Below the pieces are notes generated by a model. It saw only the letters and a list, made by a program, of their open reading frames with translations. It was not told the origin of the DNA and ran no database searches. Below, in pieces: positions 1 through 44,330 of a stretch of 44,330 nt of DNA. Both the position numbers and the translations under genes were made by a program. The stretch comes from a virus. Location of the stretch: IMG/VR virus record IMGVR_UViG_3300010384_000013. One strand, 5' to 3'. Every line of letters begins with the position of its first letter. Within the stretch, counting starts at the first letter, position 1.

Positions 1-55
1 CCTGAAATCGCACTGGAATATAGCTTCCATCGCGGCACTCTCGATGGTCGTCCAG
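1..55. repeat. 55-bp terminal direct repeat, identical to 44276..44330 (contig closure overlap)
   Basis: cctgaaatcgcactggaatatagcttccatcgcggcactctcgatggtcgtccag occurs at both contig ends, base for base. Confidence 0.95.
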
Positions 56-105
56 CATACCGCATCACCTGCGAAGGTTTCGTTCTGGAGGAGGCGCCGC
101 TTTAG
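1..105 (+). CDS. C-terminal part of the junction-spanning hypothetical protein (ORF starts at 44099)
   Basis: The frame of ATG 44099 continues through the 55-bp overlap (44276 = 1) to TAG at 103-105. It ends ...PEIALEYSFHRGTLDGRPAYRITCEGFVLEEAPL. Confidence 0.55.
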   Translation, partial: PEIALEYSFHRGTLDGRPAYRITCEGFVLEEAPL

Positions 106-359
106 CGCTGAAACGGCGATCTGAGATCAGGCACCCGCTCTGTGTTCTGGTGGATGATGATGCCGACGTTCTTGCCTTGGCACTTGGAGCATCGAAGCTT
201 CGGAACAAGCTCTGCGTGCATTGCTCCGTGATCCGGCCCTAGCTTGTCGCGGAGCTTCAGGAGATCGAGATAGGAGTGGTTCCCGCATGTTGGGCGATGG
301 CACCACACGCTGATGCGCTCGCCTTCGTCTATGCGGTTCTGGATGGTGTGGCCCTTCAT
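102..359 (-). CDS. hypothetical protein, possible Cys4 zinc ribbon
   Basis: 85-aa ORF with GC-rich third positions. Two Cys pairs (WCHRPTC ... CSKC). No family recognised. Confidence 0.65.
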   Translation of the reverse strand: MKGHTIQNRIDEGERISVWCHRPTCGNHSYLDLLKLRDKLGPDHGAMHAELVPKLRCSKCQGKNVGIIIHQNTERVPDLRSPFQR

Positions 360-521
360 GGAGAAGGGGTTATAAATGAAAGCGGGCGCTTCGGCCTAGA
401 GGAGTTTTACATCCAGGAAGCCTACTGCCCTAACGAGCCCGAAGCTCTAAAGGTGCGCCCGGTCACTTTATGCCGCAAAAGCTTTGAGGGTTCTACCGCC
501 TCTTCCTTGCCGGAGGAATGA

Positions 522-704
522 TCACAGATCGCCCCTCCGGGGAGGGATCACCTCCAGCTTGCATTTCTGCCCATCCTGCTCCAGCGAGCCGACAAGATAA
601 TTCGCCTCCTCACGATCTTTCGTCCTGAGCAGGATGCGGATGTCGTTCCGTCCGCTCTTCTGCTTCTCGACTATGGAGACTTGATAAGTTGGGCCTTCGC
701 TCAT
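522..704 (-). CDS. hypothetical protein (60 aa from the internal ATG)
   Basis: ATG at 702-704 gives MSEGPTYQVSIVEKQ... The longer 93-aa ORF would read through the tRNA-like element. No clear SD. Confidence 0.45.
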   Translation of the reverse strand: MSEGPTYQVSIVEKQKSGRNDIRILLRTKDREEANYLVGSLEQDGQKCKLEVIPPRRGDL

Positions 705-744
705 GGAGAGCGATATAGCGCGGGGAAGGCTGGGGAGGAAGAAC

Positions 745-768
745 CTGAGGCTCGGGAGTCGAACCCGA
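745..768 (-). other. tRNA-like 3' fragment (T-arm plus 7-nt acceptor-like strand), not a foldable full tRNA
   Basis: The minus strand reads TCGGG-TTCGACT-CCCGA (5-bp stem, canonical T-loop), then GCCTCAG-G with no CCA. I found no complementary 5' acceptor strand, D-arm or anticodon arm upstream. Confidence 0.4.
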
Positions 769-887
769 TCCGGCTTTATCATCCAGGGAGGCGAAGCTCC
801 CAACCGTGAGGGTGCTGTGCTGCCGTTACACCAGCTTCATTGCTGATTTCTATAGCAGAATCCGCGCAGAAATGGTAGGGTTTGCGG

Positions 888-1121
888 ATGGACGACACAC
901 CTATCCCGACCGAATTGCACCATGTCTTGCCGCCGCCGCTTTCTTCGTGGCGAGCCGCCGCGTTTCGCGACAAGCTGGCACTCGTTTCGCCGGACCACGA
1001 GCCGCTTATCGGGTATCAGGTTGATGGGAAGTGGGTCGTAATGAAAATCGACTTCTCCAAGCCGATCGAGACCTACCCCCTCACCATCCACAAAAGCTAC
1101 ATTCTATTCAAAGCAGAATAA
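888..1121 (+). CDS. hypothetical protein
   Basis: ATG at 888 (the ORF track starts at TTG 882). GC-rich third positions and protein-like sequence (MDDTPIPTELHHVL...). It is opposite in strand to its neighbours. Confidence 0.6.
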   Translation: MDDTPIPTELHHVLPPPLSSWRAAAFRDKLALVSPDHEPLIGYQVDGKWVVMKIDFSKPIETYPLTIHKSYILFKAE

Positions 1122-1137
1122 CGGAAAGGATAGGCCA

Positions 1138-1290
1138 TTATCTTTTCGTTCGGGCAAGCTCCTGTAGACGCCTTACCGCCTCCTTCCGCCAGAACAGCCT
1201 TGTCACCTCATCCTCGGCGGCAAATACTGCTCCTGGGTTCCGAAGCGCATGAAGCCAGCGGGCTAATTCGCTGACCTGATCGAAGGTCAC
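1138..1290 (-). CDS. small hypothetical protein (50 aa, below the ORF-track cutoff)
   Basis: GTG at 1290 overlaps the TGA of the upstream gene (GTGA). The helical-looking sequence is VTFDQVSELARWLHALRNPGAVFAAEDEVTRLFWRKEAVRRLQELARTKR. Confidence 0.35.
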   Translation of the reverse strand: MTFDQVSELARWLHALRNPGAVFAAEDEVTRLFWRKEAVRRLQELARTKR

Positions 1291-1502
1291 TTCTGGTGCT
1301 TCGCCAGCCATCTTTGGGTCTCCGAAAAGCGTTCGGCCCTATCGGCATCTATGAGGAGATCGGTGGCCAGGCGCCGGGCTTCATCTGGGGTGAGCGCGGT
1401 CTCGAAGAAGGTTTCCGGGCTATCCGTGGGAACCTTGATCACGACGAGGTGCGGGCGCTCGCTCATGATGACGCGGGGGAGAAACAGGACTCGGCGGCTC
1501 AT
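1287..1502 (-). CDS. hypothetical protein
   Basis: 71-aa ORF. ATG at 1502 overlaps the stop of the 1499..2713 gene (ATGA coupling). Confidence 0.6.
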   Translation of the reverse strand: MSRRVLFLPRVIMSERPHLVVIKVPTDSPETFFETALTPDEARRLATDLLIDADRAERFSETQRWLAKHQK

Positions 1503-2713
1503 GCTGCTACTGTGAACCTATCAACTTCGCCCCGATCCTTGTGAAGCGTGATCGAAACCATATTGCGAGGGCTCTGATACCCCTCCCCCGCGTGCCAGGC
1601 ATCCTTGGCCGCCAATGTGTTGAAGCTCTCGGCCCGAAGCCCACGAAGTGTGTTCACGGCCAGTGCCTTCTCATTGTGGACGTGCCCTGTATACCCATAG
1701 CGGTATTTGGTTTTGCCCCACTGCTCTGGCCAATTGGCCGCTACAAAGCCGGCCATGTCGCCCATCCTAAGCTGATCGCCATGGGTTGCGGCGATCATGC
1801 AGGAGCCGTGCTGGCGCATGTAGAAGCGGGAGGGGCTGGTATCGACGGAGACACGTTCATTTGCCCGAAAATGGGCGGCGACGGCCACGGCGAGCATCAG
1901 GCTGGTTTCGTCGTCGTGATTGCCGGGGAGCTTCCGGTATTCCACGAAGTCATGCTTTTGAAGGGCAAGCTCGATGCACTGGATCACCAGTTCGAAGCCC
2001 ATCTGCACAACCTTGGCATAGCGGGAATCGACATCGAGCGGGTTGCCAGAGCGAGCGGTCTGGTTACGGCTGTTGTCTGCATGGAAATAATCGCCCAGAT
2101 CCAGCACTATGGCGTGACATGAATTGGCTGATCGGGAAACGAGATTGCCCATGCTCGATTTGAGCAGGCTGGAGGCTATCTTGATATCGTAGTCCGCTCC
2201 AGTCTCCTTGGCCCATGAGAACATCCCAAGGTGGAGGTCTGCGATCGGATAGACGGTCAGGAGATCGTCGTTGGTAAATGATGGAGGGGAAATGAGTGGC
2301 GCCGGCTCATAGGATTGTAGCGCATCTTTGATGGCTTCCGAGAGAACGGGGGCATTGCCCTCTCTCGTCTTTACCCATTGCTGGACAGTTCGGCCATCGG
2401 CATCCAGCAGGGCAGATACGCCCTTCACAATATGGCCGTCAGGAACGGCGAACTCCTCTCCGGCTTCACGGGTTTGCTTTACCCATGAATCGCCTTCCTT
2501 GGTGGCTACGGATTTGATTTCGAAGCCAGGTAGCGTCTTGGTAGGCCCCAACATACCCTTGAGCGCTGCGGCCTTTATGCGATTCTGGAATGTGCCTCTG
2601 GCTAAGCCAAGAGCTTCAGCGGCATGGGAGGTATTGCCGTTCGCAGCATTCAAGGCATCGACTGCCTGCCGCGCGAGTTCGTCCGTCAGCTTGGGCTGCG
2701 GCATGCGCGTCAC
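1499..2713 (-). CDS. Fis-type HTH / calcineurin-like metallophosphoesterase fusion protein
   Basis: The N-terminus carries GNTSHAAEALGLARGTFQNRIK (Fis-family HTH pattern). The C-terminal half has the five metallophosphoesterase motifs: DLHLG, GDYFH, GNHD, THGD, GHVHN. Confidence 0.85.
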   Translation of the reverse strand: MTRMPQPKLTDELARQAVDALNAANGNTSHAAEALGLARGTFQNRIKAAALKGMLGPTKTLPGFEIKSVATKEGDSWVKQTREAGEEFAVPDGHIVKGVSALLDADGRTVQQWVKTREGNAPVLSEAIKDALQSYEPAPLISPPSFTNDDLLTVYPIADLHLGMFSWAKETGADYDIKIASSLLKSSMGNLVSRSANSCHAIVLDLGDYFHADNSRNQTARSGNPLDVDSRYAKVVQMGFELVIQCIELALQKHDFVEYRKLPGNHDDETSLMLAVAVAAHFRANERVSVDTSPSRFYMRQHGSCMIAATHGDQLRMGDMAGFVAANWPEQWGKTKYRYGYTGHVHNEKALAVNTLRGLRAESFNTLAAKDAWHAGEGYQSPRNMVSITLHKDRGEVDRFTVAA

Positions 2714-2740
2714 CTCTTGGTTATTAAGGGTGGCGAAAAG

Positions 2741-3187
2741 TCAGGGAATGGAGACGGCCGGCTGCTCTGCCTGCTTGGGCAGCAAGCCTTGGACGGGTGG
2801 CGGGCCGTCGTATTGGACACCACCATCCTGCCCTACGATGGCTTGGATGTTGCCTTGTCCGCCCTCGCCTTCAGCGGCATCCTTGGCCGCCTGCAGTTGA
2901 TTGGCTGCTGTCGCGCTGTAGGGCATTTTGTAATACGTAGGCTGCATATCGCCGGATTTTAGAAGCACGAAGATAGCTACATCGACTTGGATATCGGCGC
3001 CCAGAACGGTGTACTTGCCGGGCTTCGGAGCATGGGGAATCGGCATCCCGAGCGGGACGTAGATTGCGAACGCAGCCAGAGCGACCGCCAGCGGCAAGGA
3101 CAGGGCAGCAAGCCGCCGGCCGGCCATCCACGCGAACAGGCAAAGGACGCAAGCGAGCAACAGCCATGTGCTGGCAAGCAAGATCAT
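2741..3187 (-). CDS. membrane protein with 2 predicted N-terminal TM segments and a periplasmic C-terminal domain
   Basis: 148-aa ORF. Hydrophobic segments are LLASTWLLLACVLCLFAW and LSLPLAVALAAFAIYVPLG. The ATG overlaps the stop of 3184..3723. Confidence 0.75.
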   Translation of the reverse strand: MILLASTWLLLACVLCLFAWMAGRRLAALSLPLAVALAAFAIYVPLGMPIPHAPKPGKYTVLGADIQVDVAIFVLLKSGDMQPTYYKMPYSATAANQLQAAKDAAEGEGGQGNIQAIVGQDGGVQYDGPPPVQGLLPKQAEQPAVSIP

Positions 3188-3723
3188 TGCGCGCTCCTGA
3201 TGGCTTTGAAGACGTGGTTCTCCGACCCGGCGACCAACTTCCCCTGCCCGTCGAGCTTGAAGCGTAGGACGGTACGCTCCTGCTTGGGCCGAATTTCGAG
3301 GCTGGTCTTGTCGAGGAGAGAACCGTTGAGCGATATCTTGACGCTCACGGTGAGCGGTTCCTGAAGGCTGTAGCCGTGCACGTTGATTATGTACTCGCCT
3401 GCCGGCGTTGAGCGCGCGAAGGCATCTTCGCAGTTCGTCGGGCCGTCGTCATTCACAATGCCCATGTCATCGAACAGAAGAGACCATACCGGCCCCGATT
3501 TCCGGCTGTAGCCAATCGCCTTGTCGTCCTTGGGGCCGAATACCCAGAGGTCGACATCGGTAGGGCCGTTGGGCCAGCATGCTTGCACGGCAATGGTGCC
3601 GGGAGGTGGGAGGCTTTCCTCATTCTTGGCAATCGGGTTGATCTGAGCAAGGACGAGCACGACAAGCGCCGTGAGGCCCAGAAGCATGTTCATGAGCAGA
3701 TCACGAACGAGGATTGGCGTCAT
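3184..3723 (-). CDS. ExbD/TolR-like single-pass membrane protein with a beta-sandwich-like periplasmic domain
   Basis: MTPILVRDLLMNMLLGLTALVVLVLA resembles the ExbD/TolR TM (TPfIDvmLvLLiiF) and includes the acidic residue. ATG 3723 overlaps the upstream stop (ATGA). An alternative start at 3756 is possible. Confidence 0.6.
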   Translation of the reverse strand: MTPILVRDLLMNMLLGLTALVVLVLAQINPIAKNEESLPPPGTIAVQACWPNGPTDVDLWVFGPKDDKAIGYSRKSGPVWSLLFDDMGIVNDDGPTNCEDAFARSTPAGEYIINVHGYSLQEPLTVSVKISLNGSLLDKTSLEIRPKQERTVLRFKLDGQGKLVAGSENHVFKAIRSAQ

Positions 3724-4118
3724 TTGCCGATCACCCAGGCGTTGATGCTTATCCAAAGTGCCGCCACAGCCCCCACGAGCGTGCTACAGAAGGCAACACC
3801 CATCCCGGCGAGCAATGACGCCGCGACCTTCTGGACGCCCTCTGCGGAGCCAAGAGAGCCTGTGTCGATGTTCTGGAGGGCAATGATGAAGCCGACGACG
3901 TTGCCGATGAGGCCGAGCGTCACAAGCCACACTTCGGCGCGCTCTAGATGCCCTGTCTTACCAAAGAACACGCCGATCATGGAGGCGACAAACAGCGCCG
4001 AAATCAGGTAGCTTATATGTGAGACATCGTGCGTGAAGACGAAGCCAACATAGCCCAGCCACCAGGCCCAAGCGAGGAAACAGCAGAAGCCGAAGTTGAG
4101 GATTGCGAGCCGGATCAC
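3720..4118 (-). CDS. minimal MotA/TolQ/ExbB-like proton-channel family protein (132 aa, ~4 TM)
   Basis: The C-terminal half is LGLIGNVVGFIIAL...KVAASLLAGMGVAFCSTLVGAVAALWISIN. This parallels the ExbB/TolQ signature GLfGTVwGim...gIaeALlaTaiGLvaAiPa. Start and stop overlap the neighbouring genes. Confidence 0.65.
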   Translation of the reverse strand: MIRLAILNFGFCCFLAWAWWLGYVGFVFTHDVSHISYLISALFVASMIGVFFGKTGHLERAEVWLVTLGLIGNVVGFIIALQNIDTGSLGSAEGVQKVAASLLAGMGVAFCSTLVGAVAALWISINAWVIGK

Positions 4119-4447
4119 GTCGGGTCTCCCTTGCCGGGGCCGAGGTCGGTCCAGTTATCGCCAGTTCCGATCACACATGCGCGACCGGCGGTGTCCACGA
4201 TGACCATGGTCCAACTCTTTCCCTCCGGGGATTCGAAGAGCGTCCAAGCGATCTGGCTTTTCTCACCAGCGAGGCCGGCGGCGGCAGGTTGCTCGTGGAA
4301 TTTCTCCAGCAAAGCGGCCTGGAGCGTCTTGTAGTCGGTACACGCGGCAGGGCCAGCGTTTGCCGGCGACAGCGCCATGACGATGCAAAGGATGAAGAAG
4401 GCGCACAGGACGCAGAACGCAAGTCGCACTCGGGGAGTCATACCCAC
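4115..4447 (-). CDS. secreted or periplasmic small protein (signal peptide)
   Basis: N-terminus RVRLAFCVLCAFFILCIVMALSPANA followed by GPAAC. 110 aa. Its stop overlaps the start of 3720..4118. Confidence 0.75.
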   Translation of the reverse strand: MGMTPRVRLAFCVLCAFFILCIVMALSPANAGPAACTDYKTLQAALLEKFHEQPAAAGLAGEKSQIAWTLFESPEGKSWTMVIVDTAGRACVIGTGDNWTDLGPGKGDPT

Positions 4448-4477
4448 GGCGATATCCTTTCGAGGGAGGGAGGCGGG

Positions 4478-4651
4478 CTAGTCCCGGTCGCGGCCCGATA
4501 GCTTCGCGATGATCTGCACCAACAACCAGGCGCAGCCGAGGATTGGCAGCAAAAGCGCTGCTGTTTGGGAGATGTCAGCCAGCGAGGGCATCCACCAGGG
4601 GGAGACGGCGGCGCCGGCGGCAATCACGTTTGTCACCTTGTCGATGGTCAT
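4478..4651 (-). CDS. small membrane protein (57 aa, below the ORF-track cutoff)
   Basis: GGAGGCGAA precedes the ATG at 4651, which overlaps the o-spanin stop (ATGA). Sequence MTIDKVTNVIAAGAAVSPWWMPSLADISQTAALLLPILGCAWLLVQIIAKLSGRDRD. Confidence 0.5.
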   Translation of the reverse strand: MTIDKVTNVIAAGAAVSPWWMPSLADISQTAALLLPILGCAWLLVQIIAKLSGRDRD

Positions 4652-4908
4652 TTCGCCTCCAGTACGGAGGCAGCTTTCGCCAGCGCTCCATGGCGCTTAG
4701 CGCAGATTGACAATGAGACTCGATCCTTTGCCCAGAGGCGGCTTACCTCGGCTTCAGTCAGATCCCGCTCGGGAATGGTGACGACGCCAGCGCAGGCTTG
4801 CTTGAGCGATTGCGGAATCTTGGCGGTGACAGGCGGCAGGACAGAATGGCGGCTGAAGGAGGCGCAGCCACCGAGGGCGAGCACGGCGCATAGGAGCAAG
4901 GTTCTCAT
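4648..4908 (-). CDS. o-spanin (outer-membrane lipoprotein spanin subunit)
   Basis: Signal peptide with lipobox LALGGC. 86 aa. It lies immediately after, and overlaps, the i-spanin gene. Confidence 0.75.
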   Translation of the reverse strand: MRTLLLCAVLALGGCASFSRHSVLPPVTAKIPQSLKQACAGVVTIPERDLTEAEVSRLWAKDRVSLSICAKRHGALAKAASVLEAK

Positions 4909-5294
4909 CGGCCCACTCCGTTTAGCGCTTTCGCAACACCCTTCGATATCGCCGGCTTCTTGTCTGCGCCAGCGGCGTGGATGGCTTCCTCAAGCGCGCT
5001 CTGCGTATCGGCAAGTTGCCCTTGGATAGAGAGGTATTCGGCTTCGATCTGGTTGATGGCACGCTGGTCGGCGGCGGCTTTGGCGAGCTGTTTGGCTTCG
5101 TCCTCTTCGCGCTGCGCGACCCATGCCGAACGCTCTTTCGCCGCGCCGGCCGTATAACCCTCGTTATAACGGTGCGCTGACCATGCCCAGAAGCCACCCA
5201 CAGCGAGCGCGGCAATCATCGCATAGGAAATCACCGCTGAGAGCATGGAGGACAGCCCTGTGGCCCGCCCTACCCAGAGGATCAAAGCGGCCAT
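4905..5294 (-). CDS. i-spanin (inner-membrane spanin subunit)
   Basis: N-terminal TM (SAVISYAMIAALAVGGFWAW) followed by a charged coiled-coil-like region. Position is between the endolysin and the lipoprotein. Confidence 0.7.
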   Translation of the reverse strand: MAALILWVGRATGLSSMLSAVISYAMIAALAVGGFWAWSAHRYNEGYTAGAAKERSAWVAQREEDEAKQLAKAAADQRAINQIEAEYLSIQGQLADTQSALEEAIHAAGADKKPAISKGVAKALNGVGR

Positions 5295-5398
5295 AGCAGG
5301 ATCAACCCAGCGAGAGCGACGATGCCGACGAGGAACAGGCCGATCTCTGCGGCGTATTCCTCAATGAGGGCGGAGAAGACGGCTTTGAGATTTTCCAT
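5282..5398 (-). CDS. small single-TM protein in the lysis cassette (38 aa)
   Basis: Internal ATG 5398 gives MENLKAVFSALIEEYAAEIGLFLVGIVALAGLILLWPL. The longer 73-aa ORF would overlap the endolysin. Confidence 0.4.
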   Translation of the reverse strand: MENLKAVFSALIEEYAAEIGLFLVGIVALAGLILLWPL

Positions 5399-5433
5399 CA
5401 GCGCAGCCCCCGCAAGCATAGGGCGCGCTCTTC

Positions 5434-5859
5434 CTACCGGCGCTTGGTCAGGCCCGGGAGACGAATTCCGCGCGACTTGTCCCACATCAGCAACGCATCG
5501 CAAGCGCCGCGAAGGTTGCCCTGATTGGCGCGGCTGGCGACGGACGACTTGCAGAAGTTTCCCGTCCCGGCATTGTAGGTGAAGGACAGGAACGCCGCGT
5601 ACGCGTTGTCAGGAATAGTGTCCGGCGAGGCGAGGCATTTGCGCATACCCGTCTCGAACTCGGCCAGCCGGTCAATCAGCATGTCTTTGCATTCGGCCGG
5701 CGTCTTGTGATCGCCCATCTTCACGCCACGGGTTTCCCCGAAGCAGATCGTTGGGATGCCCACCGGATCGCGGTAGGCGTAGGTTCGTAGCCCCTCGAAT
5801 CCAGACACGAGTGCGACGACGGAGGCGGCGAGCGCCCCGCCCTTTTTCATGCGGCTCAT
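5434..5859 (-). CDS. SAR endolysin, GH24 lysozyme family
   Basis: FEGLRTYAYRDPVGIPTICFGET is the lambda R / T4 lysozyme catalytic region. It is preceded by a weakly hydrophobic Gly/Ala-rich N-terminus (GGALAASVVALVSG) typical of signal-anchor-release endolysins. Confidence 0.9.
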   Translation of the reverse strand: MSRMKKGGALAASVVALVSGFEGLRTYAYRDPVGIPTICFGETRGVKMGDHKTPAECKDMLIDRLAEFETGMRKCLASPDTIPDNAYAAFLSFTYNAGTGNFCKSSVASRANQGNLRGACDALLMWDKSRGIRLPGLTKRR

Positions 5860-5868
5860 GGTATTCTC

Positions 5869-6066
5869 CTAGTCGTTTCGGTAGAGGTGCCCGATGCCAG
5901 AGGCGATGGCGAAGAACAGGCCAAGGCCGGCATAGACGAGCGGGGGAATGGGCAGCGTTCCCTCGAACAGGGGCCATACGCTCGCCAGCGCTTCACAGAT
6001 CATCATGAGGACGGCCAGATACGCGGCGTGGAAGCGGACCCGCCTGCCGATGGTCTTCTTGCGCAT
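5869..6066 (-). CDS. holin candidate (65 aa, 2 TM; pinholin-like given the SAR endolysin)
   Basis: ATG 6066 gives MRKKTIGRRVRFHAAYLAVLMMICEALASVWPLFEGTLPIPPLVYAGLGLFFAIASGIGHLYRND, directly upstream of the endolysin. The 198-aa ORF-track version overlaps the fibre gene and looks non-coding at its N-terminus. Confidence 0.6.
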   Translation of the reverse strand: MRKKTIGRRVRFHAAYLAVLMMICEALASVWPLFEGTLPIPPLVYAGLGLFFAIASGIGHLYRND

Positions 6067-6077
6067 TGGCGGCCAGC

Positions 6078-6692
6078 TCAAACTGATATGTAGAGCAGGT
6101 TGAAATTCACCTGCGAGTTGTTGTTGAAGTGGGTGTTGTCGAAATTGGCCCGGGCGCCGCCCGCTGATGGCCAATAGCCGAGGTTGAGAACGGCAGAATT
6201 CGCGCCGATGAAGGAGATCGGAGTCCCAGGAATGCTGGCCATGTTCAGCATCACCGAAATGCTGCCAGCCGTGCCCGTGGCGGTTATATTGGCTGATGTT
6301 ACCGGAAGACCGGTGATGGTGGCCGCCCCGGTGGCTGATCCTTTGTTTGACAGAATTATCGTTCCGGCGATGAGAACAAACGACCCCACTTTGCGGACTA
6401 CCGCAGTATTGAGGGAATAGGTTATGCCAGTTGACGCACCACCGAAGGCAAGCTGCGGTGTCCAACTTGCCGAACCGTCTGTCAGTAGTGCCGCGAGATT
6501 AGCGCTCGATGGCGTAGCCGCAAACGTGTCGAATCCCGACGCCCTGGTAACGCCAGCCCACGATGTCAGCGCGGCGGAGAGCGGCTGGAAGGCCGCTGTT
6601 AACCACTTCAGTAATTCATTGCGCCAGTCAGCGCTAAAAATACTTGGTGCTGGCATTGTGAGACTCTTGTAAGGGCCGTCCGGCAAGCGCAC
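6078..6692 (-). CDS. tail-fibre-associated protein (hypothetical)
   Basis: Gly/Ser/Thr/Ala-rich beta-type sequence, last gene of the fibre cluster. The start is uncertain (GTG 6692 or ATG 6656). Confidence 0.7.
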   Translation of the reverse strand: MRLPDGPYKSLTMPAPSIFSADWRNELLKWLTAAFQPLSAALTSWAGVTRASGFDTFAATPSSANLAALLTDGSASWTPQLAFGGASTGITYSLNTAVVRKVGSFVLIAGTIILSNKGSATGAATITGLPVTSANITATGTAGSISVMLNMASIPGTPISFIGANSAVLNLGYWPSAGGARANFDNTHFNNNSQVNFNLLYISV

Positions 6693-6701
6693 ATTCTATT
6701 C

Positions 6702-7052
6702 ATGCGCTTGGGAGTTGTACTTTCAACTTGTCTGGTTTTCAGCTCAGCGTATGCTGGCCCGGATGATGCCGAGTGGAACCCGCCAGCACGCTATGATCAT
6801 CCCTATTATGGGAAACTGCGTATCTATCAGTTCAGCCGGCAACCGGATTTGGTGGAAGCTTGCCACGCCTTCGAGACGGAAGGGAATTACTTCGTTGGAG
6901 ACAATCAGCGCGGATGCGCTTGGTGGAGCGACGATCATTCGAAATGTATCGTCTTCATCCTCGATAAGTCATTCAATGGTCAGACCCCAAAGGCGGTTCT
7001 TCGTCATGAGATCGGGCATTGCAATGGCTGGGGAGCCAACCACCCAGATTAG
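6702..7052 (+). CDS. secreted small HExxH protein (putative Zn-metallopeptidase-like moron)
   Basis: Signal peptide MRLGVVLSTCLVFSSAYA, and LRHEIGHCNGWGANH near the C-terminus. It is on the opposite strand inside the fibre cluster and is visibly lower in GC. Confidence 0.7.
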   Translation: MRLGVVLSTCLVFSSAYAGPDDAEWNPPARYDHPYYGKLRIYQFSRQPDLVEACHAFETEGNYFVGDNQRGCAWWSDDHSKCIVFILDKSFNGQTPKAVLRHEIGHCNGWGANHPD

Positions 7053-7852
7053 CCCCAGGTTGAGGTTTCCATCACTTCGTTGACCGAGTTTGCGCCGGAA
7101 ATGGTCACGGAGACAGCCCCAGCGCTCGTTGGATTTGCGACCCCAAGCGCACACTGATACCCAGAGACATGAGAGAATTCTGTCCGCTTGGTAACCCCAG
7201 TCATTGTGATGGTCTCCACTCTGTTCCGAACGGCTCCCGCCATAAGGATTCCGTTGGAAACGGCCGTATTGTTCACCGTAAGCGAAGTGCTGGCGTTGTT
7301 GCCTCCGGTGTAGGCGCCAAGCGCAGTATTGGTTACCAATGGCGTTGAAACGACAACGACGGAGCATTGTGTCCTGATTGCGGTATTGAAGCTGATCGTG
7401 CCGCTGGTTCCCGTGGTCTTGAAGGGCGCGGATAAAGCCCCCGCAAATACTGTGGAGCCCACGCCGCCGTTTCGAAAGAAAAATCCGTAGCTCCCCCCGC
7501 CGTCCGGGCCCAGGCCGCCGACTGTCCAATTGGAGATCAAGACCTGCGATGGACTGACGGCACTAGCCTTCCCCTGCGCGAAGACGTAAACGATCAATGT
7601 CCTTCCGGTGTAGTCGAGGCCGAAATTCACGCCGGCAATGGAATGCGACGTGTCTTGGGCGGTTGGGCCAACCGTATCCATGATCTTAACGGCCGACTTG
7701 TTCGCGAAGCTCGTCGGGAACACGATGCTGCTGGACGCATCTAGGTCGGCCAGCCACCACGGCATTGGATCTGATTTCTGGAACGTATATGGCAGGCTCT
7801 TACCAAGTTCGGCGACGACATCTGCCGGTTGAGGAGTGCTACCGAGCGTCAT
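7049..7852 (-). CDS. tail fibre / receptor-binding protein candidate
   Basis: 267 aa, Gly/Thr/Ser/Val-rich. Translationally coupled to the upstream fibre gene (overlap at 7849-7852). Confidence 0.75.
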   Translation of the reverse strand: MTLGSTPQPADVVAELGKSLPYTFQKSDPMPWWLADLDASSSIVFPTSFANKSAVKIMDTVGPTAQDTSHSIAGVNFGLDYTGRTLIVYVFAQGKASAVSPSQVLISNWTVGGLGPDGGGSYGFFFRNGGVGSTVFAGALSAPFKTTGTSGTISFNTAIRTQCSVVVVSTPLVTNTALGAYTGGNNASTSLTVNNTAVSNGILMAGAVRNRVETITMTGVTKRTEFSHVSGYQCALGVANPTSAGAVSVTISGANSVNEVMETSTWG

Positions 7853-8745
7853 CCCGTCACCGTCAGCGTGCCGTTGATGGTGGTATTGCCCGCTGCCAGA
7901 GTGCTCGACAACGTAACCGCTCCCGTGACGGCGAGCGTGGACGAGAAAGAGCCGGTCGTCCCGGCTACTGTAGATGGCGTGGTCGCACCAAGCGTGCCGT
8001 TTAACGCCGCCCCCGTCAGCGTCTTGCCTGCCATCGTCGTCGGTAGCCTGGCATCTGCGACTGTGCCGGAAGCGATGTTGGAGCCATTGAGCGCGGTGAG
8101 GTTCGCGCCGGAAGCGGCGGGCAGAGTAGCCGGGAACCGGGCACCAGGTACAGTGCCAGATCCAAGATTAGATGCATTGAGCGCGGTGAGATTAGCACCC
8201 GAGACCGCTGGTAGAGTAGCAGGGAACCGCGCATCCGGGACGGTCCCGGTCGCCAGGTCGGAGGCCGAGCCGGAAAATGCGATGGCCGCCAAAGCTGCCA
8301 TGGATGGATTGATCAATACCCATGCGCCAGCCCCAGAATTCGCCGCAGTCGAATAGTACAGTAGGAAAATGCCGTTCGCCACGATATCCCCCGCCACGAG
8401 CGCGACATCGGCGGACGATCCTTGCTTGCGAATGGCCTTTGAGCCAAGGCCATTGACGTTCGCCGTCACCGCTCCCGTGTTGGTGGACGCCGCCTTGATG
8501 ACGAGGCGAAGACCTTGCTGGTAAGCGGTGAATGCCGAGTTGGCGGTAATGGTCAGGGCATTGGCCGTGCCGGTAGGCGTAAGCGCGCCGCCAAGGTCAT
8601 CCCTCAATTCAGCGATCCGCTCCATCATTACGCGGGCGGAGCCGTTCACTGTGCCGGGGAGTTGGTTCTCCAACCAATTGATATCGGCATCGGCCGTCTG
8701 GTTGTCATCGGGGGTCAGCGACCAATCGTAAATACTACCGGCCAT
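7849..8745 (-). CDS. tail fibre protein with internal 30-aa repeats
   Basis: The repeats GTVPDARFPATLPAVSGANLTALNASNLGS and GTVPGARFPATLPAASGANLTALNGSNIAS resemble the phage tail-fibre repeat. The N-terminus is conserved-looking (MAGSIYDWSLTPDDN). Confidence 0.85.
   Translation of the reverse strand: MAGSIYDWSLTPDDNQTADADINWLENQLPGTVNGSARVMMERIAELRDDLGGALTPTGTANALTITANSAFTAYQQGLRLVIKAASTNTGAVTANVNGLGSKAIRKQGSSADVALVAGDIVANGIFLLYYSTAANSGAGAWVLINPSMAALAAIAFSGSASDLATGTVPDARFPATLPAVSGANLTALNASNLGSGTVPGARFPATLPAASGANLTALNGSNIASGTVADARLPTTMAGKTLTGAALNGTLGATTPSTVAGTTGSFSSTLAVTGAVTLSSTLAAGNTTINGTLTVTG
8060..8250. repeat. 90-bp tandem repeat (2 good copies plus a degenerate flank) inside the fibre gene
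   Basis: cattgagcgcggtgag... begins at 8085 and again at 8175. The period of 90 bp equals the 30-aa protein repeat. Confidence 0.8.
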
Positions 8746-9516
8746 CTATGCCATCCTCGATTGCATGAACTGGAGAAGGTAATCACTCAGCGTCGGGCCT
8801 TGCGGCGCCTGCATCGGCTGGATTTGCGGGGCTTCCGATGGCTGCATGGCAGCGAGCGCATTGAGAAGACCGCCGCCGCCTGATGCCGCTCCATTGCCGC
8901 CGGATACGCCGCCGCCGTTCATGAGATGCATCAGCCCTTGCGGCATCTCCATCTTGCCGCCGGTGAGGCGGCTAAGGAGGCCTTGTTGTGGGGCTTGGGG
9001 CGTCTGTTGCACCGCCGCTATCGGCGCATCGTTGATAGTGCGCGATGGGAGTGGCGGAAGGTATGCTTCCTGCCCCTTTGGGCCGTCTGGCGGAACCTGG
9101 GTTGCGGCTTGCCCGAACGGCACACCGTTCGCGTTGTCGGTGAAGTAGTGGTTGCCGATCTTCAGCGCGTTGCTGGAATTGAGATTGCGCGCCCATTTCG
9201 CCGTTGAGGCGCCCGGGTTGGCATAGTAGAGCGCATCGCCGGCAACATCGGGTAGCGTGCCATTCTGAAGCTGCTCGGCAACCTGTCGGGCCTCAGGCCC
9301 AATCCTTGAGGACTGCCCTTGGAACTGGTTGCGAGCGAGCGCTTGATCCAGCAGACCGCTGCCAAAGCCGGAAAAGTTCTGGTTGGCGCGATTGCGAATG
9401 ACATCCGCCACCGCCTGAAGGCCCCGCAACCCCTCGCCGCCGGCCTCGCCCTGGAGGATCGATGCAAGCGTATCGAGTTCGCTGCCATAGCGGCTGGGTG
9501 TACCGACATAGGCCAT
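8746..9516 (-). CDS. cell-wall hydrolase, SleB/CwlJ (Hydrolase_2) family, probably virion-associated
   Basis: Motifs LQAVADVIRNR, NQFQG, ALYYANP and IGNHYF. The C-terminal third is Gln/Pro/Gly-rich. ATG 9516 is preferred over GTG 9585. Confidence 0.8.
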   Translation of the reverse strand: MAYVGTPSRYGSELDTLASILQGEAGGEGLRGLQAVADVIRNRANQNFSGFGSGLLDQALARNQFQGQSSRIGPEARQVAEQLQNGTLPDVAGDALYYANPGASTAKWARNLNSSNALKIGNHYFTDNANGVPFGQAATQVPPDGPKGQEAYLPPLPSRTINDAPIAAVQQTPQAPQQGLLSRLTGGKMEMPQGLMHLMNGGGVSGGNGAASGGGGLLNALAAMQPSEAPQIQPMQAPQGPTLSDYLLQFMQSRMA

Positions 9517-9554
9517 GAATTGCCCCGACGTGAGTTTGTGACTATGTTGAGGGG

Positions 9555-9776
9555 ATGGAGATTGAACACGACCCGGACGAGCCACCCCGAGACCGTTCTG
9601 GAATGGGGCTATATTGGGCGGTGTTCGTTTTTCTGGTCCTGCTTTGGACCGGCTATCTAGCGTTCAATGAGCCTGACTGGTGGGCGATATCGATAGGCGC
9701 CGGTTCTGGCTTGTTTCTGGCGACATGGGCTATTGAGATAACCGGCAACAAAGCGCCAAGATGGATGCGCCGCTAG
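9555..9776 (+). CDS. small 2-TM membrane protein on the opposite strand (possible moron)
   Basis: It fills the gap between two minus-strand virion genes. Sequence includes GLYWAVFVFLVLLWTGYLAF...WWAISIGAGSGLFLATWAI. The start is uncertain (9555 or 9603). Confidence 0.4.
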   Translation: MEIEHDPDEPPRDRSGMGLYWAVFVFLVLLWTGYLAFNEPDWWAISIGAGSGLFLATWAIEITGNKAPRWMRR

Positions 9777-11482
9777 CGGCCCGCTATCGCCGGGACCGCT
9801 CCTTGCCGCAAGATAGCAGCCAATAGCGCGTTGGTGACGGGATTGAGCGAGCCCGTGGCGGCTTGGTTCCCAAGATAGCTTTGCACAGGAGCGCTCATCA
9901 GCGCGCGGCCGGCAACATAAGGAGCCGCTGCGCCAGCGATTGCGCCAGGCAAGTTAGCCACGGCATAGCCGAGGCCGGCCGAGCCCAACGGGGCTCCAAG
10001 ATTGCGCACAGCCGAGCGCGCCGCCGTCCCTGAGTTCGGTAGCGGCGTCATAATCGCCTGGCCAGCCTTCGCTAGGGCGTCGAAATCGCCCTTGCCCATG
10101 GCGAACTGTCCTCGCCGCCCCGTTGTGGCGGCAATGCGAAGCTGAGCGGGCGAAATCAGGCCCAAGCCGGCATTCTCGCCGCCGCCAGTTGCTGCCCGTT
10201 GGAGCACCTTCATGTTGCCGTATTGCTGGCGAAGCGCGGACCATGCGCCGGCATCGGCTGGATTGATAGAACGCTCCATGGCGCTATCGAGCGCATCGCG
10301 AATTCCGCGAAAGGCAGCACCGAGCGTCTGATTGTTGGTGGAACTGGCTGCACGAGAGAGGTCAGAGCGGATTGCCTGGTATTCAACGCCGGGGAGCGTT
10401 CCGCCGTTGGCGTTCACCCTCTCGACTAGATCGCCAAGAATATTCTGGATGATCGGCTTCTGCTGGGTCTCAAGAAGCTTGTTGTAGCGGGAAAACGTCT
10501 TGCCGACATCCTGCGCAAGCTGCTGATCGGCAACCATGGTGTTACGCGCGGATATATCGTTGAATGCCTGCCCGAGACGATCGTTGAGGGCCGAAAGATT
10601 GTCTGGCGTGGCGCGGCCGGAAGCGCCGGCCTTTTTCATCGCGGCATCGGTGAAGGCTTCCGCCTGCTTCTCCATCATGCCGGCGGCCTTTGACCCACCA
10701 AGCTCACTCTCAGCATACCGCAAGGCATTGGATCCGGTGCGTTGCCCGGCAGTGACAGGCACACCCTCTTGCAACAGGGTGGCTACCGCCGCTTCTCGCT
10801 CAGGGGATGATACGAATGGGCTGATGAGCCGCTTGGCGCCCTCGCTTAGGCCGGCGGCGACATATGGAGCCGCGAAGCCGGTCGCAAGTCCTACTCCGCC
10901 GCCAATCAGACCGCCCTTGGCGCGGTCAGTTAATGAGCCATCCGCATTGCCGGCCCCGAGAAGACCACCATAAATTCCGCTGTCCAGAGCCGAACCGAGC
11001 GCTACGCGACCCAAAGTGCCGCCAGATCGCGCCGCATTCATGCCGAAGCCGGCACCGCCGGTTGCTGCTGCTTGTGCCAGCCCCCCGCCAATCTGGCCCG
11101 CCAGATATGAACCAGGATTGTCCGACTGTGCTTTGCTAGCGTCGGCGCGCATCTCATGCAGCACTTGCTTGCGTGGCAGGCCAGAGATGGCGGAGCCAAG
11201 ATAGGATGCCAGTTCGTCACCAAAACCGAATGTGGTTGAGTTGGCCGCGCCCATGGCGGCAGAACCGGCCATGCCATAGTTCTGTGGTGAGTACGCAGGG
11301 ACGCCCGCCGGCTGTCCGGTGCTCGGATCGATTGCCGTTTCACGGGGAGCGCCATTCCGAATGGCTTTTGCGCGCTCGATGCCCGCCTGAGCGCGCGCAG
11401 CGGCATCATCAGTCCCGCCAGCCTTGAAATCTTCCCAAGGCTTCTTGCCCTGGGACTGATACTCTTCCCACGGAAGCGGCAT
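9773..11482 (-). CDS. large Gly/Ala-rich virion internal (ejection-type) protein, hypothetical
   Basis: 569-aa ORF in the run of internal-protein genes of a podovirus-type structural module. No enzymatic motif recognised. Confidence 0.8.
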   Translation of the reverse strand: MPLPWEEYQSQGKKPWEDFKAGGTDDAAARAQAGIERAKAIRNGAPRETAIDPSTGQPAGVPAYSPQNYGMAGSAAMGAANSTTFGFGDELASYLGSAISGLPRKQVLHEMRADASKAQSDNPGSYLAGQIGGGLAQAAATGGAGFGMNAARSGGTLGRVALGSALDSGIYGGLLGAGNADGSLTDRAKGGLIGGGVGLATGFAAPYVAAGLSEGAKRLISPFVSSPEREAAVATLLQEGVPVTAGQRTGSNALRYAESELGGSKAAGMMEKQAEAFTDAAMKKAGASGRATPDNLSALNDRLGQAFNDISARNTMVADQQLAQDVGKTFSRYNKLLETQQKPIIQNILGDLVERVNANGGTLPGVEYQAIRSDLSRAASSTNNQTLGAAFRGIRDALDSAMERSINPADAGAWSALRQQYGNMKVLQRAATGGGENAGLGLISPAQLRIAATTGRRGQFAMGKGDFDALAKAGQAIMTPLPNSGTAARSAVRNLGAPLGSAGLGYAVANLPGAIAGAAAPYVAGRALMSAPVQSYLGNQAATGSLNPVTNALLAAILRQGAVPAIAGR

Positions 11483-12613
11483 TTATTGCGCCTTTTCCCA
11501 GTTGGACGGCTCGGAAGGATCGCCTCCCTTGAAGCGATAGCCATAGCGGGTCTCACCGATCTGCGGCGCGTTCTTCGGGGCATCTTGCGGTGCATCGGCC
11601 TGACGGCCTTGCATAACGCGCTTTTGCACGCCCTCCAGCTCGCTCTTGAGCCTGTCGAGCTTCTCCACCATCGACGTGTTGTTGTCGGTATAGGTCGGAA
11701 GATAGCGGAATGCATATTGCGCCGCCTCCGATGCCGGCATGCCCGCACCTGTCAACATGCGCTGGAGGCTATCGACGCCGGTCTGAATCTGCCGATAGGT
11801 TTCGGCCCCCTCATAGCTGGAATCGTTGGTTGCCCGGAAGCGGTCGATAGGACCAGTAACTTGGCCCTCGTCAACCTTCTTCCTGATGGCATCGAAATTA
11901 CCCAAGAAGGAATCCGCCAGACCGATACGGCCCGCCGCTTCGCTCGGAAGCTGCGTTGCTGGGCCGCCCGGGATCGGCACCACGCCAAGAGCCTGGTTAG
12001 CCGGGTCTTTCCACATGTAGCCGGAAGGCAGTTTCGTTCCAGTGTCGATGTTGACCTGATTGCGGCCTGCCTCCTTCATCTTGACCATGAAGTCCATCAG
12101 CGTGCCCTTGAAGCCCTGCTTCACGGCTGCATCGTATTCCTTCATGTCAGAGGTGGCGCCGCCGCCTTCGGCCTTCGCCCCGCCGATCTTGTTATATTTG
12201 CCGGTCTTCATGTCCATCATGACTTTCTGGGCATTGCCCTGATCGTCGTAGATTTCCTGCATCTGCCAGTCGGGCTGGCTTCCGGTCTTGTATTGCTTGT
12301 ACCATGCGTTGAGCGCGTCAGGATTGCCCGCAAGGAAGGCGGATTCGTCAGCGCCGACGCCCTGCTTTTGCAGCCAGGATGCCGTCTGGTTCATCACCTG
12401 TTGGTTCTTGCGCTCCTTCTGCCGGCCCATGTTGGCCTGCATCAGGGCAGCGCCCAGCGCCTGATTGCGCGGATCGATCATGGCGATGGCTGGGCCGATG
12501 CGGGACAGGAAGTCGCCAAGGCCGCCACCCTGCTGCGGTTGAGGCGCGGCTTGCTGAGGCTGTTGCGGCTGCATAGGAGGTTCGCCGCTGAGAAGCGAGA
12601 GTAGGCCAGGCAT
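11483..12613 (-). CDS. virion internal protein, hypothetical
   Basis: 376-aa ORF abutting 9773..11482. The N-terminus is Gln/Pro-rich (MQPQQPQQAAPQPQQ). Confidence 0.8.
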   Translation of the reverse strand: MPGLLSLLSGEPPMQPQQPQQAAPQPQQGGGLGDFLSRIGPAIAMIDPRNQALGAALMQANMGRQKERKNQQVMNQTASWLQKQGVGADESAFLAGNPDALNAWYKQYKTGSQPDWQMQEIYDDQGNAQKVMMDMKTGKYNKIGGAKAEGGGATSDMKEYDAAVKQGFKGTLMDFMVKMKEAGRNQVNIDTGTKLPSGYMWKDPANQALGVVPIPGGPATQLPSEAAGRIGLADSFLGNFDAIRKKVDEGQVTGPIDRFRATNDSSYEGAETYRQIQTGVDSLQRMLTGAGMPASEAAQYAFRYLPTYTDNNTSMVEKLDRLKSELEGVQKRVMQGRQADAPQDAPKNAPQIGETRYGYRFKGGDPSEPSNWEKAQ

Positions 12614-12623
12614 TCAAGCCCTC

Positions 12624-13562
12624 CTAGAGTGCACTGAACAGCGCGCCGAGCGCGCCGAAGATATTGGCCGGCTGGGTGGTCGTTGCCGTCTGGGTGCCGT
12701 AGTTCCCTGCCGACTGCGTACCCGCCGAGAGCAGGCCGCCAAGCCGCGCCCAATCCTGCATATCGGTCTGGCCCCACTGCTTGATGAGGTCGTTGAGCTG
12801 GTTCTGGCTCGCCTGATCCAGTTGATTGCCAAGGCCCATCTGCTGGTTGGCATCGTAGGTCTTGTTGTTCTGGATCGTCGGCAGGGCGTTGATCATCGAC
12901 ATGATGTTGTTGAAGCCCTGGTTTTCCAGCCCGGCGGCGTTCAACTGGTTGTTGGTGTTGTTGGCGATGTTCTGGCCCTGAGCTCCAGCAACGCCGCTCG
13001 CCGCGTTCAAACCGGTGTTGGCGCGGTTCTGCTGCGACGAGTTCAGCGCATTGGCCGCGTTCATCTGATTCTGCTGCTGCTGGTTGTAGTTCTGATAGAG
13101 CAGGTTGGACGTGTTGTTGGCGATAGAGTCGGCCAACGTCCCCTGGGCTACACCCGAACCATACCGGCCTGCCGCCGACATGGCCTGGTTGACCTGATCG
13201 GCCACCTTCTGGTTCGACTTGTCGATGATGTTGGAAAGCTCGGGCGAGCCGTTCAGCATTGAACCATTGGCATATTGCTGCAACGCGCTATCACCAGCAC
13301 CAGCGCCCTGCGACTGGTCATAGATATTCTGGAAGTTTCCGGTGCCGATCTGCCCTGTACCGCCCTGAAGCGTGTTGATCGCGTTCTGGGTTGCCGAGCC
13401 CTGCCCGCCTTGGGCCAGCGTCTGGTTGAACGCGGCGATTGGCGAGGACTGAAGCAGACTGTTCTGCTGGTTATAGGCCGTCGAGCCGGGAGTTGCCCAA
13501 TTCGGCTGTCCGGTGCTCGAATTGGTCGAGCCGGACTTGTTCTGAGTGGAGGCGTTGCCCAT
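12624..13562 (-). CDS. Gln/Asn-rich low-complexity virion protein, hypothetical
   Basis: 312 aa, dominated by Q, N, G, S and A (e.g. NYNQQQQNQMNAANALNSSQQNRANTGLNAASG). It sits in the operon with the neighbouring virion genes. Confidence 0.75.
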   Translation of the reverse strand: MGNASTQNKSGSTNSSTGQPNWATPGSTAYNQQNSLLQSSPIAAFNQTLAQGGQGSATQNAINTLQGGTGQIGTGNFQNIYDQSQGAGAGDSALQQYANGSMLNGSPELSNIIDKSNQKVADQVNQAMSAAGRYGSGVAQGTLADSIANNTSNLLYQNYNQQQQNQMNAANALNSSQQNRANTGLNAASGVAGAQGQNIANNTNNQLNAAGLENQGFNNIMSMINALPTIQNNKTYDANQQMGLGNQLDQASQNQLNDLIKQWGQTDMQDWARLGGLLSAGTQSAGNYGTQTATTTQPANIFGALGALFSAL

Positions 13563-14032
13563 TACCAGAGTCCTCCGCCGTTTTGCTGACGGTACTCCTG
13601 TGGCGGAGCATTCCGGCGCTCACCCGTCGCGGTGTTTATCCAATAGGTCGTTTGAGTGTTCGATCCGCCTCGCCCACCGCCGAGGGACTGCGACATCACC
13701 CTTTTCTCCCATCCGCCCTGAGCGGCCGGCTGCTGGGGTTGCTGCGCGTTCTGCGCGGCTTGGTCCGCAAGCTGCTGGCGCGCCCCTTGAATAGCGGGGT
13801 TGTTGAACACGCTGTCATTGGTGATCGGCGCCCCGCCGCCGGTAGCAGCCAGCAGCGAGTTCATGCCCTGAAGCGTGGTGGGCGAAAACTGTGCCTGTGT
13901 TGGACCGGAATAGACGTTGTAGCCCTTCTTCGCGTCATAGAGCTTCAACGCATCAGACGCGCCCCTGGTCAGGAGCGGCTTCGCCCAGGACGGCGGTTCG
14001 TTCTTTTGCGTTGTCTCGCTGGATTTACCCAT
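13562..14032 (-). CDS. virion protein, hypothetical
   Basis: ATG 14032 (MGKSSETTQKNEPPSWAKPLL...) overlaps the upstream stop (TGATG). The longer ORF-track N-terminus looks non-coding. Confidence 0.7.
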   Translation of the reverse strand: MGKSSETTQKNEPPSWAKPLLTRGASDALKLYDAKKGYNVYSGPTQAQFSPTTLQGMNSLLAATGGGAPITNDSVFNNPAIQGARQQLADQAAQNAQQPQQPAAQGGWEKRVMSQSLGGGRGGSNTQTTYWINTATGERRNAPPQEYRQQNGGGLW

Positions 14033-14469
14033 CAGAGCCTCTTTTCGTAAACGACTGCCGTGGGCTGATAGCCGCATGGCAGCAAATGCGCCGTCCAACC
14101 GCTGGTTGCCTTACCCGTTGAGCGCCCGATAAGCTTCGATGTCTCGGCGCCCTGTTCCCTTGCCCAAGCCTCGATTTCAGCGAGGAGAGGCATGCACTTC
14201 CTGAGCTTTGAGCCGCCGACTTCAGCTAGCAGGAGCTGCTTCTTGCCTGTGGCATTAGTGGTGACAATTTCCGTGATCGGCGCCAGGACGACGCGACCGT
14301 TTTCGATGCATATCCAGAGCTGGCGCTTTCCTTGAGCGCATTCCGCGATGATGTTTTCGACGGTTTCGTCTGGGAACTTGGCGCAGTATGTTTCCAGGCA
14401 GCGCACGATGTCGGGCCAGTATGGCTGCATCTCCTCCGCGCTCATGCCGGAAGTCAGGCGGATTTCCAT
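14032..14469 (-). CDS. hypothetical protein (structural operon)
   Basis: ATG 14469 (MEIRLTSGMSAEEMQPYWPDI...) overlaps the HNH gene stop (TAATG). 145 aa. Confidence 0.7.
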   Translation of the reverse strand: MEIRLTSGMSAEEMQPYWPDIVRCLETYCAKFPDETVENIIAECAQGKRQLWICIENGRVVLAPITEIVTTNATGKKQLLLAEVGGSKLRKCMPLLAEIEAWAREQGAETSKLIGRSTGKATSGWTAHLLPCGYQPTAVVYEKRL

Positions 14470-14996
14470 TAGGCCGCGCTGCTGTCGAACCATGCCACGA
14501 ACCGAGGCACTGGCTGAAACGTGTGATACTTGGCTTTCCCGGCTAGATAGAGCTGATATGCTTCTTCTGGCGTCTTGCGGTAGCCGAGGCTGATTTCGCG
14601 CCTATTGACTGTTATTCGCGCCTGCCAAGAGTTGCAGTTGGCATGCCATTTTACGCCCGGATACCCACTCGTATTGTTCTTCCGCTTACGAAGGTTCTGG
14701 CTGTTCTCCGCAACGGTCGCTTCCCTCAGGTTTTCGATACGGTTGTCGTCGGGAACGCCGTTGATGTGATCAATGCAGGCTTTCGGCCATTCGCCATAGA
14801 CATACAGCCATGCAAGCCGATGCTCGGCCACATGCTTATTGCGCTTCAGGCAGATTTGTCGGTAGCCCTTACTGTCATAATATCCGGCCCTATCTCCCTT
14901 GCGGCATCCGACTCTTGATTTTGCCCATGAAAAAACCCCGGTTGAAGGGTCATAATCAAGTAGCTCTTTTGCTAATTCTTGTGTAATTTCAATCAC
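14469..14996 (-). CDS. HNH homing endonuclease with AP2-type DNA-binding domain
   Basis: AEHRLAWLYVYGEWPKACIDHINGVPDDNRIENLREAT (HNH_3 pattern), followed by SGYPGVKWHANCNSWQARITVNRREISLGY (AP2 pattern). Locally lower GC. Paralog of 31342..31941. Confidence 0.85.
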   Translation of the reverse strand: MIEITQELAKELLDYDPSTGVFSWAKSRVGCRKGDRAGYYDSKGYRQICLKRNKHVAEHRLAWLYVYGEWPKACIDHINGVPDDNRIENLREATVAENSQNLRKRKNNTSGYPGVKWHANCNSWQARITVNRREISLGYRKTPEEAYQLYLAGKAKYHTFQPVPRFVAWFDSSAA

Positions 14997-14999
14997 TTA

Positions 15000-15344
15000 T
15001 CACCCGCTCCGACCAGGGACTTCCGCCACCGAAACGATCACATCGATTGCGCTGGCAAAGCTGGCTTGCACCCTGATTTCGTCATCCACCTTCAGTGCGA
15101 ATGCCTCAAGGGGAAGCCAGACCGCGCTATTTGCCGGTACGTTGTGCTGATAGATCAGGCGATAGGCGCTGTTGTCTGCATCGCTGAACCATCCGACAGT
15201 GGCCGTTCGATCCGTGCCGGTAATGTTAGCCAGCCGCACGCCGACAACCTGGGTATAGCCGGTCGCCGTGAAAACCGTCGTATCGTTCGTCGTGGTGAGG
15301 TGCGCCCCGACAAGGCGGGTGTTGTTGGCGACGTAATTGCTCAT
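15000..15344 (-). CDS. hypothetical virion protein
   Basis: 114-aa ORF, coupled to 15341..15541. Confidence 0.7.
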   Translation of the reverse strand: MSNYVANNTRLVGAHLTTTNDTTVFTATGYTQVVGVRLANITGTDRTATVGWFSDADNSAYRLIYQHNVPANSAVWLPLEAFALKVDDEIRVQASFASAIDVIVSVAEVPGRSG

Positions 15345-15541
15345 CGGGAAACCGGATGGCGGATGAAGCCAACAGGGTCTGGTTTCTGACGCGCCATGAC
15401 CTTGTTACCGTTCGCGTCGAGCACGCCAGTGTCGACCAGTTCGTAATCCTCGTAGACCGTTCGCCCCAGATAGTTCTCTCCGTCAGGATTGGCGTCGATA
15501 TCAGCTAAGCGTGGCCGCATGCGAACATATTCCCCCATCAC
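15341..15541 (-). CDS. hypothetical protein
   Basis: 66-aa ORF. Its start overlaps the stop of 15538..17010. Confidence 0.6.
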   Translation of the reverse strand: MMGEYVRMRPRLADIDANPDGENYLGRTVYEDYELVDTGVLDANGNKVMARQKPDPVGFIRHPVSR

Positions 15542-17010
15542 GCCTGACCTTCAGCAACGCCATCCGGCTCGACGCCGTGGATATCGCCCCACACATTGGA
15601 TGGATCGGACGGAATCGTGATCTCAAAGCGATGGAACCGCCCGCTGGCCCTTGCCGGGATAAGGCCCGTCCGCGTATTTGCTGCGGCTGGCAGTTTCCAT
15701 GTCCCGAGATCACCTGCCCAATCCTTGGCGCGTACACGGCCATTGATCATTGGCGCATCGCACAAGGGACGAAATCCACGAACGAATGTCCTGCCCGTTC
15801 CACCAGAGAGATCGGCATCGCCAGTCTGCAAAGTCGCCGGCAATGGCGCTCCAGAGAACACGCCGAACTTGAATTCATCGTTGATCGCGGCAATGAGCGG
15901 AGTGGAGCCCGCCCACGCGCGGCTATCGAGCGAGAACGGCAGGTCCTTCAGGGCGAGCCCAAGGCTATCGAGGCTGTCCAGCGTGTATCCCGGCGTCACC
16001 GCGTCGATGAGACCTGTGAGGATGGTTCCTGGCTTCAGGAGCGACCATCGATCAATGCCGTAATGGTAGAGCAGTACCTTGTCATATGACATCGGCACCG
16101 TGTTTTCGTTGGACCTGTAGGCCCAATAGACGATTTTCCGGTTTGGATCTTCCGAGCCGTAGACATGGAACAGCTCGGAGTGATCGACGTCCTGCAGAAA
16201 GAAGTTGTCGACACGTTCGACCCCAATAGGAACCGGCGGCGCGCCATAGCGATAGAAGCCATCGTCGGAAAGGTAGAAGATGCCTTGCCCCGTCTGCACG
16301 ATGGAGCGAGGGGCAAGACAGCCGTGGTTCGCCACGGTCTGCGAGAACGTCATCACCAGCGACGTATCGAGGGCAAGCGTGCCTTCGCGGATTGATTCCG
16401 CATGGAAGATGACGCAGCCCTTGTTGCCACCGGCAAACCCCATGATTTCGCCGCCATCAGGGAAGGACTGGAAGTCGGATGACCTTTCGCGTGGCGTCCA
16501 CCATTCCGAGTTGTTGAGACCGGACCACTGAATGCGACGCTGGTCCGTGACCTGGTTGGCCAGAACGACGAAATCGCCCAATGTCCCGGTGTAATAGGAT
16601 TTTGGCGGAGAACCAGCCAGATCGGCAAATGCGACAGGCGTGTTGATGTCGATCCACTGGACTTCATTGGCGCCGTTCGTGGCGATCAGGCGGCTACCGA
16701 ACTGCGCAAAGTCCCATTTGCGATCTGCGGAGCCGGTATAGCCCCCAACCCGCGAAACATCGGTCCAGCCCAATGTGGCGACATCGAACATGTAAAGCGC
16801 GGCCTGCGTGCCGACGAAGAGCCGGTATTGCCCGTTCTCGACATAGGCGAGATAGGTTCCCATCGGAGCGGCCGGAAGCGCATCAGAGAGCGGGACAAAC
16901 GCCGGGAAAGGCCCGTAGGAATTTGCCTTTGGAAGAACGTTCTCCATCCTGTCGCTATAGGAGGGATCGAACGTCGACCTATCAGGACCAAATTCCGCGA
17001 AGGGGATCAT
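15538..17010 (-). CDS. tail protein (possible nozzle / tubular tail protein B analogue)
   Basis: ATG 17010 (MIPFAEFGPDRSTF...) overlaps the upstream stop (ATGA), giving 490 aa. Repetitive beta-strand-like segments. The upstream 115 aa of the ORF-track version overlap gene 17007..17666 and look non-coding. Confidence 0.75.
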   Translation of the reverse strand: MIPFAEFGPDRSTFDPSYSDRMENVLPKANSYGPFPAFVPLSDALPAAPMGTYLAYVENGQYRLFVGTQAALYMFDVATLGWTDVSRVGGYTGSADRKWDFAQFGSRLIATNGANEVQWIDINTPVAFADLAGSPPKSYYTGTLGDFVVLANQVTDQRRIQWSGLNNSEWWTPRERSSDFQSFPDGGEIMGFAGGNKGCVIFHAESIREGTLALDTSLVMTFSQTVANHGCLAPRSIVQTGQGIFYLSDDGFYRYGAPPVPIGVERVDNFFLQDVDHSELFHVYGSEDPNRKIVYWAYRSNENTVPMSYDKVLLYHYGIDRWSLLKPGTILTGLIDAVTPGYTLDSLDSLGLALKDLPFSLDSRAWAGSTPLIAAINDEFKFGVFSGAPLPATLQTGDADLSGGTGRTFVRGFRPLCDAPMINGRVRAKDWAGDLGTWKLPAAANTRTGLIPARASGRFHRFEITIPSDPSNVWGDIHGVEPDGVAEGQA

Positions 17011-17666
17011 GACAGCGACCACGCCCACGGATAATTGCCGCGCACAATACGGCCAACCCGCTGCAATGCCGGATCGACCGTGGCGACGGCCCGGTCCTGC
17101 TGTGCGATATAATGCCGGACCTCTGGAATGTCGCTGTTGAGCACGGCCTGGAATTGAGCCGCATAGGGACTGTCGCGGATGAACAGACCGCCCCAGACGA
17201 GAGAGGCCGCAAGATATACGTCCGGATGATAGGTGAGCAGCCAGTTTGTCGGCGCTGCTTCCGAGAGACTGAACCGCTGCTTGAAGCGGAAGCGGAACGA
17301 ATAGGCTTGGTCGAGCGGGCAGTTGAAAACGATGTCGGTGCCGTCGATTGCCCAATAGCGAGGGCGAAGGGAGAGCGTCTGATACGGGAAAGTACCGTCC
17401 GCCTTTTGCGTCAATTCCATTTCGGCTGGAATAATGCCGTCATCCAGGAACAGCGCGACCGGCGCTGCCATGCTGAGCGACGAGATATCGATCTTGGGAT
17501 CGTTCAATGTGCCGGTCAGTGTGGTGTTCAATTCGACCGGCGTCAGTTCCCGGTTGAGCCGGGCCTCCCCGAGAGCAACGAAATCGCCGGCATTGCCGGA
17601 AAGATCGGTGCGCGCCATCCAGTCGGAGACTGAGGCGAGGAGATCGGCATAATTACTGAGCGCCAT
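17007..17666 (-). CDS. virion protein (possible head-to-tail adaptor / tubular tail protein A analogue)
   Basis: 219-aa ORF between the capsid module and the 490-aa tail protein. The function is positional inference only. Confidence 0.7.
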   Translation of the reverse strand: MALSNYADLLASVSDWMARTDLSGNAGDFVALGEARLNRELTPVELNTTLTGTLNDPKIDISSLSMAAPVALFLDDGIIPAEMELTQKADGTFPYQTLSLRPRYWAIDGTDIVFNCPLDQAYSFRFRFKQRFSLSEAAPTNWLLTYHPDVYLAASLVWGGLFIRDSPYAAQFQAVLNSDIPEVRHYIAQQDRAVATVDPALQRVGRIVRGNYPWAWSLS

Positions 17667-18300
17667 GTTGCCGCTCCTTGAGCCATTTGGCCGGATCGCC
17701 TGTGTAGACGCTCAGCCCGTCATGGTGCTTCAGGACAATCGATGGATCGAGGAAGACCGAGCCGCCTGTTTCCCGCCAGAGACGGCAGAAGCCGTAGTCC
17801 TCGCCATATAGCCGGCCGTCGAAGACCCCTGTTGGGAAGAAGTCGCGCCACTCCACGTCCGCCGCGTCGGCGTAACGATTGGCCGGGAGGCTTTCGAGCG
17901 CCTCCCGCGAAACCTTGAGGAACCCACCTGGAAGGCCGTCAACCTTGTAAAGCTCGCCGACAGGTTCCGGCTCGCCGAAGACATGGAAATACTCGTCCTG
18001 ACGCTTAGCCCGGTATGTTGCGCCGACAACATCTTCAGGCCTTAGGGCAAGCTTGATCAGATCGCCGGCCTTCCAAGAGATATCGGCATCGACAAACACG
18101 ATGCTTTCAGCCCTTGGGATGTTCAGGAAATTTTGCGCCAGCTTGTTGCGCGCTATGCCAATGAGGGCGCAGCCAATCTCCCATATCGGCAGAATGTGGA
18201 TTCCCTGCTGAAGAGCGACGAACTGCTCCGCCAACAGGGAATCCACGAGAGGCGCTACCGGCTTCCCGTCATGACACGGGATGCCGACGCATATAAGCAT
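17653..18300 (-). CDS. GT-A (family 2-like) glycosyltransferase
   Basis: ATG 18300 gives MLICVGIPCHDGKPVAPLVDSLL... It has a DxD motif (VFVDADISW) and is 215 aa. The start overlaps the stop of 18300..18521 (TGATG). Confidence 0.65.
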   Translation of the reverse strand: MLICVGIPCHDGKPVAPLVDSLLAEQFVALQQGIHILPIWEIGCALIGIARNKLAQNFLNIPRAESIVFVDADISWKAGDLIKLALRPEDVVGATYRAKRQDEYFHVFGEPEPVGELYKVDGLPGGFLKVSREALESLPANRYADAADVEWRDFFPTGVFDGRLYGEDYGFCRLWRETGGSVFLDPSIVLKHHDGLSVYTGDPAKWLKERQHGAQ

Positions 18301-18521
18301 CAGCCGACGATGCCCTTGGCGGCGAGGACCGCGTAGAGTTCGGCAAATGCTGCGGCAATGTTGGCCGCCGTGGTCGTGGCAGCGGTGAGTGCGGCAGAGA
18401 GCGTGCACGTTGCCTTTGCCACCGGAGTTGCGCCATGAAAGCCAACTTTGTCAGTCGCAGACTGGCCAAGCTTGACGCCATCGGCGCCGCCGTCAGAAAG
18501 CTGTTTTGCAGCCATGTTCAT
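18300..18521 (-). CDS. small capsid-associated protein, hypothetical
   Basis: 73 aa, immediately downstream of the coat gene. Ala/Thr-rich centre (TCTLSAALTAATTTAANIAAAF). Confidence 0.7.
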   Translation of the reverse strand: MNMAAKQLSDGGADGVKLGQSATDKVGFHGATPVAKATCTLSAALTAATTTAANIAAAFAELYAVLAAKGIVG

Positions 18522-18545
18522 ATTCCTTCGAATGAGAGAGAGGAA

Positions 18546-18567
18546 ACGGCCCCGCCCAGGGGGCCGT
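18546..18567 (-). terminator. GC-rich hairpin downstream of the coat gene (attenuator / partial intrinsic terminator)
   Basis: ACGGCCCC-N6-GGGGCCGT (8-bp stem). On the transcribed strand it is followed by TTTCCTCTCTCTC, so there is only a short U-tract. Confidence 0.4.
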
Positions 18568-18573
18568 CATGGA

Positions 18574-19791
18574 TCAGGCCGAGCCGCTGATGCGCAGGGC
18601 CTGCCTGGGATCGATCGCCTTGACGCCGTAGAGCATGTCGAGACGCCATGCGCTCACGTCATTGATGCCGTCATAGACGGGAATGACGCGAACGCTGGTG
18701 CCCTTGTACGTACGGCGGGACACATCGACGGCGCCGGGAGGCGACACGAGCGGCACCGACACGAGAGCAAAGGCCTTCTCCGTGAACATCATGTTCTGGC
18801 GATAGCCGGTGCTCGCGGTGCCGACAGCGGTGATCGCCGCCGAGTTGAGATCGGTCGTGCCGGCGGCAACAGCCACGTTCTGGAATGCACCGGTCCAGAT
18901 CATCGCCGGGTAGAATACCAGCGTATTGGACGAGTACGAAACCACCGTGAACTGCTTGGCGAAGCCCAGATCGGCCTTCGACACTGGATTTACCGCGTTC
19001 ACATTGGCAATCGTGAACACGTCGCCGGGATTCAGATTCACCGACGCAACCGTGATGGTCTGCTGCATCGTGTCCTTGACCGTGGCATAGTCGATGGTCG
19101 AGGTCGTGACCGACTGGTTGATTGTGCCGGAGAGGTCCGAACCGGTGATATGGGTCGGGACGTTCTGCGACATGTAGGTATCGACGCCGCCGATCATGCC
19201 AAGCGAGCCCTGACGATAGGCGCCCTTGGCCGCGTCCTGGATGTAGAGCGCGGTCTGAGAACCCAGCAGCCCCCAATGATCGGCCGGCGACAGGACGGCG
19301 CTGCGGCCATCGGTCGGGATGGCGTATTCGTCCATGCGCTGCGGCCCAACAGCGAAGTCGGCGTAGCTGTTGATCGTCTGGCCCGCAGTCCCTACCCAAT
19401 TGGGAACGGACGCGTAGAGGGCCATCAGATCGCGGTCGACCTGGTTGGCGAGCTGCACCATCGCCGGCTTGATCACGCGCTCGGACAGGTCTTCGATGCG
19501 CAGGGTCAAGTCCTGGGTCGTGAACTTGAAATCCACGCCCTTGAACTTGTCGACGGTGATGGAGGTCTTTCCTTCGATAACGTCCTGCGTGGTCATGGTG
19601 GACCCGCTGCGGACGGTGAAGTCAGTCGGCTTGCGGATCGAAAGCGTCTCACCGATGTTGTAGCCGTTGACCTTCTTGTCGAAGTCGTTTTCGTAGCCAC
19701 GGAAGACCTGTTTGGCCATCACGAGGTTGTTGTCGAGGATCATCACCGCCTCCTTGGCGATGATGTCCGCAGTCAGTGTGGTGTTGGACAT
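18574..19791 (-). CDS. major capsid protein (P22 coat-like, HK97 fold)
   Basis: 405 aa, following the scaffold gene. The N-terminus MSNTTLTADIIAKEAVMILDNNLVMAKQV and the overall layout resemble the P22_CoatProtein family. Confidence 0.85.
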   Translation of the reverse strand: MSNTTLTADIIAKEAVMILDNNLVMAKQVFRGYENDFDKKVNGYNIGETLSIRKPTDFTVRSGSTMTTQDVIEGKTSITVDKFKGVDFKFTTQDLTLRIEDLSERVIKPAMVQLANQVDRDLMALYASVPNWVGTAGQTINSYADFAVGPQRMDEYAIPTDGRSAVLSPADHWGLLGSQTALYIQDAAKGAYRQGSLGMIGGVDTYMSQNVPTHITGSDLSGTINQSVTTSTIDYATVKDTMQQTITVASVNLNPGDVFTIANVNAVNPVSKADLGFAKQFTVVSYSSNTLVFYPAMIWTGAFQNVAVAAGTTDLNSAAITAVGTASTGYRQNMMFTEKAFALVSVPLVSPPGAVDVSRRTYKGTSVRVIPVYDGINDVSAWRLDMLYGVKAIDPRQALRISGSA

Positions 19792-19860
19792 GGTAGTTCC
19801 TTCGGGCGGCCGTGGCCGCGCTGGGACTGGACGACATCACGTCGTTCAATCGGGTTGGGT

Positions 19861-20703
19861 CTATCGCCCTTGCTGCTGCTTCCTGCGCGCAGCCACGTAC
19901 TCGTCCATGTCCATGTCCGCGAGGCTCTTGCGGGCTGGCGGATTCGCCTTGGCCGCGACGACCTTCAGGGGTTCGACAAGGGGAGCCGGCTTTGGGGCGG
20001 CGGGTTTCTTCGTAAGGGCCTGTTCGCCCAGCCTGGCGAGATAGAGCATCTCGTAGACCATGGGAGACATCGCATCGAGGAGGTTCTGGTTGGTGGCGCC
20101 CTTGCTCTTGGCCCACTCCACGACCTGGCTATCCGTCTCCGGCGTCCAGCCCTTCAAATTCTTCTTCGCCCATTCCTGCGTTTGCTCGAAGCGCCTGGCA
20201 GTATCCTGCTGCGCCTGTAGAGACCGCTGGTTCTGGCGTTCGCTCAAGTCGCTCTCGATGGACGCTGCCTGATCCTTCATGGTCTGGTAGCGCATCCAGT
20301 GCTGCTGGGCGCCAATCGGATCTTCAGCCGAAAGCTGGTTCCAATTGACGTTCGCATATTCCGCCATCTGGCTCTTGAGCACAAACAGATGACCCCGCGC
20401 CGTCAGTTCCTCGTTCGAGGCCTGGAATTGCTGGTTGAGCTGCTGCGCGCGCTCTTCCAGTTCCTTGCGGGTCGCCGCGACTTCCTGGGTTTTGCGGGTG
20501 TAGTCGCCGTGCATAAGCACGCCGTCCTTGAGGCCTTTCGGCCCCTTGATCTTCTTCCCGTTCCAGTCGAATTCCTCTAGGTCTTCTTCCGGTTCGGGCT
20601 GTTGACCATCATCACCTTCGGTGACTTCGGTATCCGGTTCGTCGGGCTCCACTGCATCGATTGGCGCTTCCGCTTCGGCAATGGATTCCTGTTCACCGTC
20701 CAT
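19861..20703 (-). CDS. scaffolding protein
   Basis: 280 aa. Acidic N-terminus and a long charged helical region. Located between the portal and coat genes. Confidence 0.75.
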   Translation of the reverse strand: MDGEQESIAEAEAPIDAVEPDEPDTEVTEGDDGQQPEPEEDLEEFDWNGKKIKGPKGLKDGVLMHGDYTRKTQEVAATRKELEERAQQLNQQFQASNEELTARGHLFVLKSQMAEYANVNWNQLSAEDPIGAQQHWMRYQTMKDQAASIESDLSERQNQRSLQAQQDTARRFEQTQEWAKKNLKGWTPETDSQVVEWAKSKGATNQNLLDAMSPMVYEMLYLARLGEQALTKKPAAPKPAPLVEPLKVVAAKANPPARKSLADMDMDEYVAARRKQQQGR

Positions 20704-20740
20704 GGGTGCACTCCTCTTTCAGGTTGGTGCGGTTGAAAAA

Positions 20741-22822
20741 CTAGGAGGCTGCTTTCGTCGGCTGGGGACGGGCAGCGAGCGCGGCCGCGTGGGCCTGTGC
20801 CTTGAAGAACTCGGTTTCCTTGTCGGCCTCGATCTTGGCGGCCGCTATTTCTTTCTCGCTTTGGACCTTGATCAGCGCGATTTGGTGATCCGATTCGACC
20901 TGGGCCATCTTGTCGCTGTGGTCCTGCTTCAACTGCTGGTTTTCCTGCTGAAGCTGCTGAAGCTTGGTGCTCAGGTCCTGGATCATCTTCTTGCCCTGAT
21001 CCATCTGCTGCTGGACCTGGGGCGAGACCTGACCAGACGCCATGTCCTCCAGCTTCTGCGCGATCTTGTCGGCGTTCGGGAAATCCATGCTCTTGACAAG
21101 CTCGGGACCGACCGCAGGCGCAATGGCGGGATTGGCCCTGATAAGCTCTGTGGCCGCCGCGACGAACTCTTCTCGCTGCGTGGTGAAGCTCGGGCCAGTC
21201 TCCACAGTGAGGTCGTATTTTCCCACCGTCAGGTCATGAAGCGCCATTATCGGCTGCATCAGCGGGTTGCCGCCCTGATCCCGCATCGGACCATTCGGCC
21301 CCATCACAGGCTGCTGCATCGGCTGGCCGGTCTTGGGGTCCTTCATCTGATACTGCTGGTTGATCGGCTTGGCTTCCTGTGTTCCATCCTCGCCGATCAC
21401 GCGGATGATGCGCTCGCCCGAGTATACCTTGGGAATGAGGTCGATCAGGATACGTCCGGTGTGCCTGATGGCGCGGGACATGTTATCGATGAAGTGGAAG
21501 GTCGAGACGTCCCCTTCCCTCTGCCTCGCCATGATCGCGCGGCCTGATGTTTCGTTCGAACGGGCGCCCAAGGAAGCGTCGTAGAGGCCGATGATGGACT
21601 TGATGTCGTCCGATGCGTTCAATGCCTCCTGAAGCGCTCCAGCGGCCGTTCCCATGTCCAACGGCTGGCGCTGCGGCGGCTGCTTGCCCTTGCTGTATTC
21701 AAGGAAAGGATGGCTCTTGGTGTTCGCCGTGTTCCAACGATGGATATCAACGTCGAAAGCGCCTTCCTCACCGATGAATGGCACCTTGGGCGCCAGAGCC
21801 ACCAGCTCCGTTGAAGCGGTGCGCCAGTAGTTGAACATCCGCTGCGCATCGATGGCATTGTGGATCAGGGAGCGGAAATAGCGCTTGCCCTCCACATCGA
21901 ATTCATCGCCGTAAACCGGGATGATCGGAATATAGCGGCCCGGCCATTCGCGGGTTTCGAGTATCTCTGCTCCAGACATGAAGCGCTGCGTGACCTTGCA
22001 GGACTTCGCCATGCGCTCTCGGGCAACCTGGATTTGGCCAGCCTGGAGCAGGAACTGCATTTCGTCCGACTGCATGTCCTCGCGATCATGCACACTGCCA
22101 TCGGAGAGCAGGACGATAGGCCGATCCGTCTCCTCTCGCGTCCACCATTCCGCAACCGTCGTGGTGTTACCGTCGCGCCAGCTTGTGCCCACCTCATTCC
22201 AGACGGAATCGTCCCAATCGACCTGGGCCTTGTCTCCCCATTGTGCCTTGAATTGCTCTTTCGTCAGTTGGTCCACGACGAAGGCCTTGTCCCAATCGGA
22301 ACTGTCAGCTTCACGGGAATTCGGATCGCCATAGATCGAGAACGGATTGGAAACCCGCTTGATGCAGATATCCATGTCGAATGCGTCGTCATAGGCGTAG
22401 TCCATGCCGACGCGGATATAGCCAACTCCTCCGGTGACGGCGCACTCTGTTGCCGTGTCGTAAGCCGTGTCCGCGTTGCTCGTGTATTCGATGTTGCGGA
22501 TCAGGCCATTGATCAGTTCAGCCGTGGCAGGATCGGCGCCGCTGTCAGCCGCATGGACCTTGATGGACGGCTTGTTCTGCCGCGCGTCATTCACAACCTG
22601 GCGAATGAACGTGGGCAGCTTGTTGATGGTGAGGCAAGGACGGCCTTCGATCTGGCGCTGCCTTGCAACATCCGCAGGCCACTGAATGCCGAGACGGGAG
22701 AACTGGATATCCTCAAGCGCTGCGGTGCGGTTGTCGTTCTCCGCATCCTCGCAGAGCCGGAAATCTTCCAGCGCAGCGCGGAGGAGATCATCATCCTCAC
22801 TGCCTTTTTTGGGTTTAGCCAT
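20741..22822 (-). CDS. portal protein (P22-type, with C-terminal coiled-coil barrel)
   Basis: 693 aa, directly after TerL. N-terminal region DIQFSRLGIQWPADVARQRQIEGRPCLTINKLPTFIRQVVND. C-terminal QQ/LK heptad-like tail. Confidence 0.9.
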   Translation of the reverse strand: MAKPKKGSEDDDLLRAALEDFRLCEDAENDNRTAALEDIQFSRLGIQWPADVARQRQIEGRPCLTINKLPTFIRQVVNDARQNKPSIKVHAADSGADPATAELINGLIRNIEYTSNADTAYDTATECAVTGGVGYIRVGMDYAYDDAFDMDICIKRVSNPFSIYGDPNSREADSSDWDKAFVVDQLTKEQFKAQWGDKAQVDWDDSVWNEVGTSWRDGNTTTVAEWWTREETDRPIVLLSDGSVHDREDMQSDEMQFLLQAGQIQVARERMAKSCKVTQRFMSGAEILETREWPGRYIPIIPVYGDEFDVEGKRYFRSLIHNAIDAQRMFNYWRTASTELVALAPKVPFIGEEGAFDVDIHRWNTANTKSHPFLEYSKGKQPPQRQPLDMGTAAGALQEALNASDDIKSIIGLYDASLGARSNETSGRAIMARQREGDVSTFHFIDNMSRAIRHTGRILIDLIPKVYSGERIIRVIGEDGTQEAKPINQQYQMKDPKTGQPMQQPVMGPNGPMRDQGGNPLMQPIMALHDLTVGKYDLTVETGPSFTTQREEFVAAATELIRANPAIAPAVGPELVKSMDFPNADKIAQKLEDMASGQVSPQVQQQMDQGKKMIQDLSTKLQQLQQENQQLKQDHSDKMAQVESDHQIALIKVQSEKEIAAAKIEADKETEFFKAQAHAAALAARPQPTKAAS

Positions 22823-22825
22823 GAA

Positions 22826-24112
22826 CTATCCCATCCAGCCGCCGGCACTGTAGCGCGGCATTGCTTCGCGCTTGCGCTCGACCGGCTCTTCGTAGGCCAC
22901 GCACATCAAGCCGAACGCATCGGCTCCGTGCGATGACCAGTCATGTTCGGGCCCAAGGCCGATGTTGCGGGCCTCATCGAATTTCTCATGATACCAGCCA
23001 AGCGCATCGATGCCGGCTGAACAGGTCGCCTCGTTGAACCAGACGGCGGGGAAAAGCCTCCGGGCAACTTCAACGCGCTTGAGAGCAGCACCCTTGCCCT
23101 GGTTTGGAACCGTACGAACCTTGAAACCGGCCGCCGAGATATGATCCTCGAAACGGATGGCTGTTACCGCGTCTTCCTTCGACCCGTCATGGGGGAGGAC
23201 ACATTCCGCTGAGTCGTAATTGTTTGACCGTAGCCATTCGAGATGCGCGGCAAGCGGTTGCCGAACAGCCTCGTAATAGTCGAGCACGCGAATGGTTTTG
23301 CCGACGAACTGGCATACCCATATCGCAGTCGCATCGCGAACACCGATATCCCAGACCGCATAGACCGGGAGCATCGGATCACGCGGGACAACGCCTATCC
23401 TGTTTTGCTTCCTCGCTTCAGCCAGGCTCTTGGCGTAATAGGCGCCGGTCAGAACCGAAGCGTAGTCACCCTCCCAGATATGTGCGTATTGGTCTGGGTC
23501 GTCTCTGAGGCAGTCAATGCGCTCTTGAGCAAGGACACTCGGGAACCACGGGTTATCAGACCAGTTGGCGCGGACAACGGCGGCGCCCGTTGGCTTCTTG
23601 TCGCCGCGTAACAGAACATCGATTGGATCTGATTTGCGGCGCGGGTTCCAGCTTGCCCATATTTCGGAACCATCGGCGCGAATGGTTGGCCTCAACAGCG
23701 TCAGCGAAGTAGTGGACAGGGTTTGCGCTTCTTCGATCCACGCACGCTTGAAGCCCTCCAATGACTTGATCGATTCCGCTGTGTGATCCTGCATGCCCTG
23801 AAACAGGATCACGCCATCGCCCGGCGTTTCGATCTTCTCGTTGAAGACCTTGAACCCGTCCGCCACCCCAAGCCTGTATTCGATAAGCTTGGCCTCGATC
23901 AGACGCTTTGCGGAGTCCTTGAGGCTCTTCTGCACCTCACGAACACAGACCGAGAGCAGGCCCTTTTCGGCTAGACTGTCCTCGATCATCAACCCGGCGA
24001 AGAAATGCGACTTGCCTGAGCCGCGACCGCCGTGGGCGCCTTTGTATCGAGCTGGGGCAAGGAGAGGTTCAAAGACCTCCGCTGTTTCAATTGCCAGCGT
24101 TCGGCCTGACAA
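22826..24112 (-). CDS. terL: terminase large subunit (Terminase_3 / PBSX type)
   Basis: Walker A GGRGSGKSH. 428 aa. C-terminal nuclease-type region. Located upstream of the portal gene. Confidence 0.9.
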   Translation of the reverse strand: MSGRTLAIETAEVFEPLLAPARYKGAHGGRGSGKSHFFAGLMIEDSLAEKGLLSVCVREVQKSLKDSAKRLIEAKLIEYRLGVADGFKVFNEKIETPGDGVILFQGMQDHTAESIKSLEGFKRAWIEEAQTLSTTSLTLLRPTIRADGSEIWASWNPRRKSDPIDVLLRGDKKPTGAAVVRANWSDNPWFPSVLAQERIDCLRDDPDQYAHIWEGDYASVLTGAYYAKSLAEARKQNRIGVVPRDPMLPVYAVWDIGVRDATAIWVCQFVGKTIRVLDYYEAVRQPLAAHLEWLRSNNYDSAECVLPHDGSKEDAVTAIRFEDHISAAGFKVRTVPNQGKGAALKRVEVARRLFPAVWFNEATCSAGIDALGWYHEKFDEARNIGLGPEHDWSSHGADAFGLMCVAYEEPVERKREAMPRYSAGGWMG

Positions 24113-24359
24113 GGCGCCGCTCGACTACATGGACCAAGCTGATCGGATCACTTTCGTCATCGCCGACAACAGCCTGCGGCACCTTGCCGTCGAGGCGATC
24201 AGCTATTTCCTTGATCGCCGCAACATCGCCGGCAACAGCTTTCTCTATCAGAGCATCAGCGACCGCGCGAAGCTTTGTGCCGCCAGCTTCCGTCGCCTCC
24301 TTGATCGCGATGTTGAGCATGTTGGCGAAGGACTTTTCCTTCGGAGGACGGCCAGCCAT
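24087..24359 (-). CDS. putative terminase small subunit
   Basis: 90-aa ORF whose end overlaps the TerL start by 26 nt. Basic N-terminus (MAGRPPKEKSF). The assignment is positional. Confidence 0.55.
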   Translation of the reverse strand: MAGRPPKEKSFANMLNIAIKEATEAGGTKLRAVADALIEKAVAGDVAAIKEIADRLDGKVPQAVVGDDESDPISLVHVVERRLVRPNAGN

Positions 24360-24840
24360 TAAATTGGCCTAACCGTTTGATTGTTCAAGATTGAACACAT
24401 TGGCAGTTCCTTGCGGGATTGTTGCCGGGATGATGCGATGCGCTCCACATTTGTGTGGAATCGGGGTCAGGACAGGCAGGGCTCGATACCTGCTTCTTTA
24501 CGCGGCCCAGCAACCCAGCGGCTTCCAATGTATCCGCCATAAGGTGGGCATCTTTCTTGGAGCGGTGCGCGTCCTTCCGCGCGGCTGTCCTGATGGATTG
24601 CAGGCGGCCGAGTGTCCGGCGCTTAATCCGTAAGCTATGCTGATTGCAGCGAAGTTCGGGCCTGCAAACGAGAGAGCCTAGCGATGCGCTTCCGTGAGAG
24701 GCGGCCAGGCTACGTTGTTGAATTTTGGCAAAGTTTTCCAACCGCCGTTTGCGATGAAACGGCATCAGACCGGGCCGATGGCCGCCGCCGTCTGGTTCGC
24801 AAAAGCGAATCTACCTCACGTTTCTGTAGAAAGCAAGCCC
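24360..24840 (-). promoter_or_regulatory. ~480-nt ORF-free leader of the packaging/structural operon (late promoter, pac and/or antitermination target)
   Basis: No convincing ORF in any frame. It contains the palindrome TGTTCAAgaTTGAACA (24382-24397) next to the terS start, and several GC hairpins. Confidence 0.5.
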
Positions 24841-25539
24841 CTACCCTGCTGCCTTCAGAAATTCAAATGGAACGGTGATTGTCTCGTTTGCGGCTTCAAG
24901 ATTGTTGAGCAGCACACGCACCTGATCCTGATCATTCCAGGCCTGCACTGTGGCTTCGCGGCCTATCTTGTCGCCCCAGATGAGTTTGACCTCCTTGCCA
25001 GGGAATAGCTTCTTGCGAGCGGCTCGGATGATGTGTTTGCGCTTCTCGCGCACGAGCCGTTCGTTGGCTTTACTCAGGCTCTCTGCCTTGGCCTTGGCGG
25101 CCGCCTTACTGCTTTGTTCGAACATGCGGAGGCGGAACAGATCGATCGGGCTGATGGCGAACGGCTTGCCGCAGTTATCCACCACGCCATGAACACCAAC
25201 CACGTCGTAGAGCCTATACCAATCCGCGTCATTCGCCACCTCTACGAACATGTAGCCCTTGAGCATGGCGAAGCGGCGCAACTCGTATAGACCGGCTTTC
25301 TGGCGATTGCGGACAGCCAGGTATTCCGCCGGCATGTAATGGACGAAGCCAGCGTCATCGAGATTGGCCTCTATCTTAGTGCGGCTGGGATCTAGCTCCG
25401 ACGCTATGGTGTATCCCCTGCCACGCGCATGGCCATTGATAGCCGAGATGCTGGGCACTGGCCACCGCTCACGATGCGGAGACTGAAAGCCTGGCATCGT
25501 CCTAATTGCGAACCATAGCGGCGTTGCTGCCTTGGTCAT
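24841..25539 (-). CDS. NusG/RfaH-like transcription antitermination factor paralog (NGN + KOW)
   Basis: ATG 25539 is preceded by GGAG. It has the WFAIRTMPGFQ start, the LKGYMFVEVANDADWYRLYDVVGVHGVV NGN core, and the C-terminal KOW-like GKEVKLIWGDKIGREATVQAWNDQDQVRVLL. Confidence 0.75.
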   Translation of the reverse strand: MTKAATPLWFAIRTMPGFQSPHRERWPVPSISAINGHARGRGYTIASELDPSRTKIEANLDDAGFVHYMPAEYLAVRNRQKAGLYELRRFAMLKGYMFVEVANDADWYRLYDVVGVHGVVDNCGKPFAISPIDLFRLRMFEQSSKAAAKAKAESLSKANERLVREKRKHIIRAARKKLFPGKEVKLIWGDKIGREATVQAWNDQDQVRVLLNNLEAANETITVPFEFLKAAG

Positions 25540-25549
25540 GGTGTCTCCG

Positions 25550-25735
25550 CTAGTCGTGCCAGTTCCATGGAATATAGATGCGGCCCGAGTTGTACTCGAC
25601 GATCTCCAAGAGAACGGTGGCGATACCAACCTCGCCAATGCGCTTCTCGATGGCCTTTAGCTTCTTCGCCTTTTTGGTCTCTTCTTCACGGCGTTCTGCT
25701 TCGACATCCACCATTTCAGATCGATAATGACCCAT
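25550..25735 (-). CDS. hypothetical protein (61 aa)
   Basis: ATG 25735 is preceded by GAGGGTGAG. Sequence MGHYRSEMVDVEAERREEETKKAKK... Confidence 0.55.
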   Translation of the reverse strand: MGHYRSEMVDVEAERREEETKKAKKLKAIEKRIGEVGIATVLLEIVEYNSGRIYIPWNWHD

Positions 25736-25742
25736 GGCTATC

Positions 25743-25979
25743 TCACCCTCCGCAAGCCATCTTCCGGTACAGAGCTGAGCGCTCAAATAACGGATCACCG
25801 AAAACGCGAGATGTCAGCGAACGGGTATCGCGCGGTATCTCAGCCAGCCTGGCGGCTACGTCATTCGGATTGGGTGAAATCTCCCTCGCCGGAATGCCAG
25901 CCTGCCGGCGTAGCCGCGTCATCTCACGCATATCGGCCCGGCGTTGGATCTTGCATTTCTCATGCGTCGATCTACTCAT
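25743..25979 (-). CDS. hypothetical protein
   Basis: 78-aa ORF coupled to 25976..26221. Competing plus-strand ORFs look non-coding. Confidence 0.55.
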   Translation of the reverse strand: MSRSTHEKCKIQRRADMREMTRLRRQAGIPAREISPNPNDVAARLAEIPRDTRSLTSRVFGDPLFERSALYRKMACGG

Positions 25980-26221
25980 GAAGTAACTCCATACGGCATT
26001 GGAAGGTTGAGGCGCTTGCTGCGCTCATTCGATATCCATCTGAGGACTGTCGCCTCTCGCACGCTATACCGTTCAGCAAGCTGCATGGTGTCCTCGCCTT
26101 CGAATAGGAACCGGCGATAGGCTTGGAGTTGCCTCGAATGACGAGTGCATTCCCAGCCCGTAACTCGCGCGCTGAAAGGCATGTCGTCTGGGTCCTTCCC
26201 GGCGTAGTCGATGAGTGCCAT
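25976..26221 (-). CDS. small HTH DNA-binding protein
   Basis: 81 aa. MQLAERYSVREATVLRWISNER is an HTH-like segment. Confidence 0.6.
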   Translation of the reverse strand: MALIDYAGKDPDDMPFSARVTGWECTRHSRQLQAYRRFLFEGEDTMQLAERYSVREATVLRWISNERSKRLNLPMPYGVTS

Positions 26222-26596
26222 TCACCCCTCCCGCTTCTGCGCTTCCCAATCCTGCAGGAACTTGGGCTTGTAGTTGCTGAGCGGCTTCATCTGGACGACG
26301 TTCTCCGCCCGAGCTGCTAGGCGAGCCTGGTACTCACGTTCCTTGTCTGCCCAATCGAGGTAGGATTCCTTGTTGAGCCATGAAGCTGCGAGGGGGATGT
26401 ATGGCTTGTCCCGTTCGGGCATGTCGCGCAGGAAGGCTTTGGCGCCGTCCAAGATGTCCTCCGGCGATGCTCCGGACAGGATGTGCTTGCGGTAGGCGTC
26501 TCGCGCGTCCTTGCGCCCATCTGTGCGGCGCATGTGAGGGCGCCAGTAACTCCAGAACAGATCGAAGCCCTCTGGATCGTTTTCTCTGGTTTTCAT
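26222..26596 (-). CDS. hypothetical protein (124 aa)
   Basis: ATG 26596 overlaps the stop of 26593..27120 (ATGA). Sequence MKTRENDPEGFDLFWSYWRPHMRR... Confidence 0.65.
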   Translation of the reverse strand: MKTRENDPEGFDLFWSYWRPHMRRTDGRKDARDAYRKHILSGASPEDILDGAKAFLRDMPERDKPYIPLAASWLNKESYLDWADKEREYQARLAARAENVVQMKPLSNYKPKFLQDWEAQKREG

Positions 26597-27120
26597 GCTG
26601 CTTCCCTCCTCCGCAAAGCGAGAGCAGCTAAGACAAAGTAGGCAATGATGCTCATCCAAGCCTTGCCGATTACCTGGCCGGCAATGAAGTCGAGAGACCC
26701 GAACGCCAGCCAGAGGAACAGCGCGCTGTCGACAACTGACCCGACAATTCCGCCGGCCAGGATGGCGCGGCCGATGCTATTCCGCCTCAGTGGCGTGTAA
26801 ACCAGCATGTTCGCCAATTCAGCGAAGACAAACGCTGATACCGAAGCCACAACAAGTGCCGGCGGTGCGACGAACCAGGAAACCAGCCCTCCAATCGCCA
26901 CAGCAAGAACAGCTGCCCGAGTGCCTGAGATTTGTTGGATGACGTCGCGAAGGACCATCGCGGCGCCAATCATCAGAACGCCCGATGGAGCATTAAAGCC
27001 GAAGCCTACCGGAATAATGCATGGTCCATTGGGAATGCATTCTGTCCCCACATGGCCGATGAGCCAGTTCGCGACCGGGATAGTTGCGGCAAAGGCCGCA
27101 ATCAGGACAGCGGTCCTCAT
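26593..27120 (-). CDS. VUT/YhhQ-family (DUF165) queuosine-precursor (preQ0/preQ1) transporter homolog
   Basis: 175-aa polytopic membrane protein. VSAFVFAELANMLVYTPLRRNSIGRAILAGGIVGSVVDSALFLWLAF parallels E. coli YhhQ ASFMAYALGQILDVHVFNRLR...STLFGNVSDTLAFFFIAF. Confidence 0.7.
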   Translation of the reverse strand: MRTAVLIAAFAATIPVANWLIGHVGTECIPNGPCIIPVGFGFNAPSGVLMIGAAMVLRDVIQQISGTRAAVLAVAIGGLVSWFVAPPALVVASVSAFVFAELANMLVYTPLRRNSIGRAILAGGIVGSVVDSALFLWLAFGSLDFIAGQVIGKAWMSIIAYFVLAALALRRREAA

Positions 27121-27515
27121 GCCAGTTTCTCCCGAATATAGGTGACGGCGCTCTCAAAAGAGGTAGAAACGGCGTGCGAATGATAGAGCAGCCAAGGCGA
27201 AAGGCCCTGCTTGCCCCACTTCGAAACGACGACAATGAGTTTCCCTCGCTCCCAGGCGTAGAGAACTTCCATGCTGGTGCCGACCGAGGGTTTGTCATAG
27301 TTGACGATGATGGCGTCGGAATTCATCACGTCGATCTTGTCGAATTCCACGATCTCGTTGACGCTTTCGTGCTCCTTGCCTCGATAGTCTTGCCGCATTG
27401 GATCTAGCGTTGGGCCGTCCCAGAGGCCCTTGACGAGCTCGCGCCAGTCCTTGCATTCCTCGTCGGTGCAGCCGTTGATCGGCCCGCAAAGATAAATGGT
27501 CTTAGGCTGCGTCAT
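27117..27515 (-). CDS. nucleoside 2-deoxyribosyltransferase-like protein
   Basis: TIYLCGPINGC N-terminus and SVGTSMEVLYAWERGKLIVV (acidic catalytic-type motif). 132 aa. Coupled on both sides. Confidence 0.65.
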   Translation of the reverse strand: MTQPKTIYLCGPINGCTDEECKDWRELVKGLWDGPTLDPMRQDYRGKEHESVNEIVEFDKIDVMNSDAIIVNYDKPSVGTSMEVLYAWERGKLIVVVSKWGKQGLSPWLLYHSHAVSTSFESAVTYIREKLA

Positions 27516-28194
27516 CGAACATGTCCTTTTGCTGGGGGCGCATGGCCCATTTGATCGGGCATTGAACGGCGTCGATCCGGCGAGCCATCCGCTCTGGGTC
27601 TACTTCCTGTCCGACATTCTTGAAATTTCGGGCAACGTTCGTGCTATCGACGGAGGCGAACGGCCACCTATCACCAGAAAGCGCCATGCCGCGAAGCATG
27701 TGGATGGCGGCTTTCGAACCGACGCGCTCCAAAGCATTGAACGCTTCGTCGGCGCGGCGACACCATAAATCCGAACCGACTTGCCAATATTGTTTCGAGG
27801 ACCCGAAGCAGATGCGCGGCCATGTTTCGGCAAGCTCCAAGAGATAGGAGATATCGAGCCCCATGTGCCACACAGGGGCGCCATACCAGACGCCATGGGG
27901 CCAGGAAGCGACCATGGCCCGCTGCTGCTCAATCGAGCCGTCTATAACGTCCGGAATTACCGCCCAATGATAGAAGCCTAGCCTCGGCTCAAGCCAGGCG
28001 TAGAAGGCATTCCAATCAACTTGGCGGCCCTGAGTGTGAGCGGTGAACGCGCCGCTATCCCACATCACGGATTGCCCGTTCTGGAGGCACCAATCGGCGT
28101 CCCGCGCGTCCGCGAAGGAAACGCAGAAGTTCTTACCCGCAAGCTTTACGAGCTCTGAGCGCGGCGAGATTGGTGTACCGTGATAATGGATCAC
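27502..28194 (-). CDS. dpdA: DpdA-like (TGT-superfamily) DNA 7-deazaguanine transglycosylase candidate
   Basis: GTG 28194 is preceded by GAGGGA. MWDSGAFT matches the DSG(G/A)F catalytic motif of TGT/DpdA. 230 aa. It is in an operon with a YhhQ homolog. Confidence 0.6.
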   Translation of the reverse strand: MIHYHGTPISPRSELVKLAGKNFCVSFADARDADWCLQNGQSVMWDSGAFTAHTQGRQVDWNAFYAWLEPRLGFYHWAVIPDVIDGSIEQQRAMVASWPHGVWYGAPVWHMGLDISYLLELAETWPRICFGSSKQYWQVGSDLWCRRADEAFNALERVGSKAAIHMLRGMALSGDRWPFASVDSTNVARNFKNVGQEVDPERMARRIDAVQCPIKWAMRPQQKDMFDDAA

Positions 28195-28238
28195 GACGTT
28201 TCAGTCCCTCAATGCGGGCTTGGCGCCCTCGAATGCGT

Positions 28239-28595
28239 CTAGGCGGCTTCCAGAATTACGCGGACGGCCCCGCCTTTGACTGGTGTGTCACGGCGAATGG
28301 TTGTCTCGAACCGGCTGTCATCGATGCCGAGCGCGTCCGCCACGCCATCTCGGAACGCCTTCACTGAACTGATTAGGTTGTCGTCGTCCCTGCGGCGCTT
28401 GTCGGGCTCCTGGAATACCCAGGTCACCTTAAGCTTGCCGGGAATGTCGAAATCGCCGGGACGAATGCCGGCTTCGCGAACACACCATCCCGCCACCTGA
28501 CGTGCATGCTTGGCGTCCCTCGCCTTGCGGCTCCAGTGAACGCGGGCATTGGGCGAGAGGCTGCGCGGCGGCCATGGAAGCGTGATGGCAATCAT
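28239..28595 (-). CDS. rusA: RusA Holliday-junction resolvase
   Basis: ITLPWPPRSLSPNAR... and PDKRRRDDDNL match E. coli RusA (ITLPWPPSNN, PDRRRRDLDNL). Confidence 0.9.
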   Translation of the reverse strand: MIAITLPWPPRSLSPNARVHWSRKARDAKHARQVAGWCVREAGIRPGDFDIPGKLKVTWVFQEPDKRRRDDDNLISSVKAFRDGVADALGIDDSRFETTIRRDTPVKGGAVRVILEAA

Positions 28596-29356
28596 GCGGC
28601 CTCCAAATGAGAGAGGATGGCGCGGCCAATCATTTCCGGGATTTTGGGAACTACCGAATTTCCAAGGGCGGCAATTTCGTCCACCCTGGCGGAAATCCCA
28701 TCATTCGCACGTAGGCGGCCAAAATTAGCGGGCGGTCCACTCCTAATGCGGCGAGCGCCGACGAGGGACCAGACACGCTTGAACCCTTGTTCCACACCTT
28801 CATCATAGAAGACGCTGGGAAGCAGAATTCTATCGCGCACCCTTTCCGTGGGGTTGGCAATAATCCACACTCTGTCACGTCCGTGCGGGGCACCAACACA
28901 GGAAGCTGGAACGCAATGCCATTCCGCGTCATACCCGATCTCGGCCAAGTCTCCGAGTACTCTGCCAAACCAAGCTCCCCGGTCACCAGCAAGCAGGTTT
29001 GTGACGTTTTCCATGATTGCGAAGTCTGGTCGTAGTTCGCCAATGAGGCGGCATAGTTCACTCCAGAGGCCGCTGCGCGCGCCAGTGATCCCCGCACCCT
29101 TCCCTGCGCTTGAGAGGTCTTGGCATGGAAACCCGCCGCAGATGACATCAACCCCGGAAATTCCATCTGCCTGAAGGCGTCCGGCTGTAAGCTCTCTAAC
29201 ATCATGGTAGCAAGGAACCTCAGGCCAATGTTTCCCCAGCACGCGGCGGGGGAATTCCTCGATCTCGCAGAAGGCAACGGTCTTGAATCCACCCGTGCGT
29301 TCCAGCCCGAGCGAGAAGCCCCCGATACCGCTGAAAAGGTCGAGCACGCGCAGCAT
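28592..29356 (-). CDS. DNA (cytosine-5)-methyltransferase, short form
   Basis: Motifs DLFSGIGGFSLG (I), GGFPCQDLS (IV), ENV (VI) and GNSVVP (X). The start is ATG 29356 (coupled, MLRVLDLF) or ATG 29374. Confidence 0.88.
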   Translation of the reverse strand: MLRVLDLFSGIGGFSLGLERTGGFKTVAFCEIEEFPRRVLGKHWPEVPCYHDVRELTAGRLQADGISGVDVICGGFPCQDLSSAGKGAGITGARSGLWSELCRLIGELRPDFAIMENVTNLLAGDRGAWFGRVLGDLAEIGYDAEWHCVPASCVGAPHGRDRVWIIANPTERVRDRILLPSVFYDEGVEQGFKRVWSLVGARRIRSGPPANFGRLRANDGISARVDEIAALGNSVVPKIPEMIGRAILSHLEAA

Positions 29357-29517
29357 CAGCCGAAATGCCTCCACACCGCACAGGCAGCAGCAATGAGGCC
29401 CATGCTAAGGACGATGACAGGCCAGCCATAGCCAAGGAACCAGAGAGGGTATTTCGTCTCTGGCTCTTCGGGGTAGTCTAGGCCTTGTATGCGGCGGATC
29501 ATGTCTTCGGTGAGCAT
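29356..29517 (-). CDS. small membrane protein (53 aa, below the ORF-track cutoff)
   Basis: MLTEDMIRRIQGLDYPEEPETKYPLWFLGYGWPVIVLSMGLIAAACAVWRHFG. Its stop overlaps the methyltransferase ATG (TGATG). Confidence 0.45.
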   Translation of the reverse strand: MLTEDMIRRIQGLDYPEEPETKYPLWFLGYGWPVIVLSMGLIAAACAVWRHFG

Positions 29518-29520
29518 GGG

Positions 29521-29934
29521 TTATTGATCCCCATGATTGGTCGTCAGCTCGTTCGCATCACCCTTGAAATCGAAGTCTGGGAGGATCGTCTGAGGCTTGA
29601 ACGTCACCCGGTAATGGTAGGCGCTGACATCGGCGCCATCGATCTGCTCGGAGAAATAGGTCACGTTGTCGGAGAGGCCGAGAAAGTGCTTCTTATAGGC
29701 GTTCTTGCCGGTCTTACACGTGACCGAGAGTTCCCGCTGGCTATCGAAGTTGCCGAGCGAACAAAGCCCCTCGATAGCCAAGATATAGGCGCCAGTGATG
29801 CCGTTGTAGAAAACGATGCGCCGGTTGATCTCGAAATTGTCGGCGGCCTTGGAAATGTTACTGGACGCCACGTCGGCGTCAGTGCAGCCAGCCAAAGCGG
29901 CCAGTAGGCAAGCGGATGCAATGATCTTCTTCAC
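29521..29934 (-). CDS. lipoprotein
   Basis: MKKIIASACLLAALAGC is a signal peptide with lipobox. 137 aa. Confidence 0.8.
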   Translation of the reverse strand: MKKIIASACLLAALAGCTDADVASSNISKAADNFEINRRIVFYNGITGAYILAIEGLCSLGNFDSQRELSVTCKTGKNAYKKHFLGLSDNVTYFSEQIDGADVSAYHYRVTFKPQTILPDFDFKGDANELTTNHGDQ

Positions 29935-29937
29935 TGG

Positions 29938-30381
29938 TCATTCTCCGTGATTTCTGGGCATATCCACTCCGCAAGCCCGGCTCCCCAGCCCCTCAATTTG
30001 ATGGCTATGGAAAGCCTCGTCTTGACGCTCAAGAAGCGCACGAAGAGAGGCGGTTTTCTCGATGAATGCGGCATGCTCTTTCCTCGCTTTCTGGAGCAGT
30101 TCACGCTCTTCTTTTGCCTTTGCCGCTGCCGCATGGAGTTCGCGCATCTCGCGGAATTCCACATAGGCCGCTTCGCCGTTCCAGAACGAGCGAACCCGCC
30201 GTTCGGTCCATTGCCAGTCCGGCTCGTTCTTGTGGGGGAACATCGAAACCAGGCGCGAATATGCATTGCCGAGGATGGCTTTCACCTTCCCGGCGCCGCC
30301 GATATCCGCGACGTACGATCGCGCCAACGCTACATCTGACACTGACATTTTCTTATCCGTATTTGCGGGTGCTTTTCCCAT
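29938..30381 (-). CDS. hypothetical protein
   Basis: 147-aa ORF with a charged helical C-terminal half. Confidence 0.65.
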   Translation of the reverse strand: MGKAPANTDKKMSVSDVALARSYVADIGGAGKVKAILGNAYSRLVSMFPHKNEPDWQWTERRVRSFWNGEAAYVEFREMRELHAAAAKAKEERELLQKARKEHAAFIEKTASLRALLERQDEAFHSHQIEGLGSRACGVDMPRNHGE

Positions 30382-30600
30382 GATCTCGGCTGTCCTTCTG
30401 GTGTCTGTTGCTCACATGGAGAACAGGCACAGACGAAAGGACTGGCGCGAGAGTGAGACGATGGAAGACGCGGCTCGTAGGCTCCTGGCAGAACTTGACG
30501 AACGCACGAAGAAACGACGGCTTGCCGGAGCCGAAACGCCGGCCAAGTTTAAGGACGAGGAACCGAACGATCATTCGGAAGAAGGGGGTGACGTGCGACA

Positions 30601-31077
30601 TCAATCGACCCATCCCCAAGTTTTGCCACTGATCACTGCCGAGATGTTGGATTCTGACACGTGGAATTGTTTGGCTATCGCGGCGCATGTAGCCGTTTGC
30701 CTAAGGAGCCGGATCTGGCGGATATTGTCAGCCGTTAGCTTCGCCCGAGCAATTTGCTCGCCACGCAGAACGGTATTGTGGAGGTATTTGTCTTGAGAGT
30801 TCTCGAATGGGGTAGCCCACCGAAGATGCTTTGGATTGACACATGAGGGGCGTCCGCAAGAGTGCGCCGCTTCATGGTTTTTCGACGGAGACGGCCCGTG
30901 CACTGTATGGCAAACGAGCCGCGTTATACGCCAACGCTTCCCGTCGAAATCCCCAACCCCATAGCCCTTTAAATCAGTCGCGTATGGCCAATGTAGGCAC
31001 GCTGACGTGTTCGATGAGATCGCCATAAGAATGAACTCGCGGATAGATCCGCGTTTTGGATACGGCTTCCTAGGCAT
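30601..31077 (-). CDS. HNH endonuclease with C-terminal HTH
   Basis: AAHSCGRPSCVNPKHLRWATPFENSQD is an HNH pattern. The C-terminus is IAKQFHVSESNISAVISGKTW. Locally lower GC. Confidence 0.8.
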   Translation of the reverse strand: MPRKPYPKRGSIREFILMAISSNTSACLHWPYATDLKGYGVGDFDGKRWRITRLVCHTVHGPSPSKNHEAAHSCGRPSCVNPKHLRWATPFENSQDKYLHNTVLRGEQIARAKLTADNIRQIRLLRQTATCAAIAKQFHVSESNISAVISGKTWGWVD

Positions 31078-31341
31078 GGGAATGCCTCCAGAGATTCAAG
31101 ATTTCCCGTGGTCCCCGGGAAAAAATGCGGAGGAGCGGAGCCATAAGGGTTCGGGTAGGCTCGACGCTCCTCCGCAGCGGCCCGCCGCCAGGGAGGATGA
31201 ATGCAGCGGGATTGGAATTGGCGGACGCGAGACTTGCGTTCAGAGAGAATCGACTTCCAACGGTTGCTCGTGTCCTGCCGAGGACGATGCCGTTGGACCT
31301 ACAGACCGCGCTGAACACGCTCCTCGGTTTTGGTGACGCGC

Positions 31342-31941
31342 TCATGCCGCTTCTGCTCCATGGTTTGGATGGAACCCAAGCGAGGCTTCGGCCTGCTTGC
31401 GAGCGGCTATGGCAGCATCAAAGTCCTTGAAACGGCCGACTGCGCGAACTTTGCCTGACGCATGTATCGAGACAACCCAGTCTTGCCGCGTCTGGCACCA
31501 TGAGACGCCAGTCACGCCACTCGTGTTGTTGGAATTCCTAGAGCGGTTTTTCTGGTTCTCCAGGACACCAACATCGCGAAGATTAGAAATACGATTATCG
31601 GAACGAAGGTGATTTATATGATCGATTTGCTCAGGCCAGACGCCATGGACCATAAGCCAAGCGAGCCGGTGAGCCCTGTATTCACGCGAGTCTATGGCGA
31701 TGCGCACGTAACCTTCGCCGTCAATCCTGCCGGCTTTTTTCCCGGCGAACCTAGCGTTCCAAATCTTCCACCCGCGTTCAGAGGCAGTGGCGCTAAGACA
31801 CGCAGTCCTTTCTCGCCATGTGAAAGCTCCGGTCTCGGGATTGTAATCGAGGAGGTCGCGAACCAACCGCGCTAACTCGGCGGGTTTACGGTGCTGAGGA
31901 ACAACGCGCGTCGGTGATGAGGTGTTGGCTGCGAGGATCAT
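31342..31941 (-). CDS. HNH homing endonuclease with AP2 domain (paralog of 14469..14996)
   Basis: RAHRLAWLMVHGVWPEQIDHINHLRSDNRISNLRD, followed by SGVTGVSWCQTRQDWVVSIHASGKVRAVGRF. Confidence 0.85.
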   Translation of the reverse strand: MILAANTSSPTRVVPQHRKPAELARLVRDLLDYNPETGAFTWRERTACLSATASERGWKIWNARFAGKKAGRIDGEGYVRIAIDSREYRAHRLAWLMVHGVWPEQIDHINHLRSDNRISNLRDVGVLENQKNRSRNSNNTSGVTGVSWCQTRQDWVVSIHASGKVRAVGRFKDFDAAIAARKQAEASLGFHPNHGAEAA

Positions 31942-32075
31942 ATGCGCCTCGCAAAGGCCATCCAGGCGAAGTTAAAGCAGGCCAGAACCATGCAAAAAAA
32001 TGCGATGGTAGCGTTCCCGTTGGCGGCGCTCATAAATGCCAACCCGCTACACCAGCCTGCCGCAAAGAGGTTCAT
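31938..32075 (-). CDS. small membrane protein (45 aa, below the ORF-track cutoff)
   Basis: ATGA overlaps at both ends. Sequence MNLFAAGWCSGLAFMSAANGNATIAFFCMVLACFNFAWMAFARRI. Confidence 0.4.
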   Translation of the reverse strand: MNLFAAGWCSGLAFMSAANGNATIAFFCMVLACFNFAWMAFARRI

Positions 32076-32407
32076 GGCTGCACCTCTGAATTAGTGCCGA
32101 CAGGCGACGAGGGAGGGGTGATTTCACCTGCCGGCTTCGCTGCCTTGGCTTGGGGAGGAGGCAGCGAGTGGGTATCTTGGGAGAGAGCTGCGTCGATGGC
32201 GGTGACAAACCACGACCACTTGTCCGGAAGGTTCCGGGCCGCGTCCATCGCCACCTCTGCGGCGTGATTCCAATCGCGGGCTGCGACGCTCAACTCTACG
32301 TCTCGCGACTGGTAATCAAGTTCATGAGATGTGAGGTATGGATGCCTTCCGTTCAGATGCACCTTGACGCGAAACGTCCGAAAACTTTTGCGGCGGCTGA
32401 AGATCAT
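32072..32407 (-). CDS. hypothetical protein
   Basis: 111-aa ORF, first gene after the 32408-32664 repeat-rich intergenic region. Confidence 0.6.
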   Translation of the reverse strand: MIFSRRKSFRTFRVKVHLNGRHPYLTSHELDYQSRDVELSVAARDWNHAAEVAMDAARNLPDKWSWFVTAIDAALSQDTHSLPPPQAKAAKPAGEITPPSSPVGTNSEVQP

Positions 32408-32521
32408 ATTTTCCCCCGCCAGCTATCATTTGCGCGGTGGAGATGGTTGATGCCGCTGAAATATAAGCTTCCGCTCATTAAAGCAGCGCGCGAACACACC
32501 AACCGCGCGTTGTGTGCGGAA

Positions 32522-32587
32522 GTGATTTCGTAACCATTCGTGATCAACTGATGTGAATAATTGTGAATGGGCCGTGATTTGTGATTT
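32522..32587. repeat. cluster of GTGATTT / TGTGAAT direct repeats in a divergent intergenic region
   Basis: GTGATTT occurs at 32522, 32574 and 32581. TGTGAAT occurs at 32552 and 32562. CGTGATC occurs at 32539. The segment is AT-richer. Confidence 0.6.
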
Positions 32588-32664
32588 GCTGGTCCGACCA
32601 GACTATGCTTGCCTCTACTCGCCGGGGCTGAAAAAGAAGAATTCCGGCTTGGGAGAGAGCAGCA

Positions 32665-32907
32665 ATGAGTCAGTTTATTATTCCGGCCAGAGTGCCGGAA
32701 TTTCGCGTTTCCGGCATTGCGTTCATTCACGATCTGGGAGACGGGAACCACCTGTTTGCGATGTATGCGAACGAGGGAACAGACAAGGTTATCCGGTTCA
32801 AGGCGGTTATATCCGCCGCTACCATCTACACCAACATGCAGCAAACGATGACGCACCTCGGGTACTCGTGCTGTGGCGGGCAGCGGATGAGAGTTGCGAT
32901 GAACTGA
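32665..32907 (+). CDS. hypothetical protein (opposite strand, lower GC)
   Basis: 80 aa. GGGAGAG lies 8 nt upstream of the ATG. The gene is convergent with the Cro-like gene. Confidence 0.5.
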   Translation: MSQFIIPARVPEFRVSGIAFIHDLGDGNHLFAMYANEGTDKVIRFKAVISAATIYTNMQQTMTHLGYSCCGGQRMRVAMN

Positions 32908-32909
32908 CA

Positions 32910-33119
32910 TCATGCGGCCTCGTCGGCGCGCTCGATTTCTTCCTTCATCCAGGCCATGAGCCTGTCGTAGGTCTTCACGGTAAAGCCGGCGCCATTCCTC
33001 ATGCGCCGGAAGAAGGTGTTGTCCTTGATGGCGCGAAGACCGATCGTCTCCTCGGTGATGCCGCGCTTCGCCAGCATGGCGGCGGATTCGAGCAAATTGG
33101 TTCGGAGTTCGTTTTCCAT
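32910..33119 (-). CDS. Cro-like small regulator (assignment by position)
   Basis: 69 aa, divergently transcribed from the CI-like repressor across the operator region. Confidence 0.6.
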   Translation of the reverse strand: MENELRTNLLESAAMLAKRGITEETIGLRAIKDNTFFRRMRNGAGFTVKTYDRLMAWMKEEIERADEAA

Positions 33120-33131
33120 GATTGCCTAGTA

Positions 33132-33147
33132 TGCGTATTTCTACGCA
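33132..33147. promoter_or_regulatory. operator palindrome TGCGTA-N4-TACGCA (copy 1)
   Basis: Perfect inverted repeat TGCGTAtttcTACGCA in the 95-bp cI/cro-like intergenic region. Confidence 0.7.
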
Positions 33148-33164
33148 CAATGCAAGCCACATTC

Positions 33165-33180
33165 TGCGTAAAGATACGCA
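33165..33180. promoter_or_regulatory. operator palindrome TGCGTA-N4-TACGCA (copy 2)
   Basis: Perfect inverted repeat TGCGTAaagaTACGCA, centred 33 bp from copy 1. Confidence 0.7.
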
Positions 33181-33214
33181 TGGCGTCATTTTTAGCCCAG
33201 CGTATGAATCCGGC

Positions 33215-33871
33215 ATGGAAAAGATGACGCCGGAAAAGCTGGGAAAAATGATCGAGGACGCAGGGACGAACCCAGCCGCGCTGGCGCTCGATATAGGCAG
33301 GGACAAGGACTATATCCGCGACTTTCTCGTGAGTAGGAAGAAATCGCTAAAGGCAGATGACCTGGCCCTGATCCTCGACAGGCTTTCAAAGTTCGAAGCC
33401 AAGCCATCGAAGGAAGATGATGAAATCCCGATTGTCGGCTTGCCGATTGTATCTGACGTTCAGGCCGGCAATTGGTTGGAGGTTACTACCCTTGATGCTC
33501 CGGCCGAGCACGAGATTTTGCCGGTTGCCAGAGATCCCCGCTTCCCGAGAGCCGCGCAATATGCCTTGAGGGTTCGCGGGGATTCAATGGACCGCGAATA
33601 TCCAGACGGGACCTTTGTCACCTGCGTCGATTTCTGGGATGCCGGCGTCCCGCTGCGTGATGGCCTGATCGTGCATGTACAGAGAACCAGGGCCGGCGGC
33701 CAATTGGTCGAGGTCACGGTGAAGGCTATCGAAAAGATCGACGGCAAGCTATGGCTGGCGCCGAGAAGTTCAAACCCGATATGGACCAGAGTACCCGTGG
33801 ATAGCGATAAGACCTTTGAGGTCAAGGTTCGCGGTATCGTGACTGGCGGGTGGCGCCCGGCCAAAATTTGA
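33215..33871 (+). CDS. cI: CI-type repressor, HTH + S24 (LexA-like) autopeptidase domain
   Basis: ATG 33215 (MEKMTPEKLGKMIEDAG...). C-terminal ALRVRGDSMDREYPDG (catalytic Ser motif) and VTVKAIEK (Lys). Confidence 0.85.
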   Translation: MEKMTPEKLGKMIEDAGTNPAALALDIGRDKDYIRDFLVSRKKSLKADDLALILDRLSKFEAKPSKEDDEIPIVGLPIVSDVQAGNWLEVTTLDAPAEHEILPVARDPRFPRAAQYALRVRGDSMDREYPDGTFVTCVDFWDAGVPLRDGLIVHVQRTRAGGQLVEVTVKAIEKIDGKLWLAPRSSNPIWTRVPVDSDKTFEVKVRGIVTGGWRPAKI

Positions 33872-33885
33872 TCTAGGAGGCGGAG

Positions 33886-34041
33886 GTGGGCGAAGAAGAA
33901 TATCGGAATCTGATCGAATGGCATCGCAACACGCAGAAGGCCATAGGACGATTGGAGTTTCTAGTGGGGCTGATTTTTTTCGTAGTCGTGATCGCTCCAA
34001 TTTTGAGACATTTCGGCCTGTGGAATTTAGCAGGCTGGTAG
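33886..34041 (+). CDS. small single-TM protein downstream of cI (51 aa, GTG start)
   Basis: TAGGAGGCGGAG precedes GTG 33886. Sequence GEEEYRNLIEWHRNTQKAIGRLEFLVGLIFFVVVIAPILRHFGLWNLAGW. Confidence 0.4.
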   Translation: MGEEEYRNLIEWHRNTQKAIGRLEFLVGLIFFVVVIAPILRHFGLWNLAGW

Positions 34042-34088
34042 AGCTATAGATCACATCCCTCAGTGCTCTTATACCGGCGATATATAAA

Positions 34089-34115
34089 CTCACGTGTTTA
34101 GCTCTCACGTGTTAG
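34089..34115. repeat. tandem CTCACGTGTT(T)AG direct repeat (two CACGTG palindromes)
   Basis: ctcacgtgtttag at 34089-34101 and ctcacgtgttag at 34104-34115. Confidence 0.7.
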
Positions 34116-34123
34116 GGTGACAG

Positions 34124-34162
34124 TAGGTGGCACTTTTGAGAAGTGCCAATAGGTGGCACTTT
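34124..34162. repeat. TAGGTGGCACTTT x2 with an inverted AAGTGCCA between them (alternative 8-bp hairpins)
   Basis: Copies at 34124-34136 and 34150-34162. TGGCACTT (34128-35) pairs with AAGTGCCA (34141-48), which can also pair with TGGCACTT (34154-61). The element overlaps the stop of the wHTH gene. Confidence 0.7.
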
Positions 34163-34472
34163 AAATTGCCAGATAATAGCGGTTCACCCCTCGCTTTCGC
34201 CGCTCGATAATCAAAAGCCCCTCGCCTTCCAGGCGGTTGATCGTCCGCACCACGGTTCGCTTGCTGCACGCCGTATCGAGCGCAATCGTTGACACGCTCG
34301 GGCGCGCGTACTGCTCATCGAAATTGATGTAGAGGGCAAGCCGGCAGGCAATGAGACGCTGCTTATCTGGCAGCCAGTCCTTGCCGATGACGTGCTTCAT
34401 CCACCGATCCCTGAACGCTGCATAATCGGCCCGCGACATCGGGATCGCGGCGGGAAGAACCTGCTTCGGCAT
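34161..34472 (-). CDS. winged-helix DNA-binding protein (second regulator, divergent from the early operon)
   Basis: ATG 34472 is preceded by AGGGA. 103 aa. VSTIALDTACSKRTVVRTINRLEGEGLLIIERR is a wHTH pattern. The upstream part of the ORF-track version is AT-rich promoter DNA. Confidence 0.7.
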   Translation of the reverse strand: MPKQVLPAAIPMSRADYAAFRDRWMKHVIGKDWLPDKQRLIACRLALYINFDEQYARPSVSTIALDTACSKRTVVRTINRLEGEGLLIIERRKRGVNRYYLAI

Positions 34473-34627
34473 AGTCCCTACGTAGCGGACTTTTCCGCAA
34501 TGCACAACACATTTCCGGAATTTTCCGCATTTTGTGCTTGCAATGCGTTTTTTTACGTATACAGTGATCCCCATCGAGATCACGAAGAAGCGCAAGCCGA
34601 TCTGGTCTCAACAACCGGAGACGAGAC
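34473..34627. promoter_or_regulatory. divergent early promoter / operator region
   Basis: TTTTCCGCA at 34491 and 34521. Palindrome TTCCGGAA at 34513-34520. GCAATGC at 34498 and 34540. Inverted repeat GTGATC-N8-GATCAC at 34564-34583. Confidence 0.55.
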
Positions 34628-34867
34628 ATGAGCACCGCAGCCAGCTTCAACGTCGAATATCGCCATCAGTTGGCAGCCCACGTGAAGGGGCTGCCGCGCG
34701 ACAAGCACGGGCGCATCTCATTCGCTGACTTCGATCGCCTCGATGCGCAGATCAAGGCGGACCGGGCTTCTGGCCTGATCACTCACTCCGACTTCTTCAA
34801 TTGCGGCTGCCTCATTGGGTCGGCGGTCAACATCGCCCCGCATCGCGACCCGCGCATCGCTGCCTGA
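34628..34867 (+). CDS. hypothetical early protein
   Basis: 79-aa ORF with GGAG 8 nt upstream. First gene of the plus-strand block. Confidence 0.7.
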   Translation: MSTAASFNVEYRHQLAAHVKGLPRDKHGRISFADFDRLDAQIKADRASGLITHSDFFNCGCLIGSAVNIAPHRDPRIAA

Positions 34868-34910
34868 TCACCCCCACAACAAGCGCAGCAGATGCGCTCT
34901 GGAGACGAAC

Positions 34911-35147
34911 ATGCGAACCGGTATCGACATCATCGCCCAGTTGGAAACCATCCAGGACGGATGCGAGCGAGCTGATGCACTGGAGGCGGCCAACCTCTGC
35001 CGCGACGAATTGATCAGCGTACTTGACCGCTACGGCTTCGGCCGCCCCGGCAGCGCGGTTCCGACAGACTGGCGCACCTACTACGGGACCGATGAGCTTC
35101 GCGGCTTCTGTCTCGAATATGCCGAGCAGTTTTCGCCATCGGCTTAG
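34911..35147 (+). CDS. hypothetical early protein
   Basis: ATG 34911 is preceded by GGAGACGAAC. 78 aa. Confidence 0.6.
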   Translation: MRTGIDIIAQLETIQDGCERADALEAANLCRDELISVLDRYGFGRPGSAVPTDWRTYYGTDELRGFCLEYAEQFSPSA

Positions 35148-35181
35148 CCCCTCCCCAACCGCAAGCCCGATACCGCGATAG

Positions 35182-35403
35182 ATGGAGAACGCCGTGACCG
35201 ACAAGATTTGCAAAGCTACGCTGACGCTGAACGACTGGGCCGGCCGCGTCGATGTTCCAGTGAAGGTCGTAGGGCGCACTCCCAAGCGGATCAGGGTCGA
35301 GCTTCTGCAAGATGCCCTGATGCCTGGGCGCCGTCGCGGCAAAGCCGGCGAAACATTCCTCGTACCGACTTACGCAGTCCGCGAGCAATGCGCTCCTTCG
35401 TAA
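35182..35403 (+). CDS. hypothetical early protein
   Basis: 73-aa ORF with protein-like sequence. Confidence 0.55.
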   Translation: MENAVTDKICKATLTLNDWAGRVDVPVKVVGRTPKRIRVELLQDALMPGRRRGKAGETFLVPTYAVREQCAPS

Positions 35404-35463
35404 CCACCCATCACCACCACTCGCAGTCCCGCACAGTCGGCGGCTTCACCAGAGAGAACGGCA

Positions 35464-35790
35464 ATGGACGCGAAAACACTTGAAGCACTGAAAGCTTCCA
35501 TCGCGAAGTGGGAGCGGAATGCTGAGGCGAAGACGCCGGGCGATGTTTTGATCGGCGCAGATGAATGCCCTCTCTGCAGGATATTCCATCCGTCTTTTGG
35601 CGGCGACTTCTGCGAAGGATGCCCTATCAATTCCGCCGGCCACTATGGCTGCGTGGGAACGCCATTCGAAGATGCAGACGGCGCTTTCGAAAACTGGAAC
35701 TTCGGAGACGGCAAGGGAAGAAAATTCCGCAAAGCAGCCCGCGATGAAGTCGCCTTTCTCAAGAGCCTTCTCCCGGAGGAAACTCCATGA
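35464..35790 (+). CDS. hypothetical Cys-rich early protein
   Basis: 108 aa, with CPLC ... CEGC pairs. Confidence 0.65.
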   Translation: MDAKTLEALKASIAKWERNAEAKTPGDVLIGADECPLCRIFHPSFGGDFCEGCPINSAGHYGCVGTPFEDADGAFENWNFGDGKGRKFRKAARDEVAFLKSLLPEETP

Positions 35791-36119
35791 GCGAAGTGAA
35801 GCATACGCCGACACCATGGACGACAAGCCCGTGCCCGAACGGTGGTGCAATCCTTCATCGTGGGGGCGGTAACTCCTGGGAGCATCCGCAAGGCATGTTG
35901 CAGATTGTCCCGGCTGAGGATGCCGATTTTATCGTCCGCTCCGTCAATGTCTATGACGACATGCTGGCCGCGCTTCGGCTCGCTCAGTCGGCCATCTCCA
36001 TGATGATAGAGCCGAAATCCATCAAAGAATTTGTGGTCCAGCACGCATTTGCTCGCGCCGTCGAAGCTGAGAACGCCGCCCGCTCAGCCATTGCTAAAGC
36101 TGAAGGCCGCACCCCATGA
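35787..36119 (+). CDS. hypothetical early protein
   Basis: 110 aa, with an ATGA overlap to the upstream gene. Confidence 0.65.
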   Translation: MSEVKHTPTPWTTSPCPNGGAILHRGGGNSWEHPQGMLQIVPAEDADFIVRSVNVYDDMLAALRLAQSAISMMIEPKSIKEFVVQHAFARAVEAENAARSAIAKAEGRTP

Positions 36120-36358
36120 CTCTCTACCGCCCCATAAGCGAGAGCGCGAAGCTCGGCGGCCAGGACTGGTATCGCGTCGGCTCTCACTTCGGAAGCCTGC
36201 TGGGCCCCGAGCATGACATCCGCGTCCTCTCGACCGGCAAGCTCTATCGCGTGGGTGACTTCACCTACCAGAGGCTCGTGAATGGCGCTCAGCCGACGCC
36301 CTACGGCTGGCTGGAGCTGAACGAAGATGGCGAGCCGGTGGAGGCCTCCGATGCATGA
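36116..36358 (+). CDS. hypothetical early protein
   Basis: 80 aa, coupled start. Confidence 0.6.
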   Translation: MTLYRPISESAKLGGQDWYRVGSHFGSLLGPEHDIRVLSTGKLYRVGDFTYQRLVNGAQPTPYGWLELNEDGEPVEASDA

Positions 36359-36521
36359 GCTTTCTGCAGGAGAATACCGCGCCCTCATGCTCCGCGCTCG
36401 TCGGTGGGCAATGATCTGCCTCGATGCCGGCCAGACCGAAGAAGCCAAACGCCAGATCAACGAAGCAGCGCGGTTCTCTGCTGCCGCCGATGAAATCGAA
36501 GCCGAGCGGAGGGCGGCGTGA
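36351..36521 (+). CDS. hypothetical early protein (56 aa)
   Basis: ATG 36351 (MHELSAGEYRALMLR...) overlaps the upstream gene's end by 8 nt. Confidence 0.45.
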   Translation: MHELSAGEYRALMLRARRWAMICLDAGQTEEAKRQINEAARFSAAADEIEAERRAA

Positions 36522-36814
36522 GTGACTTCGCTTGGTGGTCAGCCGCCATCGCTGGCGAGAAACCGCTGACCTACGAGACACCCGAGTGCGGCTACTTCAA
36601 ACTTCGTGACCGGCGCGGCCTTAACAGGGACTTGGCACCGATCAAGCGTCCGTGGGTAGCCTGCGCGATATGGCGCGACGAAGCCGGAGAATTGAAGGCT
36701 GAATTGGCAGGAATGGCGACATCGCCGGAGCGCATTTGGCCTTGGTGCGCCAAGTACCCGATTACCTACGAAGACTACGCCTACTGGCATCAACACGAAA
36801 GGTTCCCGCAATGA
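36518..36814 (+). CDS. hypothetical early protein
   Basis: 98 aa, coupled at both ends. Confidence 0.65.
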   Translation: MSDFAWWSAAIAGEKPLTYETPECGYFKLRDRRGLNRDLAPIKRPWVACAIWRDEAGELKAELAGMATSPERIWPWCAKYPITYEDYAYWHQHERFPQ

Positions 36815-37653
36815 ACCATGTAGCCAAGATCGACAGCAACCCGCAGAAGCGGTCCCTCATCGCAACTATGGCCGCCGGATATAGCATGGAGCCGGCATCC
36901 TTCGCCGCGACCGTGCGCGCAACCTGCATGCCGGCGAATTCAAGCGATGAGGAATTCGCCGCCTTCCTGCTCGTGGCCCACCAGCACGGCCTCAACCCGG
37001 TGACGCGCGAAATTTACGCTTTCCCGAAGAAGGGCGGCGGCATTCAGCCGATCGTTGGCATCGACGGATGGATGACGCTCATCAACTCTCACCCGCAGTC
37101 GGATGGTTTGGAGTTCCAGGACCATTTTGACGACAAGGGAAAGCTGTCCGCGATCACCTGCAAGATATACCGCAAGGACCGCCAGCGGCCCACTGAGGTC
37201 ACTGAATACATGGAGGAGTGCAAGCGGCCGACAGAACCTTGGCAGAAGTGGCCGGCGCGCATGCTTCGCCACAAGGCGGCTATCCAGTGCGCTCGTTACG
37301 CGTTCGGCTTCGCCGGCATCATCGACCCCGAAGAGGCGGAGCGCTCGCCAGAAGTGATCACAGGCGCGGTTGTAGCGCCGCCTCCGCAGATCGAGGCGCC
37401 GAAGACCGAACATATCACAGTCACCACATCTGATGGCGAAACTGTCGATGCTGTGGCGGAGGTAGACTACGGCGACTATTTCGAGCGGCTGCAGGAAGCC
37501 ATGGAAGGCGCCGCGACCGAAGGTGACGTGGAGGAAGTCTGGATAGACTTCGACCCCGAAGCAACCTTCCAGGACGACGCCGATAGCTTGGAATTGGCAA
37601 CCAATATCCGCACTCAGCGGCTCGCCAAGCTTCACCCGATCAACGCTGGATAA
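36811..37653 (+). CDS. recT: RecT-family single-strand annealing recombinase
   Basis: ATG 36811 (ATGA overlap). FLLVAHQHGLNPVTREIYAF...GIDGWMTLIN...KWPARMLRHKAAIQCARYAFG is the RecT pattern. Confidence 0.88.
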   Translation: MNHVAKIDSNPQKRSLIATMAAGYSMEPASFAATVRATCMPANSSDEEFAAFLLVAHQHGLNPVTREIYAFPKKGGGIQPIVGIDGWMTLINSHPQSDGLEFQDHFDDKGKLSAITCKIYRKDRQRPTEVTEYMEECKRPTEPWQKWPARMLRHKAAIQCARYAFGFAGIIDPEEAERSPEVITGAVVAPPPQIEAPKTEHITVTTSDGETVDAVAEVDYGDYFERLQEAMEGAATEGDVEEVWIDFDPEATFQDDADSLELATNIRTQRLAKLHPINAG

Positions 37654-37706
37654 GTTTCTCAACGGAGAAGGCTGGCGGCGCGAATGCCGCTGGCCGGGAG
37701 TTTCAG

Positions 37707-38117
37707 ATGAGCAGAGCGCTTGTCACCCTCAATAGCCAGTACGACCGCCGCCGGGTCCAAGATCTGATCTGGAAAGCACCGGCTGGAACGCGGGTCGAGA
37801 TCAAAGCCGCACAGCGAAGCTTGGACCAGAATTCAAAGATGTGGGCGAGTTTGACCGACATCGCATCGCAGCTCGCCTGGCACGGAAAGAAGCTTCGTCC
37901 CGATGACTGGAAGTTGGTCTTCATCGACGCGCTCAAGCGGGCGAACGGCGAGGTTCTAAACATCGTTCCCAACACGGACGGGACAGGTTTCGTGAACCTG
38001 AGCACATCGTCATCCGATCTGTCGAAGGCGGAAATGTCAGACCTCATCGAACTGATCGTTGAGTTCGGCGCGCGCCACGGCGTGACATTCCATGACAGCC
38101 AGGAGCAGGCCGCATGA
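37707..38117 (+). CDS. ninB: NinB/Orf-family recombination mediator
   Basis: RSLDQNSKMWASLTDIASQLAWHGKKLRPDDWKLVF aligns with lambda NinB RSLDQNRKLWACLGDVSRQVEWHGRWLDAESWKCVF. Confidence 0.9.
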   Translation: MSRALVTLNSQYDRRRVQDLIWKAPAGTRVEIKAAQRSLDQNSKMWASLTDIASQLAWHGKKLRPDDWKLVFIDALKRANGEVLNIVPNTDGTGFVNLSTSSSDLSKAEMSDLIELIVEFGARHGVTFHDSQEQAA

Positions 38118-38299
38118 ACGAGATGATCTACTACGTCGGCGGATACTGGCGGCGCCGGCCGACAACAAGGAAACGCCCGCACCCGCACGAATATAGCGCG
38201 ATGCACAATCGCCTGGTCGAAGAGGTGGAGTTCATGGAACAGCGCCGTCTCCAAGACGAACTGGCAGAGGCCATAGAGCAAGAGTTGGAGCGGATGTGA
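38114..38299 (+). CDS. hypothetical protein
   Basis: 61 aa, coupled at both ends. Confidence 0.55.
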   Translation: MNEMIYYVGGYWRRRPTTRKRPHPHEYSAMHNRLVEEVEFMEQRRLQDELAEAIEQELERM

Positions 38300-38688
38300 T
38301 GGCCTTCGCAGTTCCCCGCGCATCCACCGCCTTCAGCCTGGATAAGTCATCCAAGGCAACGAAGCGAACCGAAGACCCGGCGCACCTTGCCTACATTCGC
38401 AAGCTGCCCAGCGCTGTCTCAGGCCTGTTCGGCTGTGAAGCTTGCCACATCAGGACAGGCAGCGCGGTCCACAAGAAGAAACATACCGGCGCCGGGCAAA
38501 AGGCTGACGACGCGTGGACGCTCCCGCTGACGCCAGCCGAGCACAAGGCGCAACACTCAGCCAACGAATTGGCTTGGTGGCGCTCTCACGGCATCGATCC
38601 ATTCGAACTGGCCATCAAGCTTTACGAGGTCAGCGGCGACATTCCAGCCGGCATCGAGATCATCCGCAACACCCGTAGGAGCGCCTAG
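38296..38688 (+). CDS. DUF968 / Ref-like HNH-type nuclease candidate
   Basis: HLAYIRKLPSAVSGLFGCEACHIRTG ... DDAWTLPLTPAEHKAQH resembles the DUF968 (P1 Ref-like) pattern. Confidence 0.6.
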   Translation: MMAFAVPRASTAFSLDKSSKATKRTEDPAHLAYIRKLPSAVSGLFGCEACHIRTGSAVHKKKHTGAGQKADDAWTLPLTPAEHKAQHSANELAWWRSHGIDPFELAIKLYEVSGDIPAGIEIIRNTRRSA

Positions 38689-38690
38689 CT

Positions 38691-39698
38691 ATGAGCAAGC
38701 ACAAACCACTGGAAGCTCTTGCCCGCGCATTCGACAAGGAAGATGCAGCACAGCGCGGCGAGCCCGATCCCTGGAAGGATGCTGAAGACGATGCCGAATG
38801 GGTGTCGGAACGGCTTGCCTGCGCTCATGTCGCGGCCGAAGCATATCTCGCCGCCCGTTCCACCGTACCGGAAGCGGGGAAGGCGGTGGACGAGTTCTGC
38901 GGACATGGAGCTTTGCGCGTCGCCTGCCCTTATTGCAAAACCACTGCAAACTTCTCTATCGCATCCGTCCCAGCACCATCCGGAGCGGAGCCTACCGCCG
39001 ACCAAGAACTGCAAGAAGTTGCCGATGGCGCTTGGGGTGATGGTCCTATGCGTCGCCGCGCTGCGTTCGTGGAGATCGAACGTCGAGCTACTGTCGAGCG
39101 TGCCAAGGCCGCTGCTCCACAGGCGGTACCGGCAGAGGATGTGGCGAAGCTGGTGGAGAGACTGAATAGCATCGCCGAGGATCAGCGTGAATACGGGAGT
39201 GGGTCAACCGTCATTCCCGACGCGCTAACCGAAGCCGCTGCCGCGCTCACCAGCCTCTCTGCACGACTGGCCACCGCAGAAACGGCCCGCTACGTCGCCG
39301 CAACCAACTATCTCGACCTTGTCAAGTACAAGGAGCACCTCAAAGCAGAAGCCACCTCCCTGCGCAGGGAGGTGGATGAGGGCATCGAGCCGTATTTCGC
39401 TCGCCAGATTGAATGGTCGCGGGAAACGTTCGGGCCAGCGCTGCGCACCCACGGCGTCATCGACCACATCCGCAAGGAACTCACCGAGATCGAGGCCGAT
39501 CCGCACGACTTGTCCGAATGGATCGACGTCGTGATCTTGGCAATGGATGGCTTCTGGAGGCATGGCGGCTCCGCTGCCGATCTGATGCCGCGCCTGCTGG
39601 CTAAGCAACAGAAGAACATGGCGCGCTCGTGGCCTGACTGGCGCACGATGAGCGAGGATCAAGCCATTGAGCACAACCGAGCAGGAGCCTCCGAATGA
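38691..39698 (+). CDS. protein with C-terminal DUF550 (MazG/MazZ-like dATP/dGTP pyrophosphohydrolase-type) domain
   Basis: C-terminal WSRETFGP...HGVIDHIRKELTEIEADPHDLSEWIDVVILAMDGFWRHG...LAKQQKNMARSWPDW. The N-terminal ~200 aa are of unknown function. Confidence 0.7.
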   Translation: MSKHKPLEALARAFDKEDAAQRGEPDPWKDAEDDAEWVSERLACAHVAAEAYLAARSTVPEAGKAVDEFCGHGALRVACPYCKTTANFSIASVPAPSGAEPTADQELQEVADGAWGDGPMRRRAAFVEIERRATVERAKAAAPQAVPAEDVAKLVERLNSIAEDQREYGSGSTVIPDALTEAAAALTSLSARLATAETARYVAATNYLDLVKYKEHLKAEATSLRREVDEGIEPYFARQIEWSRETFGPALRTHGVIDHIRKELTEIEADPHDLSEWIDVVILAMDGFWRHGGSAADLMPRLLAKQQKNMARSWPDWRTMSEDQAIEHNRAGASE

Positions 39699-40027
39699 GC
39701 GCCATGATCACAGAGGCTCGGGTCAACGCCGCAGTGCGCGAATGGCGCCGCATCCGTGCGTCAGGCGAAGCTGCCGACATTCACCAAGCCATGCGGGCCG
39801 CCCTCGCCGCAGCCCTCTCCACAGCGGCGGCCAGACGGGAAGCGGAATGGCACGAAGATTATGGCGATGTTGTCTGGTGGACATGGCGTGACGGTCAATG
39901 GCTCGGAGAAGCCGCCTTCATAGGCTCGCCGCTCGGGTCTGACTGGCCGGGCTATCATACGCACTGGACGCCGCATCCATCATTCCCCGCCGCACCCCTC
40001 CCCGAGGATACCCATCATGGCCGGTAA
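39695..40027 (+). CDS. hypothetical protein
   Basis: 110 aa, ATGA-coupled. Confidence 0.6.
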   Translation: MSAMITEARVNAAVREWRRIRASGEAADIHQAMRAALAAALSTAAARREAEWHEDYGDVVWWTWRDGQWLGEAAFIGSPLGSDWPGYHTHWTPHPSFPAAPLPEDTHHGR

Positions 40028-40247
40028 GCTGACAGCGGTGGAGCGTGACCGCATGAACCATGCCTTAGGGATAGGGCGAGGCGGGAATCGCAACTTCTAC
40101 GCCGCTGGGGGCGACGACGTAGCGATATGGGAAGGGCTTGCCGCCAAGGGCTTTGCAGTCCAACGCAAGCCAAATCCGCTGTTCCCAGACGCATGCTTTA
40201 GCGTCACCCCAGCCGGCCGCACCGCACTGGAGGACAAGCATGGCTAA
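40017..40247 (+). CDS. hypothetical protein
   Basis: 76-aa ORF. Confidence 0.55.
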   Translation: MAGKLTAVERDRMNHALGIGRGGNRNFYAAGGDDVAIWEGLAAKGFAVQRKPNPLFPDACFSVTPAGRTALEDKHG

Positions 40248-40434
40248 GGTCTGGTGCGTTCGCTATCGCAATGAAGGCGGCGACCGTGAGGCTTGGTGTG
40301 CCGTGGCCGGCAACGTCAAGCCGGAGGAGGATGCGACAAGCGTCCCGACAAAATGCGGGCATTTCGTCATCCTGCCTCTGGGCACGTCCAAGCGCGAACC
40401 GACTTGCGCCGAATGCCGGGAGGACAAGCCATGA
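40240..40434 (+). CDS. small Cys-containing protein (64 aa)
   Basis: ATG 40240 (MAKVWCVRYRNEGGD...CAEC). Confidence 0.5.
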   Translation: MAKVWCVRYRNEGGDREAWCAVAGNVKPEEDATSVPTKCGHFVILPLGTSKREPTCAECREDKP

Positions 40435-40625
40435 GCATCGAGCGGGAGCTGTGCCCTGTTTGTCTCGTGCCTTTCAAGCCAGATGATATCTGCTCAACGG
40501 ATATCGAATTGGGCACATGCCACGCTGAATGCCTCAAGGGCTGTCCAACGGTCGATCTGAACACGGGAGAGCCGATAGACGGACCCATCCCGACATATCG
40601 CTACGACGAGGACGATCATGATTAG
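40431..40625 (+). CDS. small zinc-ribbon-like protein (64 aa)
   Basis: ATG 40431 (ATGA overlap). Motifs CPVC ... CHAEC. Confidence 0.55.
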   Translation: MSIERELCPVCLVPFKPDDICSTDIELGTCHAECLKGCPTVDLNTGEPIDGPIPTYRYDEDDHD

Positions 40626-40989
40626 TCTGACTACCCCCTCGGAGCCACGAGTAATTTATTTGAGCGGCCCGATTAGCGGCATGCCGGAGAAAAATCACCC
40701 GCTGTTTATGAGCGTGGCCAGCCAGCTCCGCGCCGCTGGACATCGGGTCTATAACCCTCGCGAATTTTGCTGGACCGAAGGGGTTTTCCCGAAACGCAGA
40801 GCATTCGCTGAATATTGCGCATTCATATGCGGCGAAGCAACGACCATCGTCATGCTTCCTGGCTGGCAAAAGTCAAAGGGCGCCACCACAGAACGCGGCC
40901 TTGCTGAAAACTGCGGCCTTGAAATCATCGAGTGGACCGAGCCTCAGGATACGTTCCTGATTGCAGATGATGTGGGAGGCGGGCCATGA
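40618..40989 (+). CDS. DUF4406-type (nucleoside 2-deoxyribosyltransferase-like fold) protein
   Basis: VIYLSGPISGMPEKNHPLF...GHRVYNP...LPGWQKSKGATTERGLAENCGLEI. Confidence 0.65.
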   Translation: MISLTTPSEPRVIYLSGPISGMPEKNHPLFMSVASQLRAAGHRVYNPREFCWTEGVFPKRRAFAEYCAFICGEATTIVMLPGWQKSKGATTERGLAENCGLEIIEWTEPQDTFLIADDVGGGP

Positions 40990-41309
40990 GCATCGAGAAG
41001 ATCGAGCGCACTGACTACATCGCCGAAGCCATCACCGAAGCATTTGGCGAGCGCTGTCCCGACTTTGCAGAGGGATGTGCATGCTGCGAGGCATGGCAGC
41101 AATATGACCGGCTGAGGGAAGTGGGGCGCAGGGCGAAGGAACTTGCGAACTCCTTCTACGTGTTCACCATCGAGGATGACGACGGCATTCGGCTATCAAC
41201 TGGCGGCATGGTTGTCGCGCACTATTCCGAGCATTCCCCGGAAGGTATCGCGCTTCTGAAGCTTGATGCGGCGTCACGCGTCCTCTCCGAGCGGGAGTGG
41301 CAGGAATGA
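40986..41309 (+). CDS. hypothetical protein
   Basis: 107 aa, coupled. Confidence 0.6.
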   Translation: MSIEKIERTDYIAEAITEAFGERCPDFAEGCACCEAWQQYDRLREVGRRAKELANSFYVFTIEDDDGIRLSTGGMVVAHYSEHSPEGIALLKLDAASRVLSEREWQE

Positions 41310-41569
41310 GCAGCGAGCGGATCATCTCCGTAGCCATATCGGCTTTCGGCATCGTCGCCAGCCTGCCGGCGCCCGCGCGCCATGGCGACGTTCTCCGCAA
41401 ACTTTGGGACTTCAACCAAACGGTTGTCGTCGGCGAGGACCGCCAAGGCTTCCTGACCAACACAGGGCGCTATGTGAACCGACGCGATGCGGCTGTCATT
41501 GCTCTTGCCGCTGGGCAGCTCGACAAGCTGTATGCGCCGCCGGACCTCTATTCGGAGGATCTATGGTGA
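41306..41569 (+). CDS. hypothetical protein
   Basis: ATG 41306, with GGGAG 8 nt upstream. 87 aa. Confidence 0.6.
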   Translation: MSSERIISVAISAFGIVASLPAPARHGDVLRKLWDFNQTVVVGEDRQGFLTNTGRYVNRRDAAVIALAAGQLDKLYAPPDLYSEDLW

Positions 41570-41991
41570 GCAAGCCTGCCACTGTTGATATCGGGGATGA
41601 CGAGCCGGTGACTCTGGCGGAGGCCTCTCGGATCATCCTACGGGGCATTGTCTCGGTCTCTGCCTTGCGCGCAGAAATCAGGAGAGGCAACCTTGCCGTC
41701 GAGCGGATCGGCAAAAACCTGTTCACGACGCCGGCCGCCATAAGGGAGATGAGGAGCAAATGCCGCGTCATGCCGAACCGCCAAGATTATACCTCAGAAA
41801 AGACCGAGGTCAAAGCGTCTGGATCATCCGAGACGGCGGCAAAGACAAGCGAACTGGATGCGCTGAAAGCGAGCGTCCGCGCGCTGAAAACAGGTTCGCT
41901 GAGTACCTTGCGCAGAAGCACGCCGCGCGGCCGGCAAAAGGCGGAAAGTCCGATACCATTTCCATCGCGGAAGTCCTCCGCGTCTACGTGA
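41563..41991 (+). CDS. excisionase-like HTH DNA-binding protein with a long Ser/Thr/Lys-rich tail
   Basis: ATG 41563. VTLAEASRIILRGIVSVSALRAEIRRGNLAVERIGKNLFTTPAAIREM is an Xis/AlpA-type HTH. There is no stop until 41991, so the last 232 nt overlap the integrase ORF out of frame. Confidence 0.5.
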   Translation: MVSKPATVDIGDDEPVTLAEASRIILRGIVSVSALRAEIRRGNLAVERIGKNLFTTPAAIREMRSKCRVMPNRQDYTSEKTEVKASGSSETAAKTSELDALKASVRALKTGSLSTLRRSTPRGRQKAESPIPFPSRKSSAST

Positions 41992-42812
41992 TGGAACACG
42001 CCCCGACCACGGCCAAGCCGAAGCTCATCGCCGAGCATATCGAGGGGCTGACCGACTATTGGGGGGAGAAGAAGGTTTCCAGCATCAAGGGTGCGACATG
42101 CCGTCAGTTCGCAGCGAAGAAGACACCGAGCATGGCGCGGCGCGAACTGGAAACACTGAGAGCTGCGGTGAACTATTTCCACAAGGAATACGGTCTGGAT
42201 CCGGTGCCGGCATTCACGATGCCGCCGAAGCCGCGCTCGCGCGAGCGCTGGCTAACTCGGACAGAAGCGGCGAGATTGCTCCGGAGCGCAAGAGGGATGC
42301 CGCACTTGCAGCGATTCATACTTATCGCGCTATACACGGGGACAAGATCGGGGGCTGTTCTCAAGCTATCCTGGCTGGCCTCTATCAGCACTGGCTACGT
42401 AGACTTGCAGAGAGGGATTCTCTACCGCTCCGGCTCAGAGCAGCGGGCTACGAAGAAAAGGCAGCCGCCGGCGGCGATTCCTTCTAGGCTTCTCGCCCAT
42501 CTTAGACGCTGGAAGCGGTTGGACGGCGGCATCAAAAACGTCGTCAACTGGAACGGTTCTTCGGTTCTTTCCGTGAAGAAAGCATTCCGTTCAGCACGCG
42601 AAAATGCTAAACTTTCCAAGGACGTAATACCGCACACGCTTCGCCACACATGCGCTACTTGGCTGATGCAGGCCGGCGTAGAATCGTGGCAGGCGGCGGG
42701 CTTCTTGGGGATGACTGTCGAGATGCTTGAGCGCACCTACGGGCACCATAGCCCAACGTTCCAGAGAGACGCCTCGGAAGCCTTGACCGGAAAACGAATG
42801 GCTGCGCACTGA
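41760..42812 (+). CDS. int: tyrosine integrase
   Basis: 350 aa. Arm-type N-terminus (PRLYLRKDRGQSVWIIRDGGKDKRTGC). Catalytic TGTRSG (Arg), HTLRHT (HxxR) and RTYGHH (Tyr). It is adjacent to the tRNA-derived attP core. Confidence 0.9.
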   Translation: MPRHAEPPRLYLRKDRGQSVWIIRDGGKDKRTGCAESERPRAENRFAEYLAQKHAARPAKGGKSDTISIAEVLRVYVMEHAPTTAKPKLIAEHIEGLTDYWGEKKVSSIKGATCRQFAAKKTPSMARRELETLRAAVNYFHKEYGLDPVPAFTMPPKPRSRERWLTRTEAARLLRSARGMPHLQRFILIALYTGTRSGAVLKLSWLASISTGYVDLQRGILYRSGSEQRATKKRQPPAAIPSRLLAHLRRWKRLDGGIKNVVNWNGSSVLSVKKAFRSARENAKLSKDVIPHTLRHTCATWLMQAGVESWQAAGFLGMTVEMLERTYGHHSPTFQRDASEALTGKRMAAH

Positions 42813-42903
42813 ATGCGCACAGGAATAACCGACACCAACTGAAACGAACGTGAACGAACAAGGCACATAAGGCGATTGCGGAATGAACAGAATGGCCGGA
42901 ATG

Positions 42904-42952
42904 CTCGTTCGGGACGAGGGGGTCGCAGGTTCAAATCCTGCCACTCCGACCA
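42904..42952 (+). other. attP core candidate: 3' 49 nt of a tRNA-Pro(CGG) (anticodon stem to CCA)
   Basis: CTCG-TTCGGGA-CGAGG GGGTC GCAGG-TTCAAAT-CCTGC CACTCCG-A-CCA parallels E. coli tRNA-Pro(CGG) from the anticodon arm to the 3' end. The upstream sequence gives a 6/7 acceptor match (CGGAATG, 42879-85) but no D-arm, so it is not a functional tRNA. Confidence 0.75.
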
Positions 42953-43156
42953 GTGAGCGCACAGAAACGCGCACAGAAATCCCGAAAAACTTCCATCCGC
43001 GCTGGTATTTTCCGCCGAATTTCGGGCTTCACGAATACCCGGCTGGAATCATCTATGGCCCATGCGTCTGCGGTAGCTGGCCCGGTGGCGAATGCCTTCA
43101 ATGCCCGATTGCCCCCTCGCCTTTAGGGTCTACAGATACAATGCTGGGAGAAGCCG

Positions 43157-43330
43157 ATGTGGGACGATGACGTAATGCCCGTAGAGATCAGACCAGGGAT
43201 CACTGTGCTGATCAAGGGCATCCCGTGGGATCTGACAAAAGCCGAGGCCGAGAAGCTGGCGAACGTTGTTACCGCTCTTGCTAGCCCCGCCCCATCCAGA
43301 GAGGATAGCCCCCATGGCACGAGCGGATGA
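43157..43330 (+). CDS. small hypothetical protein (57 aa, below the ORF-track cutoff)
   Basis: GGGAGAA precedes ATG 43157. Sequence MWDDDVMPVEIRPGITVLIKGIPWDLTKAEAEKLANVVTALASPAPSREDSPHGTSG. Confidence 0.45.
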   Translation: MWDDDVMPVEIRPGITVLIKGIPWDLTKAEAEKLANVVTALASPAPSREDSPHGTSG

Positions 43331-43472
43331 CGCGTTCTTCGGTAAGCTAGTTCACTGGTTGGCTGCGCACGATCTGGAAATGCACACACCGCAGCGAGGC
43401 GAAACCTATGTCTGCAAACGCCGGCCGAAGCAGCCGCGTTTTGCCGCCATCCGCCAGGACAACCCCCAATGA
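43314..43472 (+). CDS. small hypothetical protein (52 aa)
   Basis: ATG 43314 (MARADDAFFGKLVHWLAAHDLEMH...). Confidence 0.4.
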   Translation: MARADDAFFGKLVHWLAAHDLEMHTPQRGETYVCKRRPKQPRFAAIRQDNPQ

Positions 43473-43738
43473 GACGTGACTCCGACTGGAACGACATGGC
43501 TACCGCTCCGCTCGACGGCAGTACATTCCTCGCCAAGCTTTCAAGCGGTCGGGAGGTGTTGGCTGAATGGTGGGAAGGTCCACCGGGCAAGGAAGAAGAA
43601 TGGGGCGGCTGGGGCATTTGTGTGACCCGCAGCTTTTGCGAGGGCACAATGAATGAGGACTGCGGCGCTGAAATGATCGGCTGGCGCCCGCTTCTGCCGC
43701 AGAAGCCGTTTGATGAGGAAGGCGGAATCCCTCAATGA
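43469..43738 (+). CDS. hypothetical protein (DUF551-like Trp-rich small phage protein)
   Basis: 89 aa. Sequence includes WNDMATAPLDGSTFLAKLSSGREVLAEWWEG. Confidence 0.6.
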   Translation: MRRDSDWNDMATAPLDGSTFLAKLSSGREVLAEWWEGPPGKEEEWGGWGICVTRSFCEGTMNEDCGAEMIGWRPLLPQKPFDEEGGIPQ

Positions 43739-43854
43739 GAACACGACGTGATGCCAAGCTCGTTATCGCCCTGCTCCCCATCGCCCTCATAGTAGGATGC
43801 GCAGTGGCAGCAGGGCATTATTGGTTTGGACTGTTTCCGGATATGAAGTGGTAG
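43735..43854 (+). CDS. small membrane / lipoprotein-like peptide (39 aa)
   Basis: ATGA overlap with the upstream gene. Sequence MRTRRDAKLVIALLPIALIVGCAVAAGHYWFGLFPDMKW. Confidence 0.35.
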   Translation: MRTRRDAKLVIALLPIALIVGCAVAAGHYWFGLFPDMKW

Positions 43855-43859
43855 GAGCG

Positions 43860-44060
43860 ATGACGGGAAGTGATATCTATCTGACTGTAGGTGACGATCC
43901 GAAAGGACGCGGCTTGCTGGCCATTATCAGCCGTGGCCACCCCCAGAAGGGCGATGAGAACTGCACGGTGCTGACTCTTGAGGTGGTGAAGAATATGAAG
44001 GCAGCAAAGGCATGGTTCCGGCGAATGAAGGTAGAGCAACCGTGGGAAGCGCGCCAGTGA
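43860..44060 (+). CDS. hypothetical protein (66 aa)
   Basis: AGGAGCG precedes ATG 43860. Confidence 0.5.
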   Translation: MTGSDIYLTVGDDPKGRGLLAIISRGHPQKGDENCTVLTLEVVKNMKAAKAWFRRMKVEQPWEARQ

Positions 44061-44098
44061 GCTATCCGCCTTTGGAGCGCTGGCCTATATTCTGAAGC

Positions 44099-44330
44099 AT
44101 GAGCGAAGAGATGATGCAGACCGGCTACGAAACCCGCGAAGAAATGATCCGCGACCATTGGAAGCGCTACGGCTACCATTGGGATGTGGAGAAGTGGCCG
44201 CGCCTAAAGCTGCCGATCCGGAACAAGGCATACCCGTTCATGGCTTTGGTCCAAAATGGCGATGCTGGTGTCCAGCCTGAAATCGCACTGGAATATAGCT
44301 TCCATCGCGGCACTCTCGATGGTCGTCCAG
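44099..44330 (+). CDS. hypothetical protein, N-terminal part (continues across the contig junction to 105)
   Basis: ATG 44099 (MSEEMMQTGYETREEMIRDHWKRYGYHWDVEKW...). There is no stop before the contig end, and the frame continues in 1..105. Confidence 0.55.
   Translation, partial: MSEEMMQTGYETREEMIRDHWKRYGYHWDVEKWPRLKLPIRNKAYPFMALVQNGDAGVQPEIALEYSFHRGTLDGRP
44276..44330. repeat. 55-bp terminal direct repeat, identical to 1..55
   Basis: Exact duplicate of the first 55 bases of the window. Confidence 0.95.

Follow-up and report, generated by a model that had tools for sequence, protein, structure and literature searches.

The closest described relatives of the locus analysed here are the ion-driven motors of the MotA/ExbB/TolQ type, whose operons (motAB, exbBD and tolQR) show habits that resemble the gene linkage reported below (PMC9389320). 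GldL-GldM (PorL-PorM) possesses a small A-subunit, and the beta-sandwich domains of GldM carry mechanical output with no anchoring to peptidoglycan (PMC9389320). A phage-encoded MotA/ExbB-like system was not found described in the literature searched, which was mostly without subscription journals and in which absence is not proof; the view of the earlier note that no described system maps to these genes agrees with PHROGs, PADLOC and NCBIfam, none of which holds one. The window, that is, the whole stretch of 44,330 nucleotides from IMG/VR virus record IMGVR_UViG_3300010384_000013, carries four consecutive envelope genes, here called A, B, C and D. With somewhat better than even confidence, B, C and D are regarded as a phage-borne, size-reduced member of an undescribed three-gene branch of the MotA/ExbB/TolQ ion-driven motors, which probably uses the proton gradient for work in the cell envelope.

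All four overlapping minus-strand ORFs reported in the earlier note were recovered at the coordinates given in Table 1, with exact overlaps on reading of the sequence: GTGA for the stop of A and the start of B (4118/4115), and ATGA for both B/C (3723/3720) and C/D (3187/3184). Every peptide string quoted at that time is likewise present. Hydropathy analysis gave one hydrophobic segment in A, four in B, one in C and two in D; that of A is N-terminal and signal-peptide-like (...ANA/GP), in line with its earlier description as a signal-peptide protein. The C ORF has a formal alternative start at TTG 3756; ATG 3723 agrees with the N-termini of the homologues. The genes are real: a word-indexed search gave 162 database homologues for B, 188 for C and 53 for D, and an exhaustive search put the large C family at 1,809 clusters (50% identity).

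Table 1. Coordinates of the A-D genes and of the surrounding genes in the window
Feature	Position	Strand	Description
D	2741-3187	minus	148 aa, N-terminal 2-TM hairpin
C	3184-3723	minus	179 aa, single-pass, N-terminal TM helix with Asp8
B	3720-4118	minus	132 aa, 4-TM, minimal MotA/TolQ/ExbB-family subunit (assigned from sequence)
A	4115-4447	minus	110 aa, secreted, signal peptide
404-aa protein	1499-2713	minus	Fis-type HTH and metallophosphoesterase, "DNA repair exonuclease"; HTH_8 7e-6; phrog_704 3e-100
57-aa membrane protein	4478-4651	minus	between o-spanin and A
Lipoprotein o-spanin	4648-4908	minus	lysis cassette
Rz-like i-spanin	4905-5294	minus	lysis cassette
Endolysin	5434-5859	minus	PF00959, E 1e-36; SAR-like N-terminus
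Candidate holin	about 5869-6066	minus	lysis cassette, context and not module
Lysis cassette overall	4478-6066	minus	same strand, upstream of A; outside module

The position directly downstream of a lysis cassette, which had been noted before, holds: the endolysin and spanin genes sit upstream on the same strand. Along the minus strand from this cassette to D, no promoter- or terminator-like site was found except one weak terminator-like match inside C (3496-3480), and A-D apparently share a transcript with the lysis genes here. The description of the source as a temperate phage also stands, because the contig carries an integrase together with genes for portal, large terminase, major head and DNA-ejection protein; its podovirus-type character is plausible. 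The exonuclease-type protein is a homologue of p044 of phage 16-3. Nothing among the neighbourhood genes points to an envelope target of the trio.

On sequence grounds, B is a member of the MotA/TolQ/ExbB superfamily. The HMM search of B against PF01618 (MotA_ExbB) gave 24.1 bits (E 3e-5), narrowly above the gathering score of 22.9; long-B relatives gave 36.5 and 31.1 bits, and many B homologues already bear a precomputed PF01618 match. Comparison of a 46-sequence B family profile with the PDB returned MotA (5e-7), TolQ (1.6e-5), ExbB (1.8e-4), ZorA (2e-4) and PomA (4e-4), a significance that came with the broad alignment, the narrow B alignment having given E values of 0.2-5 only. Together, the Pfam score and the family profile support the earlier proposal that B mirrors the MotA/TolQ/ExbB channel. 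The PDB matches of the broad profile consist only of A-subunits of solved 5:2 motors, and in these alignments GLIGT of B is placed on GLFGT of TolQ and TTLVG of B on ATAIG of TolQ. The conserved motifs of B are GLIG(N/T)VVGF and GMGVAFCSTLVG, with G69, G72, T/N73, G76, G105, T113 and G116 conserved among 126 sequences, and its polar channel residues persist even where identity falls to 25%. The window B, like 28 of the 126 homologues, has Asn in place of the channel Thr of GLIGT, which counts against the motor reading. B is almost devoid of a cytoplasmic loop or tail, the chain ending 2 residues past TM4, and the median core length is 139 aa in viral sequences versus 204 aa in genomes, the viral form being without the TM2-TM3 insertion. 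Among the NCBIfam and PADLOC models, B gave only matches to ZorA, TolQ, ExbB and MotA that lie far below threshold, and PHROGs contains no family for B, C or D. Some B homologues have been named automatically by NCBI as "MotA/TolQ/ExbB proton channel family protein".

C consists of the TM helix, an INP linker and a predicted periplasmic eight-strand beta-sandwich. The helix carries Asp8 (RDLLMNMLLGL), which is kept in 126 of 127 homologues, so the earlier description of a single TM helix with an Asp in the style of ExbD, TolR and MotB is borne out. One part of the definition of the 5:2 motor class (PMC9389320) agrees with what is found here, namely this near-invariant Asp and the adjacency of the B and C genes in essentially all of 132 loci, with their ATGA overlap. 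Homology of C to ExbD, on the other hand, was not supported: the HMM search against PF02472 returned no match at E<=1 among 43 + 25 C family members (68 in all), and hhalign with E. coli ExbD and TolR gave non-significant probabilities of 4% and 2%, respectively, over the Asp helix only. In this sole hhalign alignment, itself non-significant and to be taken as a lead only, the Asp of C is in register with D25 of ExbD and D23 of TolR. No OmpA, MotB or MotB_plug Pfam match was found in the C family, and the C profile returned neither ExbD nor TolR from the PDB; its weak match there (E 0.2-0.35) was to a subtilisin-like protease, in the jelly-roll domain.

The periplasmic part of C is confidently predicted to be a beta-sandwich, unlike the alpha/beta domain of TolR and ExbD or the OmpA fold, as the earlier note had proposed. 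The AF2 model (pLDDT 89.3) has a helix at 2-28 and strands at 41-157, and Foldseek with this model returned generic beta-sandwiches as the best matches in the PDB and BFVD (TM about 0.5-0.6), nothing at E<1e-3 in the PDB, and no TolR or ExbD. The proposed likeness to DUF2135 goes no further than sub-threshold sequence matches: three of 25 diverse C members match PF09906, at best with 18 bits (E 0.003) where the gathering score is 22, and the window C gave no match. PPC-type weak matches were obtained with two of the 25. The sandwich bears an invariant acidic cluster (D56, D58, D85, D86 and E99), which is possibly Ca-binding.

D was predicted to expose to the periplasm a small beta/alpha domain followed by a Pro-rich C-terminal tail (...PPPVQGLLPKQAEQP...). 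Its AF2 model is of modest quality and low confidence (pLDDT 66.5); an OB-like fold was considered from weak Foldseek matches and is not relied on because of this low-confidence model. D gave no Pfam, NCBIfam or PADLOC match and no significant Foldseek match; similarity to TonB or TolA, suggested by its position, was found neither in Pfam nor among the Foldseek matches. C and D fall outside the models of Pfam, PHROG, NCBIfam and PADLOC, and neither protein has significant similarity in sequence or fold to ExbD, TolR, MotB, ZorB, TonB or TolA.

The gene neighbourhoods show a strict B-C-D linkage across unrelated phages and bacteria. In an HMM survey of 132 loci, C was found in 131 and B in 130, and the three genes occur together and in order in about 123-131; in 50 of 50 loci, tblastn places B ahead of C. 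In 123 of the 132 loci, the next gene past C on the same strand falls into a single homology cluster, that of D, which upholds the proposal of a conserved 2-TM partner in the tonB/tolA position. Outside this cluster, a protein of the same topology follows C in six of eight loci (e.g., L037, L048-L050 and L052), whereas the contigs of L069 and L104 stop about 400-450 nt past C, leaving the D slot unread. It is quite improbable that the trio consists of ordinary membrane proteins conserved in this phage group and is no motor, with B merely retaining a helical-hairpin motif of the MotA/ExbB family. The marginal Pfam score of B and the absence of recognisable relatives of C and D would fit such proteins; the near-invariant charge inside the membrane helix of C (99%), the conservation of the polar channel residues of B, the exclusively 5:2 A-subunit matches of its profile, and the strict gene linkage argue against them.

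The module was proposed as four genes, and three remain. A, which matches phrog_25396 (function unknown) at 1.4e-11, is found in only 17 of the 132 loci, and its slot is taken in other phages by a trypsin-like protease at 25 loci and by a secreted protein of 181 aa at 13. A four-gene unit was rejected because A is not kept with B-D; A is a variable, exchangeable secreted accessory that is translationally coupled to B here and does not belong to the core.

Many phages unrelated to one another, with rhizobia and other Alphaproteobacteria as hosts, share the trio; the rhizobiophages among them represent at least five unrelated genome types, phage 16-3 (genes p038, p040 and p042) and 155-kb lytic myoviruses included. 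The idea of a phage-only module did not hold, since bacterial chromosomes carry a form with a B of about 204 aa in a housekeeping setting; a neighbour-joining tree of C did not tell which of the two forms, phage or cellular, came first. About 22-25 phage loci carry lysis genes upstream of the trio, within about 3 kb and on the same strand; in L038 the gene immediately past D is lysozyme-like, and in L047 the genes ahead of B encode a peptidase, a lipoprotein and a small membrane protein. These contexts, together with the window genes that directly follow the holin, the endolysin with its SAR-like N-terminus and the spanins and are apparently co-transcribed with them, favour a lysis-timing device, in which the complex would conduct protons or sense the gradient and thereby advance or delay membrane depolarisation, on which the moment of firing of the pinholin and the SAR-type endolysin depends. 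Such a device is nevertheless unlikely: the trio lies among replication genes in RHph_N3_13 and among replication and early-middle genes in the P10VF-type myoviruses, the chromosomal relatives have no lysis context, the lysis cassette of the window is complete without the trio, and a simple leak would need neither a conserved periplasmic domain nor a third partner.

Early membrane proteins of lytic phages often serve exclusion. Superinfection exclusion, or a Zorya-like envelope sentinel that would block competing phages or signal a nuclease when expressed from the prophage or early in infection, was considered on this general ground and because ZorA models (PADLOC and NCBIfam) are the best defence-database matches of B, at about 1e-5, ZorA also being among the PDB profile matches. 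ZorA-ZorB and the present proteins are both non-flagellar relatives of MotAB that are tied to phage biology, and an exonuclease-type gene comes after D in 28 phage-type loci, with a gp46/47-like nuclease nearby in P10VF. However, the ZorA matches lie far below the cut-offs (NCBIfam, 13-22 bits versus 100-700, 4- to 30-fold below), B has no long ZorA tail, C is without the OmpA-like peptidoglycan-binding domain of ZorB, and the Zorya effectors ZorC, ZorD and ZorE were not found among the window genes with PADLOC, which also gave no match for A, C, D, the 57-aa protein, the exonuclease and two small downstream genes. A functional tie of the trio to the downstream exonuclease was not established, this gene being missing from all long-B loci and many phage loci. 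Furthermore, the trio is without a promoter or terminator of its own such as morons usually carry, and occurs in strictly lytic-type phages and in housekeeping chromosomal contexts. Zorya acts against phages, whereas the trio is encoded by phages, lytic ones included, and its presence in large lytic myoviruses weakens the ideas of lysogen defence and of a Zorya-like sentinel, which are held to be improbable.

All 29 isolated-phage records with the trio infect rhizobia, which suggests a host-specific envelope target. This host range, and the alignment of the two channel helices of B, GxxGT and T-containing motifs included, to those of TolQ and ExbB, are the points in favour of the host Ton or Tol-Pal motors being disturbed or replaced by the phage, whose subunits would mix with or out-compete ExbBD or TolQR and alter outer-membrane stability or receptor energisation. 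This possibility is judged very unlikely: the chromosomal versions coexist with normal genes in non-phage contexts, C and D are unlike TolR, ExbD, TolA and TonB, and the phage brings a complete B-C-D set, which speaks for a self-contained machine rather than a subunit mimic.

For the favoured reading, a reduced ion-driven motor of three genes, a possible mechanism can be proposed. If the solved 5:2 complexes are taken as a guide, a dimer of C would have its membrane helices ringed by several B copies, the 5:2 stoichiometry of B and C being assumed. Protons could enter B from the periplasm, be taken up by the invariant Asp of C and leave into the cytoplasm, and each passage may drive a step of B relative to C. 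Because B is essentially without a cytoplasmic domain, work could be delivered only in the membrane or the periplasm, with the acidic beta-sandwich of C and D as the likely carriers. D, with its hairpin, small periplasmic domain and Pro-rich tail, could serve as an adaptor, as TonB does for ExbBD or TolA for TolQR, and A may act as an exchangeable secreted accessory to the cassette. The phage cassette would be made during lytic growth and act on an envelope feature of the alphaproteobacterial hosts. Since every solved A-subunit has a sizeable cytoplasmic part and B has none, formation of a B pentamer without helpers is in doubt.

A more far-reaching reading, held tentatively and at somewhat less than even confidence, is that B-C-D is a third, unrecognised kind of Ton/Tol-like periplasmic force-transducing machine, with an axle subunit of its own (Asp helix and acidic beta-sandwich) and its own adaptor D. 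Such a machine would be native to alphaproteobacterial chromosomes and repeatedly captured by phages, the phage B would be the smallest known MotA/ExbB-type subunit (about 135 aa, no cytoplasmic domain), and the proton gradient of the host would be used to remodel the envelope in infection. If the motor reading is true, the trio would be the first virus-encoded member of the 5:2 ion-driven motors found in the literature searched, and its A-subunit (B) of 132-140 aa, pared to the membrane core, would offer a natural minimal model of the coupling of proton flow to movement. That rhizobiophages of at least five unrelated lineages keep the cassette, temperate ones as well as lytic, would then indicate an infection step specific to the alphaproteobacterial envelope, and the chromosomal form would join Ton, Tol, Mot, Agl, Gld and Zorya as a new system that energises the envelope. 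The question is directly testable, because phage 16-3, with p038, p040 and p042, infects the genetically tractable Sinorhizobium meliloti.

Among the known systems, MotA provides the best PDB match of the B profile (8gqy), the 4-TM topology of B is MotA-like rather than that of the 3-TM ExbB and TolQ, and the genes of the A- and B-subunits overlap likewise in MotA-MotB and PomA-PomB. In contrast to MotA, B is without the TM2-TM3 cytoplasmic loop that contacts FliG, so torque cannot be handed on to a flagellar rotor, and C has neither the plug nor the OmpA-like domain of MotB. The likeness to GldL-GldM is a functional analogy only; GldM is much longer than C and reportedly uses other charged residues, GldL has a cytoplasmic tail, and the system is confined to Bacteroidota. 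Compared with ExbB and TolQ, B is about half the size, with four TM segments and no cytoplasmic domain, and it scores far under the cut-offs of the tolQ and exbB NCBIfam models; C has a beta-sandwich in place of the alpha/beta domain of TolR and ExbD and no PF02472 match. TonB and TolA possess a single N-terminal TM helix and a long Pro-rich spacer, whereas two TM helices are present in D, which lacks both an SHLS-type helix and the C-terminal domain of TonB/TolA, its short Pro-rich tail alone being reminiscent of them. The order of a channel subunit, a single-pass Asp subunit and a third, membrane-anchored periplasmic partner is nevertheless the same as in ExbB-ExbD-TonB and TolQ-TolR-TolA, and the output of B-C-D is probably periplasmic, as in Ton and Tol.

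Based on 132 collected loci (48 IMG/VR contigs found with a B profile, 80 GTDB species-genome contigs taken from 166 stretches positive for a C profile, and four isolated-phage records), the conserved unit is a trio of genes, B, C and D, which encode a channel-type membrane protein, a one-helix partner with a membrane Asp, and a two-helix partner, respectively. Neighbour clustering recovered C in 131, B in 130 and D in 123 of the loci; the three invariably share a strand and run B-C-D, and every other neighbour was far rarer: exonuclease in 28, trypsin-like protease and spanin-like proteins in 25 each, lysozyme in 22, and A, the gene preceding B in the window, in 17. HMM detection gave equal counts, 131 for C and 130 for B; a missing B or C was explained by a contig end or by a B too divergent for the HMM yet visible by eye. 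In the first 50 loci tblastn without exception placed B immediately before C, even where B was only 25-35% identical, and in six of the eight loci outside the D cluster the gene after C still encodes a protein whose N-terminus carries two TM segments; the contigs of L069 and L104 stop shortly after C, so that the following slot is unread. The four-gene module proposed in an earlier note is therefore reduced to a trio, since gene neighbourhoods conserve B-C-D and not A, whose slot is variable and filled elsewhere by other secreted proteins. An exhaustive HMM search returned 1,809 clusters of the C family at 50% identity, of which 1,253 reach E<=1e-10, and the top matches listed are nearly constant in length.

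In the slot upstream of B, occupied by A in 17 loci, a trypsin-like protease occurs in 25 and a signal-peptide protein of 181 aa bearing the motif "I(T/K)NDGGG...Y" in 13 (examples of the slot are L051 4187-5086, p036 of phage 16-3; L003 5459-6004; and L050 7531-8049); this variety hints at a periplasmic accessory function. Just downstream of D, several unrelated phage types carry a metallophosphoesterase-type nuclease gene, namely an HTH-exonuclease in the window and in 16-3 (L051 7550-8812) and a 254-aa enzyme in L050 (6057-6821), and gp47/46-like subunits lie near D in P10VF (L133 5598-8207), which may reflect shared early-gene synteny or a functional link. Homing endonuclease genes interrupt the cassette, a Seg-like one exactly between B and C in one phage and an HNH one between C and D in another (L002 5200-5958, Rhizobium phage RHph_TM3_3_14B; L001 4526-5068, RHph_X2_25). 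In the IMG/VR contig L034, B is apparently split into N- and C-terminal parts (6001-6165 and 10003-10242) about 3.8 kb apart, which suggests an insertion within B (intron, homing element or other).

In the window, the ORFs of A to D were found exactly where they had first been reported, and direct reading of the DNA gave a GTGA overlap at the A/B junction and an ATGA overlap at each of the B/C and C/D junctions. Hydropathy assigned one N-terminal, signal-peptide-like segment to A, four segments to B, one to C and two to D. The reported position downstream of a lysis cassette was confirmed, as was the temperate nature of the phage: the contig carries portal, large terminase, major head, DNA-ejection and integrase genes, and the window is thus a temperate phage or prophage. 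From the lysis genes to D, a simple scan of the minus strand detected neither a sigma-70-like promoter nor a terminator-like site that would divide them, the sole minus-strand terminator-like match being a weak one within the C gene (3496-3480); A-D therefore appear to be co-transcribed with the lysis cassette.

Features of the window around the trio
Feature	Coordinates	Strand	Description
A	4115-4447	minus	110 aa
B	3720-4118	minus	132 aa
C	3184-3723	minus	179 aa counted from ATG
D	2741-3187	minus	148 aa
57-aa membrane protein	4478-4651	same as A-D	upstream of A-D
Lipoprotein o-spanin		same as A-D	upstream of A-D
Rz-like i-spanin		same as A-D	upstream of A-D
Endolysin	5434-5859	same as A-D	upstream of A-D; PF00959, E 1e-36
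Holin candidate	5869-6066		two-TM (MRKKTIGRR...); precedes endolysin
HTH-exonuclease	1499-2713		404 aa; downstream, 27 nt after D; Fis-type HTH and phrog_704 "DNA repair exonuclease" match

The N-terminal segment of the endolysin (residues 8-24, KKGGALAASVVALVSGFEG) is weakly hydrophobic and Gly/Ala/Ser-rich and resembles a SAR signal-anchor, and the holin candidate lies hidden within a longer, immediately preceding ORF, in its 3' part. The 57-aa protein, which has a single strong C-terminal hydrophobic segment and no family match, is translationally coupled to the o-spanin by an ATGA overlap (4651/4648), and several related contigs conserve it behind their spanins (L003, L007, L023, L025, L026).

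B passes the Pfam MotA_ExbB gathering threshold narrowly (24.1 against 22.9 bits). A narrow profile of close homologues matched PDB chains weakly, all of them ZorA or MotA, and a broad profile built from 46 diverse members matched MotA (8gqy, E 5e-7), a ZorA-like chain (8vvn, 1e-6), TolQ (1.6e-5), ExbB (1.8e-4), ZorA (2e-4) and PomA (4e-4). All its matches at E<0.01, taken as significant, were A-subunits of the MotA/ZorA/TolQ/ExbB/PomA type, and the only unrelated chain in the list was a designed helical protein (6m6z, E 0.014). The alignment sets GLIGT of the B family over GLFGT of TolQ and TTLVG over ATAIG, which in Ton and Tol belong to the two threonine-bearing channel helices, and 126 sequences conserve G69, G72, T/N73, G76, G105, T113 and G116, position 73 being Asn in the window protein and in 28 of the 126. 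Together these matches and residues place B, by sequence, in the MotA/TolQ/ExbB superfamily, as the earlier note had supposed. Its best matches in PADLOC and NCBIfam were ZorA models at about 1e-5, well under curated cut-offs, and by NCBI's family definitions B is not a ZorA, TolQ, ExbB or MotA. B is unusually small: with four membrane segments, a two-residue tail and a cytoplasmic loop at about residues 56-60 (GHLER) by hydropathy, it is predicted to retain nothing able to touch a cytoplasmic partner.

C matched no model in Pfam, PHROG, NCBIfam or PADLOC. Its N-terminal helix bears an Asp within RDLLMNMLLGL, which 126 of 127 homologues keep, including those whose helix has otherwise diverged; variant helices read FVDVLLVLTIVL, closely resembling TolR and ExbD. 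When C was compared by hhalign with E. coli ExbD and TolR, only the Asp helix aligned (probabilities 4% and 2%), with the C Asp on ExbD D25 and TolR D23, a register that is suggestive and not proof of homology. The proposed likeness to ExbD/TolR/MotB thus holds for the single Asp-bearing helix and not for family membership, as none of 68 C-family members scanned matched ExbD, MotB_plug or OmpA. The AlphaFold2 model, built with 43 sequences, is confident (pLDDT 89.3): residues 2-28 form a helix, and a linker bearing a conserved INP motif leads to an eight-strand beta-sandwich (41-157), for which Foldseek returned generic sandwiches at best (a Ca-bound Bacteroidales protein, MmpS5, DUF4425 and a few viral proteins). 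A TolR/ExbD-like or OmpA-like fold was ruled out by this predicted all-sandwich model and its matches, in agreement with the earlier expectation of a periplasmic beta-sandwich. The more specific DUF2135 assignment fared less well: the sequences hint at a PPC/DUF2135-type sandwich with a W..D.DLW motif, and 3 of 25 diverse members matched DUF2135, but the best (E 0.003) scored 18 bits where the gathering threshold is 22; PPC was matched by 2 of the 25, and the C profile weakly matched the jelly-roll domain of a subtilisin-like protease. Invariant D56, D58, D85 and E99, with D86 at 99%, form an acidic cluster that may bind metal.

D forms a two-helix hairpin, whose RR loop should be cytoplasmic, so that the remainder of the protein would lie in the periplasm. 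Its AlphaFold2 model is modest (pLDDT 66.5), with a small domain of three strands, a helix and two strands followed by a disordered proline-rich tail; Foldseek gave weak, OB-like matches, and no TonB or TolA signal was found with D or its model. Distant D proteins retain this build, including the Pro-rich C-terminus with a conserved Lys. A matches solely one PHROG family of unknown function.

Two forms of the trio exist, one chromosomal and the other reduced and phage-borne, since both B size and neighbours differ. Median B core length is 139 aa in viral contigs versus 204 aa in genomes, where 52 of 78 reach at least 190 aa; the surplus, a TM2-TM3 insertion and a C-terminal helix, is the usual ExbB/TolQ-like cytoplasmic part. 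Phage-type neighbours were found with short B only, and scanning 125 neighbours of 16 long-B loci yielded housekeeping families (IMPDH, RsmB, Hda, Ppx, TrkH, AnmK, ABC transporters and others); the 25 commonest families listed include none of phage or integrase type. A neighbour-joining tree of C fails to order the two forms by age. The chromosomal three-gene operon with a 204-aa B (L113, L127, L115 and about 50 other genome loci, at about 8001-8550 in each) is surrounded by housekeeping genes in Rhodospirillales, SAR116, Rhodobacterales and other groups, and resembles a separate, as yet uncharacterised envelope system of cells.

A C homologue was found in 29 of 50,697 isolated-phage records, all with Rhizobium or Sinorhizobium hosts, and these phages represent no fewer than five genome types: temperate 16-3 with its relatives (p038, p040 and p042 being B, C and D, with the trypsin-like protease p036 upstream and the "DNA repair exonuclease" p044 downstream); RHph_X2_25 and RHph_TM3_3_14B; the 68-kb RHph_N3_13 group, where the trio is flanked by endonuclease I and thymidylate synthase near DNA polymerase I; the 171-kb RHph_I1_18; and 152-158-kb Pootjesviridae myoviruses such as P10VF, whose genes 191-193 are flanked by topoisomerase II and a gp55-like sigma factor with gp46/47-like nuclease subunits. 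Metagenome and genome matches also come from Rhodobacterales, Rhodospirillales, SAR116, Geminicoccaceae and a few Beta-/Gammaproteobacteria. That lytic phages keep the trio, and that it can sit with early or middle genes, speaks for a function during lytic growth and not in lysogenic conversion. Control of lysis timing would suit the SAR-type endolysin cassette adjoining the trio in the window and the lysis genes close by in about 25 loci, but is unlikely given the replication-gene context in other phages and the existence of a chromosomal form. Superinfection exclusion or Zorya-like sensing is similarly improbable, as every Zorya membership test was negative, the simple scan of the window showed no promoter belonging to the trio, and lytic phages carry it.

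Some B homologues are already named "MotA/TolQ/ExbB proton channel family protein" by the NCBI pipeline, and that annotation alone is therefore not new. Neither Pfam, PHROGs, NCBIfam and PADLOC nor the literature searched describes the obligate trio, either of the families C and D, the minimal B of phages or the spread over unrelated rhizobiophages, which bears out the earlier view that no described system matches, and a survey of such motors names phages only in connection with phage defence and Zorya, never as gene carriers. The trio is real, widespread and testable, and we infer its function: B, C and D probably constitute a proton-driven envelope machine. Motors of the 5:2 type are characterized by a ring of A-subunits, a B-subunit whose single helix carries a membrane Asp, and adjacency of the two genes (PMC9389320), and the trio displays these traits at the level of sequence and operon only. 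There is a small chance that it interferes with host Ton or Tol, and a comparably low one that it is not a motor. For a proton-driven machine, work output would be confined to the membrane or periplasm, via the C sandwich and D, because the phage B lacks a cytoplasmic domain. Such output logic would be unlike that of the flagellar motor and would resemble that of Ton/Tol or GldLM, with delivery to the membrane or periplasm.

Follow-up and report, generated by a model that had tools for sequence, protein, structure and literature searches.

A deoxyribosyltransferase-like gene linked to DpdA in phages, within a putative salvage module for 7-deazaguanine DNA modification

Modification of DNA with 7-deazaguanines is a major anti-restriction strategy of phages, and its accepted parts are the base-swapping enzyme DpdA, the preQ0 pathway, and tailoring enzymes. 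In a temperate phage with a circular genome of 44,275 bp (IMG/VR record IMGVR_UViG_3300010384_000013; the whole stretch of 44,330 nucleotides that was analysed is referred to as the window), a gene for a protein resembling nucleoside deoxyribosyltransferases (NDTs) lies between a DpdA-like gene and a YhhQ-like gene, which raises the question of what such an enzyme might contribute to a 7-deazaguanine system. The three genes (26593-28194) are co-directional on the minus strand, and each overlaps its neighbour. They encode a DNA guanine transglycosylase-like protein of a short DpdA subfamily (230 aa, GTG start; 27502..28194), a DNPH1-like N-glycosyl enzyme of the NDT superfamily (132 aa; 27117..27515), and a membrane protein of the YhhQ/Vut_1 family (175 aa; 26593..27120). 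These open reading frames have exactly the limits proposed in an earlier note on this DNA, and each has a significant family match. The description of all three genes as ATGA-coupled is only partly correct, because the DpdA stop and the NDT start are joined by a 14-nt overlap (27502..27515); this overlap does contain an ATGA string, whose TGA, however, is out of the DpdA reading frame. The description holds for the junction between the NDT-like and YhhQ-like genes (27117..27120), and an ATGA overlap also connects the latter with the next gene downstream (26593..26596). The 14-nt overlap is repeated in two related loci (L003 and L005), and a scan for promoters and terminators in 25.5-30.5 kb gave nothing over the shuffled background. 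As part of the explanation that is favoured below, the three genes would form a translationally coupled segment of an early/replication operon.

Judged from its sequence, the 230-aa protein is very probably a real yet divergent transglycosylase of the DpdA family. It carries MWDSGAFT at residues 44-51 and matches PHROG 887 ("queuine tRNA-ribosyltransferase") at 2e-43, and in hhalign its short family matches an alignment of phage DpdAs at a probability of 97% (E 1.1e-10); the phage DpdA alignment includes PF23859 members, and its profile matches the DNA-guanine transglycosylase of PDB 7ui4 (1.2e-7). Counted against this identity is the result that no Pfam or NCBIfam family, PF23859 (DpdA) and PF01702 (TGT) included, is matched at E<=1. 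The AF2 model (pLDDT 75.9, with the last 60 C-terminal residues at low confidence) is an eight-strand beta/alpha barrel with alternating strands and helices. PDB searches with the sequence alone and with the family profile gave chance matches only, and Foldseek against the PDB returned generic TIM barrels (E >= 2e-3) with no TGT among the top 50; the phage DpdA alignment as an intermediate and the BFVD models were therefore needed, and family membership rests on these together with PHROG 887. Among the 21 BFVD matches of the model at E<=1e-3, most are phage "queuine tRNA-ribosyltransferase" models (6e-7 to 1e-4).

The catalytic residues point in the same direction. In 35 members of the short family, WD46SGAF50, D82, H110, H165, and D183-S184 are invariant; in the alignments, W-D46-S-G-A-F50 falls on DSGAF and S-V-D183-S-T on SxDSxxW of phage DpdAs, and on DCGAF and SIDST, respectively, of 7ui4. 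The essential or invariant residues of Salmonella DpdA are Asp95 (general acid/base), Phe99 (gating), Asp256 (nucleophile), and Asp130 and His181, which serve in base recognition (PMC10164549). Asp95, Phe99, and Asp256 correspond to D46, F50, and D183, and H110 (VWHMG), aligned to the HG motif, is the likely counterpart of His181, while D82 (IPDV) stands at the position expected for Asp130, in a segment that the profile alignments either treat as an insertion or align poorly. The kept Asp, His, and Phe motifs and the family-level matches bear out the placement in the DpdA/TGT superfamily made in the earlier note, and the predicted barrel and its TGT-like BFVD neighbours agree with a TGT-like fold. 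The protein, remarked on as short for a DpdA, is not truncated: its family numbers at least 6042 proteins, in which 225-235 aa is the norm.

The 175-aa protein belongs to the YhhQ/Vut_1 (DUF165) family, as had been proposed. It scores 33.7 bits with PF02592 (cut-off 27.2) over residues 82-166 only, i.e., its C-terminal half (profile positions 61-143 of 152), and matches PHROG 4899 over its full length (7.6e-36); its score with the "queuosine precursor transporter" equivalog TIGR00697 is 31.8 bits, under the cut-off of 50.95. Hydropathy indicates a multi-pass protein with approx. five clear hydrophobic segments and one weaker segment. The linkage of this family to DpdA is tight: of 80 viral loci with short DpdA, 73 (91%) have a YhhQ-like gene next to it, and none has Que genes. 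Most likely, to judge by sequence and context, the protein imports the free base.

FolE, QueD, QueE, and QueC were not found in any open reading frame of the window by jackhmmer with phage Que/FolE seeds, nor by Pfam in its non-structural open reading frames of >= 100 aa, in agreement with the earlier reading of the window. This absence supports salvage, and given the pairing of DpdA with YhhQ, the locus is best read as a 7-deazaguanine module that depends on salvage or on the host; the module probably relies on a host-made or imported base, as first suggested. Such a reading was essentially anticipated by Hutinet et al. 2019 (PMC6884629), who described DpdA-only phages without preQ0 genes, proposed the use of host preQ0 or uptake, and found YhhQ in some phages, uncorrelated with any phage group. 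However, the nearest assayed relatives carry almost no modification (approx. 0.02% of G as dADG in phage 7-11 and none in phage Orion), which counts against the DNA-modification explanation.

Comparison with known systems shows which parts of the arrangement are new. The DpdA-only Salmonella phages 7-11, BTP1, and SPN3UB (PMC6884629) encode homologous DpdAs that are 29-33% identical across 76-99% of the query and, like the present phage, have no preQ0 genes. The present locus differs from theirs in its short subfamily (225-235 aa), which PF23859 and PF01702 do not recognise, in the YhhQ-like gene that nearly always accompanies this subfamily (73/80), and in the third, NDT-like gene inserted between the two. 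A DUF165/VUT gene of 175-177 aa comes after DpdA in Sinorhizobium phage phiLM21 (gp25-gp26), Rhizobium phage RHph_N3_2 (054-055), and Pseudanabaena phage Pam5 (30-28); the pair lies, as here, in the replication region, and the phages have related or similar hosts. The DpdAs of RHph_N3_2 and Pam5 are 47-49% identical to the 230-aa protein, whereas that of phiLM21 is of the PF23859 type with 274 aa; none of the three phages has the NDT-like gene, and Pam5 has an unrelated 86-aa open reading frame in its place. The DpdA of the Salmonella Montevideo Dpd system (PDB 7ui4; PMC10164549) belongs to the same superfamily and shares the catalytic Asp acid/base, the Asp nucleophile, and the gating Phe, and its base-binding Asp and His may be likened to D82 and H110, although the D82 segment is poorly aligned. 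It is, however, approx. twice as long (436 residues in 7ui4 chain A), has DNA-binding insertions, depends on the DpdB ATPase, and acts together with DpdC-K, and none of these partners is present here. A cassette of a DpdA base-swapping enzyme and a transporter for the replacement base is thus already known; what goes beyond it is the NDT-DpdA linkage and the near-obligate pairing with YhhQ.

The 132-aa protein is deoxyribosyltransferase-like, as the earlier note had recognised. It scores 32.4 bits with PF05014 (cut-off 28.8; 1.1e-7), has at least 1584 homologs, and is modelled by AF2 with a pLDDT of 92.6; the top PDB matches of this model in Foldseek, which indicate the NDT fold, are the Desulfotalea NDT 7o62 (TM 0.74-0.80, E 6e-7), DNPH1, MilB, and YtoQ. 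In an alignment with rat DNPH1 that has a weak E-value (0.075) and approx. 15-20% identity, Y8, D59, S77, G79, and E83 fall on Tyr13, Asp69, Ser87, Gly89, and Glu93, and G11-P-I-N-G15 aligns with the backbone loop Ile18-Gly20. E83, the putative Glu nucleophile within a G-x-x-x-E motif, is invariant in the family, and the likewise invariant S106-P-W is a candidate for the phosphate-binding Ser of the partner subunit (Ser117' in DNPH1). In DNPH1, Ser87 binds the 5'-phosphate, and purine dNMPs are preferred, with the best Km for dGMP (PMC3834327). The family shares with DNPH1/Rcl and the PF05014 NDTs the fold, the Tyr, the Asp, and the Glu nucleophile, and with DNPH1 also the phosphate-binding Ser and Gly. 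It differs from them in having Asn in place of Arg19 of DNPH1, in invariant motifs of its own to which no DNPH1/NDT counterpart was mapped (W24-R25, D38-P39-M40, D43-Y44-R45-G46, S106-P107-W108, and Y111-H112-x-H114), and in its linkage to DpdA, whereas DNPH1 is linked to hmdUMP sanitation.

The retained phosphate-binding Ser and catalytic Glu are consistent with the suggestion that the middle gene, which is not part of the canonical pathway, acts at the nucleotide level. Nonetheless, 7o62, the top structural match, is a true nucleoside 2'-deoxyribosyltransferase, and the protein may thus use a nucleoside rather than a nucleotide substrate. In the Lactobacillus leichmannii NDT, Asp92 is the residue that binds the 5'-OH, and the Tyr carboxylate at the C-terminus enters the active site of the neighbouring subunit. 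Compared with a Lactobacillus NDT sequence that was approximate, so that the NDT/PDT comparison serves as a lead only, the 132-aa protein has Ser77 at the position of the 5'-OH-binding Asp, and the C-terminus is not conserved.

By comparative genomics, the NDT-like gene is linked to DpdA. DpdA is present in 58 of 80 viral NDT-like loci (50 of 69 when non-redundant) and is directly adjacent in 44 of the 69; it lies upstream of the NDT-like gene in 32 loci and downstream in 18, i.e., either gene order occurs. A control set of 26 DUF4406 loci contains no DpdA (Fisher p about 1e-11). The DpdAs concerned span several subfamilies (at least four subgroups, PF23859 included), and NDT-like homologs are also found within full de novo preQ0 clusters, namely those of Aminobacter phage Erebus and Edwardsiella phage vB_EpM_ZHS; most often, they lie beside DpdA in loci that lack both a transporter and Que genes. 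The gene is therefore not specific to salvage, to which the earlier note had tied it. Approx. 28% of the viral NDT-like loci have no DpdA nearby; among 29 homologs in cellular genomes, only four are accompanied by DpdA and no conserved neighbours were found, and the NDT-like gene occurs in only 3/80 and 3/38 short-DpdA loci of two sets. In the literature, whose coverage was incomplete so that absence is unproven, no paper was found that ties a PF05014-type protein to DpdA. Another recurrent association of an NDT domain with 7-deazaguanine-type genes, likened here by description only, is that of PfkB-PF05014 fusions beside QueC-like "cluster 4" proteins (QueC family survey, Biochem J 2026); these are bacterial, have a sugar/nucleoside kinase domain as the fusion partner, and neighbour a QueC paralog with no DpdA. 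A functional role of the NDT-like protein within the DpdA pathway is fairly probable.

Several candidate links were rejected. Apparent NDT-DpdA fusions (the long "NDT" open reading frames of L077, L049, L091, and L067) are over-extended frames in high-GC DNA, and the sole real fusion, GDPD-NDT in L203, is unrelated to DpdA. MazZ-like feeding of dGMP by the PF04447 dATP/dGTP pyrophosphohydrolase-like gene of the window (38691-39698) was dropped because its homologs occur in none of the 80 NDT loci, and methylation-related sanitation was dropped because a C5 methyltransferase homolog occurs in only 7 of the 80.

The explanation that we favour, with somewhat better than even confidence in the whole, combines DpdA, an importer, and a nucleotide-level NDT enzyme that supports DpdA. 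The short DpdA, a TGT-like TIM barrel, would swap guanines of phage DNA for a preQ0-type 7-deazaguanine after replication via a covalent Asp-DNA intermediate, and the modified DNA would be shielded from restriction; homology and catalytic motifs are present in the sequence, and activity and base identity are predicted from them. The YhhQ-like protein would import the free base for DpdA, which, since the phage has no FolE, QueD, QueE, or QueC, would be host-made or taken up. For the NDT-like enzyme, the best guess is that it supports DpdA as an N-glycosidase or transferase that acts at the nucleotide level, on nucleotides of guanine or 7-deazaguanine. Working on (deoxy)nucleoside 5'-monophosphates of this type, it could free or recycle the 7-deazaguanine base, and thus both feed DpdA and clear such nucleotides from the pools, as a third supply or housekeeping route besides import and de novo synthesis. 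This base-releasing role in particular is doubtful, with substrate and reaction direction uncertain, and the chemical resistance of 7-deazapurine glycosidic bonds to cleavage weighs against it. The broader proposal, that the NDT/DNPH1-like protein is an unrecognised, widely conserved accessory of phage 7-deazaguanine systems that acts at the nucleotide level, either by base release or by making dPreQ0 nucleotides through exchange, is a tentative one, with a little under an even chance.

Other explanations have to be weighed against this one. Insertion might be pre-replicative: an NDT-like (phospho)deoxyribosyltransferase would put preQ0 in place of the base in a dNMP or deoxynucleoside, kinases and polymerase would then insert the product, and DpdA would top up or proofread. 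A 7-deaza base is a chemically feasible acceptor, the fold and the conserved Glu nucleophile are those of NDTs, the closest structure is a transferase, and in vB_EpM_ZHS, Erebus, and L008, genes for DNA polymerase or a sliding clamp are found close to the NDT-like gene. Hutinet et al. 2019 (PMC6884629) even allowed for "undetected 2'-deoxyribosyltransferases". However, all of the supporting loci also contain DpdA, which suffices alone for insertion in tested systems (PMC6884629), Cui 2023 argues that every known 7-deazaguanine DNA modification is post-replicative, and the NDT-like gene has neither a linked dedicated kinase nor any link to the window's pyrophosphohydrolase-like gene (0/80), so that this route appears unlikely. 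It is similarly improbable that the enzyme uses ordinary guanine nucleotides only, clearing away free guanine, a competitor of scarce preQ0 at the covalent DpdA intermediate, or tuning dGMP/GMP pools. Such a role would account for the DpdA linkage regardless of the base source, and it suits the dGMP preference of DNPH1 as well as four DpdA-less loci in which the homolog adjoins an IMPDH/GMP-reductase-domain gene; yet plain dGMP hydrolysis would increase free guanine rather than decrease it, the guanine released by DpdA should be small relative to the pools, and the substrate is itself an assumption.

The middle gene might instead be a general phage gene for nucleotide salvage, pool sanitising, or anti-defence that merely shares an early-gene region with DpdA, as would fit the distant homologs in a Moorella phage and PhiCh1, the 25 of 29 cellular homologs not beside DpdA, the DpdA-less loci beside anti-defence-type genes (Apyc1-like, DruA-like, and DNA methylase), and the lack of the gene in most short-DpdA cassettes. 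Adjacency in 44/69 loci in both orders, across at least four DpdA subgroups and in both salvage and de novo contexts, the conserved 14-nt overlap, and the empty control set leave this with little probability. Least probable is a silent or non-DNA module, in which the short DpdA is inactive, acts on tRNA, or requires a partner, and the YhhQ-like protein carries another substrate or is a membrane/exclusion protein. The absence of modification in Orion, which has DpdA only, and its near absence in 7-11, the dependence of bacterial DpdA on DpdB (PMC10164549), which is absent here, and the sub-threshold equivalog score favour it. Against it, phage 9g DpdA alone puts dPreQ0 in DNA in E. coli (PMC6884629), the family, with more than 6000 members, is evidently under selection and keeps all catalytic residues invariant, and without a common substrate it would be difficult to account for the pairing with a YhhQ-family gene in 91% of loci.

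A small NDT/DNPH1-like enzyme that accompanies DpdA whatever the base source hints at a missing step or housekeeping function in the current pathway, which might be the recycling of bases, sanitation of the pools, clearance of competing guanine, or insertion at the nucleotide level; should dPreQ0 nucleotides be made by NDT base exchange, a pre-replicative route beside DpdA would become a question again. The 132-aa protein is a concrete and easily expressed target, and the near-obligate DpdA-YhhQ pairing in the short subfamily suggests a two-gene minimal salvage module that could be transferred to other hosts. More than 6000 DpdA-like proteins are annotated as "hypothetical" and have no Pfam domain, and genome mining therefore undercounts 7-deazaguanine systems.

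The genes that flank the module are on the minus strand as well. Downstream, the MKTREND... gene (ATG at 26596, within the open reading frame 26222..26659) weakly resembles a replication-initiation domain (PHROG 270, 2.8e-9), and immediately upstream, in the same operon direction, lies a RusA-like resolvase gene (28239..28595; PHROG 34, 1.4e-21). Two genes upstream, a C5 cytosine DNA methyltransferase (28592..29374; PF00145 at 4.3e-43, PHROG 363 at 6.3e-70) is the second DNA-modification gene of the region.

The three genes lie on the minus strand exactly where the earlier note had placed them: a 230-aa DpdA-like ORF with a GTG start (27502..28194), in which MWDSGAFT forms residues 44-51; a 132-aa nucleoside 2'-deoxyribosyltransferase (NDT)-like ORF (27117..27515; PF05014); and a 175-aa YhhQ-like ORF (26593..27120; PF02592 (Vut_1)). 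The ATGA coupling that the note assumed throughout is found between the NDT-like and YhhQ-like genes (27117-27120), whereas the DpdA and NDT-like genes share a 14-nt overlap (27502-27515) with no stop/start ATGA. Sequence inspection revealed another ATGA overlap (26593-26596) between the YhhQ-like gene and the next gene, whose product starts MKTREND... and weakly matches PHROG 270, a replication-initiation domain. Upstream of the trio, and in the same direction, are genes for a RusA-like resolvase (28239-28595, minus strand) and a C5 cytosine methyltransferase (28592-29374, minus strand). Because all these genes are co-directional and a promoter/terminator scan detected no site above background that breaks the gene block, the trio reads as part of what would be a single long early/replication operon.

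In Pfam and NCBIfam, no family, PF23859 (DpdA) and PF01702 (TGT) included, matches the 230-aa protein at E≤1, and PDB sequence and family-profile searches returned nothing meaningful. The protein is matched by PHROG 887 'queuine tRNA-ribosyltransferase' (2e-43) and belongs to a family of at least 6042 matching proteins; among the matches listed, lengths range from 212 to 245 aa, none has a Pfam domain, and those encoded by Mesorhizobium, Ensifer, Agrobacterium, Rhizobium, Shinella, and Sinorhizobium go by the name 'hypothetical'. That the protein is homologous to DpdA was shown via an intermediate alignment (A4) of recognised phage DpdAs, including phiLM21 gp25 (PF23859, 2.4e-43) and the DpdA of homolog locus L008 (PF23859, 4e-20). 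By hhalign, the alignment of the 230-aa family (A3) matches A4 over 145 columns (97% probability, E 1.1e-10), and the A4 profile matches 7ui4, the solved Salmonella DNA-guanine transglycosylase (1.2e-7). Residues described by Gedara et al. as catalytic or invariant are Asp95 (general acid/base), Phe99, Asp130, His181, and Asp256 (nucleophile) (PMC10164549). Asp95, Phe99, His181, and Asp256 correspond to D46 and F50 (WDSGAF), H110 (VWHMG), and D183 (SVDSTN), and D82 (IPDV), paired with Asp130 by position alone, is less certain than the others; all five are invariant in 35/35 family members. The AlphaFold model consists of eight alternating strands and helices (pLDDT 75.9, weak beyond residue 170); with Foldseek, it retrieves only generic TIM barrels from the PDB and 21 matches at E≤1e-3 from BFVD, where the named ones are mostly phage 'queuine tRNA-ribosyltransferase' models. 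Salmonella phages 7-11, BTP1, and SPN3UB encode proteins 29-33% identical to it (tblastn), and phage 7-11 was placed in the 'DpdA-only' group, i.e., phages with DpdA but without preQ0 genes, by Hutinet et al. (PMC6884629). The TGT-superfamily membership proposed earlier is thus borne out by the PHROG, hhalign, motif, and BFVD results, and the description of the protein as short holds for its subfamily but not in the sense of a truncation. We conclude that it is a genuine, divergent, full-length DpdA of a short subfamily, one that is new and unannotated but of a known enzyme kind.

The 175-aa protein was correctly recognised as a YhhQ homolog: it exceeds the gathering score of PF02592, with the C-terminal half only, and reaches 31.8 bits against the 50.95 cut-off of the NCBIfam queuosine-precursor transporter equivalog, i.e., below it. 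PHROG 4899 (function unknown) covers its full length, and hydropathy indicates approx. 5-6 membrane segments. The strongest functional evidence for this protein is its genomic context. Among the 80 IMG/VR loci closest to the window's DpdA, a YhhQ-like gene lies directly beside DpdA in 73, in either order, and QueC, QueD, QueE, and FolE are found within 6 kb in none; the pair is also present in the cultured phages phiLM21, RHph_N3_2, and Pam5. This near-obligate pairing in the short subfamily exceeds the statement of Hutinet et al. that YhhQ is uncorrelated with any phage group (PMC6884629).

The absence of preQ0 biosynthesis genes from the window, as noted earlier, was confirmed both by jackhmmer with QueC, QueD, QueE, and FolE seeds of phages Erebus and ZHS against all window ORFs and by a Pfam scan of those non-structural ORFs that are 100 aa or longer, which yielded an integrase, S24 repressor, RecT, terminase, lysozyme, HNH endonucleases, a PF04447 pyrophosphohydrolase domain, and a DUF4406 protein. 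This gene content supports a reading of the module in which base supply would be salvage-based or host-dependent; salvage by DpdA plus a transporter is an idea already in the literature (Hutinet et al., PMC6884629). In eight homolog loci (L251, L252, L257, L279, L286, L287, L295, and L300), a short DpdA is directly beside QueE and/or QueD, and no QueC was detected in the 6-kb flanks; the base inserted by such DpdAs may be CDG or a different pre-preQ0 compound.

The interest of the module rests not on the salvage reading but on the linkage between NDT and DpdA. The NDT-like family has at least 1584 members. The same 230-aa/NDT/Vut_1 trio is carried by a Pseudochrobactrum prophage, and metagenomic phages have a 237-aa/NDT/Vut_1 version; in some phages, NDT is immediately upstream of a PF23859 DpdA without a transporter. 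In Aminobacter phage Erebus, its two neighbours are QueD and FolE, within the cluster QueE-x-QueC-QueD-NDT-FolE...DpdA, and in Edwardsiella phage vB_EpM_ZHS, it lies four genes past QueC-FolE-DpdA. A census with the NDT alignment covered 80 IMG/VR loci, 58 of which carry a DpdA homolog (50/69 after collapse at 90% identity); in the collapsed set, DpdA is directly adjacent to NDT in 44 of 69 loci and lies upstream of it in 32 and downstream in 18. These DpdAs are of the short family, relatives of about 250 aa, the Erebus/ZHS type, and the PF23859 type, and the census includes Que genes in 9 loci and a YhhQ-like gene in 9. As a control, DpdA was found in 0/26 viral loci retrieved with the window's DUF4406 gene (Fisher's exact p ~1e-11). 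The latter (40618-40989, plus strand) is a second NDT-superfamily gene (PF14359, 1.9e-19; VIYLSGPISG motif) that also matches PHROG 355 'nucleoside 2-deoxyribosyltransferase' (3.8e-22).

Few short DpdAs have an NDT gene as partner: it is present in 3/80 short-DpdA loci of a first sample and 3/38 clusters of a second, in which 11 clusters have YhhQ only, 8 have QueD/QueE, and 16 have none of these. The short DpdA thus behaves as a core to which supply or accessory genes of various kinds are joined, and the window's three-gene set is among the rarer combinations. In RHph_N3_2, the DpdA and YhhQ-like genes overlap by 4 nt, whereas in the window, NDT stands between them and looks like an insertion into the pair. 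A non-exhaustive literature search found no paper tying a PF05014-type protein to DpdA clusters; the nearest case is that of PfkB-PF05014 fusions beside a QueC-like paralog (QueC family survey, Biochem J 2026).

The 132-aa protein scores above the PF05014 cut-off, as expected from the earlier assignment, and its confident AlphaFold model (pLDDT 92.6) is closest to the bacterial 2'-deoxyribosyltransferase 7o62 (TM up to 0.80), followed by DNPH1, MilB, and YtoQ. In DNPH1, the 5'-phosphate is held by Ser87, Gly89, and the Ile18-Gly20 loop backbone, Glu93 contacts the ribose, and purine dNMPs are favoured, dGMP having the lowest Km (PMC3834327). Rat DNPH1/Rcl gave the best, but weak, alignment with the family profile (E 0.075), in which Y8, D59, S77, G79, and E83 align with Tyr13, Asp69, Ser87, Gly89, and Glu93. 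Glu93 is also the catalytic nucleophile of DNPH1. True nucleoside transferases, as in a comparison with a Lactobacillus sequence, have Asp at the Ser77-equivalent position, which is a lead only. From the DNPH1-type residue match and Ser77 in place of Asp, we infer that the substrate is probably phosphorylated, i.e., a nucleotide, the alternative being a nucleoside.

The homology, the conservation of catalytic residues, the linkage of the genes, and the lack of a de novo pathway are all observed, and from them a mechanism can be proposed in which DpdA would swap G in phage DNA for a preQ0-type base after replication, the base being imported by the YhhQ-like protein or supplied by the host, and the NDT-like protein would serve DpdA as a nucleotide-level N-glycosyl enzyme. 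By analogy with DNPH1, which sanitises hmdUMP, the preferred but tentative role, rather doubtful in itself, is that it might release or recycle the 7-deazaguanine base from (deoxy)nucleoside monophosphates. It could instead exchange bases and make dPreQ0 nucleotides, a pre-replicative route left open by Hutinet et al. (PMC6884629) but disputed by Cui et al. As another alternative, it might remove or otherwise handle ordinary guanine nucleotides. In four DpdA-less loci (L051, 8451-9689, and likewise L052, L053, and L067), the NDT homolog is beside an IMPDH/GMP-reductase-domain gene (PF00478, 2e-68) and an exonuclease-like gene, an arrangement suggestive of a tie to the metabolism of guanine nucleotides.

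The NDT-like protein may also be functionally unrelated to DpdA. The linkage has exceptions: in Moorella phage MTATph1 and Natrialba phage PhiCh1, distant homologs do not adjoin DpdA, nor do 25/29 NDT homologs in cellular genomes. For the module as a whole, caution comes from the only DpdA-only phages tested, since modification was low in 7-11 (~0.02% dADG) and absent in Orion.

Anti-defence-type genes (anti-Pycsar Apyc1-like, DruA-like, and Tad2-like; L043:8496-9458, L039:8717-9472, and L005:7539-7754) lie near the trio itself or near NDT homologs that lack DpdA, and because of these neighbours, the NDT gene tends to sit in counter-defence neighbourhoods. In a Bathyarchaeia MAG (L203:5184-6245), the C-terminal part of a fusion ORF is an NDT-family domain (ISGPIQG...PKPSVGTSME), and the N-terminal part is, judged by eye, putatively glycerophosphodiester-phosphodiesterase-like. 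The window also encodes a 335-aa protein (38691-39698, plus strand) that ends in a C-terminal PF04447 dATP/dGTP pyrophosphohydrolase domain (residues 239-329) and is another purine-nucleotide enzyme of the same phage; its homologs were found in 0/80 NDT loci.

The first 55 bases of the window (1-55) are identical to the last 55 (44276-44330), and the assembly is therefore circularly closed, with a genome of 44,275 bp in which the gene complement of a temperate phage is complete (integrase, S24 repressor, RecT, and terminase). Just downstream of the terminase genes, a 265-aa ORF (24841-25638, minus strand) has a NusG-like domain (PF02357, 5.5e-6) and is a possible phage transcription antiterminator. 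Three HNH_3-type homing-endonuclease-like genes, all on the minus strand (14469-14996, 30601-31077, and 31342-31941), are scattered over the genome, one of them within the structural gene block.
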